Source: Acholeplasmataceae bacterium (GTDB lineage: Bacteria; Bacillota_I; Bacilli_A; Acholeplasmatales; Acholeplasmataceae). Taken from it: 64,000 nt of DNA. Positions 1 through 64,000 of the stretch are shown piece by piece. The notes beneath the pieces are model-generated. The model did not search any database. It had not been told where the DNA came from and saw nothing but the letters and a program-made list of their open reading frames with translations. The stretch covers positions 4,839 through 68,838 of the forward strand of contig JAZHDG010000035.1 of the NCBI GenBank assembly GCA_036584525.1, read 5' to 3'. The position numbers and the translations under genes are program-made. Numbering within the stretch: position 1 is the stretch's first letter; every line of letters begins with the position of its first letter.

Positions 1-1108
1 GTTCATCAAATAAAGGGATTGGATCAAATACATTAAAAACGAGTGGTTTAATCATTATGATTGTGGGTTTTTGTTGATCAGTTACTTTGAGACTAATGTC
101 AATCTTTGTGGTATTACTTGATGAATCCGAAACTTGATAAGTTACAAGATAAGATCCAATCACATTCGTATTAATTGAACTTAATATTTCAATGTTTTCA
201 GTCGTTAATTGATCATAATTATCTTCAATTTTCAAAACTAACTGTTCCAAAATGTTTGAAATATCTTTAGATTGATAAGGAATATCCGGGCGTTCACTCG
301 ATATGATTAAAATTGGAGGTGTCTGATCTATAACCTCAATTGTAGTCATCATGATTTGTTCATTACCACTTTGATCAACCGCTATGATTTTTAGTGGATA
401 TATCCCAATTATTCTTTGTTCAAAAACAATCGATTGAACATTAACGGCTAGAAATGTGTCGTAGTTATCAATGACTGAAAAGTAGGTTTGCCATGAAAAA
501 GTGTGATTGACATCATGTTTTAAAGGTTTTATCAATATAATTTGTGGTGGTACATCATCATAGAATTCAACCCATGTCATTCGACTAGTTTTATTCCCAC
601 TTAAATCTTCAACTTGATAAACAATGGGATATATCCCAATTTTTGTATCAATAACCTTGCTTGTATCAATGTTAATCTTCAGCAAATCTTCTAGATCATA
701 ATTATCAGAAGCTCTAAACCCATTCATTAGATTGGGCATTTTTTCACCAATTCTCACCTTCAGTTCTGGAACACTCAAAATGATTGGAGGAATGTCATCA
801 ATGATTTTGATACTAATCGTCATAATTTTTCGAATATCGTAATCTGGAAAATATGCTTCAATTTTATGTGTATATGTTTTAACAATACTTGTATTGATCG
901 TCGATAAAAACGTTCTTTCAACGCCATCAATTCTATAAATCACTTCTGCATTATCGATATGAAAGCCATCAATAAATAAGTCCGCTTCAATTTCATTTAA
1001 AGCTGTTATAAAATCACCATGCAAAGGTACCACGATTTCAGTATGACTCCATATCACGTTTGATGATAAAGATGTAAATAAAAATCCTAACCAAACAAAA
1101 AAAGACAT
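1..1108 (-). CDS. Surface/secreted protein with tandem Ig-like (DUF5011/HYR-type) repeats; the N-terminal 369 codons are visible and the C-terminus runs off the left edge
   Basis: Absent from the supplied ORF track because there is no stop inside the window. Hand translation of the minus strand from ATG 1108-1106 (SD GAGGTGA upstream) stays open to position 1: MSFFVWLGFLFTSLSSNVIW... It contains four ~80-aa units, each with D-x-x-PP-x-I ... NYD ... G-I/S-Y-P/L-x-x-Y-x-V-x-D-x-SGN; the PP/KP pairs start near aa 107, 187, 264 and 347. Confidence 0.6.
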   Translation of the reverse strand, partial: MSFFVWLGFLFTSLSSNVIWSHTEIVVPLHGDFITALNEIEADLFIDGFHIDNAEVIYRIDGVERTFLSTINTSIVKTYTHKIEAYFPDYDIRKIMTISIKIIDDIPPIILSVPELKVRIGEKMPNLMNGFRASDNYDLEDLLKINIDTSKVIDTKIGIYPIVYQVEDLSGNKTSRMTWVEFYDDVPPQIILIKPLKHDVNHTFSWQTYFSVIDNYDTFLAVNVQSIVFEQRIIGIYPLKIIAVDQSGNEQIMMTTIEVIDQTPPILIISSERPDIPYQSKDISNILEQLVLKIEDNYDQLTTENIEILSSINTNVIGSYLVTYQVSDSSSNTTKIDISLKVTDQQKPTIIMIKPLVFNVFDPIPLFDE

Positions 1109-1155
1109 CCAATCACCTCTATCTTATGATAGATAATTTGAATGTCTTTTACTTC

Positions 1156-2991
1156 TTAAATAATTTTTGTTTCTAATTCGTGCTCTTTTTCACGGAAAAA
1201 TTGATTTCGATAGAGTTCAAAATATGAACCACGTTTTGCGAGTAACTCTTCATGAGTTCCCATTTCGATGATTTTCCCCATATCTAAAACGATGATTTTA
1301 TTCGCATTAATAATCGTAGATAAACGATGTGCTACAATAAAACTTGTTCGATCTTTCAATAATGTCTCAGTAGCTCTTTGAATGACTTCTTCTGATTCAG
1401 AATCAATGGATGAAGTCGCTTCATCCAAAATCAAAACTCTCGGATCAGCCAAAATTGCACGAGCAAATGAGATTAACTGTTTTTGTCCGACTGAAAGTAA
1501 ATTACCGCCTTCACCAACATGTGTTAAATAGCCTTGATCTAAATGTTTTACAAAATCGTCAACACCCACAATTTTTGAAGCTTCAATCACTTCTTCATCG
1601 GTTGCATCCAAACGCCCATATCGTATATTTTCTAAAACATTAGTACTAAATAAATGCGGGCTTTGAAGCACATAGCCTAAGCGCTTATGAAGCCAATGAA
1701 GATTTCTCTCACGATAGTCTTTGCCATCAATCAAAATTGATCCTTCAGTAGGCTCATAAAATCTTGATAACAAATTAATGATTGTTGTTTTACCAGATCC
1801 TGTGTGACCAACTAAAGCCACGCTTTCCCCAGCTTTTACGGTTAAATTAAAATCAGATAATATATCTTCGTTTTCTTTGTAGAAAAATGATACATGTTTA
1901 AATTCGATGTTACCTTTCAACTCTTCCCAGTTTTCAAGTTTATCATGAAATAAAGTTCCATAAATTTCTTCCACTTCTTTAGAATCTTTAATATCTGGTT
2001 CTGTTTCAATTAAACTAATAATCCGTTCTGCAGATGCTTGAGCATTTTGAAAATCTGAAACAATTCGTGATAGTGACATAATGGGTTCAAAGAAATTAAC
2101 TGTATATGCGATAAACATTTGCAGTGTCCCAATCGTAATCAGCGCTTCAAAGAATAATAAATAATACGAACCTTGAACCATTGTAGTTGCTACTGCGGTA
2201 TATGATAAAACAAGTAAAATTGATGAAAATAATGCTGAAGAAATGACCGCTTTAATACTTGATCTTTTCAGTGATCTTGCTGTGCTTTCAAATTCTTGAT
2301 AATTACTCTCTTCGATACTCAAACTTTTTGTGGTCTTAGCACCTAGAAATCCTTCGTTGTATTGAGCTGTTAATTGTGAGTTATATTTTCTAGCATTCCG
2401 ATGTTGATGTAAAATCTTTTTCCTAAAGAAATAGGTTACTAAAAACATAAGTGGTAAAACCATCGTCACAATTAATGCAAGTTTAAAGAATGTAGCATAT
2501 AAAATAATTAAGATGAAAATCATTGATAAAAATGCCCAAACAAGATCGACTAATCCCCAAGAAATGATGAGTGATAAACGTCTTGCATCTGAAGTCATTC
2601 TTGCCATTATCCACCCATGAGGTGTTTTATCGTAATATGAGAATGAAAGTCTTTGTAAGTTTTTAAATGCTTGTCTTCTAAGTTCAAAACTTGTTTCAGC
2701 TTCAATAATCCCTGCCTGATAAATAAAACCCCAAACAGCTAAACCAAAACCTGCAGCTAATAAGATATTAGCAACAACAAAGTATGGCCATGTTCCATAT
2801 TCACCTTCAATAAAGAAAGTGTCAATCGCGTAACGATTGAGTAATGGAATCATCGCATCTAAAAATGCTAATATTCCGGAAAACATCATGAGCAAAAACA
2901 TCCGTTTTTTTGATTTAAAAATAACGGAAATAATTTTCTTCCATGTCCCTAATTTTACTTTATACTCATTATCTTGAACATCATCATGCAT
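1156..2991 (-). CDS. ABC exporter half-transporter (TMD-NBD), consensus-site subunit of a heterodimer
   Basis: Walker A GHTGSGKTT; Walker B with catalytic Glu ILILDEATS; H-loop VAHRLS; degenerate signature LSVGQKQ. The likely start is ATG 2991 (SD AAGGTGA 5 nt upstream) rather than the track's GTG 3000. It overlaps the upstream stop (ATGCATGA). Confidence 0.9.
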   Translation of the reverse strand: MHDDVQDNEYKVKLGTWKKIISVIFKSKKRMFLLMMFSGILAFLDAMIPLLNRYAIDTFFIEGEYGTWPYFVVANILLAAGFGLAVWGFIYQAGIIEAETSFELRRQAFKNLQRLSFSYYDKTPHGWIMARMTSDARRLSLIISWGLVDLVWAFLSMIFILIILYATFFKLALIVTMVLPLMFLVTYFFRKKILHQHRNARKYNSQLTAQYNEGFLGAKTTKSLSIEESNYQEFESTARSLKRSSIKAVISSALFSSILLVLSYTAVATTMVQGSYYLLFFEALITIGTLQMFIAYTVNFFEPIMSLSRIVSDFQNAQASAERIISLIETEPDIKDSKEVEEIYGTLFHDKLENWEELKGNIEFKHVSFFYKENEDILSDFNLTVKAGESVALVGHTGSGKTTIINLLSRFYEPTEGSILIDGKDYRERNLHWLHKRLGYVLQSPHLFSTNVLENIRYGRLDATDEEVIEASKIVGVDDFVKHLDQGYLTHVGEGGNLLSVGQKQLISFARAILADPRVLILDEATSSIDSESEEVIQRATETLLKDRTSFIVAHRLSTIINANKIIVLDMGKIIEMGTHEELLAKRGSYFELYRNQFFREKEHELETKII

Positions 2992-4825
2992 GTGACTCAC
3001 CTTCTTTCAAAAGTGCTTCAAACTCGTGTTCAAGTTTACCTTGGATATCCCAAAGTTTACGGTATAACCCACTTTGCTTACTAAGTTCTGCATGGGTTCC
3101 AATGGCTTGAATTTGACCTTGATCTAACACAATAATTTGATCCGCTTCTTTTGCTGTTGTAATTCTATGGGTGATAATAATAGTGGTTTGTTTAGACTCT
3201 TTGTTTTGTAATGCTTCGCGAATCATCGTATCTGTCTTTGTATCAACTGCACTTAAAGCATCATCAAAAATTAAGATAGGCTTATCAGCAACAAGTATTC
3301 TAGCAATCGCTACTCTTTGTTTTTGTCCGCCAGATAAAGTCGTACCTTTTTCTCCAACAATTGTGTCATAACCTTGTTTAAATGTTTTAATATCTTTTTC
3401 TAAAGCTGCGATATTAGCTGCTCTAAATACACGATCTTTATTGACATCTTTATGTGCAATCGCAATATTTTCAAATACTGTTTTCGAGTAAAGGAAAGGA
3501 TCTTGTAATACGACACCAACTTCTTGACGTATGTGTTTCTTTCGAATATCTCTTAAAGAAATTCCATCAATGAAGATATCTCCACCTTGATAGTCATACA
3601 TCTTTAAAAGTAAATTAATAATAGTTGATTTCCCGCTACCAGTTCGACCAATAATTGCAACCGTTTGCCCACTCTTAATGTGAAAGCTAACACCTTTTAG
3701 CAAGTGTTCATTGGTATCCGAAAACTTAAATGATACATCCTTAAATTCAATGTCACCTTTAATTTGAGGTTCCGAAGTCCCATCAATTAAGTATTCACTA
3801 GGCATTTCAAGAATTTCATTAATACGATCTGATGCGACCAAAGCTTTGCCAAAATCGTTAATAATCCGTCCTAATCCTCTGACTGGCCATATTAACATAC
3901 CAACTAGGGATAGAGATGCAATCACATCTGCAGCATCCATGGTTTGTCTTTGAACAGAAAACACGCCAATAGCGATGATGACTAAATATTGAGAGATACT
4001 CATGAAATCCATAGATCCCCAATAGATGGCAACAATTTTGTTAGCACGCTTTAATTGGTCACGGTATTTTGTATTTTTATCTTCCATTTTAGTAATTTCA
4101 AATGCTTCATTCGCAAATGCTCTTACGACTTTTGAACCTGCTAAATTTTCTTGAATGACATTCATCATATCTGCTTCAGTATCTTCGATTTTTTTAAATA
4201 TTTTATCAACTTTGACGAAGTATATAATTGATGAAGTTGCAATAAATGGCACAATCGAAAGTGAAATCCAAACCATTGTAGGGTTAATTCGAATCAATTG
4301 ATAGGCTCCAAAAAAGAGTGTTGCTCCCAAATGGACAATATCAAGCGTACGTGTAGCTAAAAAGTTTGTCGTTGTTTCAACATCTGAGGTAACTCTTTGA
4401 ATCAAATCACCAGTATCTGTATTGTTATGGTATTGATAACTTAGATCTTGAATATGTTTATAGAGTTTCATGCGCATTCTTTCAGCCATGGATTCTAACA
4501 GTGAACCTTTCGCCCACATTTCAACAAATCGCAATGAAAATCTAAATACTTGTAAAATTAGAAGCGATAAAGCAATTCTTAATACAATCTCCATAATGTC
4601 TGTTGATTGTTCAAAAAATGCAATTAAAAAATTTGGTAGGTGAACAACACCGACCACTATATTTCCATCAGCAATTCCTGGATGAGAAAGTAGCGTTTTA
4701 ATTAAATACTGAGTAAACAAGGGTACATTCGAGTATGTCCATTGATGAATAATTGTTAATAATCCTGCAATGAAAAACAGCATGGAAAATCCCTTGGCTA
4801 AGCGCAATAGTTTTCTTGTTCTCAT
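2984..4825 (-). CDS. ABC exporter half-transporter (TMD-NBD), degenerate-site subunit of a heterodimer
   Basis: Walker A GRTGSGKST; signature LSGGQKQR; Walker B followed by Asp rather than Glu (ILIFDDALS). This is the pattern of BmrCD/LmrCD/TM287-288-type heterodimers. Start is ATG 4825, 7 nt after AGGAGG; the track's GTG 4831 lies inside the SD. Confidence 0.9.
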   Translation of the reverse strand: MRTRKLLRLAKGFSMLFFIAGLLTIIHQWTYSNVPLFTQYLIKTLLSHPGIADGNIVVGVVHLPNFLIAFFEQSTDIMEIVLRIALSLLILQVFRFSLRFVEMWAKGSLLESMAERMRMKLYKHIQDLSYQYHNNTDTGDLIQRVTSDVETTTNFLATRTLDIVHLGATLFFGAYQLIRINPTMVWISLSIVPFIATSSIIYFVKVDKIFKKIEDTEADMMNVIQENLAGSKVVRAFANEAFEITKMEDKNTKYRDQLKRANKIVAIYWGSMDFMSISQYLVIIAIGVFSVQRQTMDAADVIASLSLVGMLIWPVRGLGRIINDFGKALVASDRINEILEMPSEYLIDGTSEPQIKGDIEFKDVSFKFSDTNEHLLKGVSFHIKSGQTVAIIGRTGSGKSTIINLLLKMYDYQGGDIFIDGISLRDIRKKHIRQEVGVVLQDPFLYSKTVFENIAIAHKDVNKDRVFRAANIAALEKDIKTFKQGYDTIVGEKGTTLSGGQKQRVAIARILVADKPILIFDDALSAVDTKTDTMIREALQNKESKQTTIIITHRITTAKEADQIIVLDQGQIQAIGTHAELSKQSGLYRKLWDIQGKLEHEFEALLKEGESHA

Positions 4826-4848
4826 GCACACACCTCCTAGCCTTTATT

Positions 4849-4877
4849 AGTATATAATGAATATAACAGAGTGTCAA
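4849..4877 (-). promoter_or_regulatory. Sigma-70/SigA-type promoter of the ABC exporter operon
   Basis: Minus strand reads TTGACA (4877-4872), a 17-nt spacer, then TATACT (4854-4849), followed by AGGAGG and ATG. Confidence 0.6.
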
Positions 4878-4894
4878 TGTAATAAAGCAAAAAG

Positions 4895-4913
4895 AAAAGG
4901 CTCATCGCCTTTT
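4895..4913 (-). terminator. Weak intrinsic terminator after the XRE/TPR regulator gene
   Basis: AAAAGGC/GCCTTTT 7-bp stem with a 5-nt loop and a T-rich tail on both strands. Confidence 0.4.
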
Positions 4914-4923
4914 TTTATTGAAA

Positions 4924-6165
4924 TTATGATGATTTTGTTAAAGTTTTTTGTACGATAAACCATTGATGAAGTGTTTGATGTGCTTCTTTATAATAGAAAT
5001 GTTGACCAAATAAGGCAGCTGCATCTTTATAAATATAAGAAAGTGTATGATAATTATCAGTTAATAAATATCGATTTGTTAAAAGTTCTCTAAGATAAGA
5101 AAGTACACATTTTGTGTCATTGAAATGTTTAAATTCAATATATCTAAAAATTAATCTGTCTGATCTTTTAGAAAATACAAATGATTCCTTTTGTTGTATG
5201 ATGCCCTTAATATCATCTTCACGGTGAAGATGATCAAGTGACATGATGTGAAGAATTAACCACTTCTCATGCGAATCTATATAAGATTGGGAAAGAAAAA
5301 GAGATTTCTCGTAATTACCAGAATGATAATAGCATAGTGCCAAAATATAGGATCTATCCATTGAATCCATGGCTGGAATTTTATTCAATCTTTCCTCGAT
5401 TTTTTCAATGTTATGTTGGCTTGTTTTATATACAAAATATTCAATTTGAGTCTTATAAAGTTGATCAAATGCATGCATTATTTGTAAGTTTGACACATAT
5501 TGATGGTACACTTTTTCTACTTCAGATGGCCTCATTAAACCGATGACACATTTCAAACGATACTTTAATTTGATTGATTCAATTAATATATTTTCTTCTT
5601 CTGTTTTGGGAATAAGTTTGATCACTTCATAAGCATCTAAAAATCTTTCTTCTGAAATTAAAATGATCGTAACGCATGTGAAAAATAAAATAATTTCATC
5701 ATTTAATAAATTGGGAATATATGACTTTAAGTTCTCATAATAAGGTTTAATTTTATCAAATTGATTTGAAGATACATAATGTGCCATTACAAAAAGAAAA
5801 GACTGATGATTTTGTTTTTGTTTATATTGATTAAGGAGTTCTTCTTCAATCTTTTCATCATGATGTAATGATAAAAACACTTGGTTTATTTGATGATGAT
5901 AATTGTGGTCATAATTGTGTTGATCAAATTTCATTTTTAGTCGTTCTTCAAAGAGCTTTATATACTTCATATTTGGTTTAATCAAGTTATTCTCTAGTTT
6001 TGATAAGTAAGAAATGCTTATCAAATTCTCAGCGGTTTCTTCTAAAGTCATATTAAGTTCTTTTCTTCTAAACTTCATTGCGGATCCCAATGGGAGTGTC
6101 TCAAATGAACGCTGTGTTTTTCTGTAGTTCAGTTGTTTCTTAATCTGTTGTAATTGTATGTACAT
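4924..6165 (-). CDS. XRE-family HTH transcriptional regulator with a ~340-aa helical (TPR-like) C-terminal domain; RNPP-like architecture
   Basis: The N-terminal stretch LGSAMKFRRKELNMTLEETAENLISISYLSKLENNLIKP is a classic Cro/C1 HTH. The remainder is Tyr/Leu/His-rich and looks like helical repeats. SD AAAGGAG precedes ATG 6165. Confidence 0.6.
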   Translation of the reverse strand: MYIQLQQIKKQLNYRKTQRSFETLPLGSAMKFRRKELNMTLEETAENLISISYLSKLENNLIKPNMKYIKLFEERLKMKFDQHNYDHNYHHQINQVFLSLHHDEKIEEELLNQYKQKQNHQSFLFVMAHYVSSNQFDKIKPYYENLKSYIPNLLNDEIILFFTCVTIILISEERFLDAYEVIKLIPKTEEENILIESIKLKYRLKCVIGLMRPSEVEKVYHQYVSNLQIMHAFDQLYKTQIEYFVYKTSQHNIEKIEERLNKIPAMDSMDRSYILALCYYHSGNYEKSLFLSQSYIDSHEKWLILHIMSLDHLHREDDIKGIIQQKESFVFSKRSDRLIFRYIEFKHFNDTKCVLSYLRELLTNRYLLTDNYHTLSYIYKDAAALFGQHFYYKEAHQTLHQWFIVQKTLTKSS

Positions 6166-6188
6166 TGTTGATTCTCCTTTTTAAAATA

Positions 6189-6217
6189 ATTATAGCCACA
6201 AATGTTTTTTTAATGAA
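6189..6217 (-). promoter_or_regulatory. Candidate promoter for the regulator gene
   Basis: Minus strand TTCATT (6217-6212), 17 nt, TATAAT (6194-6189). Confidence 0.4.
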
Positions 6218-6230
6218 CGAATACATACAT

Positions 6231-6254
6231 AAAAAAGGCGATTTGTACGCCTTT
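6231..6254 (-). terminator. Intrinsic terminator after nth
   Basis: On the minus strand, stem AAAGGCG/CGCCTTT (7 bp, 7-nt loop) is followed by TTTTTT. Confidence 0.65.
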
Positions 6255-6296
6255 AACTTTGAAATTTTAATCAGTTTTTCTCAAAAAAAATATATT

Positions 6297-6932
6297 TTAA
6301 ATTTTCGTCTTTTTTTCATAACCACAAATTTCATAAAGTGGACATTCTTGGCATTTGGGTACACGAGCTAAACAGTGGTATCTTCCGAAAAATATCAATT
6401 GATGATGCAACTTTGTCCATACACTTTTAGGAAACTTTTTCATTAATTTATGTTCTATTTCTAAAACTGAATCCTCTTTTTTTGCAAGCTTAAGTCTGAT
6501 TGAAACTCTCGCAACATGCGTGTCAACTGCAAGTGCAGGAATGTTAAATGCATTCGATAACACAACATTTGCAGTCTTTCTTCCAACTCCGGGCAAAGCC
6601 TCAAGCTTCGTACGTTCATTCGGAACTTCATCATGATACTTATGATGAATCTCATTTGCAAGAGCAATAATGTTTTTGGCCTTATTTCGATAAAGTCCAA
6701 TTGTTTTTAATATATGTTCAACATCACTTATGTTAGCTTCGGACAAGCTTTTTGGATTTGGATATCGTTTAAACAATGTTGGTGTCACTAAATTAACGGC
6801 AACATCAGTCGTTTGTGCAGATAACACAACAGCAACAATGAGTTCAAATGTATTTTGATGATGGAGTTCAACATGCGCATTTGGAAACATTTGATCAAGC
6901 ACTTGAAGAATCTTATCTGTTTTTTGACTCAT
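6297..6932 (-). CDS. nth: Endonuclease III (DNA glycosylase/AP lyase)
   Basis: HhH-GPD motif LPGVGRKTANVVL. C-terminal 4Fe-4S cluster Cys pattern CLARVPKCQECPLYEIC. 211 aa. Confidence 0.93.
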   Translation of the reverse strand: MSQKTDKILQVLDQMFPNAHVELHHQNTFELIVAVVLSAQTTDVAVNLVTPTLFKRYPNPKSLSEANISDVEHILKTIGLYRNKAKNIIALANEIHHKYHDEVPNERTKLEALPGVGRKTANVVLSNAFNIPALAVDTHVARVSIRLKLAKKEDSVLEIEHKLMKKFPKSVWTKLHHQLIFFGRYHCLARVPKCQECPLYEICGYEKKTKI

Positions 6933-7543
6933 TTTATTTTTTTGAATATTTCATCAAGTGCCTGATCGACATCTTGATCAATTTCAATTTTCTTTGGAAT
7001 TTGTTGAGTCAAAATCTTTTCAACATATTTCACACTCATACGGTCTTGTGCCGAATCAATGGCTTCTATAATTGATTGGTGGGCATAAAGTTGATTATCA
7101 TACCATTGTCGTATCATTTCAAGTTCATAAGGCATTAAAAGTCTTCCTAAACCTTGTTCAAACCGTTTAATTGTCGCAGAGACTTCATTTTCTGTAAGTG
7201 CACGTTTTTTTTCAAGTTCATCATTTTTAAACAATTCTTGAATTTTATCAAATGTTAAATTAAGGTCAAATACTTCTCGCTCTTTACCGTCTTTACTTTC
7301 AAGATCGATGGTCATGAACCCTTTTGAAAGCAATTTATCTATAATACTGCCAATTTCATTTATTGAATATTCAACACGACGATTAATCGCATTTATGCTA
7401 AATGTATGACGCTTTTTATAAATTGAAAAAAGAGCAAGTAAAACTGTCATTTCTTGCATGGTTAAATCTAACCTTTTATATTCTTTAATCAATATCCTTT
7501 CCATGGATAAATCATATTCTTCATATAATCTTTTAAGCATCAT
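6929..7543 (-). CDS. dnaD: DnaD-domain replication initiation/primosome protein
   Basis: DnaD/DnaB_2-type C-terminal segment (LMPYELEMIRQWYD...). Its stop overlaps nth by ATGA, and the dnaD-nth order is the same as in Bacillus subtilis. Confidence 0.7.
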   Translation of the reverse strand: MMLKRLYEEYDLSMERILIKEYKRLDLTMQEMTVLLALFSIYKKRHTFSINAINRRVEYSINEIGSIIDKLLSKGFMTIDLESKDGKEREVFDLNLTFDKIQELFKNDELEKKRALTENEVSATIKRFEQGLGRLLMPYELEMIRQWYDNQLYAHQSIIEAIDSAQDRMSVKYVEKILTQQIPKKIEIDQDVDQALDEIFKKIK

Positions 7544-8195
7544 AACTCCCCTTTTTTAAGGCATCTTCTGCAGCATGTTGTTCTGCTTCTTTTTTTGTTT
7601 TCCCTTGACCAATTCCAAGAATAATATGTTGATCTAGTTTCACGACAGCCTCAAAAAATTTATCGTGAGATGGACCAGTTTCCTTCACAATATGATAGCT
7701 AATATTACGTTTAGCACCACTTTGAATTAATTCTTGTAAAATCGATTTATAATCTTTGATATTCCACATCGCGTTCAAATGTGGAACAATGAGTTTTTGG
7801 AACATTTTTTGAGCGTATTTAAATCCTAAATCTAAATAAATTGCGCCAAAAAATGCTTCAAAAGCATCTGCAATCATAGCATCATTCGCACCTTTTTGTT
7901 GCTCTCCACGACCTAATCGTAAATAATCTTTTAACTTAATCTTATTTGCATAAATCACTAACGCTTCTTCACAAACAGCTTGAGCTCTTCTTTTTGTCAT
8001 CGTGCCTTCATCTTTTAAATTTTCTTGATATAGATAGTCACTCATTAAAAGTTCAATGACTGCGTCACCTAAAAATTCTAAAGTTTCGTTCTTTTCAACT
8101 TGATTTTCATTCGCATAAGAAGAGTGAGTTAGAGCTCTTTCATATAATTCAATATTTTTATAGGGAATACCCAGCATTTCTAAGATTGCAATCAT
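7533..8195 (-). CDS. rnc: Ribonuclease III
   Basis: RNase III signature ETLEFLGDAV plus a C-terminal dsRBD (GPSHDKFFEAVV...GQGKTKKEAEQHAAEDAL). Confidence 0.92.
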   Translation of the reverse strand: MIAILEMLGIPYKNIELYERALTHSSYANENQVEKNETLEFLGDAVIELLMSDYLYQENLKDEGTMTKRRAQAVCEEALVIYANKIKLKDYLRLGRGEQQKGANDAMIADAFEAFFGAIYLDLGFKYAQKMFQKLIVPHLNAMWNIKDYKSILQELIQSGAKRNISYHIVKETGPSHDKFFEAVVKLDQHIILGIGQGKTKKEAEQHAAEDALKKGSYDA

Positions 8196-9199
8196 GCATG
8201 AACCTCTTCTTTTTTCTCGAGTATTTCAGCAACTTTTTGAATAACTTCTGCTTCAACCATTTCTTTTGCTTGACGAATGCCATTGTAAAAACCATTTGTT
8301 TTTGAAGCACCTTGTGCTTTAATAACAATTCCATCAAGACCCATGAGTAGTGCACCACCAATTTCAGATGCATCCATAGATTTTTTAAAGTTTGTTAAAG
8401 CTTTTTTCATAAATAAAGCTCCAATTTTTGAGATTAGTGTGCGCTTGATTTCACGTTTTAAGATCATTCCCATGCCTTTGGCTGTGCCTTCAATAGTCTT
8501 CATCACGATATTCGCCGTAAACCCATCACTAATTAAAATATCTGCATCTGTCGTAAATATTTCTTTGGGTTCTAAATTACCAATGAAATTAATATGAGGA
8601 TTCTCTTTGAACAACTTGAATGTTTCTTTATCGAAATCACGACCTTTTCCATCTTCGGTTCCGATATTAATTAATGCAACTTTAGGATTATCGCGATGAA
8701 GCACGCGATTCGCCATAATCGATGCATAAATAGCATATTCTTCTAAATGCTCAGGCTTAAAATCAACATTAGCTCCTGCATCAAGCAAAATTCTTCCTCT
8801 TCCATCATACGTCGGTAAAATCGGTGCTATAGCTACCCTTTTCATACTTGGCATACGTCTCACGATGAAATGGCCACCTACGACTAATGCTTGTGTAGGA
8901 CCAGCACTTACAATCGCGTCCGCTTTTTTATCTTTGACAGCTTGCATTGCGAGAAACATTGAAGCTTCTTTATTTGTCCGATATTGTTTGATGGGATCCT
9001 TTTCACCCATTTCTAAAAAATAGGGTGTATGAACAACCGTTAATCTTGGATGTTTTGCTAAATAGGGTGCCATTTTGTTCTCATCGCCAAAGAGAATGAT
9101 TTCGATGTTATCAAACTTTTCTAGTGCTAGGAGTGAGCCCTTGACCATTGGCTCTGGAGCGTAATCGCCGCCCATTCCGTCAACTGCTATTCGAATCAT
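8192..9199 (-). CDS. plsX: Phosphate acyltransferase PlsX
   Basis: N-terminus IRIAVDGMGGDYAPEP; 335 aa, typical PlsX length. Confidence 0.93.
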   Translation of the reverse strand: MIRIAVDGMGGDYAPEPMVKGSLLALEKFDNIEIILFGDENKMAPYLAKHPRLTVVHTPYFLEMGEKDPIKQYRTNKEASMFLAMQAVKDKKADAIVSAGPTQALVVGGHFIVRRMPSMKRVAIAPILPTYDGRGRILLDAGANVDFKPEHLEEYAIYASIMANRVLHRDNPKVALINIGTEDGKGRDFDKETFKLFKENPHINFIGNLEPKEIFTTDADILISDGFTANIVMKTIEGTAKGMGMILKREIKRTLISKIGALFMKKALTNFKKSMDASEIGGALLMGLDGIVIKAQGASKTNGFYNGIRQAKEMVEAEVIQKVAEILEKKEEVHA

Positions 9200-9230
9200 A
9201 GTTATACCTCACTTTTATTTACTCATTATA

Positions 9231-11195
9231 TCATAATTTCATATCTTCATGAATGAAGCGATTAAAGTATCGATACTTTGGATTTGTTTTGAAATCTTTT
9301 TGATCAAGTAATTTTAGAACTTCTTTTTGCGCTTGTAAAAGTAATTCATAATCATGCTGAAGATCCAAAAACTTAAAATTAGGAAATCCGCTCTGTTCGA
9401 TGCCGATAAAATCACCTGGACCCCTTTGTTTTAAATCAAATTCACTCAACTTAAATCCATCTTGAGTTTTCTCTAGAACTTCAAGTCTTTCATTATCTTC
9501 TCCGTTAGAGACAAGATAACATACACTCTTCAAATGACTCCGACCAACTCTACCTCTAAGCTGATGAAGTTGGGCTAATCCAAAACGCTCAGCAGAAAAG
9601 ATTGCCATCAAAGTTGCAGTTGGTAAATCAATCCCAACTTCTACCATCGAAGTTGATATTAAAATACTACCCGGTGATTCAATGAATGATTTCATAGACC
9701 ACTCATTCTTTTCTTTTGTTTGTTCGCCGTGAAGGATAAAAAATTGATTAAATCCTTCTTTTGTTAACCATTCACTAACAGTGTCAATGTTATCCCCAAT
9801 TAATTCTGAATGGATTGCAGGAACTACTAAAAAGACATGCTCTTTTTGATTAATAGCAAGTCTTATGCCGTCAATCAATAATTGAATTTGTGTTTTATCG
9901 ATGAGAATGGTATCGATCAATTTTCTTTGTTTTGGCTTTTCTTTGATTGCACTTACATGAGAATTTCCATATAAAATCATGGCTAACGTTCTTGGAATTG
10001 GAGTTGCAGTCAAATATAAAACATCTTTATGTTGAGCTTTATCAATGAGTTGTTGTCTCGCTTCTACTCCAAATTTGTGCTGTTCATCAATAATGACTAA
10101 ACCTAATGATTTGAATTTCACATCATCTTCAATCAATGCGTGTGTCCCAATCACAATATCATAGTGATTTGTTTCAAGATCATATTTTTCTTTTTCTTTA
10201 TATTTGGTACTGCCTGTTAGACGTAAAATATTAAAATCTTTGATCATATTTGAAAAAAATTGATAATGCTGATTCACAAGTAATTCAGTAGGCGCCATAA
10301 AAGCTACTTGTTCTCCTGCAGTCATAATCGCATAAGCAGCGAGTAAACTTACAATAGTTTTCCCTGAACCTACATCACCTTGAATTAAGCGATAAGAAGC
10401 TACATTTTTTTTGAAATCTCTAAAAATATCATTTACGGTATCTTTTTGATCTTTTGTTAATTCAAATGGTATTTGATCAATAAAAGACCTAACACGCGTA
10501 ATGTCATATACTTTAGGTTCGCGAAAAATTTGATTTGGCCGGTTTGCCATCCAGCGGAGTTGAAGAAAAAAGGCTTCTTCAAACTTTAACCTTGCTTTAG
10601 ATAGATAAAGATCATTTTCGTTTTGAGGTAAATGAATTTTATGATAGGCTTGACTTCTAGAAATATAATTTAAAGGTTGATAAATATGTTCAGGTATAAT
10701 TTCATATATTGCATCATCATTATTTTGATATATTTCATGAATAATATGTGTGATGGTTTTATCATAGATCCCTTCGAGCCCATAAATCGGTTTTATTTCA
10801 GTTCGTTTTTCTGGTTTCGTTATCGATGAAACATTGATTTGATGGTAATAAAGATTATACAATCCTTTGATGACAACCTGATCACCCTTTTTAAAAGATT
10901 GAACTAGATATCCCTTCCCAAAAGCAACAATATCAATCATTTCATGATCAATTTGACATTTAAATGTCACTCGTGGTGTCTTCCCATATCGATTCAATGA
11001 TAAGTCTGATGAAATGACACATTCAATAGTGATGGTGTCTTTATGTTTCGCATCTTTCAAATCTGTTAATGAAAAATTTTCATAACTCTTTGGCACACAC
11101 AAAAGAAGGTCATAAATTGACCAAATACCATGTTTACGAAACTGTTTTATTAATTGTGGACCGACACCTTTAATGTCTTCAAGCTTTTTTACCAT
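9231..11195 (-). CDS. recG: ATP-dependent DNA helicase RecG
   Basis: N-terminal OB wedge followed by SF2 motifs GDVGSGKT, IIDEQHKFG and QLRGRVGR. 654 aa. Confidence 0.93.
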   Translation of the reverse strand: MVKKLEDIKGVGPQLIKQFRKHGIWSIYDLLLCVPKSYENFSLTDLKDAKHKDTITIECVISSDLSLNRYGKTPRVTFKCQIDHEMIDIVAFGKGYLVQSFKKGDQVVIKGLYNLYYHQINVSSITKPEKRTEIKPIYGLEGIYDKTITHIIHEIYQNNDDAIYEIIPEHIYQPLNYISRSQAYHKIHLPQNENDLYLSKARLKFEEAFFLQLRWMANRPNQIFREPKVYDITRVRSFIDQIPFELTKDQKDTVNDIFRDFKKNVASYRLIQGDVGSGKTIVSLLAAYAIMTAGEQVAFMAPTELLVNQHYQFFSNMIKDFNILRLTGSTKYKEKEKYDLETNHYDIVIGTHALIEDDVKFKSLGLVIIDEQHKFGVEARQQLIDKAQHKDVLYLTATPIPRTLAMILYGNSHVSAIKEKPKQRKLIDTILIDKTQIQLLIDGIRLAINQKEHVFLVVPAIHSELIGDNIDTVSEWLTKEGFNQFFILHGEQTKEKNEWSMKSFIESPGSILISTSMVEVGIDLPTATLMAIFSAERFGLAQLHQLRGRVGRSHLKSVCYLVSNGEDNERLEVLEKTQDGFKLSEFDLKQRGPGDFIGIEQSGFPNFKFLDLQHDYELLLQAQKEVLKLLDQKDFKTNPKYRYFNRFIHEDMKL

Positions 11196-11231
11196 AAAAT
11201 CCTTTCGAATGAAAAAGCCATGATTATGGCT

Positions 11232-12218
11232 TTATTGGTATGCTTTTTGTTGTAAAAAAAGATCAGCTAAAACGATGGCTACAGCATTTTCTAAAACAAT
11301 ACCCGCACGTCTAACAATCGCGGCATCATGTCTGCCTTCAATTTTCAAACTTTCAACTTTTTGATGTTTAAAATGATATGTATCTTGATTTACACCCACT
11401 GAAGAAGCAGGTTTCATAAACACACGGATAATTAAATCATTCCCATTAGTAATGCCACCATTAATACCACCGCTATGATTGGTTTTTGTTTTTCCATCTT
11501 CACTGATAATACAATCATTAAATTTACTACCTAAAAGATCAATCCCTTTAAATCCGATACCGAATTCAACACCTTTAACCGCTGGTATAGAAAACAGCAT
11601 TTGCCCAACAAGTGATTCGACTTTACCAAAAAATGGCTCACCTAAACCAGGATCAACTCCTATAACTTTTAGCTCAATGATTCCACCAACAGATTCTTTT
11701 TTGGCGATGATATCTTCGAGATATTCATCTAGTTTAGATAAATCCTTACATTCACCAACTTGGATAAGGTCATGACTCAATGTATAAGGTAACATCATTT
11801 TAGCAAATGAACCTGCAATGACAAGAGGAGCTGTTAATCTTCCTGAAAATCGACCTCCACCTCGATAATCTTGAAATCCTTTATACTTGTGTTGGCTAAC
11901 AAAATCTGCATGCCCAGGTCTTGGATGATGAATCAAATTTTCATAATCTTTTGATTGAGTATCCAAATTCTCAATCATCACATGAATTGGTGAACCTGTT
12001 GTATAACCATTGAATACACCTGAAGTTATTTGATACATGTCAGGTTCTATTCTTTTTGTTGTTCCCAATTCGCGTGGTTTTCTTTTCATTAAATCTTTTT
12101 CAATTAACTCATGATCAACTTTAATACCCGCTGGCATACCATCAATCACTATCCCAATAGCTTTTTGGTGTGATTCCCCATAAAGTGTAACCCGGTATAA
12201 AGTACCAAAACTATTCAC
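11232..12218 (-). CDS. aroC: Chorismate synthase
   Basis: YGESHQKAIG, RPGHAD and GGGRFSGR motifs. It is short at 328 aa. Confidence 0.9.
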   Translation of the reverse strand: MNSFGTLYRVTLYGESHQKAIGIVIDGMPAGIKVDHELIEKDLMKRKPRELGTTKRIEPDMYQITSGVFNGYTTGSPIHVMIENLDTQSKDYENLIHHPRPGHADFVSQHKYKGFQDYRGGGRFSGRLTAPLVIAGSFAKMMLPYTLSHDLIQVGECKDLSKLDEYLEDIIAKKESVGGIIELKVIGVDPGLGEPFFGKVESLVGQMLFSIPAVKGVEFGIGFKGIDLLGSKFNDCIISEDGKTKTNHSGGINGGITNGNDLIIRVFMKPASSVGVNQDTYHFKHQKVESLKIEGRHDAAIVRRAGIVLENAVAIVLADLFLQQKAYQ

Positions 12219-12999
12219 TATAAATCACTTCCTTTAACGCATTCATTAATAAAGTCGTCCACTCAATTTTTCTAGAAAACCAAATTTCTTCACTTTTTAA
12301 TGCCTGAATGATGAGCATATTTAAACCATTAATCCCTAATTGACTATCCTTCATGATTTGTGTGACAGGTGGATTATATATTAAATCAATCACTATATGA
12401 TTTTTGACATATTCGCTATCAAGAACTGAATCAAAAACATTAGGATGCGTTCCAATAGGTGTTGTCTGAATATATAAATCAACTTTTTTAGGATTGATTT
12501 GGTCATAGGTTATGACTTTATGAAAGAAAGAAGTATCTTCTGCTACCTTTCTAACAACAACCGTTACATCTGCCATTAAATCCATGAGTGCAATATAAAC
12601 TGATTTTGCAGCTCCACCAGAACCTAAAATATAGACGTTTTTTCCTTTCACGTCGATATGGTGTGTAAGCAAAAGTCCAATAAATCCATCATAATCCGTA
12701 TTATCGCCAATCACTTTATCGTTTTTAATATAAATAGTATTGACTGCTTGGATACGTTTAGCCTTTGGTGTAAGTTCATCCAAATATTTGCATATTAGTT
12801 GTTTATATGGCGTCGTTACATTAAATCCACGATAAATACCTGATCTTAATTGTTTCATTAATCTCGGAAGTTCTTCTTCTTCAATATCAATAAGTTCATA
12901 AATCATATCTAAATTTAATTTTTCAGCCATAAACTTATGAATTTTAGGAGATTTACTATAGGCGATATTTTTCCCAATTAAACCGTATTTATTGGTCAT
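12211..12999 (-). CDS. aroE: Shikimate 5-dehydrogenase
   Basis: YGLIGKNIAYSKSP, FNVTTPYK and GSGGAAK motifs. True start is ATG 12999, overlapping the chorismate mutase stop (ATGACCAATAA). The track ORF is over-extended to 13071. Confidence 0.9.
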   Translation of the reverse strand: MTNKYGLIGKNIAYSKSPKIHKFMAEKLNLDMIYELIDIEEEELPRLMKQLRSGIYRGFNVTTPYKQLICKYLDELTPKAKRIQAVNTIYIKNDKVIGDNTDYDGFIGLLLTHHIDVKGKNVYILGSGGAAKSVYIALMDLMADVTVVVRKVAEDTSFFHKVITYDQINPKKVDLYIQTTPIGTHPNVFDSVLDSEYVKNHIVIDLIYNPPVTQIMKDSQLGINGLNMLIIQALKSEEIWFSRKIEWTTLLMNALKEVIYSE

Positions 13000-13249
13000 G
13001 TTGATAAGCCTTCGAAAGATTAAATATTTGATTGATGAAAAGCTCATAATAGGGCCATAATTTTTCATCATTCAGTAAACTCTTTCGTTTAAGTAAAATT
13101 TCTCTCTCTCTTTTTTCATCAAAAATGGGTAATTGATTGACTTTTTTATATTCACCAATTAACTTAGATAATTCCATTCTTTTTTTAAAAAGTTCCATCA
13201 TTTCTTGATCAATTAGATCAATTTGTGTACGATATTTTTCAATTGACAT
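12989..13249 (-). CDS. Chorismate mutase, AroQ (all-helical) type, 86 aa
   Basis: IEKYRTQIDLIDQEMMELFKKRMELSKLIGEYK is a typical CM_2 N-terminal helix. Start is ATG 13249, with GGAGGT 8 nt upstream, and it overlaps the aroA stop. Confidence 0.8.
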   Translation of the reverse strand: MSIEKYRTQIDLIDQEMMELFKKRMELSKLIGEYKKVNQLPIFDEKREREILLKRKSLLNDEKLWPYYELFINQIFNLSKAYQHDQ

Positions 13250-14498
13250 CGATAATACCTCCAAGTTTTTCATAAATCTCAAAAAAATCAGGATAAGATT
13301 TTTTCACAACCTCAGCATCTAAAATTGTGATAGATCCTTTAGCTCTTATAGCACCAATAGCAATCGCCATTACGATACGATGATCTTGAAAGCTTGAAAA
13401 AACTTGATTTCCTTTAAGTTCTGTTTGACCATAGATTTGCAACATATCATCATTCAGTATTGTTTTAACACCAAATTTATGCAATACATCCATCATAGCA
13501 TCTAGTCGATTTGATTCTTTAAATTTTAATCTTTCAATGCCTAGAAATGTCGTGATACCTTCACTTAATGCTGCTAACATCATTAAAATTGGACCTAAAT
13601 CAGGAATTTGGCTTAAATCGATGGTTATGGCTTTTGTTTGAACCGGTTTGATATGGTAAACTCCACTAATTTCATCAAATTCAATAAGGCCGCCCATTTC
13701 ACTAATAATATCAACAATTTTTTTGTCGCCCTGAATACTCTCTTGATTTAAGCTATATAAATCAATATGCTTTCCTATGGTTGCTGCGACCATCCAAAAT
13801 GCTGCTTGTGAATAATCACCTTCGACAAATATTTCAGTTGGATGAAAATTTTGATTTCCTGGAATATAAATGACTTGATGTTCATATTTCACTTGAATCC
13901 CAAATTTTTGAAGTACGTCAATTGTCATCAATATGTAATCGTTTGATTCAATCGGTGGTATTAAGATTATTTTCGAATCACCTTTTAATAATGGTAATGC
14001 AAAAAGTAATCCAGAAACAAATTGAGAACTTATATTTCCCTTAAGTTGATAGTTTCCGGGTTTAAGTGGCCCATTTACAACTAAAGGAAGATTATCCTTA
14101 CTTAATTTCCTAAAAAATATGCCTTTTTCAGTAAAAAGATCTTCATAAAGATTGATTGGACGTTTGGGCAAACGACCATCACCACTGAATGTCATCTCTT
14201 TTTCGGTAAGTAATGCAAGTGGTATGAGAAATCTAAGTGTCGAGCCTGACTCTTTACATGTAATGTTATTTCGAACAGCTTTAGGAAAATTTCCAATAAC
14301 AGATGATCCTTCAAATTGTGCGCCTAAAGCCATTAAGCCTTCTTTGGTTGCTGTTAAATCATCACTAACTAATACATTTTGGATATGTGATTTTCCTTTT
14401 GCGAGTGCCGCGGCTATAATATATCGATGTGAATACGATTTTGAAGGATTAGCGTGAACATCGCCAGTCAACAATCGAGGTTGAATCGTGACTATCAT
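13239..14498 (-). CDS. aroA: 3-phosphoshikimate 1-carboxyvinyltransferase (EPSP synthase)
   Basis: 419 aa with KSYSHR, ESGSTLRFL and DHRIVMA motifs. Confidence 0.93.
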   Translation of the reverse strand: MIVTIQPRLLTGDVHANPSKSYSHRYIIAAALAKGKSHIQNVLVSDDLTATKEGLMALGAQFEGSSVIGNFPKAVRNNITCKESGSTLRFLIPLALLTEKEMTFSGDGRLPKRPINLYEDLFTEKGIFFRKLSKDNLPLVVNGPLKPGNYQLKGNISSQFVSGLLFALPLLKGDSKIILIPPIESNDYILMTIDVLQKFGIQVKYEHQVIYIPGNQNFHPTEIFVEGDYSQAAFWMVAATIGKHIDLYSLNQESIQGDKKIVDIISEMGGLIEFDEISGVYHIKPVQTKAITIDLSQIPDLGPILMMLAALSEGITTFLGIERLKFKESNRLDAMMDVLHKFGVKTILNDDMLQIYGQTELKGNQVFSSFQDHRIVMAIAIGAIRAKGSITILDAEVVKKSYPDFFEIYEKLGGIIDVN

Positions 14499-15505
14499 TA
14501 AAAATCACCTTCGTTCAATGTTAATAATTCTGGATGCCCCGGTTTACTTATAACGACAAATCTTAAGCCATCTTGAAGATTTTTTTTATCAGACCAAATG
14601 TAATTCAAATAATCTTTATATGCTAATAGCGGTTCTTTAACAAGATTTAAACGTAGAAGTATTCGTTTCACTTCATCATATAAAGTGGGATCAGTTTTTT
14701 GCCATTTAATCCCTAATTCAATTGCTATTAGCATCCCATAACTAATGGCTTCACCATGCTTATAAGTTCGATATTGGTGGGCTTTTTCTATTGCATGTCC
14801 AAAAGTGTGACCAAAGTTCAAAAACATGCGTTCTTTATGATCATATGGATCAATTAAGACGATATCTCTTTTCACTAAAATGGCTTCTATGATTTCTGCT
14901 TCTCCAATTTTATTTTCTGTTAATAAATGATGAAATAATTTTTTATTTCCGATGAGCCCAGCCTTTAAAACTTCAGCAAGCCCATTCGCATATTCATCTT
15001 CTGGTAATGTATTTAAAAATAGTGGATCAATGATGACACCTTTGGGAGGATAAAAACTACCAATTAGATTTTTTCCTTCTTCGATGTCAATAGCTACTTT
15101 ACTACCAATACTACTATCTACTTGAGATAAAAGTGTGGTAGGCACTTGAATATAATCTATTCCACGATAAAGGGTTGCTGCTACAAATCCACATAAATCA
15201 CCAACAACTCCACCACCAAATGAAATGATTAAATCGTCTCGTTTTATCTTTTTATCAATTAATGATTTTACAACAGATATATATATATCGATGGATTTTG
15301 AAAGTTCTCCTGGTTTAATAACTACAAATTCAAACTTATAAGATCCTAAAGATTTTTTAACTAAATCTTCATATAGAGCATATACATTCTCGTCAGTGAC
15401 GATAAAAATTGACGGATTATGTTTTACCGTTTTAATCATTTGTTGAATTTCTGAAAAAATACCTTCTTTTACCCAAATCTCATACTCAGGCATTTTAATA
15501 AACAT
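14498..15505 (-). CDS. aroB: 3-dehydroquinate synthase
   Basis: GGGVVGDLCGFVAATLYRGI nucleotide motif and metal-binding HTFGHAIE...HGEAI. Confidence 0.93.
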   Translation of the reverse strand: MFIKMPEYEIWVKEGIFSEIQQMIKTVKHNPSIFIVTDENVYALYEDLVKKSLGSYKFEFVVIKPGELSKSIDIYISVVKSLIDKKIKRDDLIISFGGGVVGDLCGFVAATLYRGIDYIQVPTTLLSQVDSSIGSKVAIDIEEGKNLIGSFYPPKGVIIDPLFLNTLPEDEYANGLAEVLKAGLIGNKKLFHHLLTENKIGEAEIIEAILVKRDIVLIDPYDHKERMFLNFGHTFGHAIEKAHQYRTYKHGEAISYGMLIAIELGIKWQKTDPTLYDEVKRILLRLNLVKEPLLAYKDYLNYIWSDKKNLQDGLRFVVISKPGHPELLTLNEGDF

Positions 15506-16325
15506 CGAAAGATTCCCTCTTTTCTTTCGCTTTTTTCAACGCTTTCTTTAAACCTTCTTTATCATCATTGATGATTAAATCTTTCAATATATCTAAAGAT
15601 TTTTCAAAAGCTTGAATACGCTCGATTAGAGCCTTTTTATTTTCTAAAAATAATTCTGACCATAAGGTTTCATTTATTTTGGCAATTCGAGTTAAATCAC
15701 GATAAGAATCGCCAGTTGCAAATTTTGTATGTTCATGTGAATCACTGTTAACTAATCCTACAGCTAATATATGCGTGAGCTGAGATGTGAATGCGATGAG
15801 TTCATCATGTTCTTTTGGTGAAACTGTTAATGTATGTTTAAAACCTAAATCAGAAGCGATTTTTTTTAAGATCAATTCATCATTTGGTTTTGTTCTATTT
15901 GTTTTTACAATTAAAAAATTTGCACCTTTAAAAATTCTGTGATCTCTAGATTCAATGCCTTTCGTTTCTTTACCTGCCATGGGATGATGGGAGGTATATG
16001 CAATTTTATCACTTAATATATTTTCAATTGCCTTGACGACATCAACTTTGGTTCCACTAATATCTGTAATCAATTGATTTTCATGAAACATATGGTGATA
16101 TTTTTTGACAAATTCAATATTGTCTTCTGGGTATAATGCTAAAACGATTAAATCCATCTCATTTAAATTTTTAAGCGAACTCTTTTCATCAATTAATCCA
16201 TATTTAATCGCACGTTGAAAAACATCTTGATCATGATCATAACCATAGACTTGATATCCCTTTTTTACGAGTCCTTCAGCATATGACGAGCCCATTAATC
16301 CAAGTCCGACAATAAATATGTTCAT
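15495..16325 (-). CDS. tyrA: Prephenate dehydrogenase
   Basis: N-terminal Rossmann motif IVGLGLMGSS and the HPMAGKE catalytic region. 276 aa. Confidence 0.88.
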   Translation of the reverse strand: MNIFIVGLGLMGSSYAEGLVKKGYQVYGYDHDQDVFQRAIKYGLIDEKSSLKNLNEMDLIVLALYPEDNIEFVKKYHHMFHENQLITDISGTKVDVVKAIENILSDKIAYTSHHPMAGKETKGIESRDHRIFKGANFLIVKTNRTKPNDELILKKIASDLGFKHTLTVSPKEHDELIAFTSQLTHILAVGLVNSDSHEHTKFATGDSYRDLTRIAKINETLWSELFLENKKALIERIQAFEKSLDILKDLIINDDKEGLKKALKKAKEKRESFDVY

Positions 16326-17341
16326 TGGATTTTCTTTTCAAGCACATCAGCAACTTTTTCTAAGTGCTCCATCATTTCTGTGAATTTATTAATTTTTAGT
16401 GATTGAGCTCCATCACTTAATGCATGAGTTGGATCATGATGAACTTCAACAATTAACCCATGGGCACCGACAGCAAGACTTGCAAGTGATAATTTATCAA
16501 TCATTGTCCATCTTCCAGCTGCATGGGATGGATCAATGATCACAGGTAAGTGTGATAAATCTTTCACTGCGAGAACTGAACTGATGTCTAAAGTGTTTCT
16601 TGTATATTTTTCGTATGTTCTAATACCGCGTTCACATAAAATGATTTCCTCGTTGCCACCAGCCATAATATACTCAGCAGACATTAACCATTCTTCAATG
16701 GTTGCTGATAAACCACGCTTAAGCAAAATGGGTTTCTTTGATTTACCTAAAGCTTTTAATAAATGGAAATTTTGCATATTTCTCGCACCAACTTGAATAA
16801 TATCGACATATTGTTCAAATAAAGGTATAAGATCAGCTGATGGAATCTCAGTAACAACTAAAAGATCAAGTTCATCTCCAATTTTTCTAAGTAATTTTAA
16901 CCCATCTTCTTCAAGTCCTTGAAAAGCATATGGCGAGGTTCTTGGTTTATATGCACCACCTCTTAAGATATGTGCGCCAGCTTTTTTAATGCCTTTAGCA
17001 ATAATTCTTAGTTGTTCCTCTGATTCCACTGAACATGGACCCGCCATGACAACAAATTGATCGCCACCAATTTCAATACCGTGATTCAAATGAATAATGG
17101 TGTCACCTTTTTTAAAGCTACGAGATGCTTTCTTAAATGGTGTGGATACACGTGTAACTTCTTGAACACCATCAAATGCATATAAATCCGCTGGTTCTAT
17201 CGTTGAAGTATCCCCAATAATACCAAATATGCGAACTGCTTCACTGCTAACATCTTTTACTTCAAGATTTTTTGATTTTAAAAATTCGGTTATGTGATCA
17301 TATTCTTTCTTTGTTGACCCTTTTTTCATTTGAACAATCAT
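16322..17341 (-). CDS. aroF: DAHP synthase, type I-beta, with an N-terminal ~65-aa ferredoxin/ACT-like regulatory domain
   Basis: Core motifs GPCSVES, AYKPRTSPYAFQG and DPSH. The N-terminal extension resembles the Thermotoga-type allosteric domain. Confidence 0.88.
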   Translation of the reverse strand: MIVQMKKGSTKKEYDHITEFLKSKNLEVKDVSSEAVRIFGIIGDTSTIEPADLYAFDGVQEVTRVSTPFKKASRSFKKGDTIIHLNHGIEIGGDQFVVMAGPCSVESEEQLRIIAKGIKKAGAHILRGGAYKPRTSPYAFQGLEEDGLKLLRKIGDELDLLVVTEIPSADLIPLFEQYVDIIQVGARNMQNFHLLKALGKSKKPILLKRGLSATIEEWLMSAEYIMAGGNEEIILCERGIRTYEKYTRNTLDISSVLAVKDLSHLPVIIDPSHAAGRWTMIDKLSLASLAVGAHGLIVEVHHDPTHALSDGAQSLKINKFTEMMEHLEKVADVLEKKIQ

Positions 17342-17370
17342 GTGCTTTATTCTCCTTTTAGCAATTGGTA

Positions 17371-17399
17371 TAAAAAAATCCTTGAGGACCCCCCAAGGA
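17371..17399 (-). terminator. Intrinsic terminator (attenuator) inside the aro operon 5' leader
   Basis: Minus strand ATCCTTGGGGGGTCCTCAAGGAT followed by TTTTTTT. Only ~30 nt lie before the aroF ATG, too little room for a promoter after it. Confidence 0.75.
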
Positions 17400-17458
17400 T
17401 AAGTACTTGTCCGGTAGGCTGTCCTTCGAATGACTCAAAAAGGAATGCCTTGCAATCC

Positions 17459-17509
17459 TTTTATAAGTGATAATATCGATATGTGTTCATTACTATTCTG
17501 TCAATTAAC
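17459..17509 (-). CDS. Candidate 16-codon leader peptide MLIDRIVMNTYRYYHL (three Tyr in four codons)
   Basis: SD AGGTGG (17520-17515), 5-nt spacer, then ATG 17509. Codons 11-14 read TAT CGA TAT TAT. The TAA stop abuts the first leader hairpin. Confidence 0.35.
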
Positions 17510-17541
17510 ATAAAGGCCACCTAACAATGTTTGGCATTATC

Positions 17542-17569
17542 GTATCATAAAACACATGAAAATACAATC
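17542..17569 (-). promoter_or_regulatory. Candidate aro operon promoter
   Basis: Minus strand TTGATT (17569-17564), 16 nt, TATGAT (17547-17542), immediately downstream of the pdxR stop. Confidence 0.4.
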
Positions 17570-17580
17570 AAACCTATGTA

Positions 17581-18948
17581 TCAAAATGATTTTTTTTGTT
17601 CATTAAGTGCTTGAATGATGATTTCGACTGTCTTTGCGATTTCATCATCATCTAACGATGTATATTCAAACATATAATCACGACCTTCTTTTGGTTCATT
17701 GTCATAAAAATAATTTAGTTTTTGTAAATGTACACTTTGCTGATAAAATATCAAATCTAGAGCACTAATTTCAATTTTTGAATCAAATGTTAATATCATG
17801 TGTAATCCTGTTTCATGTCCCGAAATCTTTATCAATTTTTCGTTCTTAAATTTATCTATGATATAAAGTGCTTTTTTTCGATAAATCTTCTTTACTTTAT
17901 TTAAATGCCTTTCAAAGTGTTGTTCTTTCATGAATTCTAAAAGAACTTTTTGTTCAAATATAGGAACACTACAAGGCATAACAGATTTGATGTTATGATA
18001 TGCATTCATGAGTGTTTTAGGTAATACCAAATAATTAATTTTTAATGCTGGTGATAGGGATTTTGAAAAAGTGTTCATGTATATCACTTTTGAAGATTTA
18101 TCAAGGCTTTGAACAGCTGGAATTGGTTGACCTTGATACCTGAATTCACTATCATAATCGTCTTCTATAATATATCGATGCTCATCTAATATCGACCAGT
18201 TAAGGCATTCAATTCTTCTTCCAACCGGCATCACTTTTCCGGTCGGATATTGATGTGATGGTGTGATGTGTAAAACAGTTGGATGGAATCCCGTAACTTT
18301 ATTAATTATTATGCCTTGATCGTCTTGTTCGATGGTTAATAATTTCATGCCACTCAAACGAATGATATTTTTCAAACGTGGAAACCCAGGTTCTTCCATT
18401 ATAAAAGTATAGTCTCTACCCACTAAAGCGATGACTAATTGCATCATAGCTTGACTTCCTGATCCAATCACAATTTGATCAATTGATGCGTGAATACCTC
18501 GATAAATTTCTAAGTATTTTTTGATTTCAACTCGTAAACCAATGAGTCCTTGGGGATTAACCTGAAAATCCATCATGTTTAGGTCATCTGACAATACTTT
18601 TCTTGAAAGTTTCGCCCAAATATGATGTGGAAAATATGTTAATCTTATTGGAAATTGAATATCGCTAATATTGTTTTCATCTTCAACATGTTCATCTAAA
18701 ATAGATGTTCCTTGTTTAAAAAAACGATGTTCAGGAAGATCATTTACATAATACCCCTTACGTTCCATAGATATGACATATCCTTCAGCAATCAATTGCT
18801 GATATGCATTATCGACAGTCATGACACTTACATTGTAAAAATTGGCCAATATTCTTTTGGATGGCAATTTAGATTGAATAGGATAAGTTCCATCTAAAAT
18901 TGTTTTTTTTAATTCATTATAAATACTTAAATACTTTATTTTATGCAT
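17581..18948 (-). CDS. pdxR: MocR/GabR-family regulator (GntR wHTH + class-I aminotransferase-like PLP domain), PdxR-type
   Basis: N-terminal GntR HTH (LPSKRILANFYNVSVMTVDNAYQQLIAEGY). C-terminal AAT fold with the PLP-Lys context NTFSKSL. Divergent from pdxST, as described for PdxR in other Gram-positives. Confidence 0.8.
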   Translation of the reverse strand: MHKIKYLSIYNELKKTILDGTYPIQSKLPSKRILANFYNVSVMTVDNAYQQLIAEGYVISMERKGYYVNDLPEHRFFKQGTSILDEHVEDENNISDIQFPIRLTYFPHHIWAKLSRKVLSDDLNMMDFQVNPQGLIGLRVEIKKYLEIYRGIHASIDQIVIGSGSQAMMQLVIALVGRDYTFIMEEPGFPRLKNIIRLSGMKLLTIEQDDQGIIINKVTGFHPTVLHITPSHQYPTGKVMPVGRRIECLNWSILDEHRYIIEDDYDSEFRYQGQPIPAVQSLDKSSKVIYMNTFSKSLSPALKINYLVLPKTLMNAYHNIKSVMPCSVPIFEQKVLLEFMKEQHFERHLNKVKKIYRKKALYIIDKFKNEKLIKISGHETGLHMILTFDSKIEISALDLIFYQQSVHLQKLNYFYDNEPKEGRDYMFEYTSLDDDEIAKTVEIIIQALNEQKKSF

Positions 18949-18952
18949 AACA

Positions 18953-19004
18953 TCACCATCTGGTCTATATATATTATTTAAATCTGATTATTTTACTATA
19001 CCAG
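18953..19004. promoter_or_regulatory. Candidate PdxR operator half-sites in the pdxR/pdxS divergent region
   Basis: TCACCA (18953-18958), CTGGTCTATA (18960-18969, reverse complement TATAGACCAG) and TATACCAG (18997-19004, containing ATACCA). The sites are 37-45 bp apart. Confidence 0.3.
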
Positions 19005-19054
19005 TTTATATTATATACTTATATCGAAGAAAATGAAACTAAGGAGAAAATATC

Positions 19055-19930
19055 ATGGATCAAAAACGTTATAAACTGAATAAAGAACTTGCTCAAATGT
19101 TAAAAGGTGGAGTCATTATGGATGTATCAACACCTGAACAAGCAAAAATAGCTGAAGAAGCTGGTGCTGTAGCTGTAATGGCACTTGAGCGTATTCCAGC
19201 AGATATTAGATCAGCTGGTGGTGTATCACGTATGAGTGATCCTAAAATGATTCAAGAAATCCAAAAAGCAGTTTCTATTCCTGTCATGGCGAAGGTCAGA
19301 ATAGGGCATTTTGTTGAAGCGCAAATTTTAGAAGCCTTATCCATTGATTTCATTGATGAAAGTGAAGTTTTATCTCCTGCTGACAATATTCATCATATTG
19401 ATAAAACTAAATTTGATGTGCCGTTTGTATGTGGTGCAAGAAATTTAGGTGAGGCACTCCGCAGAATTGCAGAAGGCGCTTCAATGATAAGAACCAAAGG
19501 TGAACCAGGCACAGGAGATATTGTTCAAGCTGTCACACATATGCGTCAAATTCAACGAGAAATGAGAGAAATTCAAGCGTTACGCGATGATGAAATTTAT
19601 GAAATTCAGAAAACGATGGGTGTATCAATCGATCTTATTCGTTATGTTCATAAGTATGGAAAACTTCCGGTTGTCAATTTTGCAGCAGGTGGGGTAGCTA
19701 CTCCTGCAGATGCTGCACTGATGATGCAACTAGGTGCTGAAGGAGTTTTCGTTGGCTCTGGTATTTTTAAATCTGGTGATCCCAAAAAACGTGCAAAAGC
19801 GATTGTTCAAGCGGTTACGAATTTTAACGATCCAAAAATCTTAGCTGAAATATCGAAAGATCTTGGCGAAGCCATGGTCGGCATTAATGAAGAAGAAATT
19901 AAATTGTTAATGGCGAATCGAGGTCAATAA
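19055..19930 (+). CDS. pdxS: Pyridoxal 5'-phosphate synthase, lyase subunit PdxS
   Basis: [21 protein letters not shown] and TKGEPGTG motifs. 291 aa. Confidence 0.96.
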
Positions 19931-20508
19931 TGTTAACTATCGGCATCCTCGCAATTCAGGGCGCATTTATTGAGCATGAAAAACGATTAAAGGGACTAAA
20001 GATTAATACCTTTGAAATCCGTCAATTGAGCGATTTAACAAAAGATATGGATGGCCTCATCCTCCCAGGAGGCGAATCGACAGCAATGAAACGATTGCTC
20101 ATCGATTTAAACATGTTTGAATCGCTCAAAAAACGGATCAACGATGGTTTACCTACTTTTGGAATATGTGCGGGACTCATTTTACTTGCTGAGGATATTG
20201 TGAACGAAATACCGCATCTTGGATTACTTCATATTTCTGTGATGCGCAATTATTACGGGCGTCAAAAAGATAGTTTTAAAACCATTGGTAAATCAAAAAA
20301 TCAAGAAATTCCAATGACGTTTATTCGTGCTCCAAAAATAATGTCAATAAAAAAAGATGTCATTCCAATTGCTTGGTATAATCATGACATCGTTGGTGTT
20401 CTTGAAGGCCATTTATTAGGAACTACTTTCCACCCTGAACTTGATCGTTCAAATGTTATCTATGAAATCTTTATTGATCTGATCAAAACCAATAAAAAAA
20501 CCGGATAA
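19930..20508 (+). CDS. pdxT: Pyridoxal 5'-phosphate synthase, glutaminase subunit PdxT
   Basis: IGILAIQGAF, GICAG (catalytic Cys) and FHPE motifs. Its start overlaps the pdxS stop (TAATG). Confidence 0.95.
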   Translation: MLTIGILAIQGAFIEHEKRLKGLKINTFEIRQLSDLTKDMDGLILPGGESTAMKRLLIDLNMFESLKKRINDGLPTFGICAGLILLAEDIVNEIPHLGLLHISVMRNYYGRQKDSFKTIGKSKNQEIPMTFIRAPKIMSIKKDVIPIAWYNHDIVGVLEGHLLGTTFHPELDRSNVIYEIFIDLIKTNKKTG

Positions 20509-20518
20509 TCCGGTTTTT
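20496..20518. terminator. Bidirectional intrinsic terminator between pdxT and mscL
   Basis: AAAAACCGGA-taa-TCCGGTTTTT perfect palindrome, with the pdxT stop in the loop and A/T runs on both sides. Confidence 0.8.
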
Positions 20519-20990
20519 ATTTTAAATTCTTTTCAAGTAAAACTTTGATATCTTGCAATAAATCTTCAACTTTTGGCTGAACAGGTTCTAACGCAGCTTT
20601 TTCAGCTTTAATTTTTTCTTCCTCTTCTTTTTGAAGTCTTTCAGCTTCTAATTTCTTTGCATTCATACGTTCAGAAATTCTCATGATTGAACGAATGATA
20701 ATAAAAATGACAAAAGCGATTATTAGAAAATCAATGATATTTTGAATAAATACGCCGTAAGTGATTGCATTTTCAGCAATCCCGTTCACTTCATCAGCAG
20801 GAGAAATCACATATTTATAATTTTCAAATCCTTTTTCGCCAACAACTAAACTGATGACGGGCATTAGAATATCCTTAACAAGACTTCCAATGATTTTAGC
20901 AAATGCACCACCAATAATGACTGCAACCGCTAAATCAAGAACATTACCACGTGTTATAAATTTTTTGAAATCCCCCAAAAACTTTTTCAT
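20517..20990 (-). CDS. mscL: Large-conductance mechanosensitive channel MscL
   Basis: FKKFITRGNVLDLAVAVIIGGAF signature. The Lys/Glu-rich C-terminal tail is longer than usual (157 aa). Confidence 0.93.
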   Translation of the reverse strand: MKKFLGDFKKFITRGNVLDLAVAVIIGGAFAKIIGSLVKDILMPVISLVVGEKGFENYKYVISPADEVNGIAENAITYGVFIQNIIDFLIIAFVIFIIIRSIMRISERMNAKKLEAERLQKEEEEKIKAEKAALEPVQPKVEDLLQDIKVLLEKNLK

Positions 20991-21035
20991 ATTTTCATCT
21001 CCTTATATATTTATTATATCACTCTATAAAGCGAA

Positions 21036-21073
21036 TGAAAAAAACAAACAAGCATGCAACTGCATGCTTGTTT
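21036..21073 (-). terminator. Intrinsic terminator after the DegV gene
   Basis: 12-bp stem AAACAAGCATGC/GCATGCTTGTTT with a 4-nt loop, then GTTTTTTTC on the minus strand. Confidence 0.8.
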
Positions 21074-21084
21074 AAATTAAATAC

Positions 21085-21936
21085 TTAAGGTTTCTTAATG
21101 TAACCTACACCAATACCTTTAGGACCGGTATGCGCACCAACAACTGGTGTTAAATATGCGACAATGATTTCACGATCTGGGTAAACTTTGTGAATTTCTT
21201 TTTTAAACCAATCAACATATTCATCAGCGTGGGCATGTGAAATATAGGTAATAACATCTAAATCCTTTGTATCTTCAATGTATTTTTCTAGAACACGTTG
21301 ATGGGCTTTATGAATTGTACGGATTTTTTCTACAGTTTCAACTTTTCCATTATCTCCAAGCATTAGTAGTGGTTTTAACTGTAACATAGTCCCTAATGTT
21401 CCAGAGAGTTTTGATAAACGACCATTTTTTACAAGATAAAGTAACGTATTAACTGCAAAATAGATTCGATCATTATCTCTAATCTGTTCGAGATATGGAA
21501 GAATATCCTTAACCATTTTACCTTCACTTGCTAATCTATGCGCTTCTAGTGCCATATAAGCTTCAGCGTAAGCTAATGTTTTTGAATCAAAAGCAGTGAC
21601 TTTAATATTAACTTCATTCGCAGTTCTTTTTACAGCTTCATATAAACCGGAAAGTTCAGACGAAATTGTAATAACAAGTGCTTCTTCATAACCTTCTTTT
21701 TCAAGTTCTTCGAAGTACTCTATCATTTTACCAACTGATACATAAGATGTTTTTGGAACATCATCTGGATCCTTTGTAATTCTTTCGTAGAATGTTTTCG
21801 CATCCATGTCGATAAAATCATTGTAAGATTCGTCTGTTCCAAAATGAATCACTGATCTTAAAATTATTATGTCTTTTGGGTACTCAAGATAATCCAGTCC
21901 AGCATTACTGCAGACGAGAATTGCGGTTTTATTCAT
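21085..21936 (-). CDS. DegV-family fatty-acid-binding protein
   Basis: 283 aa with typical DegV start and organisation (TAILVCSNAGLDY..., SSELSGLY). Confidence 0.85.
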   Translation of the reverse strand: MNKTAILVCSNAGLDYLEYPKDIIILRSVIHFGTDESYNDFIDMDAKTFYERITKDPDDVPKTSYVSVGKMIEYFEELEKEGYEEALVITISSELSGLYEAVKRTANEVNIKVTAFDSKTLAYAEAYMALEAHRLASEGKMVKDILPYLEQIRDNDRIYFAVNTLLYLVKNGRLSKLSGTLGTMLQLKPLLMLGDNGKVETVEKIRTIHKAHQRVLEKYIEDTKDLDVITYISHAHADEYVDWFKKEIHKVYPDREIIVAYLTPVVGAHTGPKGIGVGYIKKP

Positions 21937-21968
21937 CCTTATTCTCCTTTTTTGGTCTTATGACCTAC

Positions 21969-22589
21969 TTATATTTTATCAAGTAATTCATTAAAATGGT
22001 TAATATTTGTGTAATGTCCTAAACGTGAAGGATGTTGATGTCCTTTTGTATAGATAATGATTTGGATTCCTAACGCTTCTGCAACCTCAGCATCATGAAG
22101 CGTATCGCCAACCATATAACACTCTTGAGGGTTAATATGGTGTTTTTTGATAAATTGAAGTGCAACATCTACTTTACTCTTTGCATAGACATTTGAAGTA
22201 CCTAAGATTGCATCAAAATATTGATCAATACCAAAATGTACGAGTTGTTTTTGCAAATTGCTTTCCTCTGACGCTGATAATAAAATATTCTGATAGCCTT
22301 TATGCTTCGCTTGATGAATCGCATTTAATACACCTTCATGAAGATTTAGTTCAAGACTTCTTGGCATATATCTTTCAATAAATGTGTGTGCGAGTTCTTT
22401 GAAACTCGTTTTTTCTAAATCATAGACTTTTGCATAATAACTTTCAACAGGAAAATCAAAAATCATTAAATATTCATCAAAAGTGACCGTGGGTCTCTTT
22501 TCTTCAATCAACATTTCATTTAGTATGTCATAACACAATTTGGCATCATCTAATACGGTGCCATTAAAATCCCAAAATAAATATTTCAT
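21969..22589 (-). CDS. HAD-superfamily phosphatase (PGP/PpaX-like)
   Basis: Motif I WDFNGTVLDD (second acidic residue is Asn), motif II LLSAS, motif IV GDTLHD. Confidence 0.75.
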   Translation of the reverse strand: MKYLFWDFNGTVLDDAKLCYDILNEMLIEEKRPTVTFDEYLMIFDFPVESYYAKVYDLEKTSFKELAHTFIERYMPRSLELNLHEGVLNAIHQAKHKGYQNILLSASEESNLQKQLVHFGIDQYFDAILGTSNVYAKSKVDVALQFIKKHHINPQECYMVGDTLHDAEVAEALGIQIIIYTKGHQHPSRLGHYTNINHFNELLDKI

Positions 22590-22595
22590 AATTCC

Positions 22596-23039
22596 TCACT
22601 TGTGATAGGGATGACCTTTTAGAATCATAAACCCTCGATATATTTGTTCAATAAGCATTAGTCGCATCAATTGATGTGGAAACGTCATTTTAGAAAATGA
22701 TAATTGAGCATTTGATCGCTTAAAAATTGAATCATTAACACCATGTGAGCCACCAATAATAAATACCAAATCGCCTGATTGATATGTAAGTTTGTCATCA
22801 ATAAATTTCGCGAATGATTCACTATCTTCCATCTTCCCTTGAATTGCCAGCAAACACACATAATCTTCGATTTTTATTTTACTTAAAATACGTTCTGATT
22901 CAGCATCAATCCCTTGAATATTCGCTTCATCTTTAACTTCAATAATTTCAATTTTATGCGGTATTTGTTTCAAATAATATGAGATGCCAGTATCCAAATA
23001 TTTCTGACTTATTTTCCCAACAGCAATGATTTTAATCAT
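22596..23039 (-). CDS. rlmH: 23S rRNA (pseudouridine1915-N3)-methyltransferase RlmH
   Basis: SPOUT family, ~147 aa, with IGGSHG and C-terminal HPYHK. Confidence 0.9.
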   Translation of the reverse strand: MIKIIAVGKISQKYLDTGISYYLKQIPHKIEIIEVKDEANIQGIDAESERILSKIKIEDYVCLLAIQGKMEDSESFAKFIDDKLTYQSGDLVFIIGGSHGVNDSIFKRSNAQLSFSKMTFPHQLMRLMLIEQIYRGFMILKGHPYHK

Positions 23040-23824
23040 ATTTCAATCACCGGCAATCCTTCCTGTGATGCATAATAAATCTCTATTTTAGTTGGATCAT
23101 CAAAAATTTTAATAATTGATTCTTCAATATCCAATATAGAATTGCAATCTTCAGAAATATGAGAAACAACCCAAATCGCGTGATTTTTAACAAATCGATT
23201 CATTAACCAACATGCATCTTCATTTGACAAATGGCCTTTTTCACTTAGAATTCGTTTCTTTAATAAAAAGGGTCTAGGAGATGCCATGAGTTTGACAGGA
23301 TTATGATTTGATTCAAGCACATAAAGATCCGCGTTTTCGAGTAGATTATGATAGTTTTGATCAATATAACCTGTATCTGTAATATGAACTATCTTTTTAT
23401 TCCCATCGGAAATGACATATCCAACAGGTTCTTTAGCATCGTGTGAAATCATAAAAGGAGTAATGTTTAAATTCCCGTAAGTAAAAGGAGTATCAGCTTT
23501 CACGATATGAAGATTTGGAATAATATCTCTAATTTCTTGACTTAAAGAAAGATAAGTGCCTTCTGTCATGTAAAGATCTTTCAAAAATCCTTTTTTTAGT
23601 AACATAAAAAGACCCATAGTGTGATCATGATGTTCATGTGTCAAAAATAACGCTTGAACGTCGTCGATAAACTCACCATAAGCTTCCATTTTTTTCTTCA
23701 TTTTTTGATAACTAATGCCAGCATCAATAAACACTTTAATATCACCTACTTTTAAGTAGGTAATATTGCCTTTCGATCCACTGGCTAAAATATAAACTTT
23801 CAAAGTACCACCTTCTTTCATCAT
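23036..23824 (-). CDS. Metallo-beta-lactamase-fold hydrolase (YycJ/WalJ-like)
   Basis: THEHHDH zinc motif. N-terminal ILASGSKGN resembles YycJ. It sits next to rlmH, as at the Bacillus yycJ locus. Confidence 0.8.
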   Translation of the reverse strand: MMKEGGTLKVYILASGSKGNITYLKVGDIKVFIDAGISYQKMKKKMEAYGEFIDDVQALFLTHEHHDHTMGLFMLLKKGFLKDLYMTEGTYLSLSQEIRDIIPNLHIVKADTPFTYGNLNITPFMISHDAKEPVGYVISDGNKKIVHITDTGYIDQNYHNLLENADLYVLESNHNPVKLMASPRPFLLKKRILSEKGHLSNEDACWLMNRFVKNHAIWVVSHISEDCNSILDIEESIIKIFDDPTKIEIYYASQEGLPVIEI

Positions 23825-23934
23825 AACATATAAATGTGTGAGATTTACAAATAAAGTGAAAGTGGTTGCATTGACCCTTGAAAAATGCTATATTATATTT
23901 GCTTGTATGAAATACACTGAAGGAGTGAACAACT

Positions 23935-26859
23935 ATGAATCAAACAAAAACACTTAGGAAAATGGCAATATTTGTGCTAATAATTGCTGGAATCCTTACA
24001 TTGAGTGCTTGTAGCAACAGCAGCAAAACACCTTATGGAGATTTATCTGATGATGCCTACGTCACACTTGATGGCATAACTATTACTGAAAAAGAGCTTT
24101 ACGATCAACTACGTTTACAAAGCGCTTCTGCCTTGTCTTCAATGATCGATAATATTGTTTTTGCAGAAAACATCACAGACGTTAAAGCGTTACTTTCAAG
24201 TGGTAACGAAGATCTGAACACTTATTTTGATGAAACAATCAATTCAAGTATTCACAATATTAGTGACCTCGAAGATCTCAAAGAATTCTTTGAAACCGAT
24301 TATGATCAATTTTATCGTAATGTAGAACGCTTTGCGGATTCACAATATTTACTTGATAATACTTTAAACATTCAAACAGTTATTGATAGTATTATGAGCC
24401 TTCCTGTTCCGTATGAAGGTTATGCATCATTAAGTTTCTTAGTTAACAATTACGCTATTCGCGCTGCACAACGTGAATATGCTAAAGAATTATTGGCAAC
24501 TCAAGTAACTGATGAAGATGACAAAAACTATATTAGTGAACAATCACTTGTTACATACTATAAAAACAATAAAGAAGGTCGCTATGACGTTGATGCTTTA
24601 GTTGTTCGTTTTATCAACCTAAATGAAGCAAATGCTGCGATGTATCATCAAAGTATTAAAGCAGATGCGAAAGGTGCTTGGTATAAAATCCCAGATATTC
24701 GTATTGCTAAGGGTGAAGTTGGTTATGTCAATTTAAGTGCCACATCTGATTCTACTGAGCCAGTGAACGCATACGTCGTTTCTATATTGCAAGATCTTGA
24801 TTTATTAGATAAACTTGGTGAAAACTATGAAAATCGTAGTGCACTAAGCCGTGAAGATTTTGAAAATTATTATAAAAAATATTCAATTAATACGAGTCGT
24901 GATTTAAACCGTGATGTTGCATTAACAACTTCACAAGTTAAAGAAGCGTTTGTAAGCATTTATAATTTATTAAATCCAACCGCTCAAGTTCAAATTTCTG
25001 GTTCTACAATCATTGGAAAGGGTGATACTTCTTACAGCCCAACTCTTACTTATGATGAACTTACCAAAGTTAACACTAGTTTAAGATCTCATATCTATAC
25101 AACACTAGTTTCTGAATCTTCCATGGAAGACCCTAACGACACAACAGACGGTCAACCTTATTCTTCTCGTTTCACTCAATTCGGTTCACCTTATTATTTA
25201 GTGTTTAAATTAAATGATGGTAAAGCTGCTGAAGAAGGTGTACTCGTTGAAGACCCTGAAGATGCTGAAAAAGAAATATTCTCATCTTCTGCATCAGCTA
25301 TTCGTGAAGAAATGTATGATCTTCTACTTGAAAGTAAATTAACTTCCGCTTATATTAGTGAAGTTGTTACTCAATTATATGAAGAAGTTGAAATCGATAT
25401 TTTCGATCCAATCGTTAGAATCCTTTATGAACAAAATTATGGATATAACGGAACAACTGACAACAAGAGTGGCGATATTGTCGCAACAGTTGATGGTACA
25501 GAAATTACAGTTGCAGACTTCTATGCACGTCTTGAAAAATCTTATGGTATTAATATAGCTCTAGACGTACTTTCAAACGAATTTTTAGTAAGTTCTGAAA
25601 AATATACGATTACTGAAGAAGATCGCGAAAGTTATCAAACACAATTTGAAGATATTATTTCACAATTCTCAGCAAACAACTTTGCATCAGCTGGCTTCCC
25701 AGCGACTATGGGACGTGAAAAATTCTTACTTCTTGCATTCGGTTCAAGAACAAATCAAGAAGCAATCAATCAAATTTATGTGTATCCTGAATTACGTGAC
25801 CAATACTTAAAAGACTATGAAGTTCATTATGGCGAAGATGTTTATGAAAAATTCTCTGAACTTGCTAAACTTCAATATGATAATTACAAATCAATGAATG
25901 TATCCCATTTACTTATCTATGTTGATCAAAATGGTGATGGTTCTCCAGATAACCCACAAGATTATTTAGATACTCTTGATGCTATTGGCCAACAAGCAGT
26001 ATTAGAAGGGCTTGTTGATTTAGTAGAAATTTTATATGACAAAATTGGTTACTATTCATCATTTGCAAACGGATTCCAAACATTAGTTACCGAATTTAAT
26101 AATTCAGGACGCATTATGCGTGGTAATGATATTCCCCCTGTTGGACCAAATGATCCAAAACTTGATTATCAACCAGAATTAACATGGGCAAGATTCCGTC
26201 AATTAGGTTTCTACCTCAAGTTTGAAAACTTATCATCACCTATTACAAACACATCAAACTTAATTTCATCTCAACAACGTTTAGATGAAGTATTCTACAC
26301 TCGTGCGATGTCAATGTATAATCCTGATGCGACTCTTCCTCTTCTTGATTTATATGATAGCGTCATTACCCAAGATGAACTTTCGAATGTTAAATCATCA
26401 TTCGGTTGGCACTTAATTTTAAATACTTCAGTATCTGAAAGTGGCAGCGTCATGTACTTACAATCTTCAGATTCTGAAGGTAAATATATTTCAAGTAGTG
26501 ATGAAACATTAAACTTCTATAATTCAACTACTGATTGGGTGAGTCCAAACCAAGTGAAATTCTACTTAATTGAAAGCAATTCAGATGAAGGTATAACATT
26601 ACCAACATCAGTTCAAACAGCATTCAATACACAATTTTCACCAGTTTTAACACGTTATCAAGGCACTTATATGCAACGTGAATTAGTCTTCAAACTTATT
26701 GAAGATGCAGCATTTAGTGGAAACCAAAGCGCTAGATTTAATGTGATTAGAGAAATTAATCGTCGTCAAATGAATGAATATATGCTTTCAGCAGATGGTT
26801 TATATGACAACAATTATGCATCACTCTATGTAAATTGGTTCAATATCTTAGAAGGATAA
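23935..26859 (+). CDS. Giant (974 aa) lipoprotein made of two PrsA/SurA-like foldase modules with parvulin-like motifs
   Basis: Lipobox LTLSAC (Cys26). Two PrsA-type N-terminal segments: VTLDGITITEKELYDQL at aa ~43 and ATVDGTEITVADFYARL at aa ~517. Parvulin-like VSHLLIY (aa ~656) and FGWHLIL (aa ~823). Confidence 0.6.
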   Translation: MNQTKTLRKMAIFVLIIAGILTLSACSNSSKTPYGDLSDDAYVTLDGITITEKELYDQLRLQSASALSSMIDNIVFAENITDVKALLSSGNEDLNTYFDETINSSIHNISDLEDLKEFFETDYDQFYRNVERFADSQYLLDNTLNIQTVIDSIMSLPVPYEGYASLSFLVNNYAIRAAQREYAKELLATQVTDEDDKNYISEQSLVTYYKNNKEGRYDVDALVVRFINLNEANAAMYHQSIKADAKGAWYKIPDIRIAKGEVGYVNLSATSDSTEPVNAYVVSILQDLDLLDKLGENYENRSALSREDFENYYKKYSINTSRDLNRDVALTTSQVKEAFVSIYNLLNPTAQVQISGSTIIGKGDTSYSPTLTYDELTKVNTSLRSHIYTTLVSESSMEDPNDTTDGQPYSSRFTQFGSPYYLVFKLNDGKAAEEGVLVEDPEDAEKEIFSSSASAIREEMYDLLLESKLTSAYISEVVTQLYEEVEIDIFDPIVRILYEQNYGYNGTTDNKSGDIVATVDGTEITVADFYARLEKSYGINIALDVLSNEFLVSSEKYTITEEDRESYQTQFEDIISQFSANNFASAGFPATMGREKFLLLAFGSRTNQEAINQIYVYPELRDQYLKDYEVHYGEDVYEKFSELAKLQYDNYKSMNVSHLLIYVDQNGDGSPDNPQDYLDTLDAIGQQAVLEGLVDLVEILYDKIGYYSSFANGFQTLVTEFNNSGRIMRGNDIPPVGPNDPKLDYQPELTWARFRQLGFYLKFENLSSPITNTSNLISSQQRLDEVFYTRAMSMYNPDATLPLLDLYDSVITQDELSNVKSSFGWHLILNTSVSESGSVMYLQSSDSEGKYISSSDETLNFYNSTTDWVSPNQVKFYLIESNSDEGITLPTSVQTAFNTQFSPVLTRYQGTYMQRELVFKLIEDAAFSGNQSARFNVIREINRRQMNEYMLSADGLYDNNYASLYVNWFNILEG

Positions 26860-26871
26860 TAGATTAAATTT

Positions 26872-26899
26872 AAAGGTTACCTGCGGGTAACCTTTTTTT
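26872..26899 (+). terminator. Intrinsic terminator after the PrsA-like gene
   Basis: AAAGGTTACC-tgcg-GGTAACCTTT followed by a T-run. Confidence 0.85.
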
Positions 26900-26969
26900 A
26901 TTTTTTTAATTTATTTTTACAATATCCTTATGTATAATAAAAATATAAGAGTCAAAACAGGAGGTTATG

Positions 26970-27509
26970 ATGGGATTACTTGGTAAAATCGGACAAAAAT
27001 TAGGTGACGCCATGGAAAAATCAGCGAGCAATCATATGACTGGCGCCTCTAAAGAAGCTTATGAAGCAGAAAAAAAAGAAAAAGAAACTCTAGAAAATGA
27101 AAAAGTTGTCGATGAAATGATTTCAATTCCTTTTTCAAAAGAAGACATGAAAGATCTTGATCAAATCATTGGTCGAGCAAATTTGATGGATGAAAGACGT
27201 TTATGGGTCGCTGGCTTTTCAAACTTTAGAGCAAATCAAAATGCTTCTGCAGCAAATGTATTTACAGGAAAAAAACACTTGAGATTCTTCATTGTCAAAC
27301 ATGATGTGTATTACTTTGCATTTTTTGAAGATGATCTATTTAAAACTTATCGCATCTTCCGTGACAAAGATATCAAAAATGTTGATATCAAAATTAAAAT
27401 GCTTGGAGCTAGTTCACTCAAAATTGAATTAAAAGATGGTAAGATATTAACAATTGATGTGACCGAAAACAAAGATAAACTTCAATCAATTAAAGGCATG
27501 TTCAAATAA
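26970..27509 (+). CDS. Hypothetical protein (possible bacterial PH-like C-terminal domain)
   Basis: Clean ORF with AGGAGG 5 nt before the second ATG (26970). No motif that I can assign with confidence. Confidence 0.5.
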   Translation: MGLLGKIGQKLGDAMEKSASNHMTGASKEAYEAEKKEKETLENEKVVDEMISIPFSKEDMKDLDQIIGRANLMDERRLWVAGFSNFRANQNASAANVFTGKKHLRFFIVKHDVYYFAFFEDDLFKTYRIFRDKDIKNVDIKIKMLGASSLKIELKDGKILTIDVTENKDKLQSIKGMFK

Positions 27510-27510
27510 A

Positions 27511-27532
27511 AAGGAAGACTCGAGTCTTCCTT
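27511..27532. terminator. Bidirectional terminator between the hypothetical gene and yhaM
   Basis: AAGGAAGACTCGAGTCTTCCTT perfect palindrome flanked by A/T runs. Confidence 0.8.
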
Positions 27533-28454
27533 ATTTTTTGTTAGCTTTATAAAAACGCATTTTGTCTAAAACAGAAATCATATTTGTGAAGGATCCTTCT
27601 TGTGTTTCATCGAGAGTTTCACCGAGAACAGTAAACTTAGAATCAATAGTGTCGATAAACCAAAGGAGTAATGCTTCACCAGTTTGCGGCTTTTTAGGTG
27701 ATCCAAAATTGAATTGTCCATGATGACTGATAATCATGTGTTTTAGTAATAACACATCTTCTTCTTTTTCATAATTCAATTCATGAGCAACTCTGTCAAT
27801 CATTGAAGCTTGCATGACTAAATGTCCAATGAGCAACCCTTCTTTTGTGTACTCACCATCTACACCGCTAATTTCATCAATTTTTGACATATCATGCAAA
27901 ATGGTTGCTGCATAGAGTAAATCACGATTCAAATATGGATATATTTCAATAAAAGGGTCAATCAGTTTAAGCATAGTTAATGTATGATAAGAAAGCCCAC
28001 CGACATAAGCGTGATGGAATTTGGTAGCAGCTGGATGCATGTAGAACAATTTCTCATGATCTTTATAGATTTTTGTCGTGATGTCTTTTAAAACTTTATT
28101 GTTAATTTTCTTTAAAAAGGTTTCAATGCCTTTTTTTATTTCCTTTAAAGAAAGCGGTGCATAAACGTAGAAATAGTCTAAAACATTTGTGAGTTCATCA
28201 TCATGGATTGCATTTTCTATTTTTGTAATATTTGTAGTCTTTAGTACAAGTTCATCTTCAATCTTAACAACAGCAATCGCTTCAAATAGATAGACTTTTC
28301 CCATCGATAATAATTCCATTTGTTCAAATTCTAATTTGAGATTTATATGCTCTCCATCCATGGTTAAAATTGTGGTGTTACAAAAATGAGCCCCATAATT
28401 AATGCTTTCAACTTTTCCGATAATTTTATAGTCTTTATTAATATTTAATTCCAT
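27531..28454 (-). CDS. yhaM: 3'-5' exoribonuclease YhaM-like (OB fold + HD domain)
   Basis: N-terminal OB-like region followed by HD-domain residues (HHAYVGGLSYHT, LHDMSKI, SHHG). Confidence 0.75.
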   Translation of the reverse strand: MELNINKDYKIIGKVESINYGAHFCNTTILTMDGEHINLKLEFEQMELLSMGKVYLFEAIAVVKIEDELVLKTTNITKIENAIHDDELTNVLDYFYVYAPLSLKEIKKGIETFLKKINNKVLKDITTKIYKDHEKLFYMHPAATKFHHAYVGGLSYHTLTMLKLIDPFIEIYPYLNRDLLYAATILHDMSKIDEISGVDGEYTKEGLLIGHLVMQASMIDRVAHELNYEKEEDVLLLKHMIISHHGQFNFGSPKKPQTGEALLLWFIDTIDSKFTVLGETLDETQEGSFTNMISVLDKMRFYKANKK

Positions 28455-28462
28455 ATTAACCT

Positions 28463-29608
28463 CTATTCTAAATTGGTTTTAACGAACTCGATCAATGCTT
28501 CTCGATTATTTTCTAATCGCCGGTTGATGACTTCAATAACCATCTTTGTTTGTATGTCTTTGATCCAAGCACCTGCTTTACGATTTGCTAATTTAATAAT
28601 TTCAGTTGCTCGTAGTTTTAAATCAAGATCTGACTGGATTGGTAAATTTTGGTATAATGCTTCAATTTCAGTCTTTCTATTTTTTGAACGATTTAACATA
28701 TAGGTCACACGATTAGCAAGTAAACACAAATCAATTCCATATGTATAAAGCATCATCGCATCAATCTCTTTATTATCTCTAGCTAAAGCCGATGCAATTT
28801 CATAACGATGTCGATGCTTATTTGAAAATGTCCATTCACTTGGAACTGATCCATTTAATGTAAATGCGAGTGTGAAGAATACATCGACAAATGGAAGTTC
28901 ATCCAGGGATAATGTATATTCAATTCCTTGATGTAATCCTGGTAAAACTTTAGAAACGCCGGTTGTAATCATCGATTGAAATGCCATTTTTAAATATTTA
29001 CCTTGTAATGTTTTTATCATTTCAACGAGTATTCTTTCCATTGAAACATCTTTGAGTCGATCTTTCATTTGTGCAATGGCATCTCTCGTGTCACGATCGA
29101 TTTGAAAACCTAATTTACTTTGAAAATAAAATGCCCGCATGATTCGTAATGCATCTTCATTAAAACGATCTAGCGGATTTCCAATCGTTCTAATGAGTTT
29201 ACGTTCAATATCTTTTCTTCCTTCGACATGATCAATGATCTCATCTGATTCTGTCATGAGCAACCCATTTATCGTAAAATCACGTCGCATGACATCTTCC
29301 ATCACTGATTCACTGTATGTCACATTCTCAGGATGTCTCCCATCCACGTATTCACCGTCGATACGATATGTTGTCACTTCATAAGTTTCTGTTCCCATAA
29401 AAACAGTAACCGTACCATATTTTAGTCCTGTAGGTTTTGTTTTAAATAATTTAGCTACCTGAAACGGTTTAGCATTTGTTGTAATATCAACATCTGTTAA
29501 TGGTTGTCTCAAAACATAGTCTCTAACTGCACCACCAACGATAAAAGCTTCATAACCGTGCCTTTTTAAGTCTTGAATGACGCGTTTTGCGCCTCTAAGT
29601 GTACTCAT
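28463..29608 (-). CDS. cca: CCA-adding tRNA nucleotidyltransferase
   Basis: GGAVRD and DxD (DVDITT) motifs plus RRDFTINGL. The preferred start is ATG 29608 (GGTGA SD) because TGGTATAAT, an extended -10, overlaps the track's start at 29620. Confidence 0.88.
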   Translation of the reverse strand: MSTLRGAKRVIQDLKRHGYEAFIVGGAVRDYVLRQPLTDVDITTNAKPFQVAKLFKTKPTGLKYGTVTVFMGTETYEVTTYRIDGEYVDGRHPENVTYSESVMEDVMRRDFTINGLLMTESDEIIDHVEGRKDIERKLIRTIGNPLDRFNEDALRIMRAFYFQSKLGFQIDRDTRDAIAQMKDRLKDVSMERILVEMIKTLQGKYLKMAFQSMITTGVSKVLPGLHQGIEYTLSLDELPFVDVFFTLAFTLNGSVPSEWTFSNKHRHRYEIASALARDNKEIDAMMLYTYGIDLCLLANRVTYMLNRSKNRKTEIEALYQNLPIQSDLDLKLRATEIIKLANRKAGAWIKDIQTKMVIEVINRRLENNREALIEFVKTNLE

Positions 29609-29694
29609 GTTTATCACCATGTATCATTATACCAAATTTTTAGTAGATAGTTTTTCTAAAACTGCTTTTATGTTATACTAAATCCGGTGAAAAG

Positions 29695-30303
29695 ATGCGC
29701 TATATAAAAGAAACAATATCTCATCAAATCGAGATTGATAAATCCATTTTTATCGCGATACTTTACCCGCTTGAACATCAAGAGGATGTTTTATTATGCT
29801 TAAATGATGCAAAATTAAAATATCCTAAAGCAAACCATTATTGTCATGCATCCATATTTGGAACTACAGGTGAACATCAAACCGCATCTGACGATGGTGA
29901 ACCCTCACGTACAGCTGGAATTCCTATACTTGAAGTCCTAAAACACCATGATGTGACAAATATATTATGTGTGGTTATTCGTTATTTTGGTGGCATAAAA
30001 CTTGGTGCTGGGGGGCTAGTTAGAGCCTATACAAAAGCAGCTGCTGATGGCATAAAACTCGCAAAATTTTATTTCAAAAGGGAAGTCCCAATTTTTAAAA
30101 TAACTTTTGATTATGACAAAATAAATTACATGGATAAATATTTTGAAAAAGATGCAGAGATTATAGACAAAATTTATTTAGAACAAGTCAGCTATACAAT
30201 TATTTTAATCGATCAAAATATTCAACGAATCGATGATATTCATCACCTTTTACTAAAAAGTGAGAATTTAGGTATAAAAACTATACAAATTGATGAGTCC
30301 TAA
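29695..30303 (+). CDS. yigZ: YigZ/IMPACT-family protein (UPF0029)
   Basis: DDGEPSRTAGIPIL and RYFGGIKLGAGGL signatures. Confidence 0.85.
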   Translation: MRYIKETISHQIEIDKSIFIAILYPLEHQEDVLLCLNDAKLKYPKANHYCHASIFGTTGEHQTASDDGEPSRTAGIPILEVLKHHDVTNILCVVIRYFGGIKLGAGGLVRAYTKAAADGIKLAKFYFKREVPIFKITFDYDKINYMDKYFEKDAEIIDKIYLEQVSYTIILIDQNIQRIDDIHHLLLKSENLGIKTIQIDES

Positions 30304-30319
30304 TGACTCATTTTTTTAT

Positions 30320-30345
30320 AAAAAAAGCATAGGTTTCCCTATGCT
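30320..30345 (-). terminator. Intrinsic terminator ending the atp operon
   Basis: Minus strand AGCATAGG-gaaa-CCTATGCT followed by TTTTTTT. The stop of the ywzB-like ORF lies in the stem. Confidence 0.75.
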
Positions 30346-30545
30346 AAAACGTTTAATAATTGTGATAGTTTAACCATCACTTCACTCAGTAAATGTGCAC
30401 TAATGAGTGATAGCAGAAAATAAGCAGCTTTAATTTCCCAAATCTTCATCTTTTCAAATTTATTTTCAAGATGCAATGCCGATAAAATTCTAAGTGCTAA
30501 AGCAAAAAATATGATAAGCGACGTGAAATAGATGATGTGTTCGAT
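30339..30545 (-). CDS. Small two-TM membrane protein, YwzB/DUF1146-like, downstream of atpC; apparent non-AUG start
   Basis: AGGAGGTG overlaps the atpC stop, and 7 nt later ATC opens a 68-codon frame: IEHIIYFTSLIIFFALALRILSALHLENKFEKMKIWEIKAAYFLLSLISAHLLSEVMVKLSQLLNVLA. There is no in-frame ATG/GTG/TTG between the upstream stop (30573-30575) and codon 24. The position matches the ywzB family in Firmicutes. Confidence 0.5.
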   Translation of the reverse strand: MEHIIYFTSLIIFFALALRILSALHLENKFEKMKIWEIKAAYFLLSLISAHLLSEVMVKLSQLLNVLA

Positions 30546-30556
30546 ATTAACACCTC

Positions 30557-33182
<2,626 letters not shown>

Positions 33183-33183
33183 A

Positions 33184-34689
33184 TTAGATCATCCTTTTTA
33201 AATTTGTAATAAATTGGTCGATCTTTTTAGAGTCAGGAAGTGTTTGTTTTTCAATGAGTTCATCATAAATTTTCATGCCAAGTTCATTCATCTTTAATCC
33301 TTGATCAATTTCACTCTCGAGTGCTTTAACTTGATCAAGATTTAAATCATCCATATGACCATTTGAAAGCGCATAAATCGTGATGATTTGAGTTGGCATT
33401 TCAATGAGTTCGTGAACATCTTGTTTTAAAATTTCTACAGTCTTACGCCCACGTTCAAGTCTTCGTTTCGCATTTTGGTCTAAATCTGATCCAAATTGAG
33501 CGAATGACTCAAGTTCACGATAGTTTGCAAGATTAATACGAACCGTACCTGCAACTTTTTTCATTGCTTTCCATTGTGCAGCACCACCAACACGTGATAC
33601 CGATAACCCCGCATTAATTGCTGGTCTTATACCAGAATAGAATAGTTCAGCTTCTAAGAATATTTGTCCGTCAGTAATTGAAATTACGTTCGTTGAAATA
33701 TAAGCTGAAATATCGCCAGCTTTAGTTTCAATAATTGGTAAAGCTGTAATTGATCCTCCACCAAGACTATCATTTAAACGTGCTGAGCGTTCAAGTAAGC
33801 GTGAATGAAGATAGAAAACATCTCCTGGATATGCTTCTCTTCCTGGAGGTCTTCTTAAAAGCAATGAGAGTTCGCGGTATGCAACGGCATGTTTTGATAA
33901 ATCATCATACACGATTAACACATCTTTACCTTGTTCCATAAAGTATTCGCCCATAGCGACTCCTGCAAATGGTGCAAGATACAACAAGGTTCCTTCTTTG
34001 GAGGCTCCCGCAGTGACAACAATGGTATAATCCATCGCTTGTTTTTCTTTTAAGAGTTGAACTAATGTTGTGACTGATGACTCTTTTTGGCCTATCGCAA
34101 CATAGATACAAATGACATCTTTACCTTTTTGGTTAATGATAGTGTCAACAGCAAGTGTCGTCTTACCGGTTTGTCTATCACCAATGATGAGCTCTCTTTG
34201 TCCACGACCAATCGGGACAAGTGCATCAATAACTTTGATCCCAGTTTCCATTGAACGATTAATTGATCCTCTTTGCATAACACCTTGAGCACGACGTTCA
34301 ACGGGTAAAAATTGATCCGTGTGAATCGCTCCAAGTGCATCGAGAGGCTCTCCTAATGGATTAACTACTCTTCCTAAAAGTGCTTCTCCAACTGGAACTT
34401 CGAAAATTCGCTTAGTTGTTTTAACTAAGTCTCCTTCTTTAATCAAATCAGCGTTTCCTAATAAAATAACCCCAACACTATGTGCTTCCAAGTTAAAAAC
34501 TAACCCCTTCACATCATGAGGAAATTCTAATAGTTCACCCATCATCGCTTGTTGGAGACCATATACGATGGCAATACCATCCCCTACGGATAGTACTTTA
34601 CCAATATTTTCTAATTTGACATCTTGTTCATATGACTGAATCTGCTTTTTAATGATTTCTGTCATTTCTTGAACTTTTATTTTCGACAT
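33184..34689 (-). CDS. atpA: F1 ATP synthase alpha subunit
   Basis: Walker A GDRQTGKT; 501 aa. Confidence 0.98.
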
Positions 34690-34701
34690 TTCTACACCAC
34701 C

Positions 34702-35214
34702 TTAAATCGTTGTGAATAACTCTTCGAGTTCACGCAGGGTTGATTGATCCAGCGATTGCCCCTTATAAACTGTCACCATGCCACCAATTAAATTGTCATC
34801 TACGGTGACTCTAAGCATGACCTTCTTATCACTAAATCTTGGTTGAAGCACTTTGACAAGTGCTTCTTCTTGTACTTTTGTTAATTTTTTTGCCGTATAA
34901 ACACGAATGTAAGCAATCTTTTGAAATAATCGATTGAGATTTGACCATTCTGAATATATTTTTTCATATTCATGCATCATATGATGTTCAGATAGCACCT
35001 TCAAAAATGATAAAAAATGGACATCGTATGTCAACTGATCAATCATTTTAATCTTTTCGATGAGTGTGAGCATTGGAGAATCCATGAGTGTCACCCAAGA
35101 TGGACTTAACTCCATTTGATGCTTAAAATCATCGAATTGATCAGATATCACATCAATTTTATCTTCTTCTTTGACTAACTCAAAAAAAGCTTTTGTGATC
35201 CGCTCTATATTCAT
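34702..35214 (-). CDS. atpH: F1 ATP synthase delta (OSCP) subunit
   Basis: 170 aa, assigned by operon position and C-terminal GGMVTVYKGQSLDQS-type motif. Confidence 0.9.
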   Translation of the reverse strand: MNIERITKAFFELVKEEDKIDVISDQFDDFKHQMELSPSWVTLMDSPMLTLIEKIKMIDQLTYDVHFLSFLKVLSEHHMMHEYEKIYSEWSNLNRLFQKIAYIRVYTAKKLTKVQEEALVKVLQPRFSDKKVMLRVTVDDNLIGGMVTVYKGQSLDQSTLRELEELFTTI

Positions 35215-35747
35215 GATTTAAATCTCTCTTGAATGATTTCCTCTACAATATCATCGTGTACAGTTTCATCAATCTCACGTTTAACTATTTTTTTAGCTGC
35301 AGCAAACGCAACTTCTTTGATTGATTGTCTAATTTCATCATTCGCTTCTTGTATTTCATACTCTATATCTTTTTCAGCTTGTTCAATCCGACGTTTCGCT
35401 TCAAGTTTAGCTTTTTCTATAAGCTCTTCTTGTTCACGATAGGCTTGAAGCGTTAATCTTTCTTTAAGCTCTCTCGTCTCATGTTTCATTTGTTCGTATT
35501 CCTTAACGGAATTTTCTTGGAGTTCTTTCGCTTTAAAAACTTCTTGATCGGCAAGTTCTAAAGCTTCAGCAAGTGCAGCTTGACGTTTTTCAATAAATCC
35601 AGTCACACTTTTCCATAAAAATTTACGTACAAAAAACAACAAAACTAAAAAGGCTAATAGATTCAATACGACAATATGTGGTTGTTCAATTACTGAATTT
35701 AATCCAGTTTGAATTCCCTGAATTGCGTCTTCAAATACTTGGTTCAA
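35211..35747 (-). CDS. atpF: Fo ATP synthase b subunit
   Basis: Single N-terminal TM followed by a long charged coiled coil. Confidence 0.9.
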   Translation of the reverse strand: MNQVFEDAIQGIQTGLNSVIEQPHIVVLNLLAFLVLLFFVRKFLWKSVTGFIEKRQAALAEALELADQEVFKAKELQENSVKEYEQMKHETRELKERLTLQAYREQEELIEKAKLEAKRRIEQAEKDIEYEIQEANDEIRQSIKEVAFAAAKKIVKREIDETVHDDIVEEIIQERFKS

Positions 35748-35762
35748 TGAGATCAGTCCTTT

Positions 35763-36044
35763 TTATTTTGAAATTAGAATAAAAGCAATAATTAATCCAT
35801 AAATCCCTGTAGTTTCGGCTACCGCTTGACCAATCAACATGGTTGCAGTAATTTTGCCTGATGCTTCAGGTTGACGACCTACGGCTTCAACAGCTTTAGA
35901 TGCTGCAATCCCTTGACCAATCGCAGTACCAAATCCAGTAAATACGGCGATGCCAGCTCCTACGTAAGCTAAACCTTGACTAAAATACTCATTTGCAACA
36001 ACATCTGCAATAACTGGTAAAACATTGCTTAAAAATGTAAACAT
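35763..36044 (-). CDS. atpE: Fo ATP synthase c subunit
   Basis: Hairpin proteolipid with GxGxGxG ([15 protein letters not shown]) and an ion-binding Glu in helix 2 (AVAETTGIY). Confidence 0.95.
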
Positions 36045-36074
36045 AATTTTTTCTCCTTTTATCGTAATTTATTC

Positions 36075-36749
36075 TTAAATCATATTTAAATCATCTTCAT
36101 CAACTTTCATAGATGAATATATCACTGTAAGCATTACAACCACTATGGTTTGAATAAAACCAAATCCTATATCAAATACTAAATGAAAAGTTGGTGCTAC
36201 AATGATGGAAAGCCAACCGGTTGCTCCATAGATAATCGTAAGCAGTAATGCACCACTTGCAATATTACCAAACAAACGTAGTGCCATTGACAAAATGGGT
36301 GTGAATTCACTAATAATATTTAATGGTGCCATGGGTGCTAATGGTTTAAAAACACCTAATAAATGTTTCCATCCCATGCTTTTAAATCCTGTCGCTTGAA
36401 TTAGAGTAAATGCTGTTATGGAGACAGAAAATGTAATGGTTGTATATTTTGTCGGTGCATCCAGAGCAATCAATCCTGACACATTTGAAATAAATACATA
36501 GAGCGCTAGAGTAATGACAGGTGGTGCTAAAAACTTCCAATGCTTTCCAATATATCCTTTAATAAAATTATTCATCATTTCGATAAAACTAATGACTACG
36601 GTTATAAATTTGCCAGGTTTGTCACGAACATCCATTTTATTAATTTTTATACTTATCAATACCGATCCAAAGGAAATAAATGCAATAATACCTAAAGACG
36701 TATAAAAGTAAATCGGAATTTCACGAAGCATCGTTAGAATCTGTTCCAT
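36075..36749 (-). CDS. atpB: Fo ATP synthase a subunit
   Basis: Conserved LALRLFGNIASG (essential Arg). Confidence 0.95.
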   Translation of the reverse strand: MEQILTMLREIPIYFYTSLGIIAFISFGSVLISIKINKMDVRDKPGKFITVVISFIEMMNNFIKGYIGKHWKFLAPPVITLALYVFISNVSGLIALDAPTKYTTITFSVSITAFTLIQATGFKSMGWKHLLGVFKPLAPMAPLNIISEFTPILSMALRLFGNIASGALLLTIIYGATGWLSIIVAPTFHLVFDIGFGFIQTIVVVMLTVIYSSMKVDEDDLNMI

Positions 36750-37128
36750 CTTTCATCACCTCACCTTCAGCTTCTTTTTTAATGAGTGGTGTGTGGTAAA
36801 TAAATATACCAATTTTTAATGAGAAAATACCTAATAATAAAAACACATAAGAATAAATCATCGTTGTTGTTCCTAAATCTTTGGTATCGAAATAGACGAT
36901 AGCTACGATGACAGTATATAAAATATATCGTGTGACAAGATTGGTCACAACTTTTTGGGTTGTAAATTTGCCCTTTAATGATTGAGTCGCTAAGCTATTA
37001 TTAAAAAGTGCCACAGCAGAACCTAATACCGTCCATAATAAGTATTCTCTAAAAAAGAGAAAAGTTACTAAAGCTAATATAAGTGCGTAGATAAATGTAA
37101 TAATGCTAATGGTGTACATTTTTTTCAT
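36721..37128 (-). CDS. atpI: ATP synthase protein I (AtpI)
   Basis: 135-aa polytopic membrane protein immediately upstream of atpB. Confidence 0.7.
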   Translation of the reverse strand: MKKMYTISIITFIYALILALVTFLFFREYLLWTVLGSAVALFNNSLATQSLKGKFTTQKVVTNLVTRYILYTVIVAIVYFDTKDLGTTTMIYSYVFLLLGIFSLKIGIFIYHTPLIKKEAEGEVMKDGTDSNDAS

Positions 37129-37360
37129 AGCGTTCCTCGTTTTTCACAAATCTATATAATGTCACAAACCCAAACATAACTCCAAGAAATAAACCAGCAC
37201 CTGCTAGCAAAATACTTAAGTCATCATCTGGACTTAATCTCATTCCAATATAATAACCCAATAGTGATAATGCAATAATGGTCATAAAAAACTGAATGAC
37301 CATGGTATAAATAGCAAATGCCTTTTTGGCTTTATTTTGTCCCAAATAAACGATCCCCAC
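37106..37360 (-). CDS. AtpZ-like small membrane protein (ATPase_gene1 family)
   Basis: Two TMs with the motif LLGYYIGMRL...LLAGAGLFLGVMFGF. GTG start preceded by AGGAG, and it overlaps the upp 3' end by 29 nt. Confidence 0.6.
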   Translation of the reverse strand: MGIVYLGQNKAKKAFAIYTMVIQFFMTIIALSLLGYYIGMRLSPDDDLSILLAGAGLFLGVMFGFVTLYRFVKNEERYEKNVHH

Positions 37361-37958
37361 AATCTCCTAAACCAGGAACAATGTAGCTATTTTCGTTTAA
37401 ATGGCTATCGAGAGCTGCTAAATAAACTGGAACATCGGGATGATCTTTCTGTAAGCGTTCAACCCCTTCTGGTGCTCCAACTAAACCAACATAACGAATA
37501 TCTTTTGCTCCGGTTGCTTTAATAATATCAATTGCCTTTGAAACAGATCCACCGCTTGCTAGCATAGGATCTACTAATAAGATTACACTATCTTTTGTAT
37601 CTTTTGGTAATTTAGAGTAATAGACTTGAGGTTGTAATGTTACTTCATCTCGATATAAACCGATATGTCCAATTTTTGCAGATGGTATCAAGTTATGAAT
37701 GCCATCAACCATGCCTAATCCAGCACGTAAAATTGGTACTATCACCACAGGTTTTTCAAGTTCATAAACGGTTGTTTCACAAATTGGTGTTTCAATTTGT
37801 TTAGGTTTTGTTGTGAAATCACGCGTGATTTCATACGTAATTAATCCACCTAGCTCAGATAGACTTTCTCTAAACTCTTTGGTCCCTGTTTCTTTATTTC
37901 TAATTTTCGACATCTTGTGATCAATCAAGGGGTGCTTAATGACAACTAACTTACTCAT
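37332..37958 (-). CDS. upp: Uracil phosphoribosyltransferase
   Basis: PRPP loop VDPMLASGGS and C-terminal PGLGDCGDRLFGTK. Confidence 0.96.
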   Translation of the reverse strand: MSKLVVIKHPLIDHKMSKIRNKETGTKEFRESLSELGGLITYEITRDFTTKPKQIETPICETTVYELEKPVVIVPILRAGLGMVDGIHNLIPSAKIGHIGLYRDEVTLQPQVYYSKLPKDTKDSVILLVDPMLASGGSVSKAIDIIKATGAKDIRYVGLVGAPEGVERLQKDHPDVPVYLAALDSHLNENSYIVPGLGDCGDRLFGTK

Positions 37959-37962
37959 TCAT

Positions 37963-38400
37963 TTACTCCTTTTCAATATTATGAATTTTTTTAATTCTTT
38001 GTTCGTGACGTGGCTCATAAGAAGCATTCATATATGCTTCTAAAATTTTAATTGCTTTTTCATAAGGTGTAGTTCTTCCCCCTAAAGCAATTACATTCGC
38101 ATTATTATGCTGTCTAGCAAGCTGTCCTGTATTTTCATCATAGACTAAAGCAGCTCGAACGCCTTTGACTTTATTCGCAGCAATACTGATGCCAATGCCA
38201 GTACCACAAATGACAATTCCGAAATCGTACTGCTTTTCCACTACAGCATGTCCGACCTTATTTGCAAAATCGGGATAATCCACGGCATCATTCGAATTTG
38301 TTCCAAAATCATGATACTGTATGTTTTTATCCTCGAAATATTTCTTAATATTCTCTTTTAATTCGAATCCTCCATGATCACTACCAATCGCAATTTTCAT
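37963..38400 (-). CDS. rpiB: Ribose-5-phosphate isomerase B
   Basis: MKIAIGSDHGG and CGTGIGISIAANK motifs. Confidence 0.95.
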   Translation of the reverse strand: MKIAIGSDHGGFELKENIKKYFEDKNIQYHDFGTNSNDAVDYPDFANKVGHAVVEKQYDFGIVICGTGIGISIAANKVKGVRAALVYDENTGQLARQHNNANVIALGGRTTPYEKAIKILEAYMNASYEPRHEQRIKKIHNIEKE

Positions 38401-38429
38401 AGACTCCTCCTATGTTTTACCTATAAAAT

Positions 38430-38459
38430 ATTATATCATAAAACGACCCTTAAGGACAA
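38430..38459 (-). promoter_or_regulatory. Candidate promoter for rpiB-upp-atp
   Basis: Minus strand TTGTCC, 18 nt, TGATATAAT (extended -10), then AGGAGGAGTCT ATG. Confidence 0.5.
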
Positions 38460-38506
38460 AGAAGAAGCGCCAATTACATACTTTAACAAAAAAGACGCGA
38501 AGCGCC

Positions 38507-40321
38507 TTAATCGTTCCCATATAAATAAGCTTTTTTACGTTCGTTTGCTCTAAGTAATGTCTTTCTTAAACGAATATTTAAAGGTGTAATTTCAATAAGT
38601 TCATCGTCATTAATGAACGCTAAACAAGCTTCTAGTGTCATTAATCTGGGTTTCTTTAAAACAACAGTTGAATCTTTAGATGCTGAACGCATATTCGTTA
38701 ATTGTTTTTCTTGTGTCACATTCACAACTAAATCCGAATCTTTATTAGCTTCACCGACAATCATGCCTTCATAAACTGCAGTTCTTGTATCAACAAACAT
38801 ATACCCACGATCTTCTAAACGACCAATCGCGTAAGCCGTTGTCATCCCTTGATTTAATGAAACTAAAGCACCTGAACGACGATTACCAACAGTTTCTTGA
38901 ATCATTGGACGATATTCTAGATACACGTGTGACAAAATGCCATATCCTTTAGTTGCAGTTAAAAATTGTGTCATAAATCCAATAAGCCCTCTTGATGGCA
39001 TTGTATACCGAATTCTTGAATAGTCACCCACTTGGTTCATGGATGACAAATCGCCTCTTCTTTCACCAAGCATTTCAATAATAGTCCCAATAAATTCTGT
39101 TGGACAGTCAATTTGAACATCTTCATATGGTTCACATTGAACACCATTTATTGTTTTCACAATAACTCTTGGACGAGACACTTGAAATTCAAATGACTCA
39201 CGACGCATATTTTCAATTAAAATGCCTAAATGTAATTCACCACGCCCAGATACAATCCACGCTTCACTATTATCAATACGATCAACTCTAAGACTTACAT
39301 CTTTTTGTGTTTCTTTAAACAATCTTTCATCAATTTTAGTTGCAGTAACAAATTTTCCTTCTTTACCTGCAAATGGACTATTATTGGTTAAAAATGTCAT
39401 TTGAACCGTTGGTTCATCGATATGTAGGTGTGGTAATGCAACTTCGAAACCAACTTCACAGACTGTTTCACCAACATGGATGTCAGGAAGACCAGCAACT
39501 GATACAATATCACCAGCGTACGCCTCCATAACTTCTGTTTTTTCGACACCTAAGCTTTGGAAGATTTTTTGAATTCTAAATTGAATGGTTGATCCATCTA
39601 ATCTAACACAACTCACCGTATCGTTAACACGGAGTGTCCCTTGATGAATTTTTCCAATTCCCATTCTTCCAACGTAATCATTGTAATCAATAAGTGCGGG
39701 TTGAAATACTAAATGGTCATCTTTATTTTGATTGGGTTGAGGAATTTCTTTGATGATTGTGTCTAGAATAGGTTCCATTTTAATATCTAAATAAAGATGT
39801 GGTGTGTAATTTGATAGCCCTTGGATACCTGATGCATAAAGTACAGGAAAATCGAGTTGATGTTCATCAGCTCCTAAATCAATAAACAAGTCATAAACTT
39901 CATTGACTGTCCGTTGAATATCTGCGTATTTACGATCCACTTTATTGATCACGACAATTGGTAAAAGTTTAGCCTCTAAAGCTTTTTTTAGTACAAAACG
40001 TGTTTGTGGCATCACACCTTCATAGGCATCAACGAGTAAAAGAACTCCATCCACCATATGCATAATACGTTCAACTTCACCACCAAAATCGGCGTGTCCT
40101 GGAGTATCTAAGATGTTAATACGATAATTTTTATAGATGATTGCAGTATTTTTAGCAAGGATAGTAATCCCGCGTTCTCTTTCAATATCATTTGAATCCA
40201 TCACACGATCATCGAGCGCGACGTGATCATCAAAGCGTTCGCTTTGTTTTAATAATTGATTAACGAGTGTTGTTTTGCCATGATCAACGTGTGCGATGAT
40301 GGCGATATTACGAATATCCAT
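38507..40321 (-). CDS. typA: Translational GTPase TypA/BipA
   Basis: [18 protein letters not shown]1 motif and DTPGHADF. 604 aa with the BipA-type C-terminus. Confidence 0.96.
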
Positions 40322-40422
40322 TTGAAACCTCTTTTCATAAGCCTTGTTTATTATATATCAAAATGTTGATTTTGACACATATAATGATTCATTTTTATTG
40401 AAAATATATAATTTTCTAACTT

Positions 40423-40463
40423 AAAAAAAACCACAATTTTGATTGAATCCAAAATTGTGGTTT
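40423..40463 (-). terminator. Strong intrinsic terminator after tsaC
   Basis: 14-bp stem AAACCACAATTTTG/CAAAATTGTGGTTT followed by TTTTTTTT on the minus strand. Confidence 0.85.
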
Positions 40464-40468
40464 AACTT

Positions 40469-41026
40469 CTAATTTAAATGGCTTAATACGGCCTCTAACT
40501 CTTTAAATGTAATAGTGCCTTCGCGTAAAATTTTAAGTTTATCTGTTAAGTCAATAACAGTCGATGATACATTTAATGCTTTTTCAAGTTGTTCATAAAT
40601 CTCTTTAACACTATGGCCAAAAGTTTGTTTGATTTCATCAATTCTTGTTAGAGGTTGTTGGCCACTTAAATTAACCGATGTCGCCCGCATTGGACCGTAT
40701 TGCTTCAGTAGTTGTAGTGCAACTGGGTGGTTAGGAATTCGTAGTGCAATGGTGCTTTCACCTGTTTTTGATTTAAATACTTCTGTAGTTCTAAGAACAA
40801 TTGTAAGTGCACCCGGCCAAAAATGTTCCATAATGACTTCAGCTTCTTTTGAAATCACCCCAATCTCTTTCGCTTCATCTACAGAGCTTAGTAATATAGG
40901 GATTTGTTTCGTTTGTTCTCTTCCCTTAAGTATATAAATTTTTTCAAGTGCTTCTTGATCATAAAGCATTGCACATAAACCGTAAACAGTGTCTGTTGGC
41001 ATAATGATTAATTCGCCTTTTTTCAT
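40469..41026 (-). CDS. tsaC: L-threonylcarbamoyladenylate synthase (YrdC-domain only)
   Basis: IMPTDTVYGL and SVNLSGQ motifs. 185 aa, so no Sua5 C-terminal domain. Confidence 0.85.
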   Translation of the reverse strand: MKKGELIIMPTDTVYGLCAMLYDQEALEKIYILKGREQTKQIPILLSSVDEAKEIGVISKEAEVIMEHFWPGALTIVLRTTEVFKSKTGESTIALRIPNHPVALQLLKQYGPMRATSVNLSGQQPLTRIDEIKQTFGHSVKEIYEQLEKALNVSSTVIDLTDKLKILREGTITFKELEAVLSHLN

Positions 41027-41871
41027 TTCAAAATACCTCCAAAACCAATAAATGTAAATCGATCTTTCCCTGCTAAATCTTTCATCTGAATAATCTTTGC
41101 TTGAGGATAATATTGGTGGATTAATTCATATAGTGGTTTTGCATGTTGGTATCCATGCTCAAAAGCTATAAGTCCATCATCATTTAAATAATCATGTGCA
41201 TTCTTTATGATGCGTGCATAAAAATCAAGACCAAATTTTCCACCATATAAAGCAACCGAAGGTTCTTTTTTTACGATATCCATCACTTCTTCATCCTCTG
41301 GGATGTAGGGAGGATTTGAAACGATGATATCGTATTTTCCTTCAATCTTATCAAATAAATCACTTAAAATAAATTCAGCTTCTATATTGAAATTCTTTTG
41401 ATTTTCAATCGCAACGTTCAGTGCTTTATCACTAATGTCTGAGAGTGTTATTTCAATTTCTGGAGCTTCCAATTTAATTGTTAATCCAATACATCCACTA
41501 CCACAACCTAAATCGAGTACCTTTATCTTTTTATCTGAGAAATAAGTGTCGTAATATAAAATAACCTGTTCCACGAGATGTTCTGTTTCGAGCCTTGGGA
41601 TTAAAACATCTTTATTCACTTTAAATTTATATCCAAAAAAATAGGAAAATCCAAGTAAATGTTGAATCGGAACATGTTGATATAAATATAAATTTAATCG
41701 CTCTAAAAATAAGTTTTCAACTGTTTTATCGGTTTCTTGATTAAGCGCCATATAAAAAGCATGAGGATCACCTTGAAATGTTTCCATTAACAAGAATTTA
41801 ACAGCTTCAGTTTCTTTATCTAATGATTCAGTAAGTTTTATCGCTTTTCTAAGTAATGCTTCATATGTCAT
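41023..41871 (-). CDS. prmC: Release-factor glutamine methyltransferase
   Basis: LDLGCGSGCIG SAM motif and NPPY. Coupled to prfA by ATGA. Confidence 0.93.
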   Translation of the reverse strand: MTYEALLRKAIKLTESLDKETEAVKFLLMETFQGDPHAFYMALNQETDKTVENLFLERLNLYLYQHVPIQHLLGFSYFFGYKFKVNKDVLIPRLETEHLVEQVILYYDTYFSDKKIKVLDLGCGSGCIGLTIKLEAPEIEITLSDISDKALNVAIENQKNFNIEAEFILSDLFDKIEGKYDIIVSNPPYIPEDEEVMDIVKKEPSVALYGGKFGLDFYARIIKNAHDYLNDDGLIAFEHGYQHAKPLYELIHQYYPQAKIIQMKDLAGKDRFTFIGFGGILK

Positions 41872-42932
41872 ACTTGCTCTCCGATGAGTTGTCTTTTTTG
41901 AAACTCATTTAACAAGGGTTCTAAGATTAAATCTAACTTACCTTCAATGATTGCATCTAATCTTTGTAAAGTTAAACCAATACGATGATCAGATACACGA
42001 TTTTGTGGGTAATTATAGGTTCTAATTTTTTCACTTCTTTCGCCACGGCCGACTAATGATCTTCTTTCAGCATCTTCTTTTTCCATTTGAGCTTCAATCA
42101 TTTGATCATAGATACGCGTCTTTAATAATCTAAAGGCTTTATCGCGGTTTTCGTGTTGACTTTTCCCCTCTTGACAAGCAACTGCAATCCCAGTGGGAAT
42201 ATGTGTTAATCTAACAGCTGATTTAGTTGTGTTCACGGATTGTCCACCTGGGCCTGATGAATTATAGGTATCAAAACGAATGTCTTCCCATTTCACATCA
42301 AGTTCTACTTCTTCAGCTTCTGGCATGACAAGAACAGTGGCTGTCGATGTATGTACACGTCCCATGGATTCAGTTTCTGGAACGCGTTGGACACGGTGAA
42401 CACCAGATTCATATTTTAAAAATGAGTAAACTAATTTTCCGGATACCATAAATTCAATCGATGTAAAGCCACCCATACTACCTTCCATCGCATTTAGAAT
42501 TTCGATTTTCCAATTTTTAGTTTCAGCATATTTTGAATACATTCTAAAAAGATCACCTGCAAAGATGTTTGCTTCATCTCCACCAGCGGCACCTTTAATT
42601 TCCATAATGACGTTTTTTTCATCATTTGGATCTTTTGGCAATAAAAGAATTTTTAGTCTTTCTTCAGTATCAATAAGAATTTGTTCAATTTCATCTCGTT
42701 CAAATTTTGCGAGTTCAACTAAATCATCCTCTTTATTATCTTCAATTAAAGCTTCTAAATCTTTTAATTCTTTTTCTTTTTCAAGATAAAAATGATAAAC
42801 CTCCACGATTTCTTGTATGGAGCTTGATTCCTTTAATAAGGTTGTCATTTCTTTAACTTCAAGTTTGCCACTTGATAATTTGTCTTGAATATCTTTGTAT
42901 TGTTTTTCGATCAATTTTAAACGATCAAACAT
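41868..42932 (-). CDS. prfA: Peptide chain release factor 1
   Basis: SGPGGQSVN (GGQ motif). 354 aa. Confidence 0.97.
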   Translation of the reverse strand: MFDRLKLIEKQYKDIQDKLSSGKLEVKEMTTLLKESSSIQEIVEVYHFYLEKEKELKDLEALIEDNKEDDLVELAKFERDEIEQILIDTEERLKILLLPKDPNDEKNVIMEIKGAAGGDEANIFAGDLFRMYSKYAETKNWKIEILNAMEGSMGGFTSIEFMVSGKLVYSFLKYESGVHRVQRVPETESMGRVHTSTATVLVMPEAEEVELDVKWEDIRFDTYNSSGPGGQSVNTTKSAVRLTHIPTGIAVACQEGKSQHENRDKAFRLLKTRIYDQMIEAQMEKEDAERRSLVGRGERSEKIRTYNYPQNRVSDHRIGLTLQRLDAIIEGKLDLILEPLLNEFQKRQLIGEQV

Positions 42933-43077
42933 AATATCACCCGTTAAATAATACCATATTTTATGACAATTTACTACGTAAACAAATAGTTAAAATTATT
43001 GTATATTTTAACAAATATGTTAAAATATGGCTTGTTTAGTATAAAAAAGCATATAAATAGCAATGAAATACCCCCTA

Positions 43078-43086
43078 TGTTATAAT
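43078..43086 (+). promoter_or_regulatory. Extended -10 element (TGTTATAAT) for dps
   Basis: A TGnTATAAT match ~34 nt upstream of the dps ATG. Confidence 0.5.
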
Positions 43087-43119
43087 AAAAGCAGAAATAA
43101 GAAAGGAAAGGTATTAAAT

Positions 43120-43554
43120 ATGGAAAAACTTTATCAAGCTTTAAACAAGCAAGTCGCAAACTTAAGCGTATTCTTTACGAAGTTGCATCATTTTCACTGG
43201 TATGTTACCGGTCCTAACTTCTATGCATTACACGGAAAATTTGAAGAGTTCTACGATGAAATGAATGAATTATATGATGGATTCGCAGAAAGATTATTAA
43301 TGATAGGTGGCAAACCAATATCAAATCTTAAGGGTTATTTAGAAATCGCATCAATTAAAGAAGCAAGTGGTTTAGAAAAACCTGAAGAAATGGTTAAACA
43401 CATTCTTGATGACTTTAAATTATTAACCATTGAGTTAAAAGAAACTTTAAAAATTTCTCAAGATCAAAATGATGAAGTTACTGCTGATTTAATTATTGGC
43501 ACACTTGCAAGTTTTGAAAAGCACATTTGGATGTTAACTTATACACTCAAATAA
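43120..43554 (+). CDS. dps: Dps-family DNA-protecting ferritin-like protein
   Basis: LHHFHWYVTGPNFYALHGKFEEFYDE ferroxidase motif. True start is ATG 43120 (SD AAGGAAAGG); the track ORF is over-extended. Confidence 0.93.
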   Translation: MEKLYQALNKQVANLSVFFTKLHHFHWYVTGPNFYALHGKFEEFYDEMNELYDGFAERLLMIGGKPISNLKGYLEIASIKEASGLEKPEEMVKHILDDFKLLTIELKETLKISQDQNDEVTADLIIGTLASFEKHIWMLTYTLK

Positions 43555-43565
43555 TAAAAAGAAAT

Positions 43566-43589
43566 GCACCAAGCAAATTTGCTTGGTGC
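43566..43589. terminator. Bidirectional terminator between dps and dnaB
   Basis: GCACCAAGCA-aatt-TGCTTGGTGC with T-runs on both strands. Confidence 0.85.
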
Positions 43590-43596
43590 TATTTTT

Positions 43597-44952
43597 TTAA
43601 TCTTTAAATGATTCTTCTTCACGTTCTGTTTGAACGGTAAATCGTGAAAATTCTGTATCAAATCTAAACTTAAGGGTAATACCCGCGGCACCTTGCCGAT
43701 TTTTTGCAATCGAAAGTTCAACCTCACCTGTTTTACTTTCGGCATTTCTTTCATAATAATCATTACGATACAAAAACATAACAATATCTGCATCTTGCTC
43801 AATACTTCCAGACTCTCTTAAATCCGATAAAATTGGACGCTTATCTTCACGTTTTTCAACGTCACGAGATAACTGAGACAACGCCAAGATAGGTACTTTA
43901 AGTTCTCTAGCCATCTGCTTTAGTCCTCTAGAGATTTTGGCAACTTCTTCTTGACGATTGCCTGATCGACTATCATCAGCTTTGATTAATTGGAGATAGT
44001 CTATCACAACAAAATCTAATCTTCCTTGTTGCGCAATTTTGCGGCACTTTGCGCGAATATCAGAAACTGTTACCGATGATGAATCATCAAAAACAATTGG
44101 TAATCGTGATAAAGATTGCATACCGCCTTCTAAAAATTGCCATTCACGAGATGTGAGTTTACCCGTTTTAATTTTTGTGTTTTCAATGTTAGCTTCTGCT
44201 GAAAGCATTCTGGAAACCAACTGTTCATTGCTCATTTCCAAACTGAATATCGCAACTCCAGCTTTTCCATCTTTATTTCTTTTCGCCACATTTAACGCTA
44301 AATTCATTGCAAAAGCACTCTTACCCATTGATGGACGAGCAGCTAAAATGATTAATTCTTCGGGTTGAAGACCATTTGTAAAATGATCTAGATTTGAAAA
44401 CCCAGTTCTTAAACCGGTTACATCACCTTTTTTATCACGGTTACGTTCGGTTTTTTCTTTAACTTCTGTAATTACTTCTGAAAGTTCTAAAAATACGGTT
44501 GTTTTTCTTTTTTGTGAAAGTGCAAAAATACTTTCTTCAGCTCTTGTCAAATATTCTCCAGCAGAATTTGCACCTTGATAGCCTTCCTCAAGAATTTCTC
44601 CAGCAAGTCTGATCACCTGACGTTTTAAAGAACCATCCTTCACTAAATCAATATAAGTCTCTAAATGTGCTGTCGAAGGAACAGATTCTGAAAGTTCAAG
44701 CAAATAAGTCATGCCACCAGCTTTGCCCAATGTTTGTTCTGCCTCAAGACGAGCGGCTATGGTGGCATAATCAATCTTAGAATTTTCTTGGTAAAGATCT
44801 TTCATTGCTTTATAGATGAGGCTATGGCTTAAAGCATAGAAATCATCTGGATTTAATTGGTCAATCACTTCGACAACTTTTTTGGGTTCCAAAAACACTG
44901 TCCCCAAAACAGATTGTTCTGCTTCGTGATGATGCGGTAAACTTTTAGCCAT
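43597..44952 (-). CDS. dnaB: Replicative DNA helicase (DnaB family; called DnaC in Bacillus nomenclature)
   Basis: PHHHEAEQSVLG N-terminus, Walker A ARPSMGKSAFA and IDYLQL. Confidence 0.97.
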   Translation of the reverse strand: MAKSLPHHHEAEQSVLGTVFLEPKKVVEVIDQLNPDDFYALSHSLIYKAMKDLYQENSKIDYATIAARLEAEQTLGKAGGMTYLLELSESVPSTAHLETYIDLVKDGSLKRQVIRLAGEILEEGYQGANSAGEYLTRAEESIFALSQKRKTTVFLELSEVITEVKEKTERNRDKKGDVTGLRTGFSNLDHFTNGLQPEELIILAARPSMGKSAFAMNLALNVAKRNKDGKAGVAIFSLEMSNEQLVSRMLSAEANIENTKIKTGKLTSREWQFLEGGMQSLSRLPIVFDDSSSVTVSDIRAKCRKIAQQGRLDFVVIDYLQLIKADDSRSGNRQEEVAKISRGLKQMARELKVPILALSQLSRDVEKREDKRPILSDLRESGSIEQDADIVMFLYRNDYYERNAESKTGEVELSIAKNRQGAAGITLKFRFDTEFSRFTVQTEREEESFKD

Positions 44953-44961
44953 TGATTTTGC

Positions 44962-45405
44962 CTACTTTTCTATAATATGTACTTCAAATTGTGCTTTTAT
45001 ATCTTTATGGAGTTGAACGGTTGCAGTGTAAATGCCAACAGAGTTGATATCACTTGATAATTCAACTTTTTTCTTATCGATTAAAATATGGTGATCCTGT
45101 TCAAATTGTTCAACAATCTGCTTAGTCGTCACGTGACCAAATAATTTCCCGTCTTGTCCAATCTGAATTCCAAGCGTTATTTTCTTTCCATCAATTTCTG
45201 CTTTTAGTTTGCGCATTAATTCTAAATGACGTTCTATTTCTTGTTTTTCTTCTTCTTTTTGTTGTTTTAAAGCTTCTAAGTTTTCATCAGATGCCATCAT
45301 TGCCTTTTTTTGTGTCACAAGATATTGACCAAAACCAGCAGCAACATCCAAAATATCATCTTTTTTCCCACGGCCTTTAACATCTTCTAATAAAATGATT
45401 TTCAT
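44962..45405 (-). CDS. rplI: 50S ribosomal protein L9, as an internal-initiation product of the fused frame
   Basis: 147 aa with a canonical L9 N-terminus. The strong SD GGAGGAGAAGGGG ends 5 nt before ATG 45405-45403. Confidence 0.75.
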   Translation of the reverse strand: MKIILLEDVKGRGKKDDILDVAAGFGQYLVTQKKAMMASDENLEALKQQKEEEKQEIERHLELMRKLKAEIDGKKITLGIQIGQDGKLFGHVTTKQIVEQFEQDHHILIDKKKVELSSDINSVGIYTATVQLHKDIKAQFEVHIIEK

Positions 45406-47397
45406 GATTTCCCCTTCTCCTCCATATTCTAAATCAATAATTTTTTTCAATTCATCTTGGACTTCATGAATTGATTTTTGTTTAATTTGTGCGGCAGCAC
45501 TATTTAAATGACCACCGCCACCGATGGTTTCCATAATGACTTGGACATTGATTTTCTGATATGATCTTGCAGAAACCGATACCGTTTCAGCATCAGTTCT
45601 GGCAATCACAAAAGACGCATCAATACCACTAATCATAAGTGCAGCATCAGCAACCTGAGCAAGTAAAACTCGATCTTCATAAACCTCAGACGTTACAACA
45701 AATGCGAAACGATCTAAATAAATATCCACTTGACTTAAGAGTTGATTAATCTCCATCGTGCGCATGAGATCTCTTCTTAGCCATAGTTTAACTTCTGTGA
45801 TATCTGCTCCTAAATCTCTCAATTGAGATGCAACATCAAATGTTCGAGCACTTGTTCGATAACTAAAATTGTTGGTGTCAACAATCAATCCTGCATACAT
45901 CACACTGGCTTCAAGTGGTGTAATTTTAAATTCTTCTAGTGCTGTATAAAAAGACATAATGTCCGTTAATAATTCAATAGTTGAAGATGCATAGGGTTCG
46001 TTAATTGAGAACATTGCATTAAACGTTTCTTCACCAATACGATGATGATCAATCACAATGACTTTATTAGCTTTTTCTAGTAGTTGAGGACTCATCACAA
46101 TTTTGGGTGATTGTGAATCAATAACGACAAGCATACATTCAGGCATAATTTGTCGATATGCGATATCCGAAGTAATAATACTTTCTTTTATTTGTGGATC
46201 TTTTTCAATCACAATGTCATATACTTTTTTAGTCGTTGGATCTAATTTGTCCTCATCCATTACCATGAATACAGGTTTTTTAGATGCTTTTCCAAGATGA
46301 TAAACTGCAAGAAGTGATGCGAAAACATCTAAATCGGCATGCATATGTCCCATAACGAATATGGAAGATGAGCGATCGAACAAATCAGCAATCGTTTGGG
46401 CATTAATTCGTACACCTACTTTAGAACTTTTGGCAGACGCATCATTCTTCGCACCAAAATATTGGATTTTTTGATCTTGAACGTTAACTACGACCTGGTC
46501 TCCACCTCTTTTTTCAGCGAGTTCAACTGCATTTTGTGCATAAATACCTAAGTCTTCATAATCAATGTCCCAAGAAGCTACACCCATTGAAATACTGACT
46601 CTCGTTTTGTTTTGAGTTGAGATAAGTCGAATTTTATCTAAAATATCAAACTTATCTTGAATCATTCTCACGAGTTGTTCACGATATAAAACAACTAATA
46701 ATCTTTCATCCGAATAAGGTTTTAAAAATCCATCATAACGATTTGCCCAATCAGCAATCGCAGCTAAATATTCACCTTTGAGTGAAGATTGTTCTGAAAC
46801 ATCAAATTGCGATAAGGATTCATCAAAATTATCAAGATAAATTATCCCTAAAGCTGGAATACGATTGTGATATTGTAGTTTAATTTTTTCTCTTTCGGTA
46901 ATATTGAAAAGGTAAAAGAATTTGTATTCTGGTCGATACAAAACGTCATATGTCTCTTGTTTAACCAAAATAGTGAAGCTTAGCATATTATCCATGATGT
47001 TCTTATGGAGTTCTACATGCACATCTTCTAAATCTTTCCCTGTAATTTTTGGATCAAAAATTGATTTAGCATGTGGATTTGCCCATTTAATTTCGTATTC
47101 ATCATCCATTGCGATTATCCCAATAGGTAATTCATTGAAAACTTCATCGCCCACTTGATTCACATGGTATGACAATTTCGTCCACATAGAAAGTCGGTTT
47201 TGTAATGTTTTGACCTTTTGACGTTCTTGTAAGTGGAAAGTAATATAGATCGTCACAAAAACAAGCACAAAACTACTCATTAAAAATACAAATTTGAGTA
47301 ATTGATCTAGTGTATCAAATTGAAAATATGGGATGTATAAATAAATACCTGATGCAAAAATTAAAATGGCCATCACAAAAAAAATCCATCGTTTCAT
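44962..47397 (-). CDS. gdpP: GdpP-like c-di-AMP phosphodiesterase (2 TM, PAS-like, degenerate GGDEF, DHH/DHHA1) fused in frame to ribosomal protein L9
   Basis: A single 811-codon frame. It contains the DHH motif VIDHHR and the DHHA1 motif GGGGH, then ...LEYGGEGEI runs directly into MKIILLEDVKGRGKK (L9) with no stop. Start is ATG 47397, after AGGTGG. Confidence 0.8.
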   Translation of the reverse strand: MKRWIFFVMAILIFASGIYLYIPYFQFDTLDQLLKFVFLMSSFVLVFVTIYITFHLQERQKVKTLQNRLSMWTKLSYHVNQVGDEVFNELPIGIIAMDDEYEIKWANPHAKSIFDPKITGKDLEDVHVELHKNIMDNMLSFTILVKQETYDVLYRPEYKFFYLFNITEREKIKLQYHNRIPALGIIYLDNFDESLSQFDVSEQSSLKGEYLAAIADWANRYDGFLKPYSDERLLVVLYREQLVRMIQDKFDILDKIRLISTQNKTRVSISMGVASWDIDYEDLGIYAQNAVELAEKRGGDQVVVNVQDQKIQYFGAKNDASAKSSKVGVRINAQTIADLFDRSSSIFVMGHMHADLDVFASLLAVYHLGKASKKPVFMVMDEDKLDPTTKKVYDIVIEKDPQIKESIITSDIAYRQIMPECMLVVIDSQSPKIVMSPQLLEKANKVIVIDHHRIGEETFNAMFSINEPYASSTIELLTDIMSFYTALEEFKITPLEASVMYAGLIVDTNNFSYRTSARTFDVASQLRDLGADITEVKLWLRRDLMRTMEINQLLSQVDIYLDRFAFVVTSEVYEDRVLLAQVADAALMISGIDASFVIARTDAETVSVSARSYQKINVQVIMETIGGGGHLNSAAAQIKQKSIHEVQDELKKIIDLEYGGEGEIMKIILLEDVKGRGKKDDILDVAAGFGQYLVTQKKAMMASDENLEALKQQKEEEKQEIERHLELMRKLKAEIDGKKITLGIQIGQDGKLFGHVTTKQIVEQFEQDHHILIDKKKVELSSDINSVGIYTATVQLHKDIKAQFEVHIIEK

Positions 47398-47471
47398 AGG
47401 AACCACCTACTTTAAAGATATTATACCAATAATAAAAGCCCATTTCAATTTAATTCGATATACATAGAAAT

Positions 47472-47496
47472 AAAAACTGCATGCAAGCATGCAGTT
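47472..47496 (-). terminator. Intrinsic terminator after rpsR
   Basis: AACTGCATGC-tt-GCATGCAGTT followed by TTTT on the minus strand. Confidence 0.8.
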
Positions 47497-47504
47497 GTTT
47501 TTAT

Positions 47505-47741
47505 TTAGTCTTTAACGAATGGTAATAATGCCATATGTCGTGCTCTTTTAATTGCTGTCGCAAGTGGACGTTGCCATTTTGCAGATGTTCCTGTTACACG
47601 TCTTGGTAAAATCTTACCACGATCTGTAACAAATCTTTTTAATAGTTCGACATCTTTAAAATCAATGTGTTCCACTTTATTTTGAGTAAAGTAACATACT
47701 TTACGACGCTTTTTAAAGCCACCACGTCTTTGTTGTTGCAT
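47505..47741 (-). CDS. rpsR: 30S ribosomal protein S18
   Basis: [18 protein letters not shown]... Start is ATG 47741, after AAAGGAGGAAACATC. The track ORF is over-extended into ssb. Confidence 0.96.
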
Positions 47742-47754
47742 GATGTTTCCTCCT

Positions 47755-48177
47755 TTAGAATGGTAAATCTTCTTCTGCTGCGAGCTGTTTGCTCGTTTCG
47801 TAGAATTCATCGTTATCCACAGATGGATTGTCCTCTTGGACTTGTTTTGGTTCTGAATCACTTCTACTTTCTAGAAATTGAATCGAATCACACAATACTT
47901 CTGTAACATAACGTGTGCCATTATCGGTTTCGTATTGTCTTGTTTGAATACGTCCTTCGACACCTAATAGTGCGCCTTTTTTGACAAAACGCTCTAAATT
48001 TTCCGCTTGTTTACGCCAAACCACACATTGAATGAAGTCTGCTTGTCTTTCGCCGGATTGGTCGGTAAATTGGCGGTTTACTGCGAGTGTAAATGAGCAT
48101 ACAGCAATATTTGACTGTGTCATTTTTAACTCAGGGTCTTTTGTAATACGACCCACTAATATGACGCGATTCATCAT
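47755..48177 (-). CDS. ssb: Single-stranded DNA-binding protein
   Basis: OB fold ([15 protein letters not shown]) and acidic tail ending DLPF. Confidence 0.96.
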
Positions 48178-48178
48178 A

Positions 48179-48466
48179 TTATTCGCCTTCCTTTACAACG
48201 ATATAGCGAATGACTTCTTCTGTGATTCTAACAACGCGGTTGAATTCTGCAACTGCTTCTGGAGTCGCTTCAACAAGTAGCCAAACGTAATAACCTTTTT
48301 TATGATGTTCAATCTCGTAAGCTAAATCTTTTAGCCCCAACTCTTTGAGCTCAAGAACTTGACTATTATAATTCACAAAAATTTCATTAAAGTGATTTAC
48401 AATTTGTTTAATGTTCTCGCTTTCAACTGTTGGACGGATGATATACATAATTTCGTACTTTTTCAT
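48179..48466 (-). CDS. rpsF: 30S ribosomal protein S6
   Basis: [12 protein letters not shown]. Start is ATG 48466, 8 nt after AGGAGG. Confidence 0.96.
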
Positions 48467-48556
48467 CTGTTCCACCTCCTTCTGGTCTATGGTCTTAATA
48501 AGACAAGGATATATCTTATGCTTGGTTATTATATCATAGATATACTGCTTTTACAA
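48467..48556 (-). promoter_or_regulatory. rpsF-ssb-rpsR promoter and structured 5' leader
   Basis: TTGTAA (48556-48551), 17 nt, TGATATAAT (-10 at 48533-48528). Leader hairpin ATAAGA/TCTTAT spans 48498-48519. Confidence 0.55.
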
Positions 48557-48575
48557 TGTTTTTAAATGACGAAAA

Positions 48576-49040
48576 TTAAACGATTAATTCGTCCAATTTT
48601 CGATAGATAAACTGTGTTGTTTTTCGAATAGATTGAATCCGAGTTAATCCATTTAAGTCAATTTCATAATTATATAATTGCTCGATAATCTTGATCGAGA
48701 TAAAAGCTTTTTGTTCATGTGTTTGTGGTTCAAAAGTTGGACCTGCATTCCCCGTAATGCCAACACTGACATCCGATTTGAATTTGGCATAAGTTTGTCT
48801 TGCCATCTCTGTAGCAATCTCTTTACTCACTACAGGATACGTATTAAGAACATTGCGAGATATACCTAATACATCTTGTTTAGACTTGATTTGATAAGCA
48901 ACAATTGACCCTAAAAAGACGTTTGATGCTCCTGATATTTTTACCAATTCAGCCGAAACAAAACCACCTGTCATACTTTCTGAAAATGCGATGGTGAAGC
49001 CTTTTTTAACAAGTTTTTTGTATGTGCTTTTGGCAATCAT
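48576..49040 (-). CDS. pncC: CinA C-terminal domain protein (nicotinamide-nucleotide amidase PncC-like)
   Basis: FSESMTGG and GITGNAGP motifs. 154 aa, standalone. Confidence 0.85.
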   Translation of the reverse strand: MIAKSTYKKLVKKGFTIAFSESMTGGFVSAELVKISGASNVFLGSIVAYQIKSKQDVLGISRNVLNTYPVVSKEIATEMARQTYAKFKSDVSVGITGNAGPTFEPQTHEQKAFISIKIIEQLYNYEIDLNGLTRIQSIRKTTQFIYRKLDELIV

Positions 49041-50131
49041 GATAAGACGACTGTAACGGTGATTTCAACGAATTCACCATCAACTTTACGTAAAACAGTT
49101 ATTGTATGGCTATCCCCCATTTTGGCATCGAGAAGTTGGGCTTGAATGTCCTCGATAGTTTCAACCGGACTATCATTCATCTTAATAATCACATCATCAA
49201 TTTTTAATTCTTTATAACCATTTCGTGTCAAATCAAAATCGATGATGACAACTCCGGTTTCAATATCAGGATATAGTGTAGCATCATAAATTGGATTAAT
49301 ATCAGTATTTCTTTGATCGACTAAATTTCTAACCGTTACCCCTAATCTTGGAACACGTTCAATAATTGTAAAATCACTTTCTGTAAATCCGTTAACAACG
49401 ACTGCTGCCATATTAATGCTAATTGCATAATTTAAACCCTCAGCAGCAATAGTGCCATCTTCAGTTGACACTTCAGTAACTTTCGCAACATTAATACCAA
49501 TGACTTCGCCTTCCAAATTAAAAAGCGGACCACCACTATTTCCAGGATTAACTTCCGCATCGTGCATAATAGCTAAATCCTCTACACCATTATAAGGAAA
49601 TGAAGCTAAGCTCACAATTCCTTGTGTGACATAATTATATTTATTAATATCTTGAGGTGTGCCTATTGCATACACATCTTGGCCTTTTTTAATTTCAATA
49701 TTTGTTCCTGGATTTTCAAAAGGTTCAATGAGATGAACTTGTAAATCTTCATCCGTTTCTATGGTTAGAACAGCAACATCATAAATTGCCGAACTAGCAT
49801 AACTTCTCACCGGAATTCTTGGACCTTCATTTCCATAGCGAATGATAATTTCTCCACCATCTTCGATAACATGATGATTGGTCAGTACATAATATTTAAA
49901 AAATGTCGTTTCAGGAATGGCTTCTTTTCGATAAACAATCCCAGAACCATGACCATTGTCGGTTTGTACAATCACAACAGCACCTTCAACATCACTAATC
50001 ATACTAATCCGTTGTTCCTCATATGATTGCGTTGGTACATAAGGTGTTTCTGGTTCTTCAAATAAGTAACATCCTGAAAGTAAAACTAAAAAGAATAATA
50101 ATAAAATCAAACCTAAACTGCGTTTTTTCAT
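49037..50131 (-). CDS. HtrA/DegP-family trypsin-like serine protease with PDZ domain, lipoprotein-anchored
   Basis: Lipobox LLSGC, catalytic His (TNHHV) and Ser (GNSGGPL), and a C-terminal PDZ. Confidence 0.88.
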   Translation of the reverse strand: MKKRSLGLILLLFFLVLLSGCYLFEEPETPYVPTQSYEEQRISMISDVEGAVVIVQTDNGHGSGIVYRKEAIPETTFFKYYVLTNHHVIEDGGEIIIRYGNEGPRIPVRSYASSAIYDVAVLTIETDEDLQVHLIEPFENPGTNIEIKKGQDVYAIGTPQDINKYNYVTQGIVSLASFPYNGVEDLAIMHDAEVNPGNSGGPLFNLEGEVIGINVAKVTEVSTEDGTIAAEGLNYAISINMAAVVVNGFTESDFTIIERVPRLGVTVRNLVDQRNTDINPIYDATLYPDIETGVVIIDFDLTRNGYKELKIDDVIIKMNDSPVETIEDIQAQLLDAKMGDSHTITVLRKVDGEFVEITVTVVLS

Positions 50132-50889
50132 AAGTTGCCTCCTATATTGAATAACATTTTTGCATTCAAACTTGTTTGTTTAATCACTTCAGCAAGTGAA
50201 ACTTCTTTAATTTCAGCAATTTTTTCTGCGACAAATCTAACATAACTTGGTTCATTTCTTTTTCCTCTAAAGGGAACTGGAGCTAAGTAAGGGCTATCTG
50301 TTTCAATCAATAGATGCTTCAAATCAATATTTTTCACTAATTCAAATGTTTCTAAAGCTTTTTTATAAGTGACTGGTCCATCAATCCCAATATAAAATCC
50401 AAGATCTATCGCTTTTTTTGCATCATCAACATTCGAACTAAAACAATGAAAAACTCCCGTCACTTTTCCTTGATACGGTTTAATTAAGTCGTACGCCTCT
50501 GTAAATGAATTCCTTGTATGAATAACTAAAGGATATTTAGATTCAACAGCTAACTCTATTTGTTTGATAAAAATATCTTTTTGTTTTTCAATATTCTCTT
50601 TCGTCCAATAGAAGTCTAGCCCACACTCACCGATTGCTACGACTTTTGGATGCTTTAATAAATTTGATAGATGTTCGGTATTTCCTTGATCAACAAATCC
50701 CGGATGAATTCCTACAGATGCATAAACAAAATCATAAGATTCCGCAATTTCAATCGCTCTTTGATTAGATGCTTCATCCATGCCAATGACAATAATATGC
50801 TCAATATTGTGTTCAATAGCTCTCAAAATGCAAGCATCAAGATCATCCTTAAATTCCTCAGTATTTAAATGGGCGTGTGTATCAATCAT
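50128..50889 (-). CDS. tatD: TatD-family metal-dependent DNase/hydrolase
   Basis: MIDTHAHL, GECGLDF and ETDSPYL motifs. Confidence 0.93.
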   Translation of the reverse strand: MIDTHAHLNTEEFKDDLDACILRAIEHNIEHIIVIGMDEASNQRAIEIAESYDFVYASVGIHPGFVDQGNTEHLSNLLKHPKVVAIGECGLDFYWTKENIEKQKDIFIKQIELAVESKYPLVIHTRNSFTEAYDLIKPYQGKVTGVFHCFSSNVDDAKKAIDLGFYIGIDGPVTYKKALETFELVKNIDLKHLLIETDSPYLAPVPFRGKRNEPSYVRFVAEKIAEIKEVSLAEVIKQTSLNAKMLFNIGGNL

Positions 50890-51020
50890 CTTTTCCTCAT
50901 CTCGCCTTCTAATCCATATTTTATCATATAAATGATAAATTCAGGGCTTAAAGATTTGCGTCGAATCGAATATAGTGAACCATGGGAAATCTTGTGAATA
51001 AAAGTAAATTTTCAATGCAT

Positions 51021-51044
51021 AAAAAAAAGAGGCTTTCGCCTCTT
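51021..51044 (-). terminator. Intrinsic terminator after tuf
   Basis: AAGAGGC-gaaa-GCCTCTT followed by TTTTTTT on the minus strand. Confidence 0.85.
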
Positions 51045-51054
51045 AAATTTTTTA

Positions 51055-52239
51055 CTATTCTAAAATTTTAACAACTGATCCCGCACCAACAGTACGTCCG
51101 CCTTCACGAATAGAGAATTTAGTTCCTTCTTCGATAGCGATTGGGTGGATAAGTTCAACGATCATGACAGTGTTATCCCCTGGCATTACCATTTCTGTAC
51201 CTTCTTGAAGTGTGATGACACCTGTTACGTCAGTTGTACGGAAATAGAATTGTGGACGATAGTTTGAGAAAAATGCTGTGTGGCGTCCGCCTTCTTCTTT
51301 TGACAATACGTAAACTTGTGCTTCAAACTTGAAGTGTGGGTTCACTGATTTTGGTTTAGCTAAAACTTGACCACGTTCAACTTGGTCACGGTTGATACCG
51401 CGAAGAAGTGCACCGATGTTGTCTCCAGCTTCAGCATAATCAAGTAATTTTCTGAACATTTCAACGCCAGTTACGACAGTTGATTTAGTGTCAGTAATAC
51501 CAACGATTTCAACTTGGTCGCCAACTTTAACTTGACCACGTTCAACACGTCCAGTGGCAACTGTACCACGACCAGTAATCGTGAATACGTCTTCAACTGG
51601 CATCAAGAATGGTTTGTCAGTTTGACGAACTGGAGTGTCGATATAACTATCAACTGCATCCATTAATTCTTGAACTTTAGCTTCCCATTTTGGTTCGCCA
51701 TTCAATGCACCAAGTGCTGAACCGCGAATGACAGGAATTTCATCGCCTGGGAAATCGTATTCTGAAAGTAGTTCACGAATTTCCATTTCAACTAAATCTA
51801 GAAGTTCTTCATCATCAACCATATCTGCTTTATTCATGAATACAACTAACTTAGGTACACCAACTTGGCGTGAAAGTAAGATGTGTTCGCGAGTTTGTGG
51901 CATTGGGCCGTCTGCTGCAGATACTACAAGAATACCACCATCCATTTGTGCGGCACCTGTGATCATGTTTTTAACATAGTCAGCATGGCCTGGGCAGTCA
52001 ACGTGCGCATAGTGACGCTTTGTTGTTTGATATTCAACGTGTGCAGTATTAATTGTAATACCGCGTTCTTTTTCTTCTGGTGCGCTATCGATTGATGCAT
52101 AGTCTTTAATATCAGCAAGTCCTTGTTTAGCAAATACCATTGTGATTGCTGCAGTTAAAGTTGTTTTACCATGGTCAACGTGGCCAATTGTACCAACGTT
52201 AACGTGTGGTTTGTTTCTTTCAAATTTTTGTTTAGCCAT
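51055..52239 (-). CDS. tuf: Elongation factor Tu
   Basis: Unmistakable EF-Tu sequence ([24 protein letters not shown]). Confidence 0.99.
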
Positions 52240-52296
52240 TTTAATTTTTTCCTCCTATAAGAAAGTGTTATTTTTTTGTTTATATTTACCATATTC

Positions 52297-52325
52297 ATTG
52301 TATATGAATAGGGTTATTTTTGCAA
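52297..52325 (-). promoter_or_regulatory. Candidate internal promoter for tuf
   Basis: TTGCAA (52325-52320), 17 nt, TACAAT (52302-52297) in the fusA-tuf spacer. Confidence 0.45.
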
Positions 52326-52330
52326 GTGGA

Positions 52331-54403
52331 TTAATTGACTCCACGCTTTTTAATAATTTCTTCCATAATTGATTTTGGTGTCTTTTCATAATGTGCAAAT
52401 TGCATCATGAATACGGCACGACCTTGAGTGTTTGACCGCAATGCTGTCGCATAACCAAACATTTCTGCAAGCGGTACTAAAGCACGAATCGCTACGGCAT
52501 TGTCGCGACCTTCTTGACTTTCAAGTCGTCCACGTCTGGAAGTTAAATCACCAATAACGTTACCAACATAGTCGTTAGGTACAATGACTTCAACGTCCAT
52601 GATTGGTTCTAATAAAATTGGGCTTGCTTTCGTCTTAGTTTCTTTTAAAGCCATTGAAGCAGCAATCTTAAATGCCATTTCAGATGAGTCGACATCATGG
52701 TAAGAACCATAATGAAGCGTTGCTTTAATGTCAATCGCAGGATATCCAGCAATAATACCATTAGGTAATGCTTCTTCTAAACCTTTTTGAACAGCAGGAA
52801 TGTATTCTCTTGGAATAACACCACCCACAATTTTATCAACAAATTGGAAACCCTTACCTGGGTTTGGTTCAAACTTAATCACAACGTGACCATATTGTCC
52901 ACGACCACCGGATTGACGAACGAATTTACCTTCGATATCGGCTTCTCCTGAAATCGTTTCACGATAAGATACTTGTGGTTCAGCAACGTTTGCTTCAACT
53001 TTGAACTCACGACGCATACGATCAACGATGATTTCTAAGTGTAATTCACCCATACCAGCAATAATTGTTTGTCCTGTTTCATGGTCAGTAAACGTTCTAA
53101 ATGTTGGGTCTTCTTCAGCAAGCTTTTGTAATGCAATACCCATTTTATCTTGGTCTTGTTTTGTTTTCGGTTCGATTGCTACGTTAATTACAGGTTCTGG
53201 GAATACCATGGATTCTAAGATGATGTCATCTTTATCTCCAGTGAGTGTATCTCCTGTCGTTGTGTCTTTTAAACCAACAACAGCTGCAATATCACCAGCA
53301 AATACTTCTTTAATTTCTTCACGATGATTCGCATGCATTTGAAGCACACGACCAAAACGTTCTTTTTTACCTTTTGAGGTATTTAATACATAGGATCCAG
53401 CAGTAATTTGACCAGAGTACACTCTAAAGAATGTTAGACGACCTACATATGGGTCTGTCATCACTTTAAAAGCAAGTGCAGTAAATGGTTCATTATCTTT
53501 TGGATGTCTTAATACTTCTTCTCCATCTGCGTTATGTCCAATGACTGAATCAATATCAGTTGGAGCAGGTAAGTAATCGACGATTGCATCAAGCATAAGC
53601 TTAACACCTTTATTTTTAAAGGAAGATCCACAAATCACTGGGAAAAGTTTCACAGCAAGGGTTCCTTTACGAATCGCACGTTTTATTTCAGGAATCGTAA
53701 CTTCTTCACCTTCAAGATATTTCATCATGAGTTCTTCATCAAAATCAGCAATCGCTTCAATGAGTTGTTCTCTTTTTTCTAAGACGATATCTTTTAAATA
53801 AGCTGGAATTTGAATTTCTATTGCATTTTCTTCTTGATTTCCATCATACTCATAGGCTTTCATTTCGACAATGTCGATAATTCCTTTAAAATCAGATTCT
53901 GCGCCGATCGGCCATTGGATCGGGAATGCTTTAACACCAAGACGGTTATGCATGGTTTTGATTGCACGAGCGTAATCAGCACCAATCTTATCCATCTTGT
54001 TCACATATACAATACGTGGGACTTTATATTCGGTGGCCTGTCTCCAAACGGTTTCCGTTTGAGGCTCTACCCCGGCTTGTGCGTCTAAGACAGCAACTGC
54101 GCCATCTAGTACGCGAAGTGATCTTGATACTTCAACCGTGAAGTCAACGTGACCTGGGGTATCAATGACATTGATGCGGTGTTCTTTCCAGTACGCTGTG
54201 GTTGCAGCGGATGTGATTGTAATCCCGCGTTCTTGTTCTTGTTCCATCCAGTCCATTGTCGCAGAACCATCGTGAGTTTCACCCAATTTATGAATTTTTC
54301 CAGTATGGAAAAGTATTCTTTCCGTCGTAGTTGTCTTACCAGCGTCAATATGGGCCATAATGCCGATATTGCGCGTTTTTTCTAATGGGAATACACGAGG
54401 CAT
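52331..54403 (-). CDS. fusA: Elongation factor G
   Basis: [14 protein letters not shown] and DTPGHVDF motifs. 690 aa. Confidence 0.99.
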
Positions 54404-54418
54404 AATGTTAACTCCTTA

Positions 54419-54889
54419 CTACCAGCGATAGTGAGCAAATGCTTTATTTGCTTCAGCCATGCGGTGTACATCTTCGCGTTTCTTCACGGCTGCACCTAAA
54501 CCTTGTGATGCATCAATGATTTCTTTCGCTAATCTTTCTTCCATAGTTTTCTCATTACGCAAACGTGCGTAATTGATTAACCATCTTAATCCTAATGTTG
54601 TTTTTCTTGAAGCTCTAACTTCAGTTGGTACTTGGTAGTTTTGACCACCAATACGACGAGAACGAACTTCTAAAACGGGCATAATGTTGTTAAGTGCTTC
54701 ATTGAACACATCAATTGGCTCACGACCTGTGGCTTCCTTGACGCGGTTGAACGCACCATATAAAATTGATTGAGCAGTACCTTTTTTACCATCAAGCATA
54801 ATTGTATTAACAATACGCGTAACAAGTTTTGAATGATAAATTGGATCTGGTAAAACGTCGCGTTTTACAACATGTCCTTTACGTGGCAT
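54419..54889 (-). CDS. rpsG: 30S ribosomal protein S7
   Basis: [18 protein letters not shown]... Confidence 0.98.
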
Positions 54890-54932
54890 GAGTTCACCTT
54901 CTTCCTTTCGATTAATAATGAATTAGTTTATA

Positions 54933-55373
54933 TTATTTTTTCCCTGCTGTTTTAGCTGCAGTAGCCTTTGGACGCTTAGCGCCATATTTTGAACGTGCTT
55001 GTTTGCGGTTTGCAACGCCTGATGCGTCTAGCGTACCACGTACAATGTGGTAACGTACTCCTGGAAGGTCCTTAACACGACCACCACGAATCAATACCAC
55101 GCTGTGCTCTTGCAAAGAGTGACCAATACCTGGAATGTAAGCAGTAACTTCAGTTTGGTTACTTAAACGAACACGGGCATACTTACGTAAAGCAGAGTTA
55201 GGTTTCTTTGGTGTCATGGTTGTAACACGCGTACATACTCCACGTTTTTGTGGGGATGTATAATCACTTTCACTCTTTTGTAGACTGTTAAATCCATAAC
55301 CTAGAGCTGGTGATTTTGATTTGTACTTTTTGTCTGTTCTACCATTTTTTACGAGTTGCGAAATAGTTGGCAT
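54933..55373 (-). CDS. rpsL: 30S ribosomal protein S12
   Basis: [12 protein letters not shown]...[16 protein letters not shown]. Start is ATG 55373, after AAAGGAG. The track ORF is over-extended to 55523. There is a short Lys/Ala-rich C-terminal extension. Confidence 0.98.
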
Positions 55374-55425
55374 TTGTAGATCTCCTTTCTTCAAACACAT
55401 ATCCAAGTGTTTCATATTTTGTTTT

Positions 55426-55457
55426 AAAAAATATTTACGGCTTAATTGAGCCGTAAA
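55426..55457 (-). promoter_or_regulatory. Terminator-like hairpin inside the rpsL 5' UTR (possible attenuator)
   Basis: Minus strand TTTACGGCT-caatta-AGCCGTAAA (9 bp) followed by TATTTTTT, located between the promoter and the SD. Confidence 0.4.
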
Positions 55458-55494
55458 CTCAATACACATAGCGTGCATTTCACGCAGCGTTTTA

Positions 55495-55523
55495 ATTATA
55501 TAATAGTTTAGAAATAAAGTCAA
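55495..55523 (-). promoter_or_regulatory. str operon promoter
   Basis: TTGACT (55523-55518), exactly 17 nt, TATAAT (55500-55495). Confidence 0.7.
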
Positions 55524-55544
55524 CTTTTTTAATTAAATTTCTAT

Positions 55545-55568
55545 AAAAAAAGATGTCAATTGACATCT
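55545..55568 (-). terminator. Intrinsic terminator after the FNT-like gene
   Basis: AGATGTCAATTGACATCT palindrome followed by TTTTTTT on the minus strand. Confidence 0.85.
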
Positions 55569-55574
55569 AAACTT

Positions 55575-56198
55575 TTATGCTTTAGTAAGGTTTAATTTTT
55601 CTTCAACTAAATTTAGTGCTACTGCACCGATTAAATTCCCTAAAATCCATAGAATAACGTAAAGAATAGTTTGAAAAGTAAACGACCTTGCCAAGACAAC
55701 ATAAAGTAAGTTTGCAATACTATGTTCAAATCCGGCTAATATAAAGATCATCACTGCAAGTATAACGATTAACACTTTAATGATCGGATTTTCAATAGAT
55801 TTATAGCCATGAACCCCAGTATACATGAGCATCCCACAAAAGATTGCAAGAATAAGTGTTTGTAATGGTCCAAACGTGAGTTTCGCTATCATGATTTGTT
55901 CGCTTAATTGAACGACTTCAGTTTTTCCTGTAAATAAGAATAAAACACCTACCAATGCGATTCCAACAAAATTACCTAAAATCGTTAATAAAATCATTCT
56001 GATGAACCCTTTTTGATAGGGGAGCAAATACCCGATTTTCCCAGTGTATAGAAAGTATCCTTTTGCTACTACCATCAATAAACCGGTACTAAATAAAAAT
56101 GAACCGACAATTTTATTGCTCACTGATAGATAAACAAGGCCTGCAATACCTATATATAAACCTGCCATTATGGCTTTTAAGAAAATGCGTTCTTTCAT
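55575..56198 (-). CDS. Short formate/nitrite transporter (FNT) family membrane protein
   Basis: GFEHSIANL signature and FLYTGK (in place of LFTGN). ~207 aa. The preferred start is ATG 56198, 1 nt after the SDR stop (SD AAGGAAAG). Confidence 0.7.
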   Translation of the reverse strand: MKERIFLKAIMAGLYIGIAGLVYLSVSNKIVGSFLFSTGLLMVVAKGYFLYTGKIGYLLPYQKGFIRMILLTILGNFVGIALVGVLFLFTGKTEVVQLSEQIMIAKLTFGPLQTLILAIFCGMLMYTGVHGYKSIENPIIKVLIVILAVMIFILAGFEHSIANLLYVVLARSFTFQTILYVILWILGNLIGAVALNLVEEKLNLTKA

Positions 56199-56199
56199 T

Positions 56200-57006
56200 T
56201 TATTTCTTTCCTTTTTTAAACCCATAAATTTTACCAACCACTTGATTCGTAAAACCTCTTGGTAATAATTTTTCTAAACACACAAAAATTTTATATTTAA
56301 ACCCAATGGTTTTATATAAAGGCATTTTTTTCTTTTTAATCAGTTTTCCAATGACTTTAGCTAAAACTTCAGGATCCATACCATTTTGTTCATCTTTTTC
56401 CATAACAGCAACTGATTTATCAATGCGATTTTCATAATTTGGATTTATGATTTCGTTTTTACGTCTGTTTTTCGTAAAACTCGTTTTGATATCTCCAGGC
56501 ATAATCACACAAACATCAATGCCAAAGGGTTCAACTTCATTGGCTAATGCATTTGAAAAAGCATTAATCGCAGCTTTAGAACTACTATAAAACGATTGGA
56601 AAGGAATCGATAAAACACTGGCAACTGAACTAATATTAATGATTTTTCCGTGCTTTCCTTCCCTCATAAAGGGTAGTACAACTTTTGTTGAATGAAAAAC
56701 ACCCACGAAATTCACATGGAATAAATCTAATACATCTTCAGTTAATGTATCTTCAATACTTCCGGAAATCCCAATGCCTGCATTATTGATTAAGACATCG
56801 ATTCTTCCTTCAATATCATAAATTTCTTGATAGGCTTCAATCATTTGATCAAAATTTGTGACATCTGCTTGGATACTTCTAACATTTTTCTCATGTGTTT
56901 TACTTCGAGAAATTCCATACACATGATGCCCTTGATCGGCTAAATATTTAGAAACAGTTAGTCCTATACCAGAAGATGCTCCAGTTACAATAATTACTTT
57001 TTCCAT
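56200..57006 (-). CDS. Classical short-chain dehydrogenase/reductase (candidate 3-keto-long-chain-base reductase)
   Basis: TGASSGIG, NNAG and the S...YSSSK catalytic triad. Amphipathic Lys-rich C-terminus. Its start overlaps the upstream stop (TAATG). Confidence 0.6.
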   Translation of the reverse strand: MEKVIIVTGASSGIGLTVSKYLADQGHHVYGISRSKTHEKNVRSIQADVTNFDQMIEAYQEIYDIEGRIDVLINNAGIGISGSIEDTLTEDVLDLFHVNFVGVFHSTKVVLPFMREGKHGKIINISSVASVLSIPFQSFYSSSKAAINAFSNALANEVEPFGIDVCVIMPGDIKTSFTKNRRKNEIINPNYENRIDKSVAVMEKDEQNGMDPEVLAKVIGKLIKKKKMPLYKTIGFKYKIFVCLEKLLPRGFTNQVVGKIYGFKKGKK

Positions 57007-58193
57007 TACTCATTAAATCCTTCTAAGCTTTTTAGAACTTCACTAATACGTTCAATAGCTTGGTCGATTTGTTCTTTCGTATGTGTTGCTGTATAACTCG
57101 TACGAATCAAGCATTCACCGATAGGTGTTGCCGGTGGAATAACTGGATTCACATATACACCTTGTTCAAATAATTTATTACATGCGACCATCGTGCGCAT
57201 CGGCATATAAGTATAAATGGGGATAATGGGTGTTTTAGAATCTTTGATTTTTAGCCCCTTAGCTTTTAATCCCTGACGCATATATTCTGAAATGTCATGA
57301 AGTGCTTTAACACGTTCAGGTTCGCGTTTTAAAATTCTTAAGGCTTGGAGTGCTGCAGCAGCATTAGATGCTGGAATTGCTGCAGAAAATATATAAGGTC
57401 TTGAATTATGACGAATATAATCGACAACTTCATGACTAGCTGCAACATAACCACCTAAACTTGCAAGTGATTTAGAAAATGTTCCCATAATAATATCTAC
57501 TTCGTTTTCAAGCCCAAAATGTTCAGCTGTGCCTCGCCCACATTCACCCATTACGCCTAAACCATGGGCATCATCGACCATCACACGTGCACCATATTTT
57601 TTGGCAAGTGCAACAATTTCTGGAAGTTTAGCAATTTCACCGCTCATTGAAAAAACACCATCAGTGATGATTAATTTCCCTTTGTTTTCTGAAGCTTTAG
57701 CAAGCTTTTCTTCTAAATCATTCATATCTGAATGTTCAAAACGAACAACCTCTGCATAACTTAATCTTGTACCATCATAGATGGATGCATGATTTTCTTT
57801 GTCAGAAAAAATAATATCATTTCTTCCGGCAACAGCTGAAATAATACCGAGATTACTTTGAAATCCTGTACTAAAGATTGTACAATCTTCTTTGTTTAAA
57901 AACTCAGCAAGTTCAGCTTCAAATTGCTTATGCAAATTGAGTGTACCGTTTAAAAACCGGGATCCAGAAACCCCAGTACCATATTTTAATGTCGCGTCAA
58001 CAGCAGCTTGAATAACTTCAGGATGAGAAGTTAATCCGAGATAGTTATTAGAACCAATCATGATGACTTCTCTACCTTCCATGTGAACTACTGTATCTTG
58101 TTTACTCGTAAGTTCATGAAAGTAAGGATAATATCCTGCTTCTTTTGCTTTTTTCGCTGTATCATATGCGTAAATTTTCTTAAATAAATCCAT
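57006..58193 (-). CDS. PLP-dependent alpha-oxoamine synthase, serine palmitoyltransferase-like
   Basis: Motifs GSRFLNGT, HASIYDG, DDAHG, GTFSKS (PLP Lys), RPYIFSAA and YVNPVIPPATP...LIRTS. From memory these match Sphingomonas SPT (GSRMLNGT, GTFSKS, RPYIFTAS, RPPATP) better than KBL (VRFICGT, GTLGKA) or BioF. Confidence 0.6.
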   Translation of the reverse strand: MDLFKKIYAYDTAKKAKEAGYYPYFHELTSKQDTVVHMEGREVIMIGSNNYLGLTSHPEVIQAAVDATLKYGTGVSGSRFLNGTLNLHKQFEAELAEFLNKEDCTIFSTGFQSNLGIISAVAGRNDIIFSDKENHASIYDGTRLSYAEVVRFEHSDMNDLEEKLAKASENKGKLIITDGVFSMSGEIAKLPEIVALAKKYGARVMVDDAHGLGVMGECGRGTAEHFGLENEVDIIMGTFSKSLASLGGYVAASHEVVDYIRHNSRPYIFSAAIPASNAAAALQALRILKREPERVKALHDISEYMRQGLKAKGLKIKDSKTPIIPIYTYMPMRTMVACNKLFEQGVYVNPVIPPATPIGECLIRTSYTATHTKEQIDQAIERISEVLKSLEGFNE

Positions 58194-58285
58194 GTCTATT
58201 CCTCATTTCAAAAAACGCCTAAATCTATTATAATACACAACCAATGATTTTGGCCAATAAAAACGACAAAACATTAAGGTGACAT

Positions 58286-58308
58286 AAAAAAAGGATATTA
58301 AATATCCT
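58286..58308 (-). terminator. Intrinsic terminator after psuG
   Basis: AGGATATTTAATATCCT palindrome with the psuG TAA in the loop, then TTTTTTT. Confidence 0.8.
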
Positions 58309-59233
58309 CTTTTTTAGACGTTTTATATTTTTCATATTCGACTGCAATCTTTGATGCAATCAAAGCGTTGCTATAGACTAATTCAAGATTTGCATCAAGA
58401 CTTTGACCTTCAGTTAAATCTTTTATTTTAGCTAACAAAAATGGTGTGGTCTCTTTTCCATAAATTCCTTTTTCTTTCGCTTCTTGAAGGGCTTTTTCAA
58501 TCATTTTTTCGATATCTTTTCGATTCATCGAGTATTCTTCGGGTATTGGATTCGCAATCAATACACCACCTTTTAAACCAATATTCCATTTTGCGTGCAT
58601 CAGAGCGGCAATGTCTTTTGCATCTTTCATCAAATAATCTAATTCTAGACCACTATCTTTCGTGTAAAACGCTGGTAGTTCTTTGGTTTGATATCCCAAT
58701 ACTTCAACGCCTTTTGTTTCTAAATATTCAAGGGTTAATTTTAAATCTAAAATTGCTTTAGCACCAGCACAAATTACGGCAACATTAATCTCTGAAAGTT
58801 CTTCTAAATCTCTTGAAATATCAAAAGTAATTTGACCTTCTCGATGGACCCCACCAATGCCGCCAGTCGCAAATATTTTAATACCCGCCATATTCGCAGC
58901 TAACATCGTCCCAGAAACAGTCGTTGCACCATCTCTTTTTTGAGATAAAACGTAACCAAAGTCTCTTTTACTCACTTTAATCACATCTTTGGCTTGTGCT
59001 AGATATTCAATTTCATCATCAGTTAAACCAATTTTAATAACACCGTGTATAATAGCAATCGTTGCAGGAATCGCACCTTCATTTCGTATAATTGATTCAA
59101 CTTTTTTTGCCATCTTGACATTTTCAGGATATGGCATACCGTGTGTAATAATAGTTGATTCAAGTGCAACTACTGGTTGATGTTGGGCTAATGCTTTTTT
59201 TACATCCGGATGTATTTCAATATAATTCATCAT
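58298..59233 (-). CDS. psuG: Pseudouridine-5'-phosphate glycosidase
   Basis: IndA family: VALESTIITHGMPYP, GGIGGVHR. 311 aa. Confidence 0.9.
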   Translation of the reverse strand: MMNYIEIHPDVKKALAQHQPVVALESTIITHGMPYPENVKMAKKVESIIRNEGAIPATIAIIHGVIKIGLTDDEIEYLAQAKDVIKVSKRDFGYVLSQKRDGATTVSGTMLAANMAGIKIFATGGIGGVHREGQITFDISRDLEELSEINVAVICAGAKAILDLKLTLEYLETKGVEVLGYQTKELPAFYTKDSGLELDYLMKDAKDIAALMHAKWNIGLKGGVLIANPIPEEYSMNRKDIEKMIEKALQEAKEKGIYGKETTPFLLAKIKDLTEGQSLDANLELVYSNALIASKIAVEYEKYKTSKKEDI

Positions 59234-60128
59234 AGTTTTCCTCCATCATTTTTAATAAATGTTGTTTATTCATTTCTTTTGATACAGCATCTTCACTTTG
59301 AAGATTGATTGCTGCTGCAGCTAAACCAGCTTTTACTGGATCAAGATCATGCATTTTCGCATAAATAACACCTGCAAAAAAAGCATCACCTGCACCAGTT
59401 GTGTTTTTGATGATTGTATGAATTGGTTTCATTAATTCTTTTTTATCTTTTGTTTGATAAAACACGCCTTCGCTACCTAAAGTAATCATCACTTCTGAAA
59501 CACCTTGTTGAATAAAATAGTGACCCAAATCATCCAGAGTCTTACCATCGGCAATCCGATAACCAGAAATTGCTTCTGCTTCGATTAAATTCATTTTTAA
59601 AAAATGGATATATTGGAGGTGATGTTGAATACGCATCGCTTTTTGACTTGATATTGTATCAACAAAAACAGGAACTTTCGCGGTTTGAAAAATATAATTA
59701 AGTGTTTCTTCAGACATATTGGTATCAACTACAATTAAATCTGCAGGTGAAATGAACACATCTCTTGATGCTAAAGCTTCTTTATTCATCTTTTCAATTT
59801 CATCCATTAAGGCGACGCTGACTAAATCTTCACCGCTTTCATGAATCACTGAAATATATAAAGGCGTTTCATTGACTTCTATATAATTAATACACATCCC
59901 CAAATCACGGGCATGCTCATAAATCTCTTGACCCCAAAGGTCTTTACCTAATACTGTAATTAAAGTCGTATCAACACCACATCGAACTAAATTTTCAGCA
60001 ATATTTCGACCTACACCACCAAAAGACCTTTTCATATAACCTGGATTTGAATCATGTAGTTTCATTTTTTGATGTGGATATAAAAATAGATCAATGACTG
60101 CTCCACCGATAACTACTACTTTTTTCAT
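59217..60128 (-). CDS. psuK: PfkB-family carbohydrate kinase, pseudouridine kinase-like
   Basis: VIGGAVID and NTTGAGDAFFAG motifs. Overlaps psuG by 17 nt. Start is ATG 60128, after AAGGTGA. Confidence 0.8.
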   Translation of the reverse strand: MKKVVVIGGAVIDLFLYPHQKMKLHDSNPGYMKRSFGGVGRNIAENLVRCGVDTTLITVLGKDLWGQEIYEHARDLGMCINYIEVNETPLYISVIHESGEDLVSVALMDEIEKMNKEALASRDVFISPADLIVVDTNMSEETLNYIFQTAKVPVFVDTISSQKAMRIQHHLQYIHFLKMNLIEAEAISGYRIADGKTLDDLGHYFIQQGVSEVMITLGSEGVFYQTKDKKELMKPIHTIIKNTTGAGDAFFAGVIYAKMHDLDPVKAGLAAAAINLQSEDAVSKEMNKQHLLKMMEENYDELY

Positions 60129-60159
60129 AGAAATCACCTTCTTATCTCTATTTTAGCAT

Positions 60160-60192
60160 AAAAAACCGCTATCCTTTTTCTGGATAACGGTT
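60160..60192 (-). terminator. Intrinsic terminator after rpoC
   Basis: AACCGTTATCC...GGATAGCGGTT imperfect stem followed by TTTTTT on the minus strand. Confidence 0.7.
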
Positions 60193-60197
60193 TAATA

Positions 60198-63100
60198 TTA
60201 AAATTCTAATTCTTCCTCTTCGGTATACGTATTTCCACGATCATAATTAAATAATGATTCTCTTAGAATACCTGTACCTGCTGGAATGAGTCCACCAATG
60301 ATGACATTTTCTTTAAGTCCATGGAGTTCATCCGTTTTACCTTTAATTGCAGCATCCGTTAAGATACGTGTTGTTTCTTGGAAAGATGCAGCTGACAAGA
60401 ATGAATCACTGCGTAGAGATGCTCTTGTAATACCTAATAGAATTGGTCTTCCAACTGCAGGACGTTTGAATTCACTAAATGCTTTCTTATTGGCGCGTTT
60501 GAATTCAGAAACAGACACTTCAGTACCTGGAAGTAATTCGGTATCGCCTTCGGTAACAATCGAAATTCGACGCAACATTTGACGAATGATTAATTCGATA
60601 TGTTTATCACTAATTTCTACACCTTGTGCACGATAAACTTTTTGAACTTCTTCTAGGATATACATTTCAGCGGCTTCAGCAGAAACAACTCTAAGTAATT
60701 CTTTAGGACTAATAGAACCTGGTGTAAGTCTTTGACCAGCTTTCACTGAAGAACCTTTTCTAACAAAAGCTTCGATATTTGGATCTACAGTGTATTTATA
60801 TTCTTTATCTTGTGCATCGACGACGGTAATAATTGAAATACCACCACGTTGACGATCAATCGATTTAACTTTACCATCAACTTCACTAATGACCGCTTTA
60901 CCTTTTGGATTACGGGCTTCGAAAAGTTCTTGAATACGTGGAAGACCTTGTGTAATGTCAGATGCTGATGCAACCCCACCAGTATGGAAGGTTCTCATGG
61001 TTAACTGAGTACCAGGTTCACCAATTGATTGAGCAGCTACAACACCAACGGCTTCACCGACTTCAACTCTCGTGTTCGTTGCTAAGTTTCTACCATAGCA
61101 CTTCGCACATACACCATTTTCTGAATTACATGTGAGGTTACTACGGATTTCAACGCTCTTGATTTCAGCGTTAATGATTTGATGGCCAATTTCTTCAGTA
61201 ATAAGTTCATTACGATGAACTAAAACTGCTTTTGTTTTTGGATGTGTAACATCTTTACTTGCATAACGACCAACGATACGATCATATAATGGAACGATTT
61301 CTTTGGTGTCATCCATAACAGAAGACATCACAACACCTTTTTCAGTACCACAATCTTCATCAACCACAATGACATCTTGGCTAACGTCAACTAAACGACG
61401 TGTTAAGTATCCAGATTCAGCAGTTTTTAACGCTGTATCTGTAGAACCTTTGCGGGCACCATGGGTTGAAATAAAGAACTCTGACACGGTTAAACCTTCT
61501 CTAAATGATGCTTGTACTGGAACTTCAATTGTTTCACCCTTAGGGTTACTCATGAGTCCACGCATACCAGCAAGCTGTGCGAAGTTTGATGCATTACCAC
61601 GGGCACCAGAATCTGACATCATATAAATATTATTATCTTTATCAAACTCTTCCATTAAGCCTTTTTGGATATCATCACGTGCTTCACGCCATTGTTTAAT
61701 AACGAGTTCACGACGTTCGCTATCGGTTAACATACCATCTTCATACCAAGATGTAATTTCTTCAATGTTTTGATTTGTTAATTCGATACGTTCAGCCTTT
61801 TTAGAATACACATTAATATCAGCAAACGATACGGTAATACCGGCGACTGTTGAATATTTGAATCCTAAATCTTTTAAGCGGTCAAGCATCTTCGATGTTT
61901 CACTTATATGTAATTGCTTAAAGACTTGTGCAATAATTTGTGATAAGAATTTCTTTTTAAAAGGTCCTGGAATTGGAATGTGTTTTAATGCTTCTTTTGG
62001 ATTTTGACCTTTCGCCATAAAATAGATATCTGGTGTTTGTTTTTCTAAGTTTTCAACAGTAGGTTCATTTAAGTAAGGGAATGTTGGCGGTAGAATACGA
62101 TTGAAAATGAGCTTACCTAATGTTGTCACTAAATATTTATTTTGTTGTGTTTCAGAGAAATTTTGATGGATTGATTTTGGTTCAATTAAAATACGTGTGT
62201 GTAATCCAATTTCACCTTGTTGATATGCCATGTAAGCTTCATCAAAACTGATGAAGAAATGACCTTCATTACGATGCTTAATTTGGTGTTCTTTTTGGCG
62301 TTCTTCTGAGCGATAACCACCAAGTGTACGATGTAATGATTCTTCAATCGTTAAATAATAGTTTCCTAAAACCATATCTTGAGATGGTGTAACAACTGGC
62401 TTACCATCTTTAGGGTTAAGAATGTTATTAGAAGCAAGCATTAAGAGTCTAGCTTCAGCTTGTGCTTCGTGAGAAAGTGGAACGTGGACAGCCATTTGGT
62501 CACCATCAAAATCCGCGTTAAACGCTGGGGTAACAAGTGGATGTAGACGAATCGCTTTACCATCAATCAATTTAGGTTCAAATGCTTGAATACCAAGTCT
62601 ATGAAGTGTTGGTGCACGGTTTAGTAATACTGGATGTTCTTTCACAACCTTTTCTAAAGCTGCCCAAACATCATCATCCATCTTTTCGTATTTACTATTT
62701 GCATTTTTCTTAGCATTAGCATCATTTCCAGAAAGCTTTTGAAGTTCTCTTAAGACGAATGGCTTGAATAAAATAATGGCCATTTCTCTTGGGATACCAC
62801 ATTGATACATTTCTAAGTCTGGCCCAACAATAATTACGGAACGTCCTGAATAATCAACACGTTTACCAAGTAAGTTTTGTCTAAAGCGGCCTTGCTTACC
62901 ACGTAACATATCGGATAATGATTTTAAGTGACGGTTACGCTCAACGGCTGCTTTTTTGCCACGTTTTGCATTATCAAATAAAGCATCAACAGCTTCTTGA
63001 AGCATACGTTTTTCATTTTTTGTAATCAAACGTGGTGCCATTTGTTCTTTTTGCTTCTTCAAACGGTTATTACGGTTAAGAATACGACGATAAAGATCAT

Positions 63101-64000
63101 TTAAATCGGTTGTCGCAAATCTTCCACCATCTAAAGCAACCATTGGACGAAGATCTGGTGGAATGACTGGAATTACATCCATGACCATCCATTCAGGTTT
63201 ATTATCTGAATTGTTGAAAGCTTCAACAACTTCTAAACGTTTAATAATCTTTTCACGTTTTTGTTTAGAACTTGTTTTTAACTTTTTGCGTAATGATTTA
63301 ACTTCTTTATCCAAATCAAGTTCTTGAAGTAATTTTTTTACAGCTTCAGCACCTGTTAAGGCAGTAAAACGGCTACCATATTCTTCAGTTAATGCACTGT
63401 AATCTTGTTCAGATAAGATTTGTTTACGAGCAAGTGGTGCAGTTCCTGGATCTGTAACAATATAAGATGCATGATATACAACTTCTTCTAGTGCTTTCGC
63501 TTTAATGCCTAATAAGATCGCAAGACGTGAGGGTGAGTTTTTCAAATACCATGTATGAACAACTGGAGCTTCTAGTTCAATATGCCCCATGCGTTCTCTG
63601 CGAACTTTAGATTCAGTAATTTCAATGCCACACTTTTGACAAATTTGGCCTTTATTACCACTTTGTTTTTTTCCGCATGCGCATTGATAATCTCTTGTAG
63701 GTCCAAAGATTTGTTCACAAAATAATCCACCAATTTCAGGTTTAGATGTCCGGTAGTTAATGGTTTCGTGTGTCTTCACTTCACCATAAGACCATTGTCT
63801 AATTTCATCAGGTGATGCTAAACGAATCTTTAAATGACTATAAGTACGACTGCCATAGCCTTTACGAATTGGTTGAACATGACGATGAATTCGTTCTTGA
63901 AGATCAATATCTACGATTGGATCAACAATCTCTTCAACTTCAACAACTTCTTCTTCAACATGAACATGCTCTTTTAACGCATCAAAACCATATAATTCTA
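60198..64000 (-). CDS. rpoC: DNA-directed RNA polymerase beta' subunit; the frame is open to the right window edge, so the N-terminus is not in the window
   Basis: Conserved NADFDGDQM plus zinc-binding Cys. The track's GTG 63779 lies inside the conserved N-terminal segment [18 protein letters not shown]. The 73 codons upstream of it contain no stop and no ATG/GTG/TTG. Confidence 0.97.

Follow-up and report, generated by a model that had tools for sequence, protein, structure and literature searches.

The genes gdpP and rplI are adjacent across the Firmicutes. In Bacillus subtilis, Staphylococcus and Streptococcus they belong to the gdpP(yybT)-rplI-dnaC(B) operon, whose gene order and co-transcription have been described (PMC4568413). 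The locus considered here lies on the minus strand of a 64,000-nucleotide stretch of an Acholeplasmataceae genome (the window in what follows) and shares with this operon the gene order, co-transcription, the GdpP domains, the catalytic motifs and an rplI Shine-Dalgarno (SD) sequence embedded in the 3' end of gdpP. However, a stop codon splits gdpP from rplI in the B. subtilis-type operon, whereas the window lacks this stop and ribosomal protein L9 becomes a C-terminal module of GdpP. Unfused GdpP measures about 660 aa in families f8, f9, f18 and f25, and the GdpP part that precedes L9 in the window protein comprises 664 residues.

A second class of related systems uses in-frame internal starts to produce a full-length protein together with a C-terminal isoform, as in the case of E. 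coli infB (IF2-alpha/beta), cheA (long/short) and clpB (93/79 kDa). The scheme is the same, i.e., one ORF and one mRNA with a second SD and start codon inside the coding sequence, but the short product of the window gene would be a universal ribosomal protein, to which the long product adds an unrelated signalling enzyme. Moreover, unlike the internal starts of infB, cheA and clpB, that of the window gene would be an ancestral gene start and no secondary invention.

The original prediction was aware of no description of the fusion, but its novelty cannot be maintained, and the fusion is not confined to this genome. The architecture is that of a curated NCBIfam/CDD family, NF011110 (CDD PRK14538), whose name, 'putative bifunctional signaling protein/50S ribosomal protein L9', is an annotation, and the same fusion occurs across the Acholeplasma/phytoplasma branch. 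As early as 2014, Grosjean et al. marked RplI as 'fusion' for three phytoplasmas and A. laidlawii in their Table S3 (PMC4014445). The window protein shares the family architecture end to end (987.1 bits, cut-off 707, E 7e-297, model positions 58-835 of 838). It differs from the family in nothing of kind but comes from an uncultured Acholeplasmataceae genus, and standard annotation pipelines would name its gene from NF011110. The strongest matches to the model are found in G004 and G023, members of genus g2 with genomes of 0.7-0.9 Mb (1516 and 1600 bits), while G229 scores 1393 bits. The fusion is old and catalogued and the window gene is another member, real but ordinary. As to functional descriptions of the GdpP-L9 fusion, our literature search found only the flag in Table S3 and mentions of gdpP and rplI as members of one operon; it returned no biochemical study of any NF011110 member, no discussion of why the fusion persists and no proteomic data on either product.

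In the ORF listing the gene appears as a single uninterrupted minus-strand ORF at 44962..47406, which would encode 814 aa if begun at GTG. Since the GTG at 47406 falls within the SD AGGTGG, the ATG at 47397-47395 is taken as the real start; inspection of the sequence then gives 811 codons followed by TAG at 44964-44962, and hence a protein of 811 aa. That GdpP is fused in frame to a full-length L9 was the core of the original prediction, and the ORF bears this out: the domain set is complete, with PAS_GdpP, GGDEF_GdpP, DHH, DHHA1, Ribosomal_L9_N and Ribosomal_L9_C all exceeding their Pfam cut-offs, and no stop is found between 47397 and 44965, the junction reading ...LEYGGEGEI directly into MKIILLEDVKGRGKK. 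The presence of an internal SD and start codon at this junction was also correctly recognized, but the proposed spacing of 5 nt before the L9 ATG applies only to GAAGGGG (45417-45411), which is a second purine run; the distance to the ATG is 13 nt for the canonical GGAGG core at 45423-45419. The coordinates of all features are collected in Table 1.

Table 1. Features of the gdpP::rplI locus (positions in the window)
Feature	Positions	Strand	Basis
Terminator-like hairpin 3' of rpsR, upstream of the fusion gene	47475..47496	-	9-pair stem, T-rich tail; consensus match only
Promoter-like site: TTGAAA, 17 nt, TATAAT, extended -10 TG	47420..47448	-	11/12 matches, best of the region
SD (AGGTGG) serving the GdpP start, 5 nt upstream of ATG 47397	47403..47408	-	sequence inspection
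gdpP::rplI fusion ORF, 811 codons + TAG stop	44962..47397	-	ORF listing; NF011110 987 bits vs cut-off 707
Two N-terminal hydrophobic (transmembrane) helices	47230..47388	-	sequence inspection; low-confidence model: helices 2-21, 30-81
GdpP PAS domain (PAS_GdpP)	46900..47163	-	Pfam PF21370, 60.9 bits
Degenerate GGDEF domain (GGDEF_GdpP)	46468..46842	-	Pfam PF24898, 87.6 bits
DHH catalytic domain; DHH motif VIVIDHHR at 46042-46050	45889..46362	-	PF01368; motifs align to PDB 9n0l, 5xsi
DHHA1 domain; GGGGH at 45508-45522	45436..45681	-	PF02272; alignment to PDB structures
Linker LEYGGEGEI, doubling as putative L9 translation-initiation region	45406..45435	-	sequence; pLDDT <50
Internal Shine-Dalgarno GGAGGAGAAGGGG	45411..45423	-	anti-SD duplex energy, conservation
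Internal ATG, L9 codon 1	45403..45405	-	conserved ATG/GTG in 82 fused genes
Complete L9, 147 aa: L9_N, connecting helix, L9_C	44965..45405	-	TIGR00158; PDB matches
dnaB, replicative helicase, 9 nt downstream of the fusion gene, same transcription unit	43597..44952	-	DnaB, DnaB_C
Terminator-like hairpin closing the gdpP::rplI-dnaB unit	43566..43589	-	10 pairs (6 GC), then T-run

Both halves of the protein look complete. The L9 part scores 106.5-110.5 bits with TIGR00158 (cut-off 58.6; positions 1-147 of 148), and its residues 1-147 match PDB 7qgu_X and 1div_A over the full length (E ~1e-28). This fused copy is the sole L9 gene in the 1.17-Mb metagenome-assembled genome (MAG; 105 contigs, 83% complete). 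The GdpP part aligns to PDB 9n0l (E 3e-81) and 5xsi (E 2e-66) and carries GHMHADLD, DHHR, VDTNNF and GGGGH, the HxxxDxD, D, DHH, D, GGGH set, which is invariant in 23 relatives. The motifs of a GdpP-type c-di-AMP phosphodiesterase are intact, and activity is predicted. The cyclase gene DAC/CdaA is also present in the window's genome (contig C72, 7961-8311, 133.5 bits), one of 38 genomes out of the 41 searched in which it was found.

The promoter-like site listed in Table 1 was the only one used, as the region contains 20 such matches compared to 20.8 in shuffled sequence. Over the ~500 nt preceding the L9 start, a consensus scan of the window's minus strand detected no promoter-like site, and Rfam gave no match over 43000-49500. 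In A. laidlawii, the only mapped transcription start site (TSS) of the fusion gene ACL_0196 immediately precedes the gene as a whole, with no internal TSS listed (PMC5138195, Table S1); it is weak and sits at the place equivalent to the promoter-like site of the window.

It is probable, on comparative grounds, that one mRNA yields both GdpP-L9 and free L9, that both products are kept by selection and that the catalogued family arose through a one-time loss of a stop codon. The two products, thought plausible from the start, are well supported by a comparison of about 100 genomes. Ancestrally, the genes would have formed the operon gdpP-rplI-dnaB that is usual for Firmicutes, in which gdpP ends only a few codons short of the rplI ATG and harbours the rplI SD in its 3' end; loss of the gdpP stop, on a single occasion, would then have joined the two genes. 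Today, one mRNA starting from the promoter-like site near 47420-47448 would give rise to two proteins. Initiation at the ATG at 47397 would produce a membrane-anchored c-di-AMP phosphodiesterase of ~93 kDa with a C-terminal L9 module, a product that follows from the sequence since there is no barrier at the junction. Ribosomes binding to the linker SD (45423-45411) would start at the ATG at 45405 and make an ordinary free L9 of 147 aa for the 50S subunit; for the window gene, we infer this step from the comparative evidence. Selection would retain the internal start as the source of ribosomal L9, and would keep the junction open owing to some use of the L9 module on GdpP. As certain bacteria can dispense with L9 and some mycoplasmas have lost it (PMC4014445), the need for free L9 is an assumption of this explanation.

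The comparative set comprises 82 fused genes from 10 GTDB families. On the GdpP tree they form one clade (one change, SH-like support 83, no reversal), which spans 41 amino acid substitutions per site and in which GdpP and L9, once joined, were never separated again; it includes Acholeplasma, the phytoplasmas, Mariniplasma/Peloplasma and related gut lineages. In the sister family f7, gdpP and rplI are in the same frame, and only one stop, 2-6 codons ahead of the ATG, keeps them apart. The fusion is one point mutation away from such an arrangement and could have been fixed by drift, as would be expected if only free L9 and the catalytic part of GdpP mattered and the L9 tail were a tolerated appendage devoid of function. 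An AlphaFold2 model of the fusion protein (23-sequence alignment) gives no sign of L9 docking on GdpP but is too poor to judge (mean pLDDT 62.3, pTM 0.40, pLDDT <50 over residues 660-707). However, a functionless tail is unlikely in view of its persistence. Reversal was seen in none of the 82 fused genes of the 10 families and in none of 59 further f2 genomes, where L9 remains part of an uninterrupted frame of 636-851 aa (808-851 aa in 57 of them). With a mean of 7.0 one-step paths to a stop per gene in the last 10 linker codons, and 41 substitutions per site across the clade, reversal would be easy, yet it did not occur; the fused linker is saturated with change but has never been closed by a stop.

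A natural experiment in genus g21 bears on the same question. Seven species in which the fused L9 is the only one keep the junction SD (-6.4 to -11.8), whereas two sister species with an additional free L9 gene, G025 and G029, have lost it (-0.4), a loss that represents a single evolutionary event. Between these two species, dN/dS amounts to 0.115 in the fused L9 module, compared to 0.156 in the GdpP part and 0.133 in free L9. As judged from these ratios, the fused module is under purifying selection although free L9 has taken over and the junction SD has decayed, which argues against a mere passenger.

The proposal of two products from one mRNA requires that ribosomes initiate inside the gene. 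The alternative is a single product without internal initiation, in which case either GdpP-L9 itself would be incorporated into the 50S subunit or the cell would do without ribosomal L9. The ORF is indeed free of stops, not all bacteria require L9 (PMC4014445), and the weak TSS of the A. laidlawii gene fits as well. What makes this alternative quite improbable is the conservation at the nucleotide level of a start codon with an SD of normal strength at the junction. L9 codon 1, placed by phmmer coordinates of the L9 N-termini, reads ATG in 77 of the 82 fused genes, GTG in the other five and nothing else, while GTG accounts for only 11.3% of the Val codons in the fused ORFs; in the named Mariniplasma/Peloplasma group, GTG is found 16 times and ATG six times. 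The duplex between junction SD and anti-SD has a median of -9.3 kcal/mol in the 82 fused genes, 82% of which reach -7 or lower, and closely resembles that of free rplI genes (n=20; median -8.1 kcal/mol, 80% at or below -7). In comparison, only 1.5% of the other internal in-frame ATG or GTG codons (n=1974) reach -7 kcal/mol. The value for the window junction is -9.3 kcal/mol, computed on the identical junction of L013/L113, and 78/82 fused genes have conserved such a junction SD. In addition, 99% of 79 relatives show less mRNA structure at the junction than over the remainder of the gene. The disappearance of the SD exactly where a free L9 gene exists also speaks against a single product, as does stoichiometry: the cell requires far more copies of a ribosomal protein than of a phosphodiesterase that spans the membrane several times.

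The purine-rich junction might also have been kept for reasons other than initiation, either because it encodes a flexible Gly/Glu linker or because its resemblance to an SD makes ribosomes pause during translation. For f1, the family to which the window belongs, the linker GG(E/G)GE yields an SD under any choice of codons, and the synonymous recoding test is consequently without power there (p 0.30 in the median and 0.49 in the nearest relative). However, other families encode KEE, QEE or EEE through an identical GGAGG that lies in a different codon phase, and their choice of codons is significant: p<0.05 was obtained for 8/10 genes in f22, 6/10 in f21 and 4/10 in f19, p-values that overstate the evidence since the genomes compared are related. 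As GGAGG occurs in two codon phases, 16 times in phase 0 (Gly-Gly) and 27 times in phase 2 (K/Q/E-Glu-Glu), the constraint acts on nucleotides. The next codon is always ATG or GTG and the motif is gone when a free L9 gene is present, so that a role confined to linker or pause has very little in its favour. Internal start and SD are conserved beyond the needs of the protein sequence, and free L9 most likely results from internal initiation in the fused genes. Finally, a missed stop or 1-nt indel, conceivable in a MAG of 105 contigs and 83% completeness, can be dismissed, because a check of orthologues revealed the same stop-less junction in 82/82 relatives sampled, including closed single-contig genomes, and in the named isolate Peloplasma aerotolerans M4Ah; the nearest relative, UBA6181, is 97% identical and has this junction too. 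Such conservation refutes an assembly artefact.

If, as we favour, both products are made and kept, the contribution of L9 to GdpP has to be considered. The L9 module could be a working part of the signalling enzyme, either by docking to the 50S subunit or through a second, ribosome-independent role, but we regard this as doubtful on the present comparative data. Were docking to take place at or near the L9 site, GdpP-L9 would compete with free L9, and c-di-AMP hydrolysis would sense, or sit beside, translating ribosomes at the membrane. In G025/G029, where L9 on GdpP is freed from ribosomal duty, the fused module has lost the invariant L9 residues I4, G24, G83 and G90, as judged by column counts; this argues, weakly, against canonical ribosome docking. 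Since the same copy is under purifying selection in spite of these losses, it would rather suggest a ribosome-independent role. A physical link between c-di-AMP turnover and ribosomes is speculation. Given that gdpP and rplI are neighbours in so many Firmicutes, the fusion may be read as a Rosetta-stone hint of a functional interaction of GdpP with L9 or with the ribosome. The wider point is modest: across a large clade, the main c-di-AMP phosphodiesterase carries a universal ribosomal protein as a covalent extension. A. laidlawii can be cultivated, and genetic tools reportedly now exist, which makes the link between GdpP-L9 and the ribosome directly testable.

Two further entries call for a remark. 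The match in G011, 403 aa long, is clipped by a contig end. A candidate frameshift in the fusion gene of L132 (UBA2284) was rejected, the apparent break being a run of N.

The GdpP-L9 gene (gdpP::rplI) is an uninterrupted reading frame whose product, counted from the true start, has 811 aa (see table). PAS_GdpP, GGDEF_GdpP, DHH, DHHA1, Ribosomal_L9_N and Ribosomal_L9_C follow one another in the protein, all above the Pfam cut-offs, and the junction reads ...LEYGGEGEI followed directly by MKIILLEDVKGRGKK in the peptide and GGAGGAGAAGGGGAAATC-ATG in the DNA. Over residues 86-661 the GdpP part matches 9n0l, a solved c-di-AMP phosphodiesterase (E 3e-81); it also aligns to 5xsi, the catalytic domain from S. 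aureus, and all DHH and DHHA1 motifs are intact in these alignments. The entire L9 part can be aligned with the solved-ribosome L9 chains 7qgu_X and 1div_A (E about 1e-28). The reading frame, domains, junction and alignments therefore bear out in every material respect the original observation of an in-frame GdpP-L9 fusion with no stop at the junction. The predicted structure of the fusion protein is a poor model (pLDDT 62.3, pTM 0.40, below 50 at the junction).

Features of the fusion gene and its surroundings (window positions)
Feature	Position	Strand	Basis or relation
Uninterrupted ORF	44962..47406	-	ORF listing of the window
ATG, true start of the fusion gene	47397	-	sequence inspection
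Shine-Dalgarno (SD) AGGTGG of the GdpP start	5 nt upstream of ATG 47397	-	sequence inspection
Promoter-like site, -35 TTGAAA, extended -10 TGGTATAAT	upstream of 47397	-	consensus scan
L9 ATG	45405-45403	-	sequence
TAG stop of the fusion gene	44964-44962	-	sequence
Hairpin AACTGCATGCTTGCATGCAGTT, perfect 9-bp palindrome	47475-47496	terminator-like on both	between rpsR and the gdpP::rplI promoter
Dps/ferritin-like protein	43063-43554	+	neighbour
CinA (PncC-type) domain protein	48576-49040	-	neighbour
HtrA-like trypsin-PDZ protease	49037-50131	-	neighbour

The fusion is already known and conserved, and the novelty claimed for it fails. The protein scores 987 bits against a curated cut-off of 707 on the NCBIfam equivalog model NF011110 (PRK14538), and RplI is flagged “fusion” in Table S3 of Grosjean et al. 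2014 (PMC4014445) for four organisms: Ca. Phytoplasma mali (ATP_00177), Ca. P. australiense (PA0149), Ca. P. asteris (PAM012) and A. laidlawii (ACL_0196). A literature search found no paper discussing the function of the fusion. The named GTDB relatives that match residues 1-811 are Acholeplasmataceae MAGs, Mariniplasma sp. and the isolate Peloplasma aerotolerans M4Ah; the MAG UBA6181 (Acholeplasmataceae) shows 97% identity. The window's genome, a 1.17-Mb MAG in 105 contigs, has a single L9 match, the fused copy. It also carries a diadenylate cyclase (DAC/CdaA), as do 38 of the 41 genomes searched (window's included), so these organisms do have c-di-AMP signalling.

In an order-level sample of 41 genomes (the window's and 40 relatives), the fusion model is matched in all 41, with an open frame of 811-863 aa and no internal stop in 39. 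The single stop listed for the window's genome and seven relatives is simply the TAG or TAA that ends the gene; one match (G011) has only 403 aa because a contig end cuts it, and another (G036) contains one TAA. Among 300 genomes of the class, the fused frame also occurs in families f14, f19, f21, f22 and f28 of other orders; in f8, f9, f18 and f25 GdpP stands alone, with about 660 aa. Orthologues with the same stop-less junction are found across the order sample, in other families and in a named isolate. An apparently frameshifted fusion gene in UBA2284 (DDWO01000012.1, L132:601-2971) is an artefact, a run of N breaking the record with no real disruption.

A single branch (SH-like support 83) of a 100-sequence tree built from the GdpP part sets the 82 fused genes apart, with one change to the fused state; their sister group is family f7. 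Judged from this tree, the fusion arose once and was never reversed within the sample. In the rplI frame of all five f7 loci examined, a stop precedes the ATG by 2-6 codons, and in at least two genomes (G057 and G042) gdpP lies in the rplI frame with only that stop between the genes; the fusion is thus one point mutation from the ancestral state. The gdpP match of G057 and G042 reads through this stop, the state one point mutation before fusion. The stop stands 2-3 codons before the ATG in L087 (G057; GGA TAA AAA ATG), L088 (G042; GTA TAG TTT ATG) and L091 (G085; GGA TAA CGA ATG).

Free L9 is very probably still made from the internal start, to judge from comparison across genomes. Among 82 fused genes, whose genomes are related so that the statistics overstate independence, L9 codon 1 is ATG in 77, GTG in 5 and nothing else; GTG accounts for just 11.3% of Val codons in the fused ORFs. 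In 22 named relatives, 16 have GTG and 6 ATG. The GTG starts lie in L116-L127, L131, L134, L136 and L137 (Mariniplasma, Peloplasma and Acholeplasmataceae MAGs); in this group GGTGGAGG(A/T)GGAGAA always precedes the GTG, with a variable flanking codon (CCC, CCG, CCA, CTC, ATC, CGC or CAA). The 20 nt upstream of the L9 start codon have a median duplex energy with the anti-SD of -9.3 kcal/mol (82% of the 82 genes at or below -7), comparable to 20 free rplI genes (-8.1, 80% at or below -7); among 1974 other in-frame internal ATG/GTG codons, only 1.5% reach this value. Depending on the family, the GGAGG core is read in one of two codon phases, as Gly-Gly or as (Lys/Gln/Glu)-Glu-Glu, and synonymous recoding seldom restores it in f19, f21 and f22, which therefore places the constraint on the nucleotides and not on the linker peptide. 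In the window's family f1 this test (median p 0.30) has no power, since the Gly/Glu linker gives an SD with any codons. In 99% of 79 genes the mRNA has less structure at the junction than elsewhere in the gene, a difference to which coding constraints on the L9 N-terminus may contribute. The earlier interpretation is partly supported: this comparative evidence makes it very likely that the gene gives two products, and the novelty part falls, the fusion being already catalogued.

Genus g21 provides a natural experiment. Seven species with fused L9 alone keep the junction SD (-6.4 to -11.8), and it is lost (-0.4) in the sister species G025 (L038:862-3856) and G029 (L039, minus strand), which have, directly after the fusion gene, a second L9 gene of 154 aa preceded by an SD of its own (AAAGGAG); this loss alongside a free L9 gene supports internal initiation. 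Their free and fused copies are sisters (SH-like 0.857), which indicates tandem duplication. Of the two, only the fused copy departs from the near-invariant L9 positions, at I4, G24, N42, G83 and G90; it scores 64-72 bits on the L9 model versus about 100-124 for all but one of the other fused copies in the family, the exception being the incomplete G341, whose 72.7-bit match is broken by stops. Between G025 and G029, dN/dS for the fused L9 copy is nevertheless 0.115, no higher than for the GdpP part (0.156) or free L9 (0.133). This single event suggests that the L9 module may have a role on GdpP independent of the canonical ribosomal L9 signature.

Because no stop intervenes, every synthesis of GdpP must yield GdpP-L9. 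On average, 7.0 different single-base changes would create a stop in the last ten codons of the linker, and on the GdpP tree the fused clade covers 41 amino-acid substitutions per site. Were the joined state neutral, gdpP and rplI would be expected to have come apart many times; none of the 82 genes shows this. In a further 59 f2 genomes L9 is still part of an open frame, of 636-851 aa overall and of 808-851 aa in 57.

For A. laidlawii ACL_0196, the published map of 5' ends (PMC5138195, Table S1) gives a single weak TSS, at 186908, and no TSS within the gene. In G229 (1,496,992 bp), taken as strain PG-8A, this position is L112:209, 7 nt past a TGATATAAT box; the 818-aa fusion has its ATG 19 nt further on. 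Since the only mapped TSS is upstream of the whole gene, L9 must be translated from the long mRNA. Coverage of this TSS is about 3-8, very low beside the values of up to 290 at neighbouring ribosomal-protein promoters, and this raises the question of the source of a stoichiometric L9 supply; read-through from rpsF-ssb-rpsR is possible.

In the window, rpsF-ssb-rpsR lies upstream of the fusion gene; dnaB begins 9 nt downstream of it, and a terminator-like hairpin comes next. This order is the classical Firmicute arrangement. An Rfam search of the fusion-gene region gave no match. Further upstream, the CinA-domain and HtrA-like protease genes share a 4-nt overlap.

Follow-up and report, generated by a model that had tools for sequence, protein, structure and literature searches.

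An Acholeplasmataceae MAG carries an operon of three genes, the first two of which, encoding an α-oxoamine synthase (AOS) and a classical SDR, probably form a biosynthetic module for long-chain bases of the sphinganine type, with the AOS acting as a serine palmitoyltransferase (SPT) and the SDR as a 3-ketodihydrosphingosine reductase (KDSR). Chemical work of decades ago reported sphingolipids in mollicutes, and the operon would be the first gene-level candidate for them. It would also extend the sphingolipid-backbone pathway to many uncultured Firmicutes. A first-pass annotation of the DNA had proposed that such a pathway lacked a gene-level description in low-GC Firmicutes and Mollicutes, and we found none for Mollicutes or Clostridia in the literature searched. 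Throughout, the window denotes the whole 64-kb stretch of DNA that was analysed.

Organization of the locus

Flanked on either side by a hairpin terminator, the AOS, SDR and FNT genes all run in one direction and form an insertion between rpoC-psuK-psuG and rpsL (Table 1). The tight coupling and the flanking terminators proposed in the first-pass annotation are borne out by the open reading frames and by folding. At the first junction (GAGTAATGGAA) the AOS stop codon overlaps the SDR start (TAATG); at the second (AAATAAAATGAAA) FNT begins 4 nt past the SDR stop codon (TAAAATG). The FNT reading frame spans 55575-56237, and starting at the ATG at 56198 it gives a protein identical to NCBI protein P0271. 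An AGGA ribosome-binding site precedes the AOS ATG at 58193.

A terminator scan placed the hairpin of the downstream terminator at 55568-55551; it folds with -10.5 kcal/mol (z = -2.6). The upstream hairpin (-11.4 kcal/mol, z = -3.96; none of 200 shuffles was as stable) was missed by the consensus scan because it has too few G-C pairs, of which the scan needs at least three; it probably terminates psuK-psuG and delimits the operon on its upstream side. The promoter-like site ahead of AOS is called solely on its match to the consensus; overall, the region has no more sites of this kind than expected from shuffled sequence.

Table 1. Features of the AOS-SDR-FNT locus and its flanks (window coordinates)
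Feature	Positions	Strand	Description
rpsL promoter	55523-55495	minus	TTGACT-17-TATAAT; promoter scan; after the FNT-side terminator
Downstream intrinsic terminator	about 55544-55568	minus	AGATGTCAATTGACATCT then TTTTTTT; closes the three-gene operon
FNT	55575-56198	minus	207 aa, compact formate/nitrite-transporter-family channel
SDR	56200-57006	minus	268 aa, classical SDR, predicted NADPH-dependent 3-ketodihydrosphingosine reductase
AOS	57006-58193	minus	395 aa, PLP-dependent α-oxoamine synthase, predicted serine palmitoyltransferase
Promoter-like site	58227-58256	minus	TGGCCA-18-TATAAT; consensus scan, 10/12 matches; ~35 nt upstream of AOS start
Upstream hairpin	58286-58314	minus	A/U-rich, AAAAAAGAGGAUAU-UUA-AUAUCCUUUUUUU; directly after the psuG stop codon
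psuG	58298-59233	minus	Indigoidine_A / pseudouridine-5'-phosphate glycosidase family (Pfam PF04227)
psuK	59217-60137	minus	PfkB family (Pfam PF00294), closest to pseudouridine kinase

Upstream of the trio lie psuG and psuK, the latter scoring 184 bits against the NCBIfam pseudouridine kinase, under its cut-off; downstream lie rpsL, rpsG, fusA and tuf. As the first-pass annotation had stated, no tdh or bio gene adjoins the trio. We treat psuK and psuG as context genes and do not propose them as members of the lipid module: they are found upstream of AOS in about 16 related loci and are missing from others that keep AOS-SDR-FNT. The G+C content of the operon equals that of the window (0.34). The gap between rpoC and rpsL behaves as a slot that gathers accessory genes.

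Gene linkage in other genomes

AOS and SDR adjoin in 39 of the 67 evaluable loci, in the Acholeplasmataceae, Izemoplasmatales, Bacilli, Christensenellaceae, Oscillospiraceae and Clostridiaceae, and do so in three arrangements (AOS>SDR, SDR>AOS and divergent). Among the evaluable loci, 63 are from Firmicutes, and 24 of these have no SDR next to AOS; L077-L080, the non-Firmicutes outgroup, account for the four other loci that lack it. In WOR-3, delta-proteobacterial and Nitrospirota MAGs, which supply the closest outgroup AOSs (54-56% identity), the neighbours are a GNAT of 377 aa, a reductase of the epimerase family and a PAP2_3 protein with a weak match to phosphoinositol dihydroceramide synthase; the order in L077-L079 is epimerase - AOS - GNAT - PAP2. 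These clusters match the spt/bcerS/cerR gene set described previously (PMC11087976) and, judged by gene content, are of the ceramide type.

The third gene behaves differently. In 14-16 related loci FNT follows AOS-SDR, as it does in four of five look-ups centred on FNT itself. Its short subfamily is confined to Acholeplasmataceae relatives (Mariniplasma/Peloplasma-like), one homologue lying at another locus. The first-pass annotation had counted FNT as a member of the operon. This holds to the extent that the gene appears to be co-transcribed in this lineage, but the gene does not belong to the module in general; FNT is a lineage-specific add-on outside the conserved core.

The protein itself matches Pfam PF01226 (Form_Nir_trans) with 100.1 bits against a gathering score of 34.6, over profile positions 15-233 of 240, and keeps the conserved pore threonine (LYTG) and histidine (GFEHSIAN), which align with LFTS and GFEHSIAN of FocA. 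It shares this near-full-length domain and the pore Thr/His with FocA, NirC and HSC (PDB entries 3KLY, 3KCU, 3TDS and 4FC4) but differs from the solved members in belonging to a lineage-restricted subfamily and in its length of 207 aa rather than 255-285 aa, a consequence of deleted loops. Scores against the FocA, NirC and FocB equivalogs (69.8, 27.6 and 23.2 bits) are under the respective cut-offs (290, 293 and 499), and the solved FNT structures score only 25-36 bits.

It is unlikely, in our view, that FNT serves the lipid module instead of being an independent passenger, one version of such a role being that imported formate enters the C1 pool and, through SHMT, supplies serine to SPT. The tight SDR-FNT spacing in the window would fit such a role, as would the near restriction of the short FNT subfamily to module-bearing genomes and the persistence of the AOS-SDR-FNT triad while its flanks vary (psuG...rpsL in some loci, GntR...GGDEF in others). 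Izemoplasmatales, moreover, have a SerA-like D-2-hydroxyacid dehydrogenase after SDR, another possible serine-supply gene. Against this, AOS-SDR loci outside the lineage lack FNT, and so do L014 and L019 inside it; a 54%-identical homologue adjoins PfkB, nucleoside hydrolase and ADP-ribosylglycohydrolase genes with neither AOS nor SDR nearby, and the slot-like behaviour of the rpoC-rpsL gap noted above points the same way. To our knowledge, FNT is used in no known sphingolipid pathway.

The α-oxoamine synthase

The AOS belongs to Pfam Aminotran_1_2 (PF00155; 216 bits, far above the gathering score). Its top NCBIfam match is SPT-CFB (NF047600; 542.8 bits), 115 bits clear of any other among 22 families: beta-proteobacterial SPT reaches 427.8, KBL 422.8 and BioF 405.6. 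The NF047600 cut-off of 640 bits is not reached, nor is it by the nearest representatives (422-625 bits). Among solved structures, Sphingobacterium multivorum SPT (SmSPT; PDB entries 3A2B and 8GUH) is the top match with 416 bits and leads every other by more than 110 bits, with alpha-proteobacterial SPT at 302, the Thermus KBL/BioF-type AOS (ThAOS) at 293 and Coxiella KBL at 290 bits. Sequence identity is 49% with SmSPT, 41% with ThAOS, 37% with Escherichia coli Kbl and 32% with E. coli BioF. The AOS is thus closest to serine palmitoyltransferase and is predicted to convert serine and a long-chain acyl thioester into 3-ketodihydrosphingosine and CO2.

All of the motifs that the first-pass annotation had associated with SPT occur in the translation: GSRFLNGT (77-84), GTFSKS (237-242), RPYIFSAA (265-272), PPATP (353-357) and LIR (362-364). 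Residues in the SPT state are N49, G77, S78, F80, L81, N82, H135, S182, D207, H210, T238, S240, K241, A271 and R364. The SmSPT residues described previously (Asn52, Gly80, Ser81, Phe83, Leu84, His138, Ser185, Asp210, Ala212, His213, Thr241, Ser243, Lys244 and Phe272; PMC10196870) are all conserved in the AOS. The PLP-binding, catalytic and L-serine-contacting residues of SmSPT, including the arginine of LIR, are identical in the AOS and invariant in all 74 clade members. Sites at which Kbl, ThAOS or BioF depart from SPT (G77-S78, F80-L81-N82 and A271) are likewise in the SPT state throughout these 74 sequences; those unlike E. coli Kbl are 78, 81, 82 and 271.

Neighbour-joining analysis (500 bootstraps; CFAT and ALAS sequences absent from the tree) sets the SPT-type sequences (SmSPT, SwSPT and the window clade) apart from ThAOS and from the E. 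coli enzymes Kbl and BioF (83% support), so that the AOS does not cluster robustly with KBL or BioF. The core Firmicutes/Mollicutes clade has 100% support. The deep nodes, including the order among SPT-type sequences, are poorly resolved: backbone support in the 216-taxon tree is 0%, and the grouping of CFB-like sequences without alpha-proteobacterial SPT reaches only 62%.

It is decidedly unlikely that the same condensation and ketoreduction serve other substrates and yield a non-canonical long-chain amino alcohol instead of sphinganine, such as 1-deoxysphinganine from alanine, a glycine-derived base or a capnine-like sulfonolipid base. Such a reading is favoured by the scores under the SPT and KdsR equivalog cut-offs, by the separate, fully supported lineage with about 49% identity to the nearest proven SPT, and by the co-transcription of an unexplained anion channel; bacterial SPTs are also known to accept Ala and Gly at low efficiency (PMC10196870). 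The identity of every residue that contacts serine or PLP in the SmSPT-Ser complex weighs against it. The residue that defines SulA, Lys281 (PMC9304779), corresponds to Ala271 in the AOS and to alanine in all 74 clade members, and none of the 150 nearest 50%-identity representatives has lysine there. Cysteate acyltransferase structures score 269 and 253 bits, 147-163 bits under SmSPT. The isoleucine before PPATP had been taken as a possible sign of a substrate other than serine, but this position is uninformative: the proven SmSPT has valine there, and arginine occurs only in the alpha-proteobacterial SPT type.

A reading of the AOS as KBL (glycine C-acetyltransferase) or BioF, acting on small molecules, with SDR and FNT either unrelated neighbours or partners in amino-acid or organic-acid catabolism, is very improbable. 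In its favour, JGI annotates the AOS family as 8-amino-7-oxononanoate synthase, FNT channels carry small organic anions, and the KBL (NF005394) and BioF (TIGR00858) scores are close below their cut-offs of 460 and 426.45 bits. Yet neither cut-off is reached (nor is that of the second KBL model, TIGR01822, at 352.2 against 493 bits), both scores fall 120-137 bits below SPT-CFB, the discriminating residues and the tree split place the AOS with SPT, the outgroup relatives sit in ceramide-type clusters, and only one partner, a KdsR-like SDR, is kept across phyla. No bioA, bioB or bioD was recognised among the ORFs of the window, which were mostly identified by eye, with ten scanned against Pfam.

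The short-chain reductase

The SDR matches Pfam adh_short with 173 bits, far above the gathering score, and is, as had been proposed, a classical SDR with an amphipathic basic C-terminal tail (...KLLPRGFTNQVVGKIYGFKKGKK). It contains TGASSGIG at 8, NNAG at 74, YSSSK at 140 and PGDIKT at 170; the catalytic set (Ser126/127 and Y140-x3-K144) is present together with the Gly-rich NAD(P)-binding motif, and Arg34 suggests a preference for NADPH. A role in reducing a 3-keto long-chain base gains support from the NCBIfam comparison, in which KdsR (NF049977) is the best of 226 families with 268.2 bits, the next scoring 207.9, and is aligned over profile positions 3-266 of 267; the cut-off of 400 bits is not reached. 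In four further Firmicutes lineages, too, the SDRs linked to AOS have KdsR as their top family (229-299 bits). Because both enzymes score below the NCBI trusted cut-offs, we regard them as a sister lineage rather than as certified family members, and we infer their functions.

Proposed pathway

In the first step of the sphinganine-type pathway that we favour, the AOS would act as a soluble homodimeric SPT, in which L-serine would form the external aldimine on Lys241 and undergo decarboxylative Claisen condensation with a C16-C18 acyl thioester to give 3-ketodihydrosphingosine and CO2. We infer both the amino-acid and the acyl substrate from homology. Mollicutes activate fatty acids by the FakB/PlsX route, and the window encodes PlsX and a DegV protein; the acyl donor is therefore probably acyl-ACP. 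In the second step the SDR, through Ser126/127-Tyr140-Lys144, would reduce the C3 ketone to sphinganine, and its conserved amphipathic basic C-terminus may anchor it to the membrane, into which the product partitions. An N-acyltransferase and head-group enzymes, presumably encoded elsewhere in the genome, would then lead to a (phospho)ceramide. The third gene of the operon would supply a compact FNT-family anion channel that is outside this conserved core.

Comparison with known systems

The Bacteroidetes-type initiation system (SmSPT or Bacteroides SPT with BT_0972) is the closest relative of the module. It supplies the top family for both enzymes and the top solved structure; active-site residues are identical, and in both systems a soluble SPT of ~395 aa is paired with a classical SDR of ~267 aa that aligns over its whole length, the C-terminal tail included. 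A eukaryote-like order, in which 3-ketodihydrosphingosine is reduced before acylation, is predicted and would also be shared. The module differs in its modest identity to SmSPT, its scores under the cut-offs and its separate Firmicutes/Mollicutes lineage, in its attached FNT gene, and in a host that is monoderm or wall-less, without an outer membrane. The genes overlap in one operon here, whereas in Bacteroides they are at separate loci, as indicated by the locus tags BT_0870, which we take to be that of the SPT, and BT_0972. The latter is the KDSR of B. thetaiotaomicron (NCBIfam NF049977; PMC9278070).

The Caulobacter-type ceramide pathway, reportedly described by Stankeviciute et al. in 2022, has the SPT condensation in common with the module, and the L077-L079 clusters are of exactly that type. 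It comprises spt, bcerS (GNAT), cerR (an epimerase-family reductase), an ACP and an acyl-ACP synthetase (PMC11087976). In contrast, no GNAT/bCerS, CerR, ACP or PAP2 homologue was found in the window (tblastn with the GNAT, epimerase and PAP2 proteins of L077-L079 and L030; threshold E <= 0.01), in agreement with the first-pass annotation, which had seen no ceramide synthase. Since ceramide synthase, CerR and PAP2 are missing from the window, the locus does not by itself establish a full sphingolipid pathway. Its reductase belongs to the classical, KdsR-type SDRs and not to the extended NDUFA9-like ones, so that reduction would take place at the free-base stage in the cytoplasm and not on an oxidised ceramide in the periplasm.

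Sulfonolipid (capnine) initiation by SulA/CFAT (PDB entries 7U7H and 28EH; PMC9304779) and 3-ketocapnine reductase (PMC11211663) shares the AOS fold, the sequence of condensation and SDR ketoreduction and, probably, an acyl-ACP donor. The module differs from it at Ala271 and in the structure scores given above, and no cysteate synthase gene lies near the trio. KBL-TDH and BioF share with the AOS the α-oxoamine synthase superfamily and the catalytic set of PLP lysine, histidine and aspartate; they differ in the unmet cut-offs, the discriminating residues, the tree split and the absent partner genes (tdh and bioA/B/D).

Relation to mollicute lipids

The sphingolipid of A. axanthum carries amide-linked 3-hydroxy acids. 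Peloplasma aerotolerans M4Ah, which carries AOS-SDR (L019), contains 3-OH C16:0 and 3-OH C18:0 (PMC11122141), and 'Mycoplasma' appears in a review's list of sphingolipid producers (PMC8366399). The 3-hydroxy acids of P. aerotolerans and the 'Mycoplasma' listing are circumstantial support for the sphingolipid reading of the operon.

Operon structure and genomic setting

An ORF listing of the window confirmed three ORFs on the minus strand at the positions assigned to them in the first-pass annotation. The first encodes an α-oxoamine synthase (AOS), predicted to be a serine palmitoyltransferase (SPT), the second an SDR, predicted to be a 3-ketodihydrosphingosine (3-KDS) reductase, and the third a channel of the formate/nitrite-transporter (FNT) family. 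Stop and start codons overlap at the AOS/SDR junction (GAGTAATGG), and the SDR/FNT junction is AAATAAAATGAAA. The gene order is rpoC–psuK–psuG–(AOS–SDR–FNT)–rpsL–rpsG–fusA–tuf. The G+C content of the three operon genes is 0.34, equal to that of the window, and both G+C and GC3 match the neighbouring genes, so there is no compositional evidence of recent horizontal acquisition. The corresponding locus of Acholeplasmataceae bacterium UBA6181 is 98% identical. An Rfam scan of positions 54800-60300 gave no meaningful riboswitch or leader match; one sub-threshold snoRNA match looks like chance.

The upstream neighbours psuK and psuG were considered as partners of the module and rejected, because AOS–SDR–FNT persists in loci without them and because they have a hairpin terminator of their own. 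We note that the rpoC–rpsL gap is a variable accessory slot in Acholeplasmataceae (related loci L002-L020 and L084-L086), in which psuK–psuG, a GntR regulator pair and small GNAT, GGDEF and NERD genes vary and AOS–SDR(–FNT) stays. Downstream of the operon, the rpsL leader contains two terminator-like hairpins between the strong promoter-like site and the rpsL ATG (55373). These have no Rfam match and could represent an attenuator or a ribosomal-protein leader.

Coordinates of features in the window and in related loci (L-numbers)
Feature	Coordinates	Strand	Remarks
AOS	58193-57006	-	395 aa
SDR	57006-56200	-	268 aa
FNT membrane protein	longest ORF from TTG at 56237; ATG at 56198	-	207 aa from the ATG; identical to NCBI protein model P0271
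A/U-rich hairpin	58314-58286	-	3' of psuG stop codon; -11.4 kcal/mol, z = -4.0
Operon-closing terminator	55568-55544	-	hairpin with G-C pairs, then T-run
rpsL promoter-like site	55523-55495	-	TTGACT-17-TATAAT, just downstream of operon terminator
rpsL leader	55374-55523	-	hairpins at 55485-55471 and 55458-55433
rpoC–rpsL accessory slot	58298-60137		
GdpP-type/L9 ORF	44962-47406	-	814 aa
Lipoprotein-like ORF	23935-26859	+	974 aa
Epimerase-family reductase–AOS–377-aa GNAT–PAP2_3	L077:3552-5869; L078:4928-10637; L079:207-3948		second GNAT in L078
Patatin–PAP2–AOS–SDR	L030:4132-7976		
SerA-like dehydrogenase	L023:6237-7157		
Mariniplasma anaerobium module	L083, AP024412.1:307510-324139		
Short FNT and preceding genes	L089:1872-5648		

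The condensing enzyme

Pfam assigns the AOS to Aminotran_1_2. Judged by its profile scores, it is clearly nearest to SPT yet falls outside the curated equivalog, and the highest-scoring solved structure among those compared is that of the Sphingobacterium multivorum SPT (SmSPT). In a trimmed alignment the AOS is 49% identical to SmSPT, 42% to the Sphingomonas wittichii SPT (SwSPT), 41% to a Thermus AOS of KBL/BioF type, 37% to Escherichia coli Kbl and 32% to E. coli BioF; in the same alignment the two proven SPTs, SmSPT and SwSPT, share just 37% identity.

Scores of the AOS against family profiles and solved structures
Profile or structure	Source	Score (bits)	Cut-off (bits)
SPT, CFB type (NF047600)	NCBIfam	542.8	640
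SPT, beta-proteobacterial type	NCBIfam	427.8	500
KBL (NF005394)	NCBIfam	422.8	460
BioF/Kbl-related (TIGR01825)	NCBIfam	414.7	535.4
BioF (TIGR00858)	NCBIfam	405.6	426.45
ALAS	NCBIfam	280	338.55
CqsA-type	NCBIfam	230	428
SmSPT (3A2B/8GUH)	PDB	416	
Sphingomonas wittichii SPT	PDB	302	
Thermus KBL/BioF-type AOS	PDB	293	
Coxiella KBL	PDB	290	
Cysteate acyltransferases	PDB	269, 253	

The high-resolution complex of SmSPT with serine names the residues that surround PLP and the substrate: Asn52, Gly80, Ser81, Phe83, Leu84, His138, Ser185, Asp210, Ala212, His213, Thr241, Ser243, Lys244 and Phe272 (PMC10196870). All 14 are identical in the window AOS, with a numbering offset of -3, and SmSPT Met271, which makes a main-chain carbonyl contact, is replaced by isoleucine. 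Across the 74-member clade 12 of these residues never vary; Ala212 and Phe272 are retained in 73 of 74 members each. The SPT state is also found at Gly77-Ser78 of the window AOS (Ala-Val in Thermus AOS, Ser-Val in Kbl), at Phe80-Leu81-Asn82 (Thr-Ile-Ala in Thermus AOS, Phe-Ile-Cys in Kbl, His-Val-Ser in BioF) and at Ala271 (Thr in Thermus AOS, Asn in Kbl, Thr in BioF).

The same chemistry with another amino acid has been suggested on the strength of the isoleucine that precedes the PPATP motif, where Sphingomonas SPT has arginine. That argument fell away on comparison: SmSPT has valine here and members of the clade have Ile, Leu or Val, so the position says nothing against serine. Cysteate acyltransferase (CFAT/SulA) is defined by Lys281 of SulA, which is alanine in SPTs (PMC9304779). 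The equivalent residue of the window AOS is Ala271, and the 150 nearest cluster representatives (50% identity) all lack lysine at this position. A substrate other than serine is, in our view, quite unlikely.

Phylogenetic position of the synthase

A 216-taxon neighbour-joining tree was built from the window AOS, those of 76 related loci, 135 representatives and five references (SmSPT, SwSPT and Thermus AOS from PDB alignments, and E. coli Kbl and BioF from the K-12 genome). It recovered a Firmicutes/Mollicutes clade with about 80% support; its backbone had 0% bootstrap support, and a 38-taxon subset with 500 bootstraps was therefore used instead. For CFAT/SulA, ALAS and the Bacteroides SPT, which were left out of the trees, we used the PDB bit scores and the Lys281 marker. 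In the 38-taxon tree a core clade of Acholeplasmataceae, Izemoplasmatales, Bacilli and Clostridia received 100% support. The SPT-type enzymes (this core clade, SmSPT and relatives, the non-Firmicutes outgroup loci L077-L080, and SwSPT) were split from Thermus AOS, Kbl and BioF with 83% support, and a CFB-like subgroup without the alpha-proteobacterial SPT had just 62%. The synthase, which had been read from its motifs as distinct from KBL and BioF, thus did not group robustly with either. In public annotation the module's proteins appear as 'aminotransferase family protein', '8-amino-7-oxononanoate synthase' (BioF) or 'SDR oxidoreductase'. A KBL/BioF-type function is very improbable.

The reductase

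The second protein is a classical SDR, with TGASSGIG, NNAG, Ser126/127, Tyr140-x3-Lys144 and PGDIKT motifs and a Pfam adh_short score of 173 bits. It had been proposed as the type of enzyme that would reduce a 3-keto long-chain base, and the profile search agrees: the KdsR equivalog (NF049977), the Bacteroides type of 3-KDS reductase, is its top NCBIfam family at 268 bits. The match spans positions 3-266 of the 267-position profile and the next family is 60 bits behind; the cut-off of 400 bits is not reached. Because the alignment runs end to end, the basic amphipathic C-terminus belongs to the family, and its pattern G-F-x-Y-K...L-P-x-x-F-V-N...K-x-Y recurs in AOS-linked SDRs of other lineages. 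KdsR is also the top match, with 229-299 bits, of the AOS-adjacent SDRs from one MAG each of Izemoplasmatales, Christensenella, Clostridiaceae and Oscillospiraceae. BT_0972, the Bacteroides enzyme validated by experiment, converts 3-KDS to sphinganine (PMC9278070). The window SDR differs in type from the Caulobacter-type reductase CerR, an extended SDR of the epimerase family. The PDB holds no close solved structure; the top match, at 107 bits, is an uncharacterised dehydrogenase.

Linkage of the two enzymes across lineages

We collected 80 related loci from one-genome-per-species contigs, 67 of which had enough flank to judge. A KdsR-like SDR immediately adjoins the AOS in 39 of these 67, in three arrangements: AOS>SDR, often 3-5 nt apart or overlapping; SDR>AOS (for example L026, L031 and L038); and divergent (L072, L073 and L075). 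No other neighbour beside the AOS is conserved across lineages among the related loci. Such adjacency, kept through rearrangement in different classes, argues strongly for a joint function of the two enzymes.

Outside the Firmicutes clade, the nearest AOSs, at 54-56% identity, are those of WOR-3, delta-proteobacterial and Nitrospirota MAGs (L077-L079). Beside them lie a 377-aa GNAT, which no NCBIfam model names, an NAD-dependent epimerase-family reductase and a PAP2_3 protein whose sole, weak NCBIfam match is phosphoinositol dihydroceramide synthase. These clusters resemble the spt, bcerS and cerR genes of the ceramide pathway of Caulobacter type (PMC11087976), in which bCerS is a GNAT-type ceramide synthase, and so place the AOS lineage among genes with sphingolipid contexts.

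Several neighbourhoods carry additional genes. In a second Acholeplasmataceae lineage (L030, L033 and L034) a patatin-like phospholipase and a PAP2 phosphatase/transferase directly precede AOS–SDR and are candidate downstream genes for lipid head groups or remodelling. In Izemoplasmatales (L023, L024, L027 and L039) the SDR is followed by a SerA-like D-isomer 2-hydroxyacid dehydrogenase, with a likeness to phosphoglycerate dehydrogenase (155 bits against TIGR01327, short of the cut-off). This gene may serve to supply serine. No SDR was detected beside the AOS in L023. The Clostridial branch of the AOS (L036, L038, L048-L051 and L055; proteins P0391-P0510) is large, with at least 120 protein clusters (90% identity) that share at least 80% identity with a single Christensenella-type member. 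The label Christensenellales is attached to some of the source MAGs, and gut MAGs from humans (Hadza, Nepal, UMGS) and mice are among the sources of related loci. Among the matches listed for the Christensenella-type query there were only MAG proteins and no named cultured Clostridium. Cultured mollicutes with the module are Peloplasma aerotolerans M4Ah (L019) and M. anaerobium, in which the order psuK–psuG–AOS–SDR–FNT–rpsL is identical to that of the window.

The FNT gene

The third protein has a genuine, compact FNT domain (Pfam, 100 bits) that keeps the conserved Thr and His. Against solved FNTs it scores just 25-36 bits, its FocA and NirC scores fall far short of the cut-offs, and its subfamily of about 205 aa is essentially confined to Acholeplasmataceae relatives. 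The gene lies directly 3' of the SDR in 14-16 of the 20 closest loci, and look-ups centred on FNT found it after the SDR in four of five, among them that of M. anaerobium, whose locus is collinear with that of the window, and that of a lineage with GntR/GGDEF flanks in place of psuG/rpsL. It is absent from L014, from P. aerotolerans and from every AOS–SDR locus outside this particular lineage of Acholeplasmataceae. In L089 a 54%-identical short FNT follows a PfkB kinase, an inosine-uridine nucleoside hydrolase and an ADP-ribosylglycohydrolase, and neither an AOS nor an SDR is close by. The window likewise has genes for a PfkB kinase and a nucleoside-cleaving enzyme upstream (psuK and psuG), a likeness that may be coincidence. 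Because it is essentially confined to one lineage, missing from some loci and found once without AOS and SDR, we treat FNT as a lineage-specific, probably co-transcribed addition. Mechanistically, one can conceive of a role in serine/C1 supply, with formate passing through methylene-THF to serine; that the channel is a true accessory of the lipid module we regard as unlikely.

Proposed pathway and significance

In our view, AOS and SDR are probably an SPT and a 3-KDS reductase that together make sphinganine, a reading drawn from sequence comparison. Gene structure, family assignments, residue conservation and linkage were observed directly, and from them we infer the reaction steps. The AOS would form 3-KDS by condensation of L-serine and a C16-C18 acyl thioester, probably with acyl-ACP as the donor in view of PlsX/DegV-type fatty-acid handling. 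The SDR, membrane-associated and probably NADPH-dependent, would reduce 3-KDS to sphinganine, and acylation and head-group addition would take place elsewhere. No bCerS-like GNAT, CerR or PAP2 homologue lies within the 64-kb window; among ten of its unassigned ORFs scanned against Pfam, the lipid-related ones were just plsX and a DegV-family gene. The operon is thus predicted to encode the first half of the pathway, up to the free long-chain base. The module would work like the Bacteroidetes pair of SPT and BT_0972 but differs in scoring below both equivalog cut-offs and in forming its own well-supported Firmicutes/Mollicutes lineage.

The genetics of bacterial sphingolipid synthesis are understood in Bacteroidetes and Proteobacteria. 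Mollicute sphingolipids were described chemically in about 1970, in Acholeplasma axanthum, and to our knowledge the genes have never been assigned. The A. axanthum lipid reportedly contains amide-linked D-3-hydroxyhexadecanoate. P. aerotolerans contains 3-OH C16:0 and 3-OH C18:0 (PMC11122141), which are unusual for a wall-less monoderm; the co-occurrence of AOS–SDR and 3-OH acids in this organism offers circumstantial support for a ceramide product.

The first-pass annotation knew of no gene-level description in low-GC Firmicutes or Mollicutes, and our full-text literature search likewise found none in Mollicutes or Clostridia. The finding is not categorically new: the chemistry is familiar, and what is new is the phylum, the translationally coupled SPT–KDSR operon and the FNT partner. 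The locus offers a concrete two-gene candidate for the genetic basis of a lipid observation made 50 years ago, and the presence of the AOS–SDR pair in cultured M. anaerobium and P. aerotolerans M4Ah makes the prediction directly testable. Should it prove negative, the clade would represent a new substrate specificity within the α-oxoamine synthases.

The data also hint that sphingoid-lipid synthesis is common among uncultured Clostridia. If the module is active there, including in Christensenellales MAGs, a Bacteroidetes-only origin of gut bacterial sphingolipids would need revising. A wider reading, which we think doubtful, is that a deep Firmicutes-wide SPT and KdsR-like lineage (Acholeplasmataceae, Izemoplasmatales, Bacilli and many uncultured Christensenellales and Oscillospiraceae, including gut MAGs) makes sphingoid lipids without an outer membrane, with FNT and SerA-like genes as a dedicated serine/C1 supply. 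Since no bCerS/CerS homologue accompanies the lineage, ceramide formation would then need a hitherto unrecognized, non-homologous N-acyltransferase; if true, ceramide synthesis would have arisen independently one more time.

Other observations in the window

Two further ORFs deserve mention. One joins a GdpP-type c-di-AMP phosphodiesterase (PAS, GGDEF, DHH and DHHA1 domains) in frame with ribosomal protein L9, with no intervening stop; the L9 methionine, near 45405, has a GGAGGAG ribosome-binding site in front of it. The ORF may represent a real fusion or read-through, or L9 may have an internal start. The other ORF lies on the minority strand; its N-terminus resembles that of a lipoprotein (...LTLSACSNSS...), and it has no match in Pfam.
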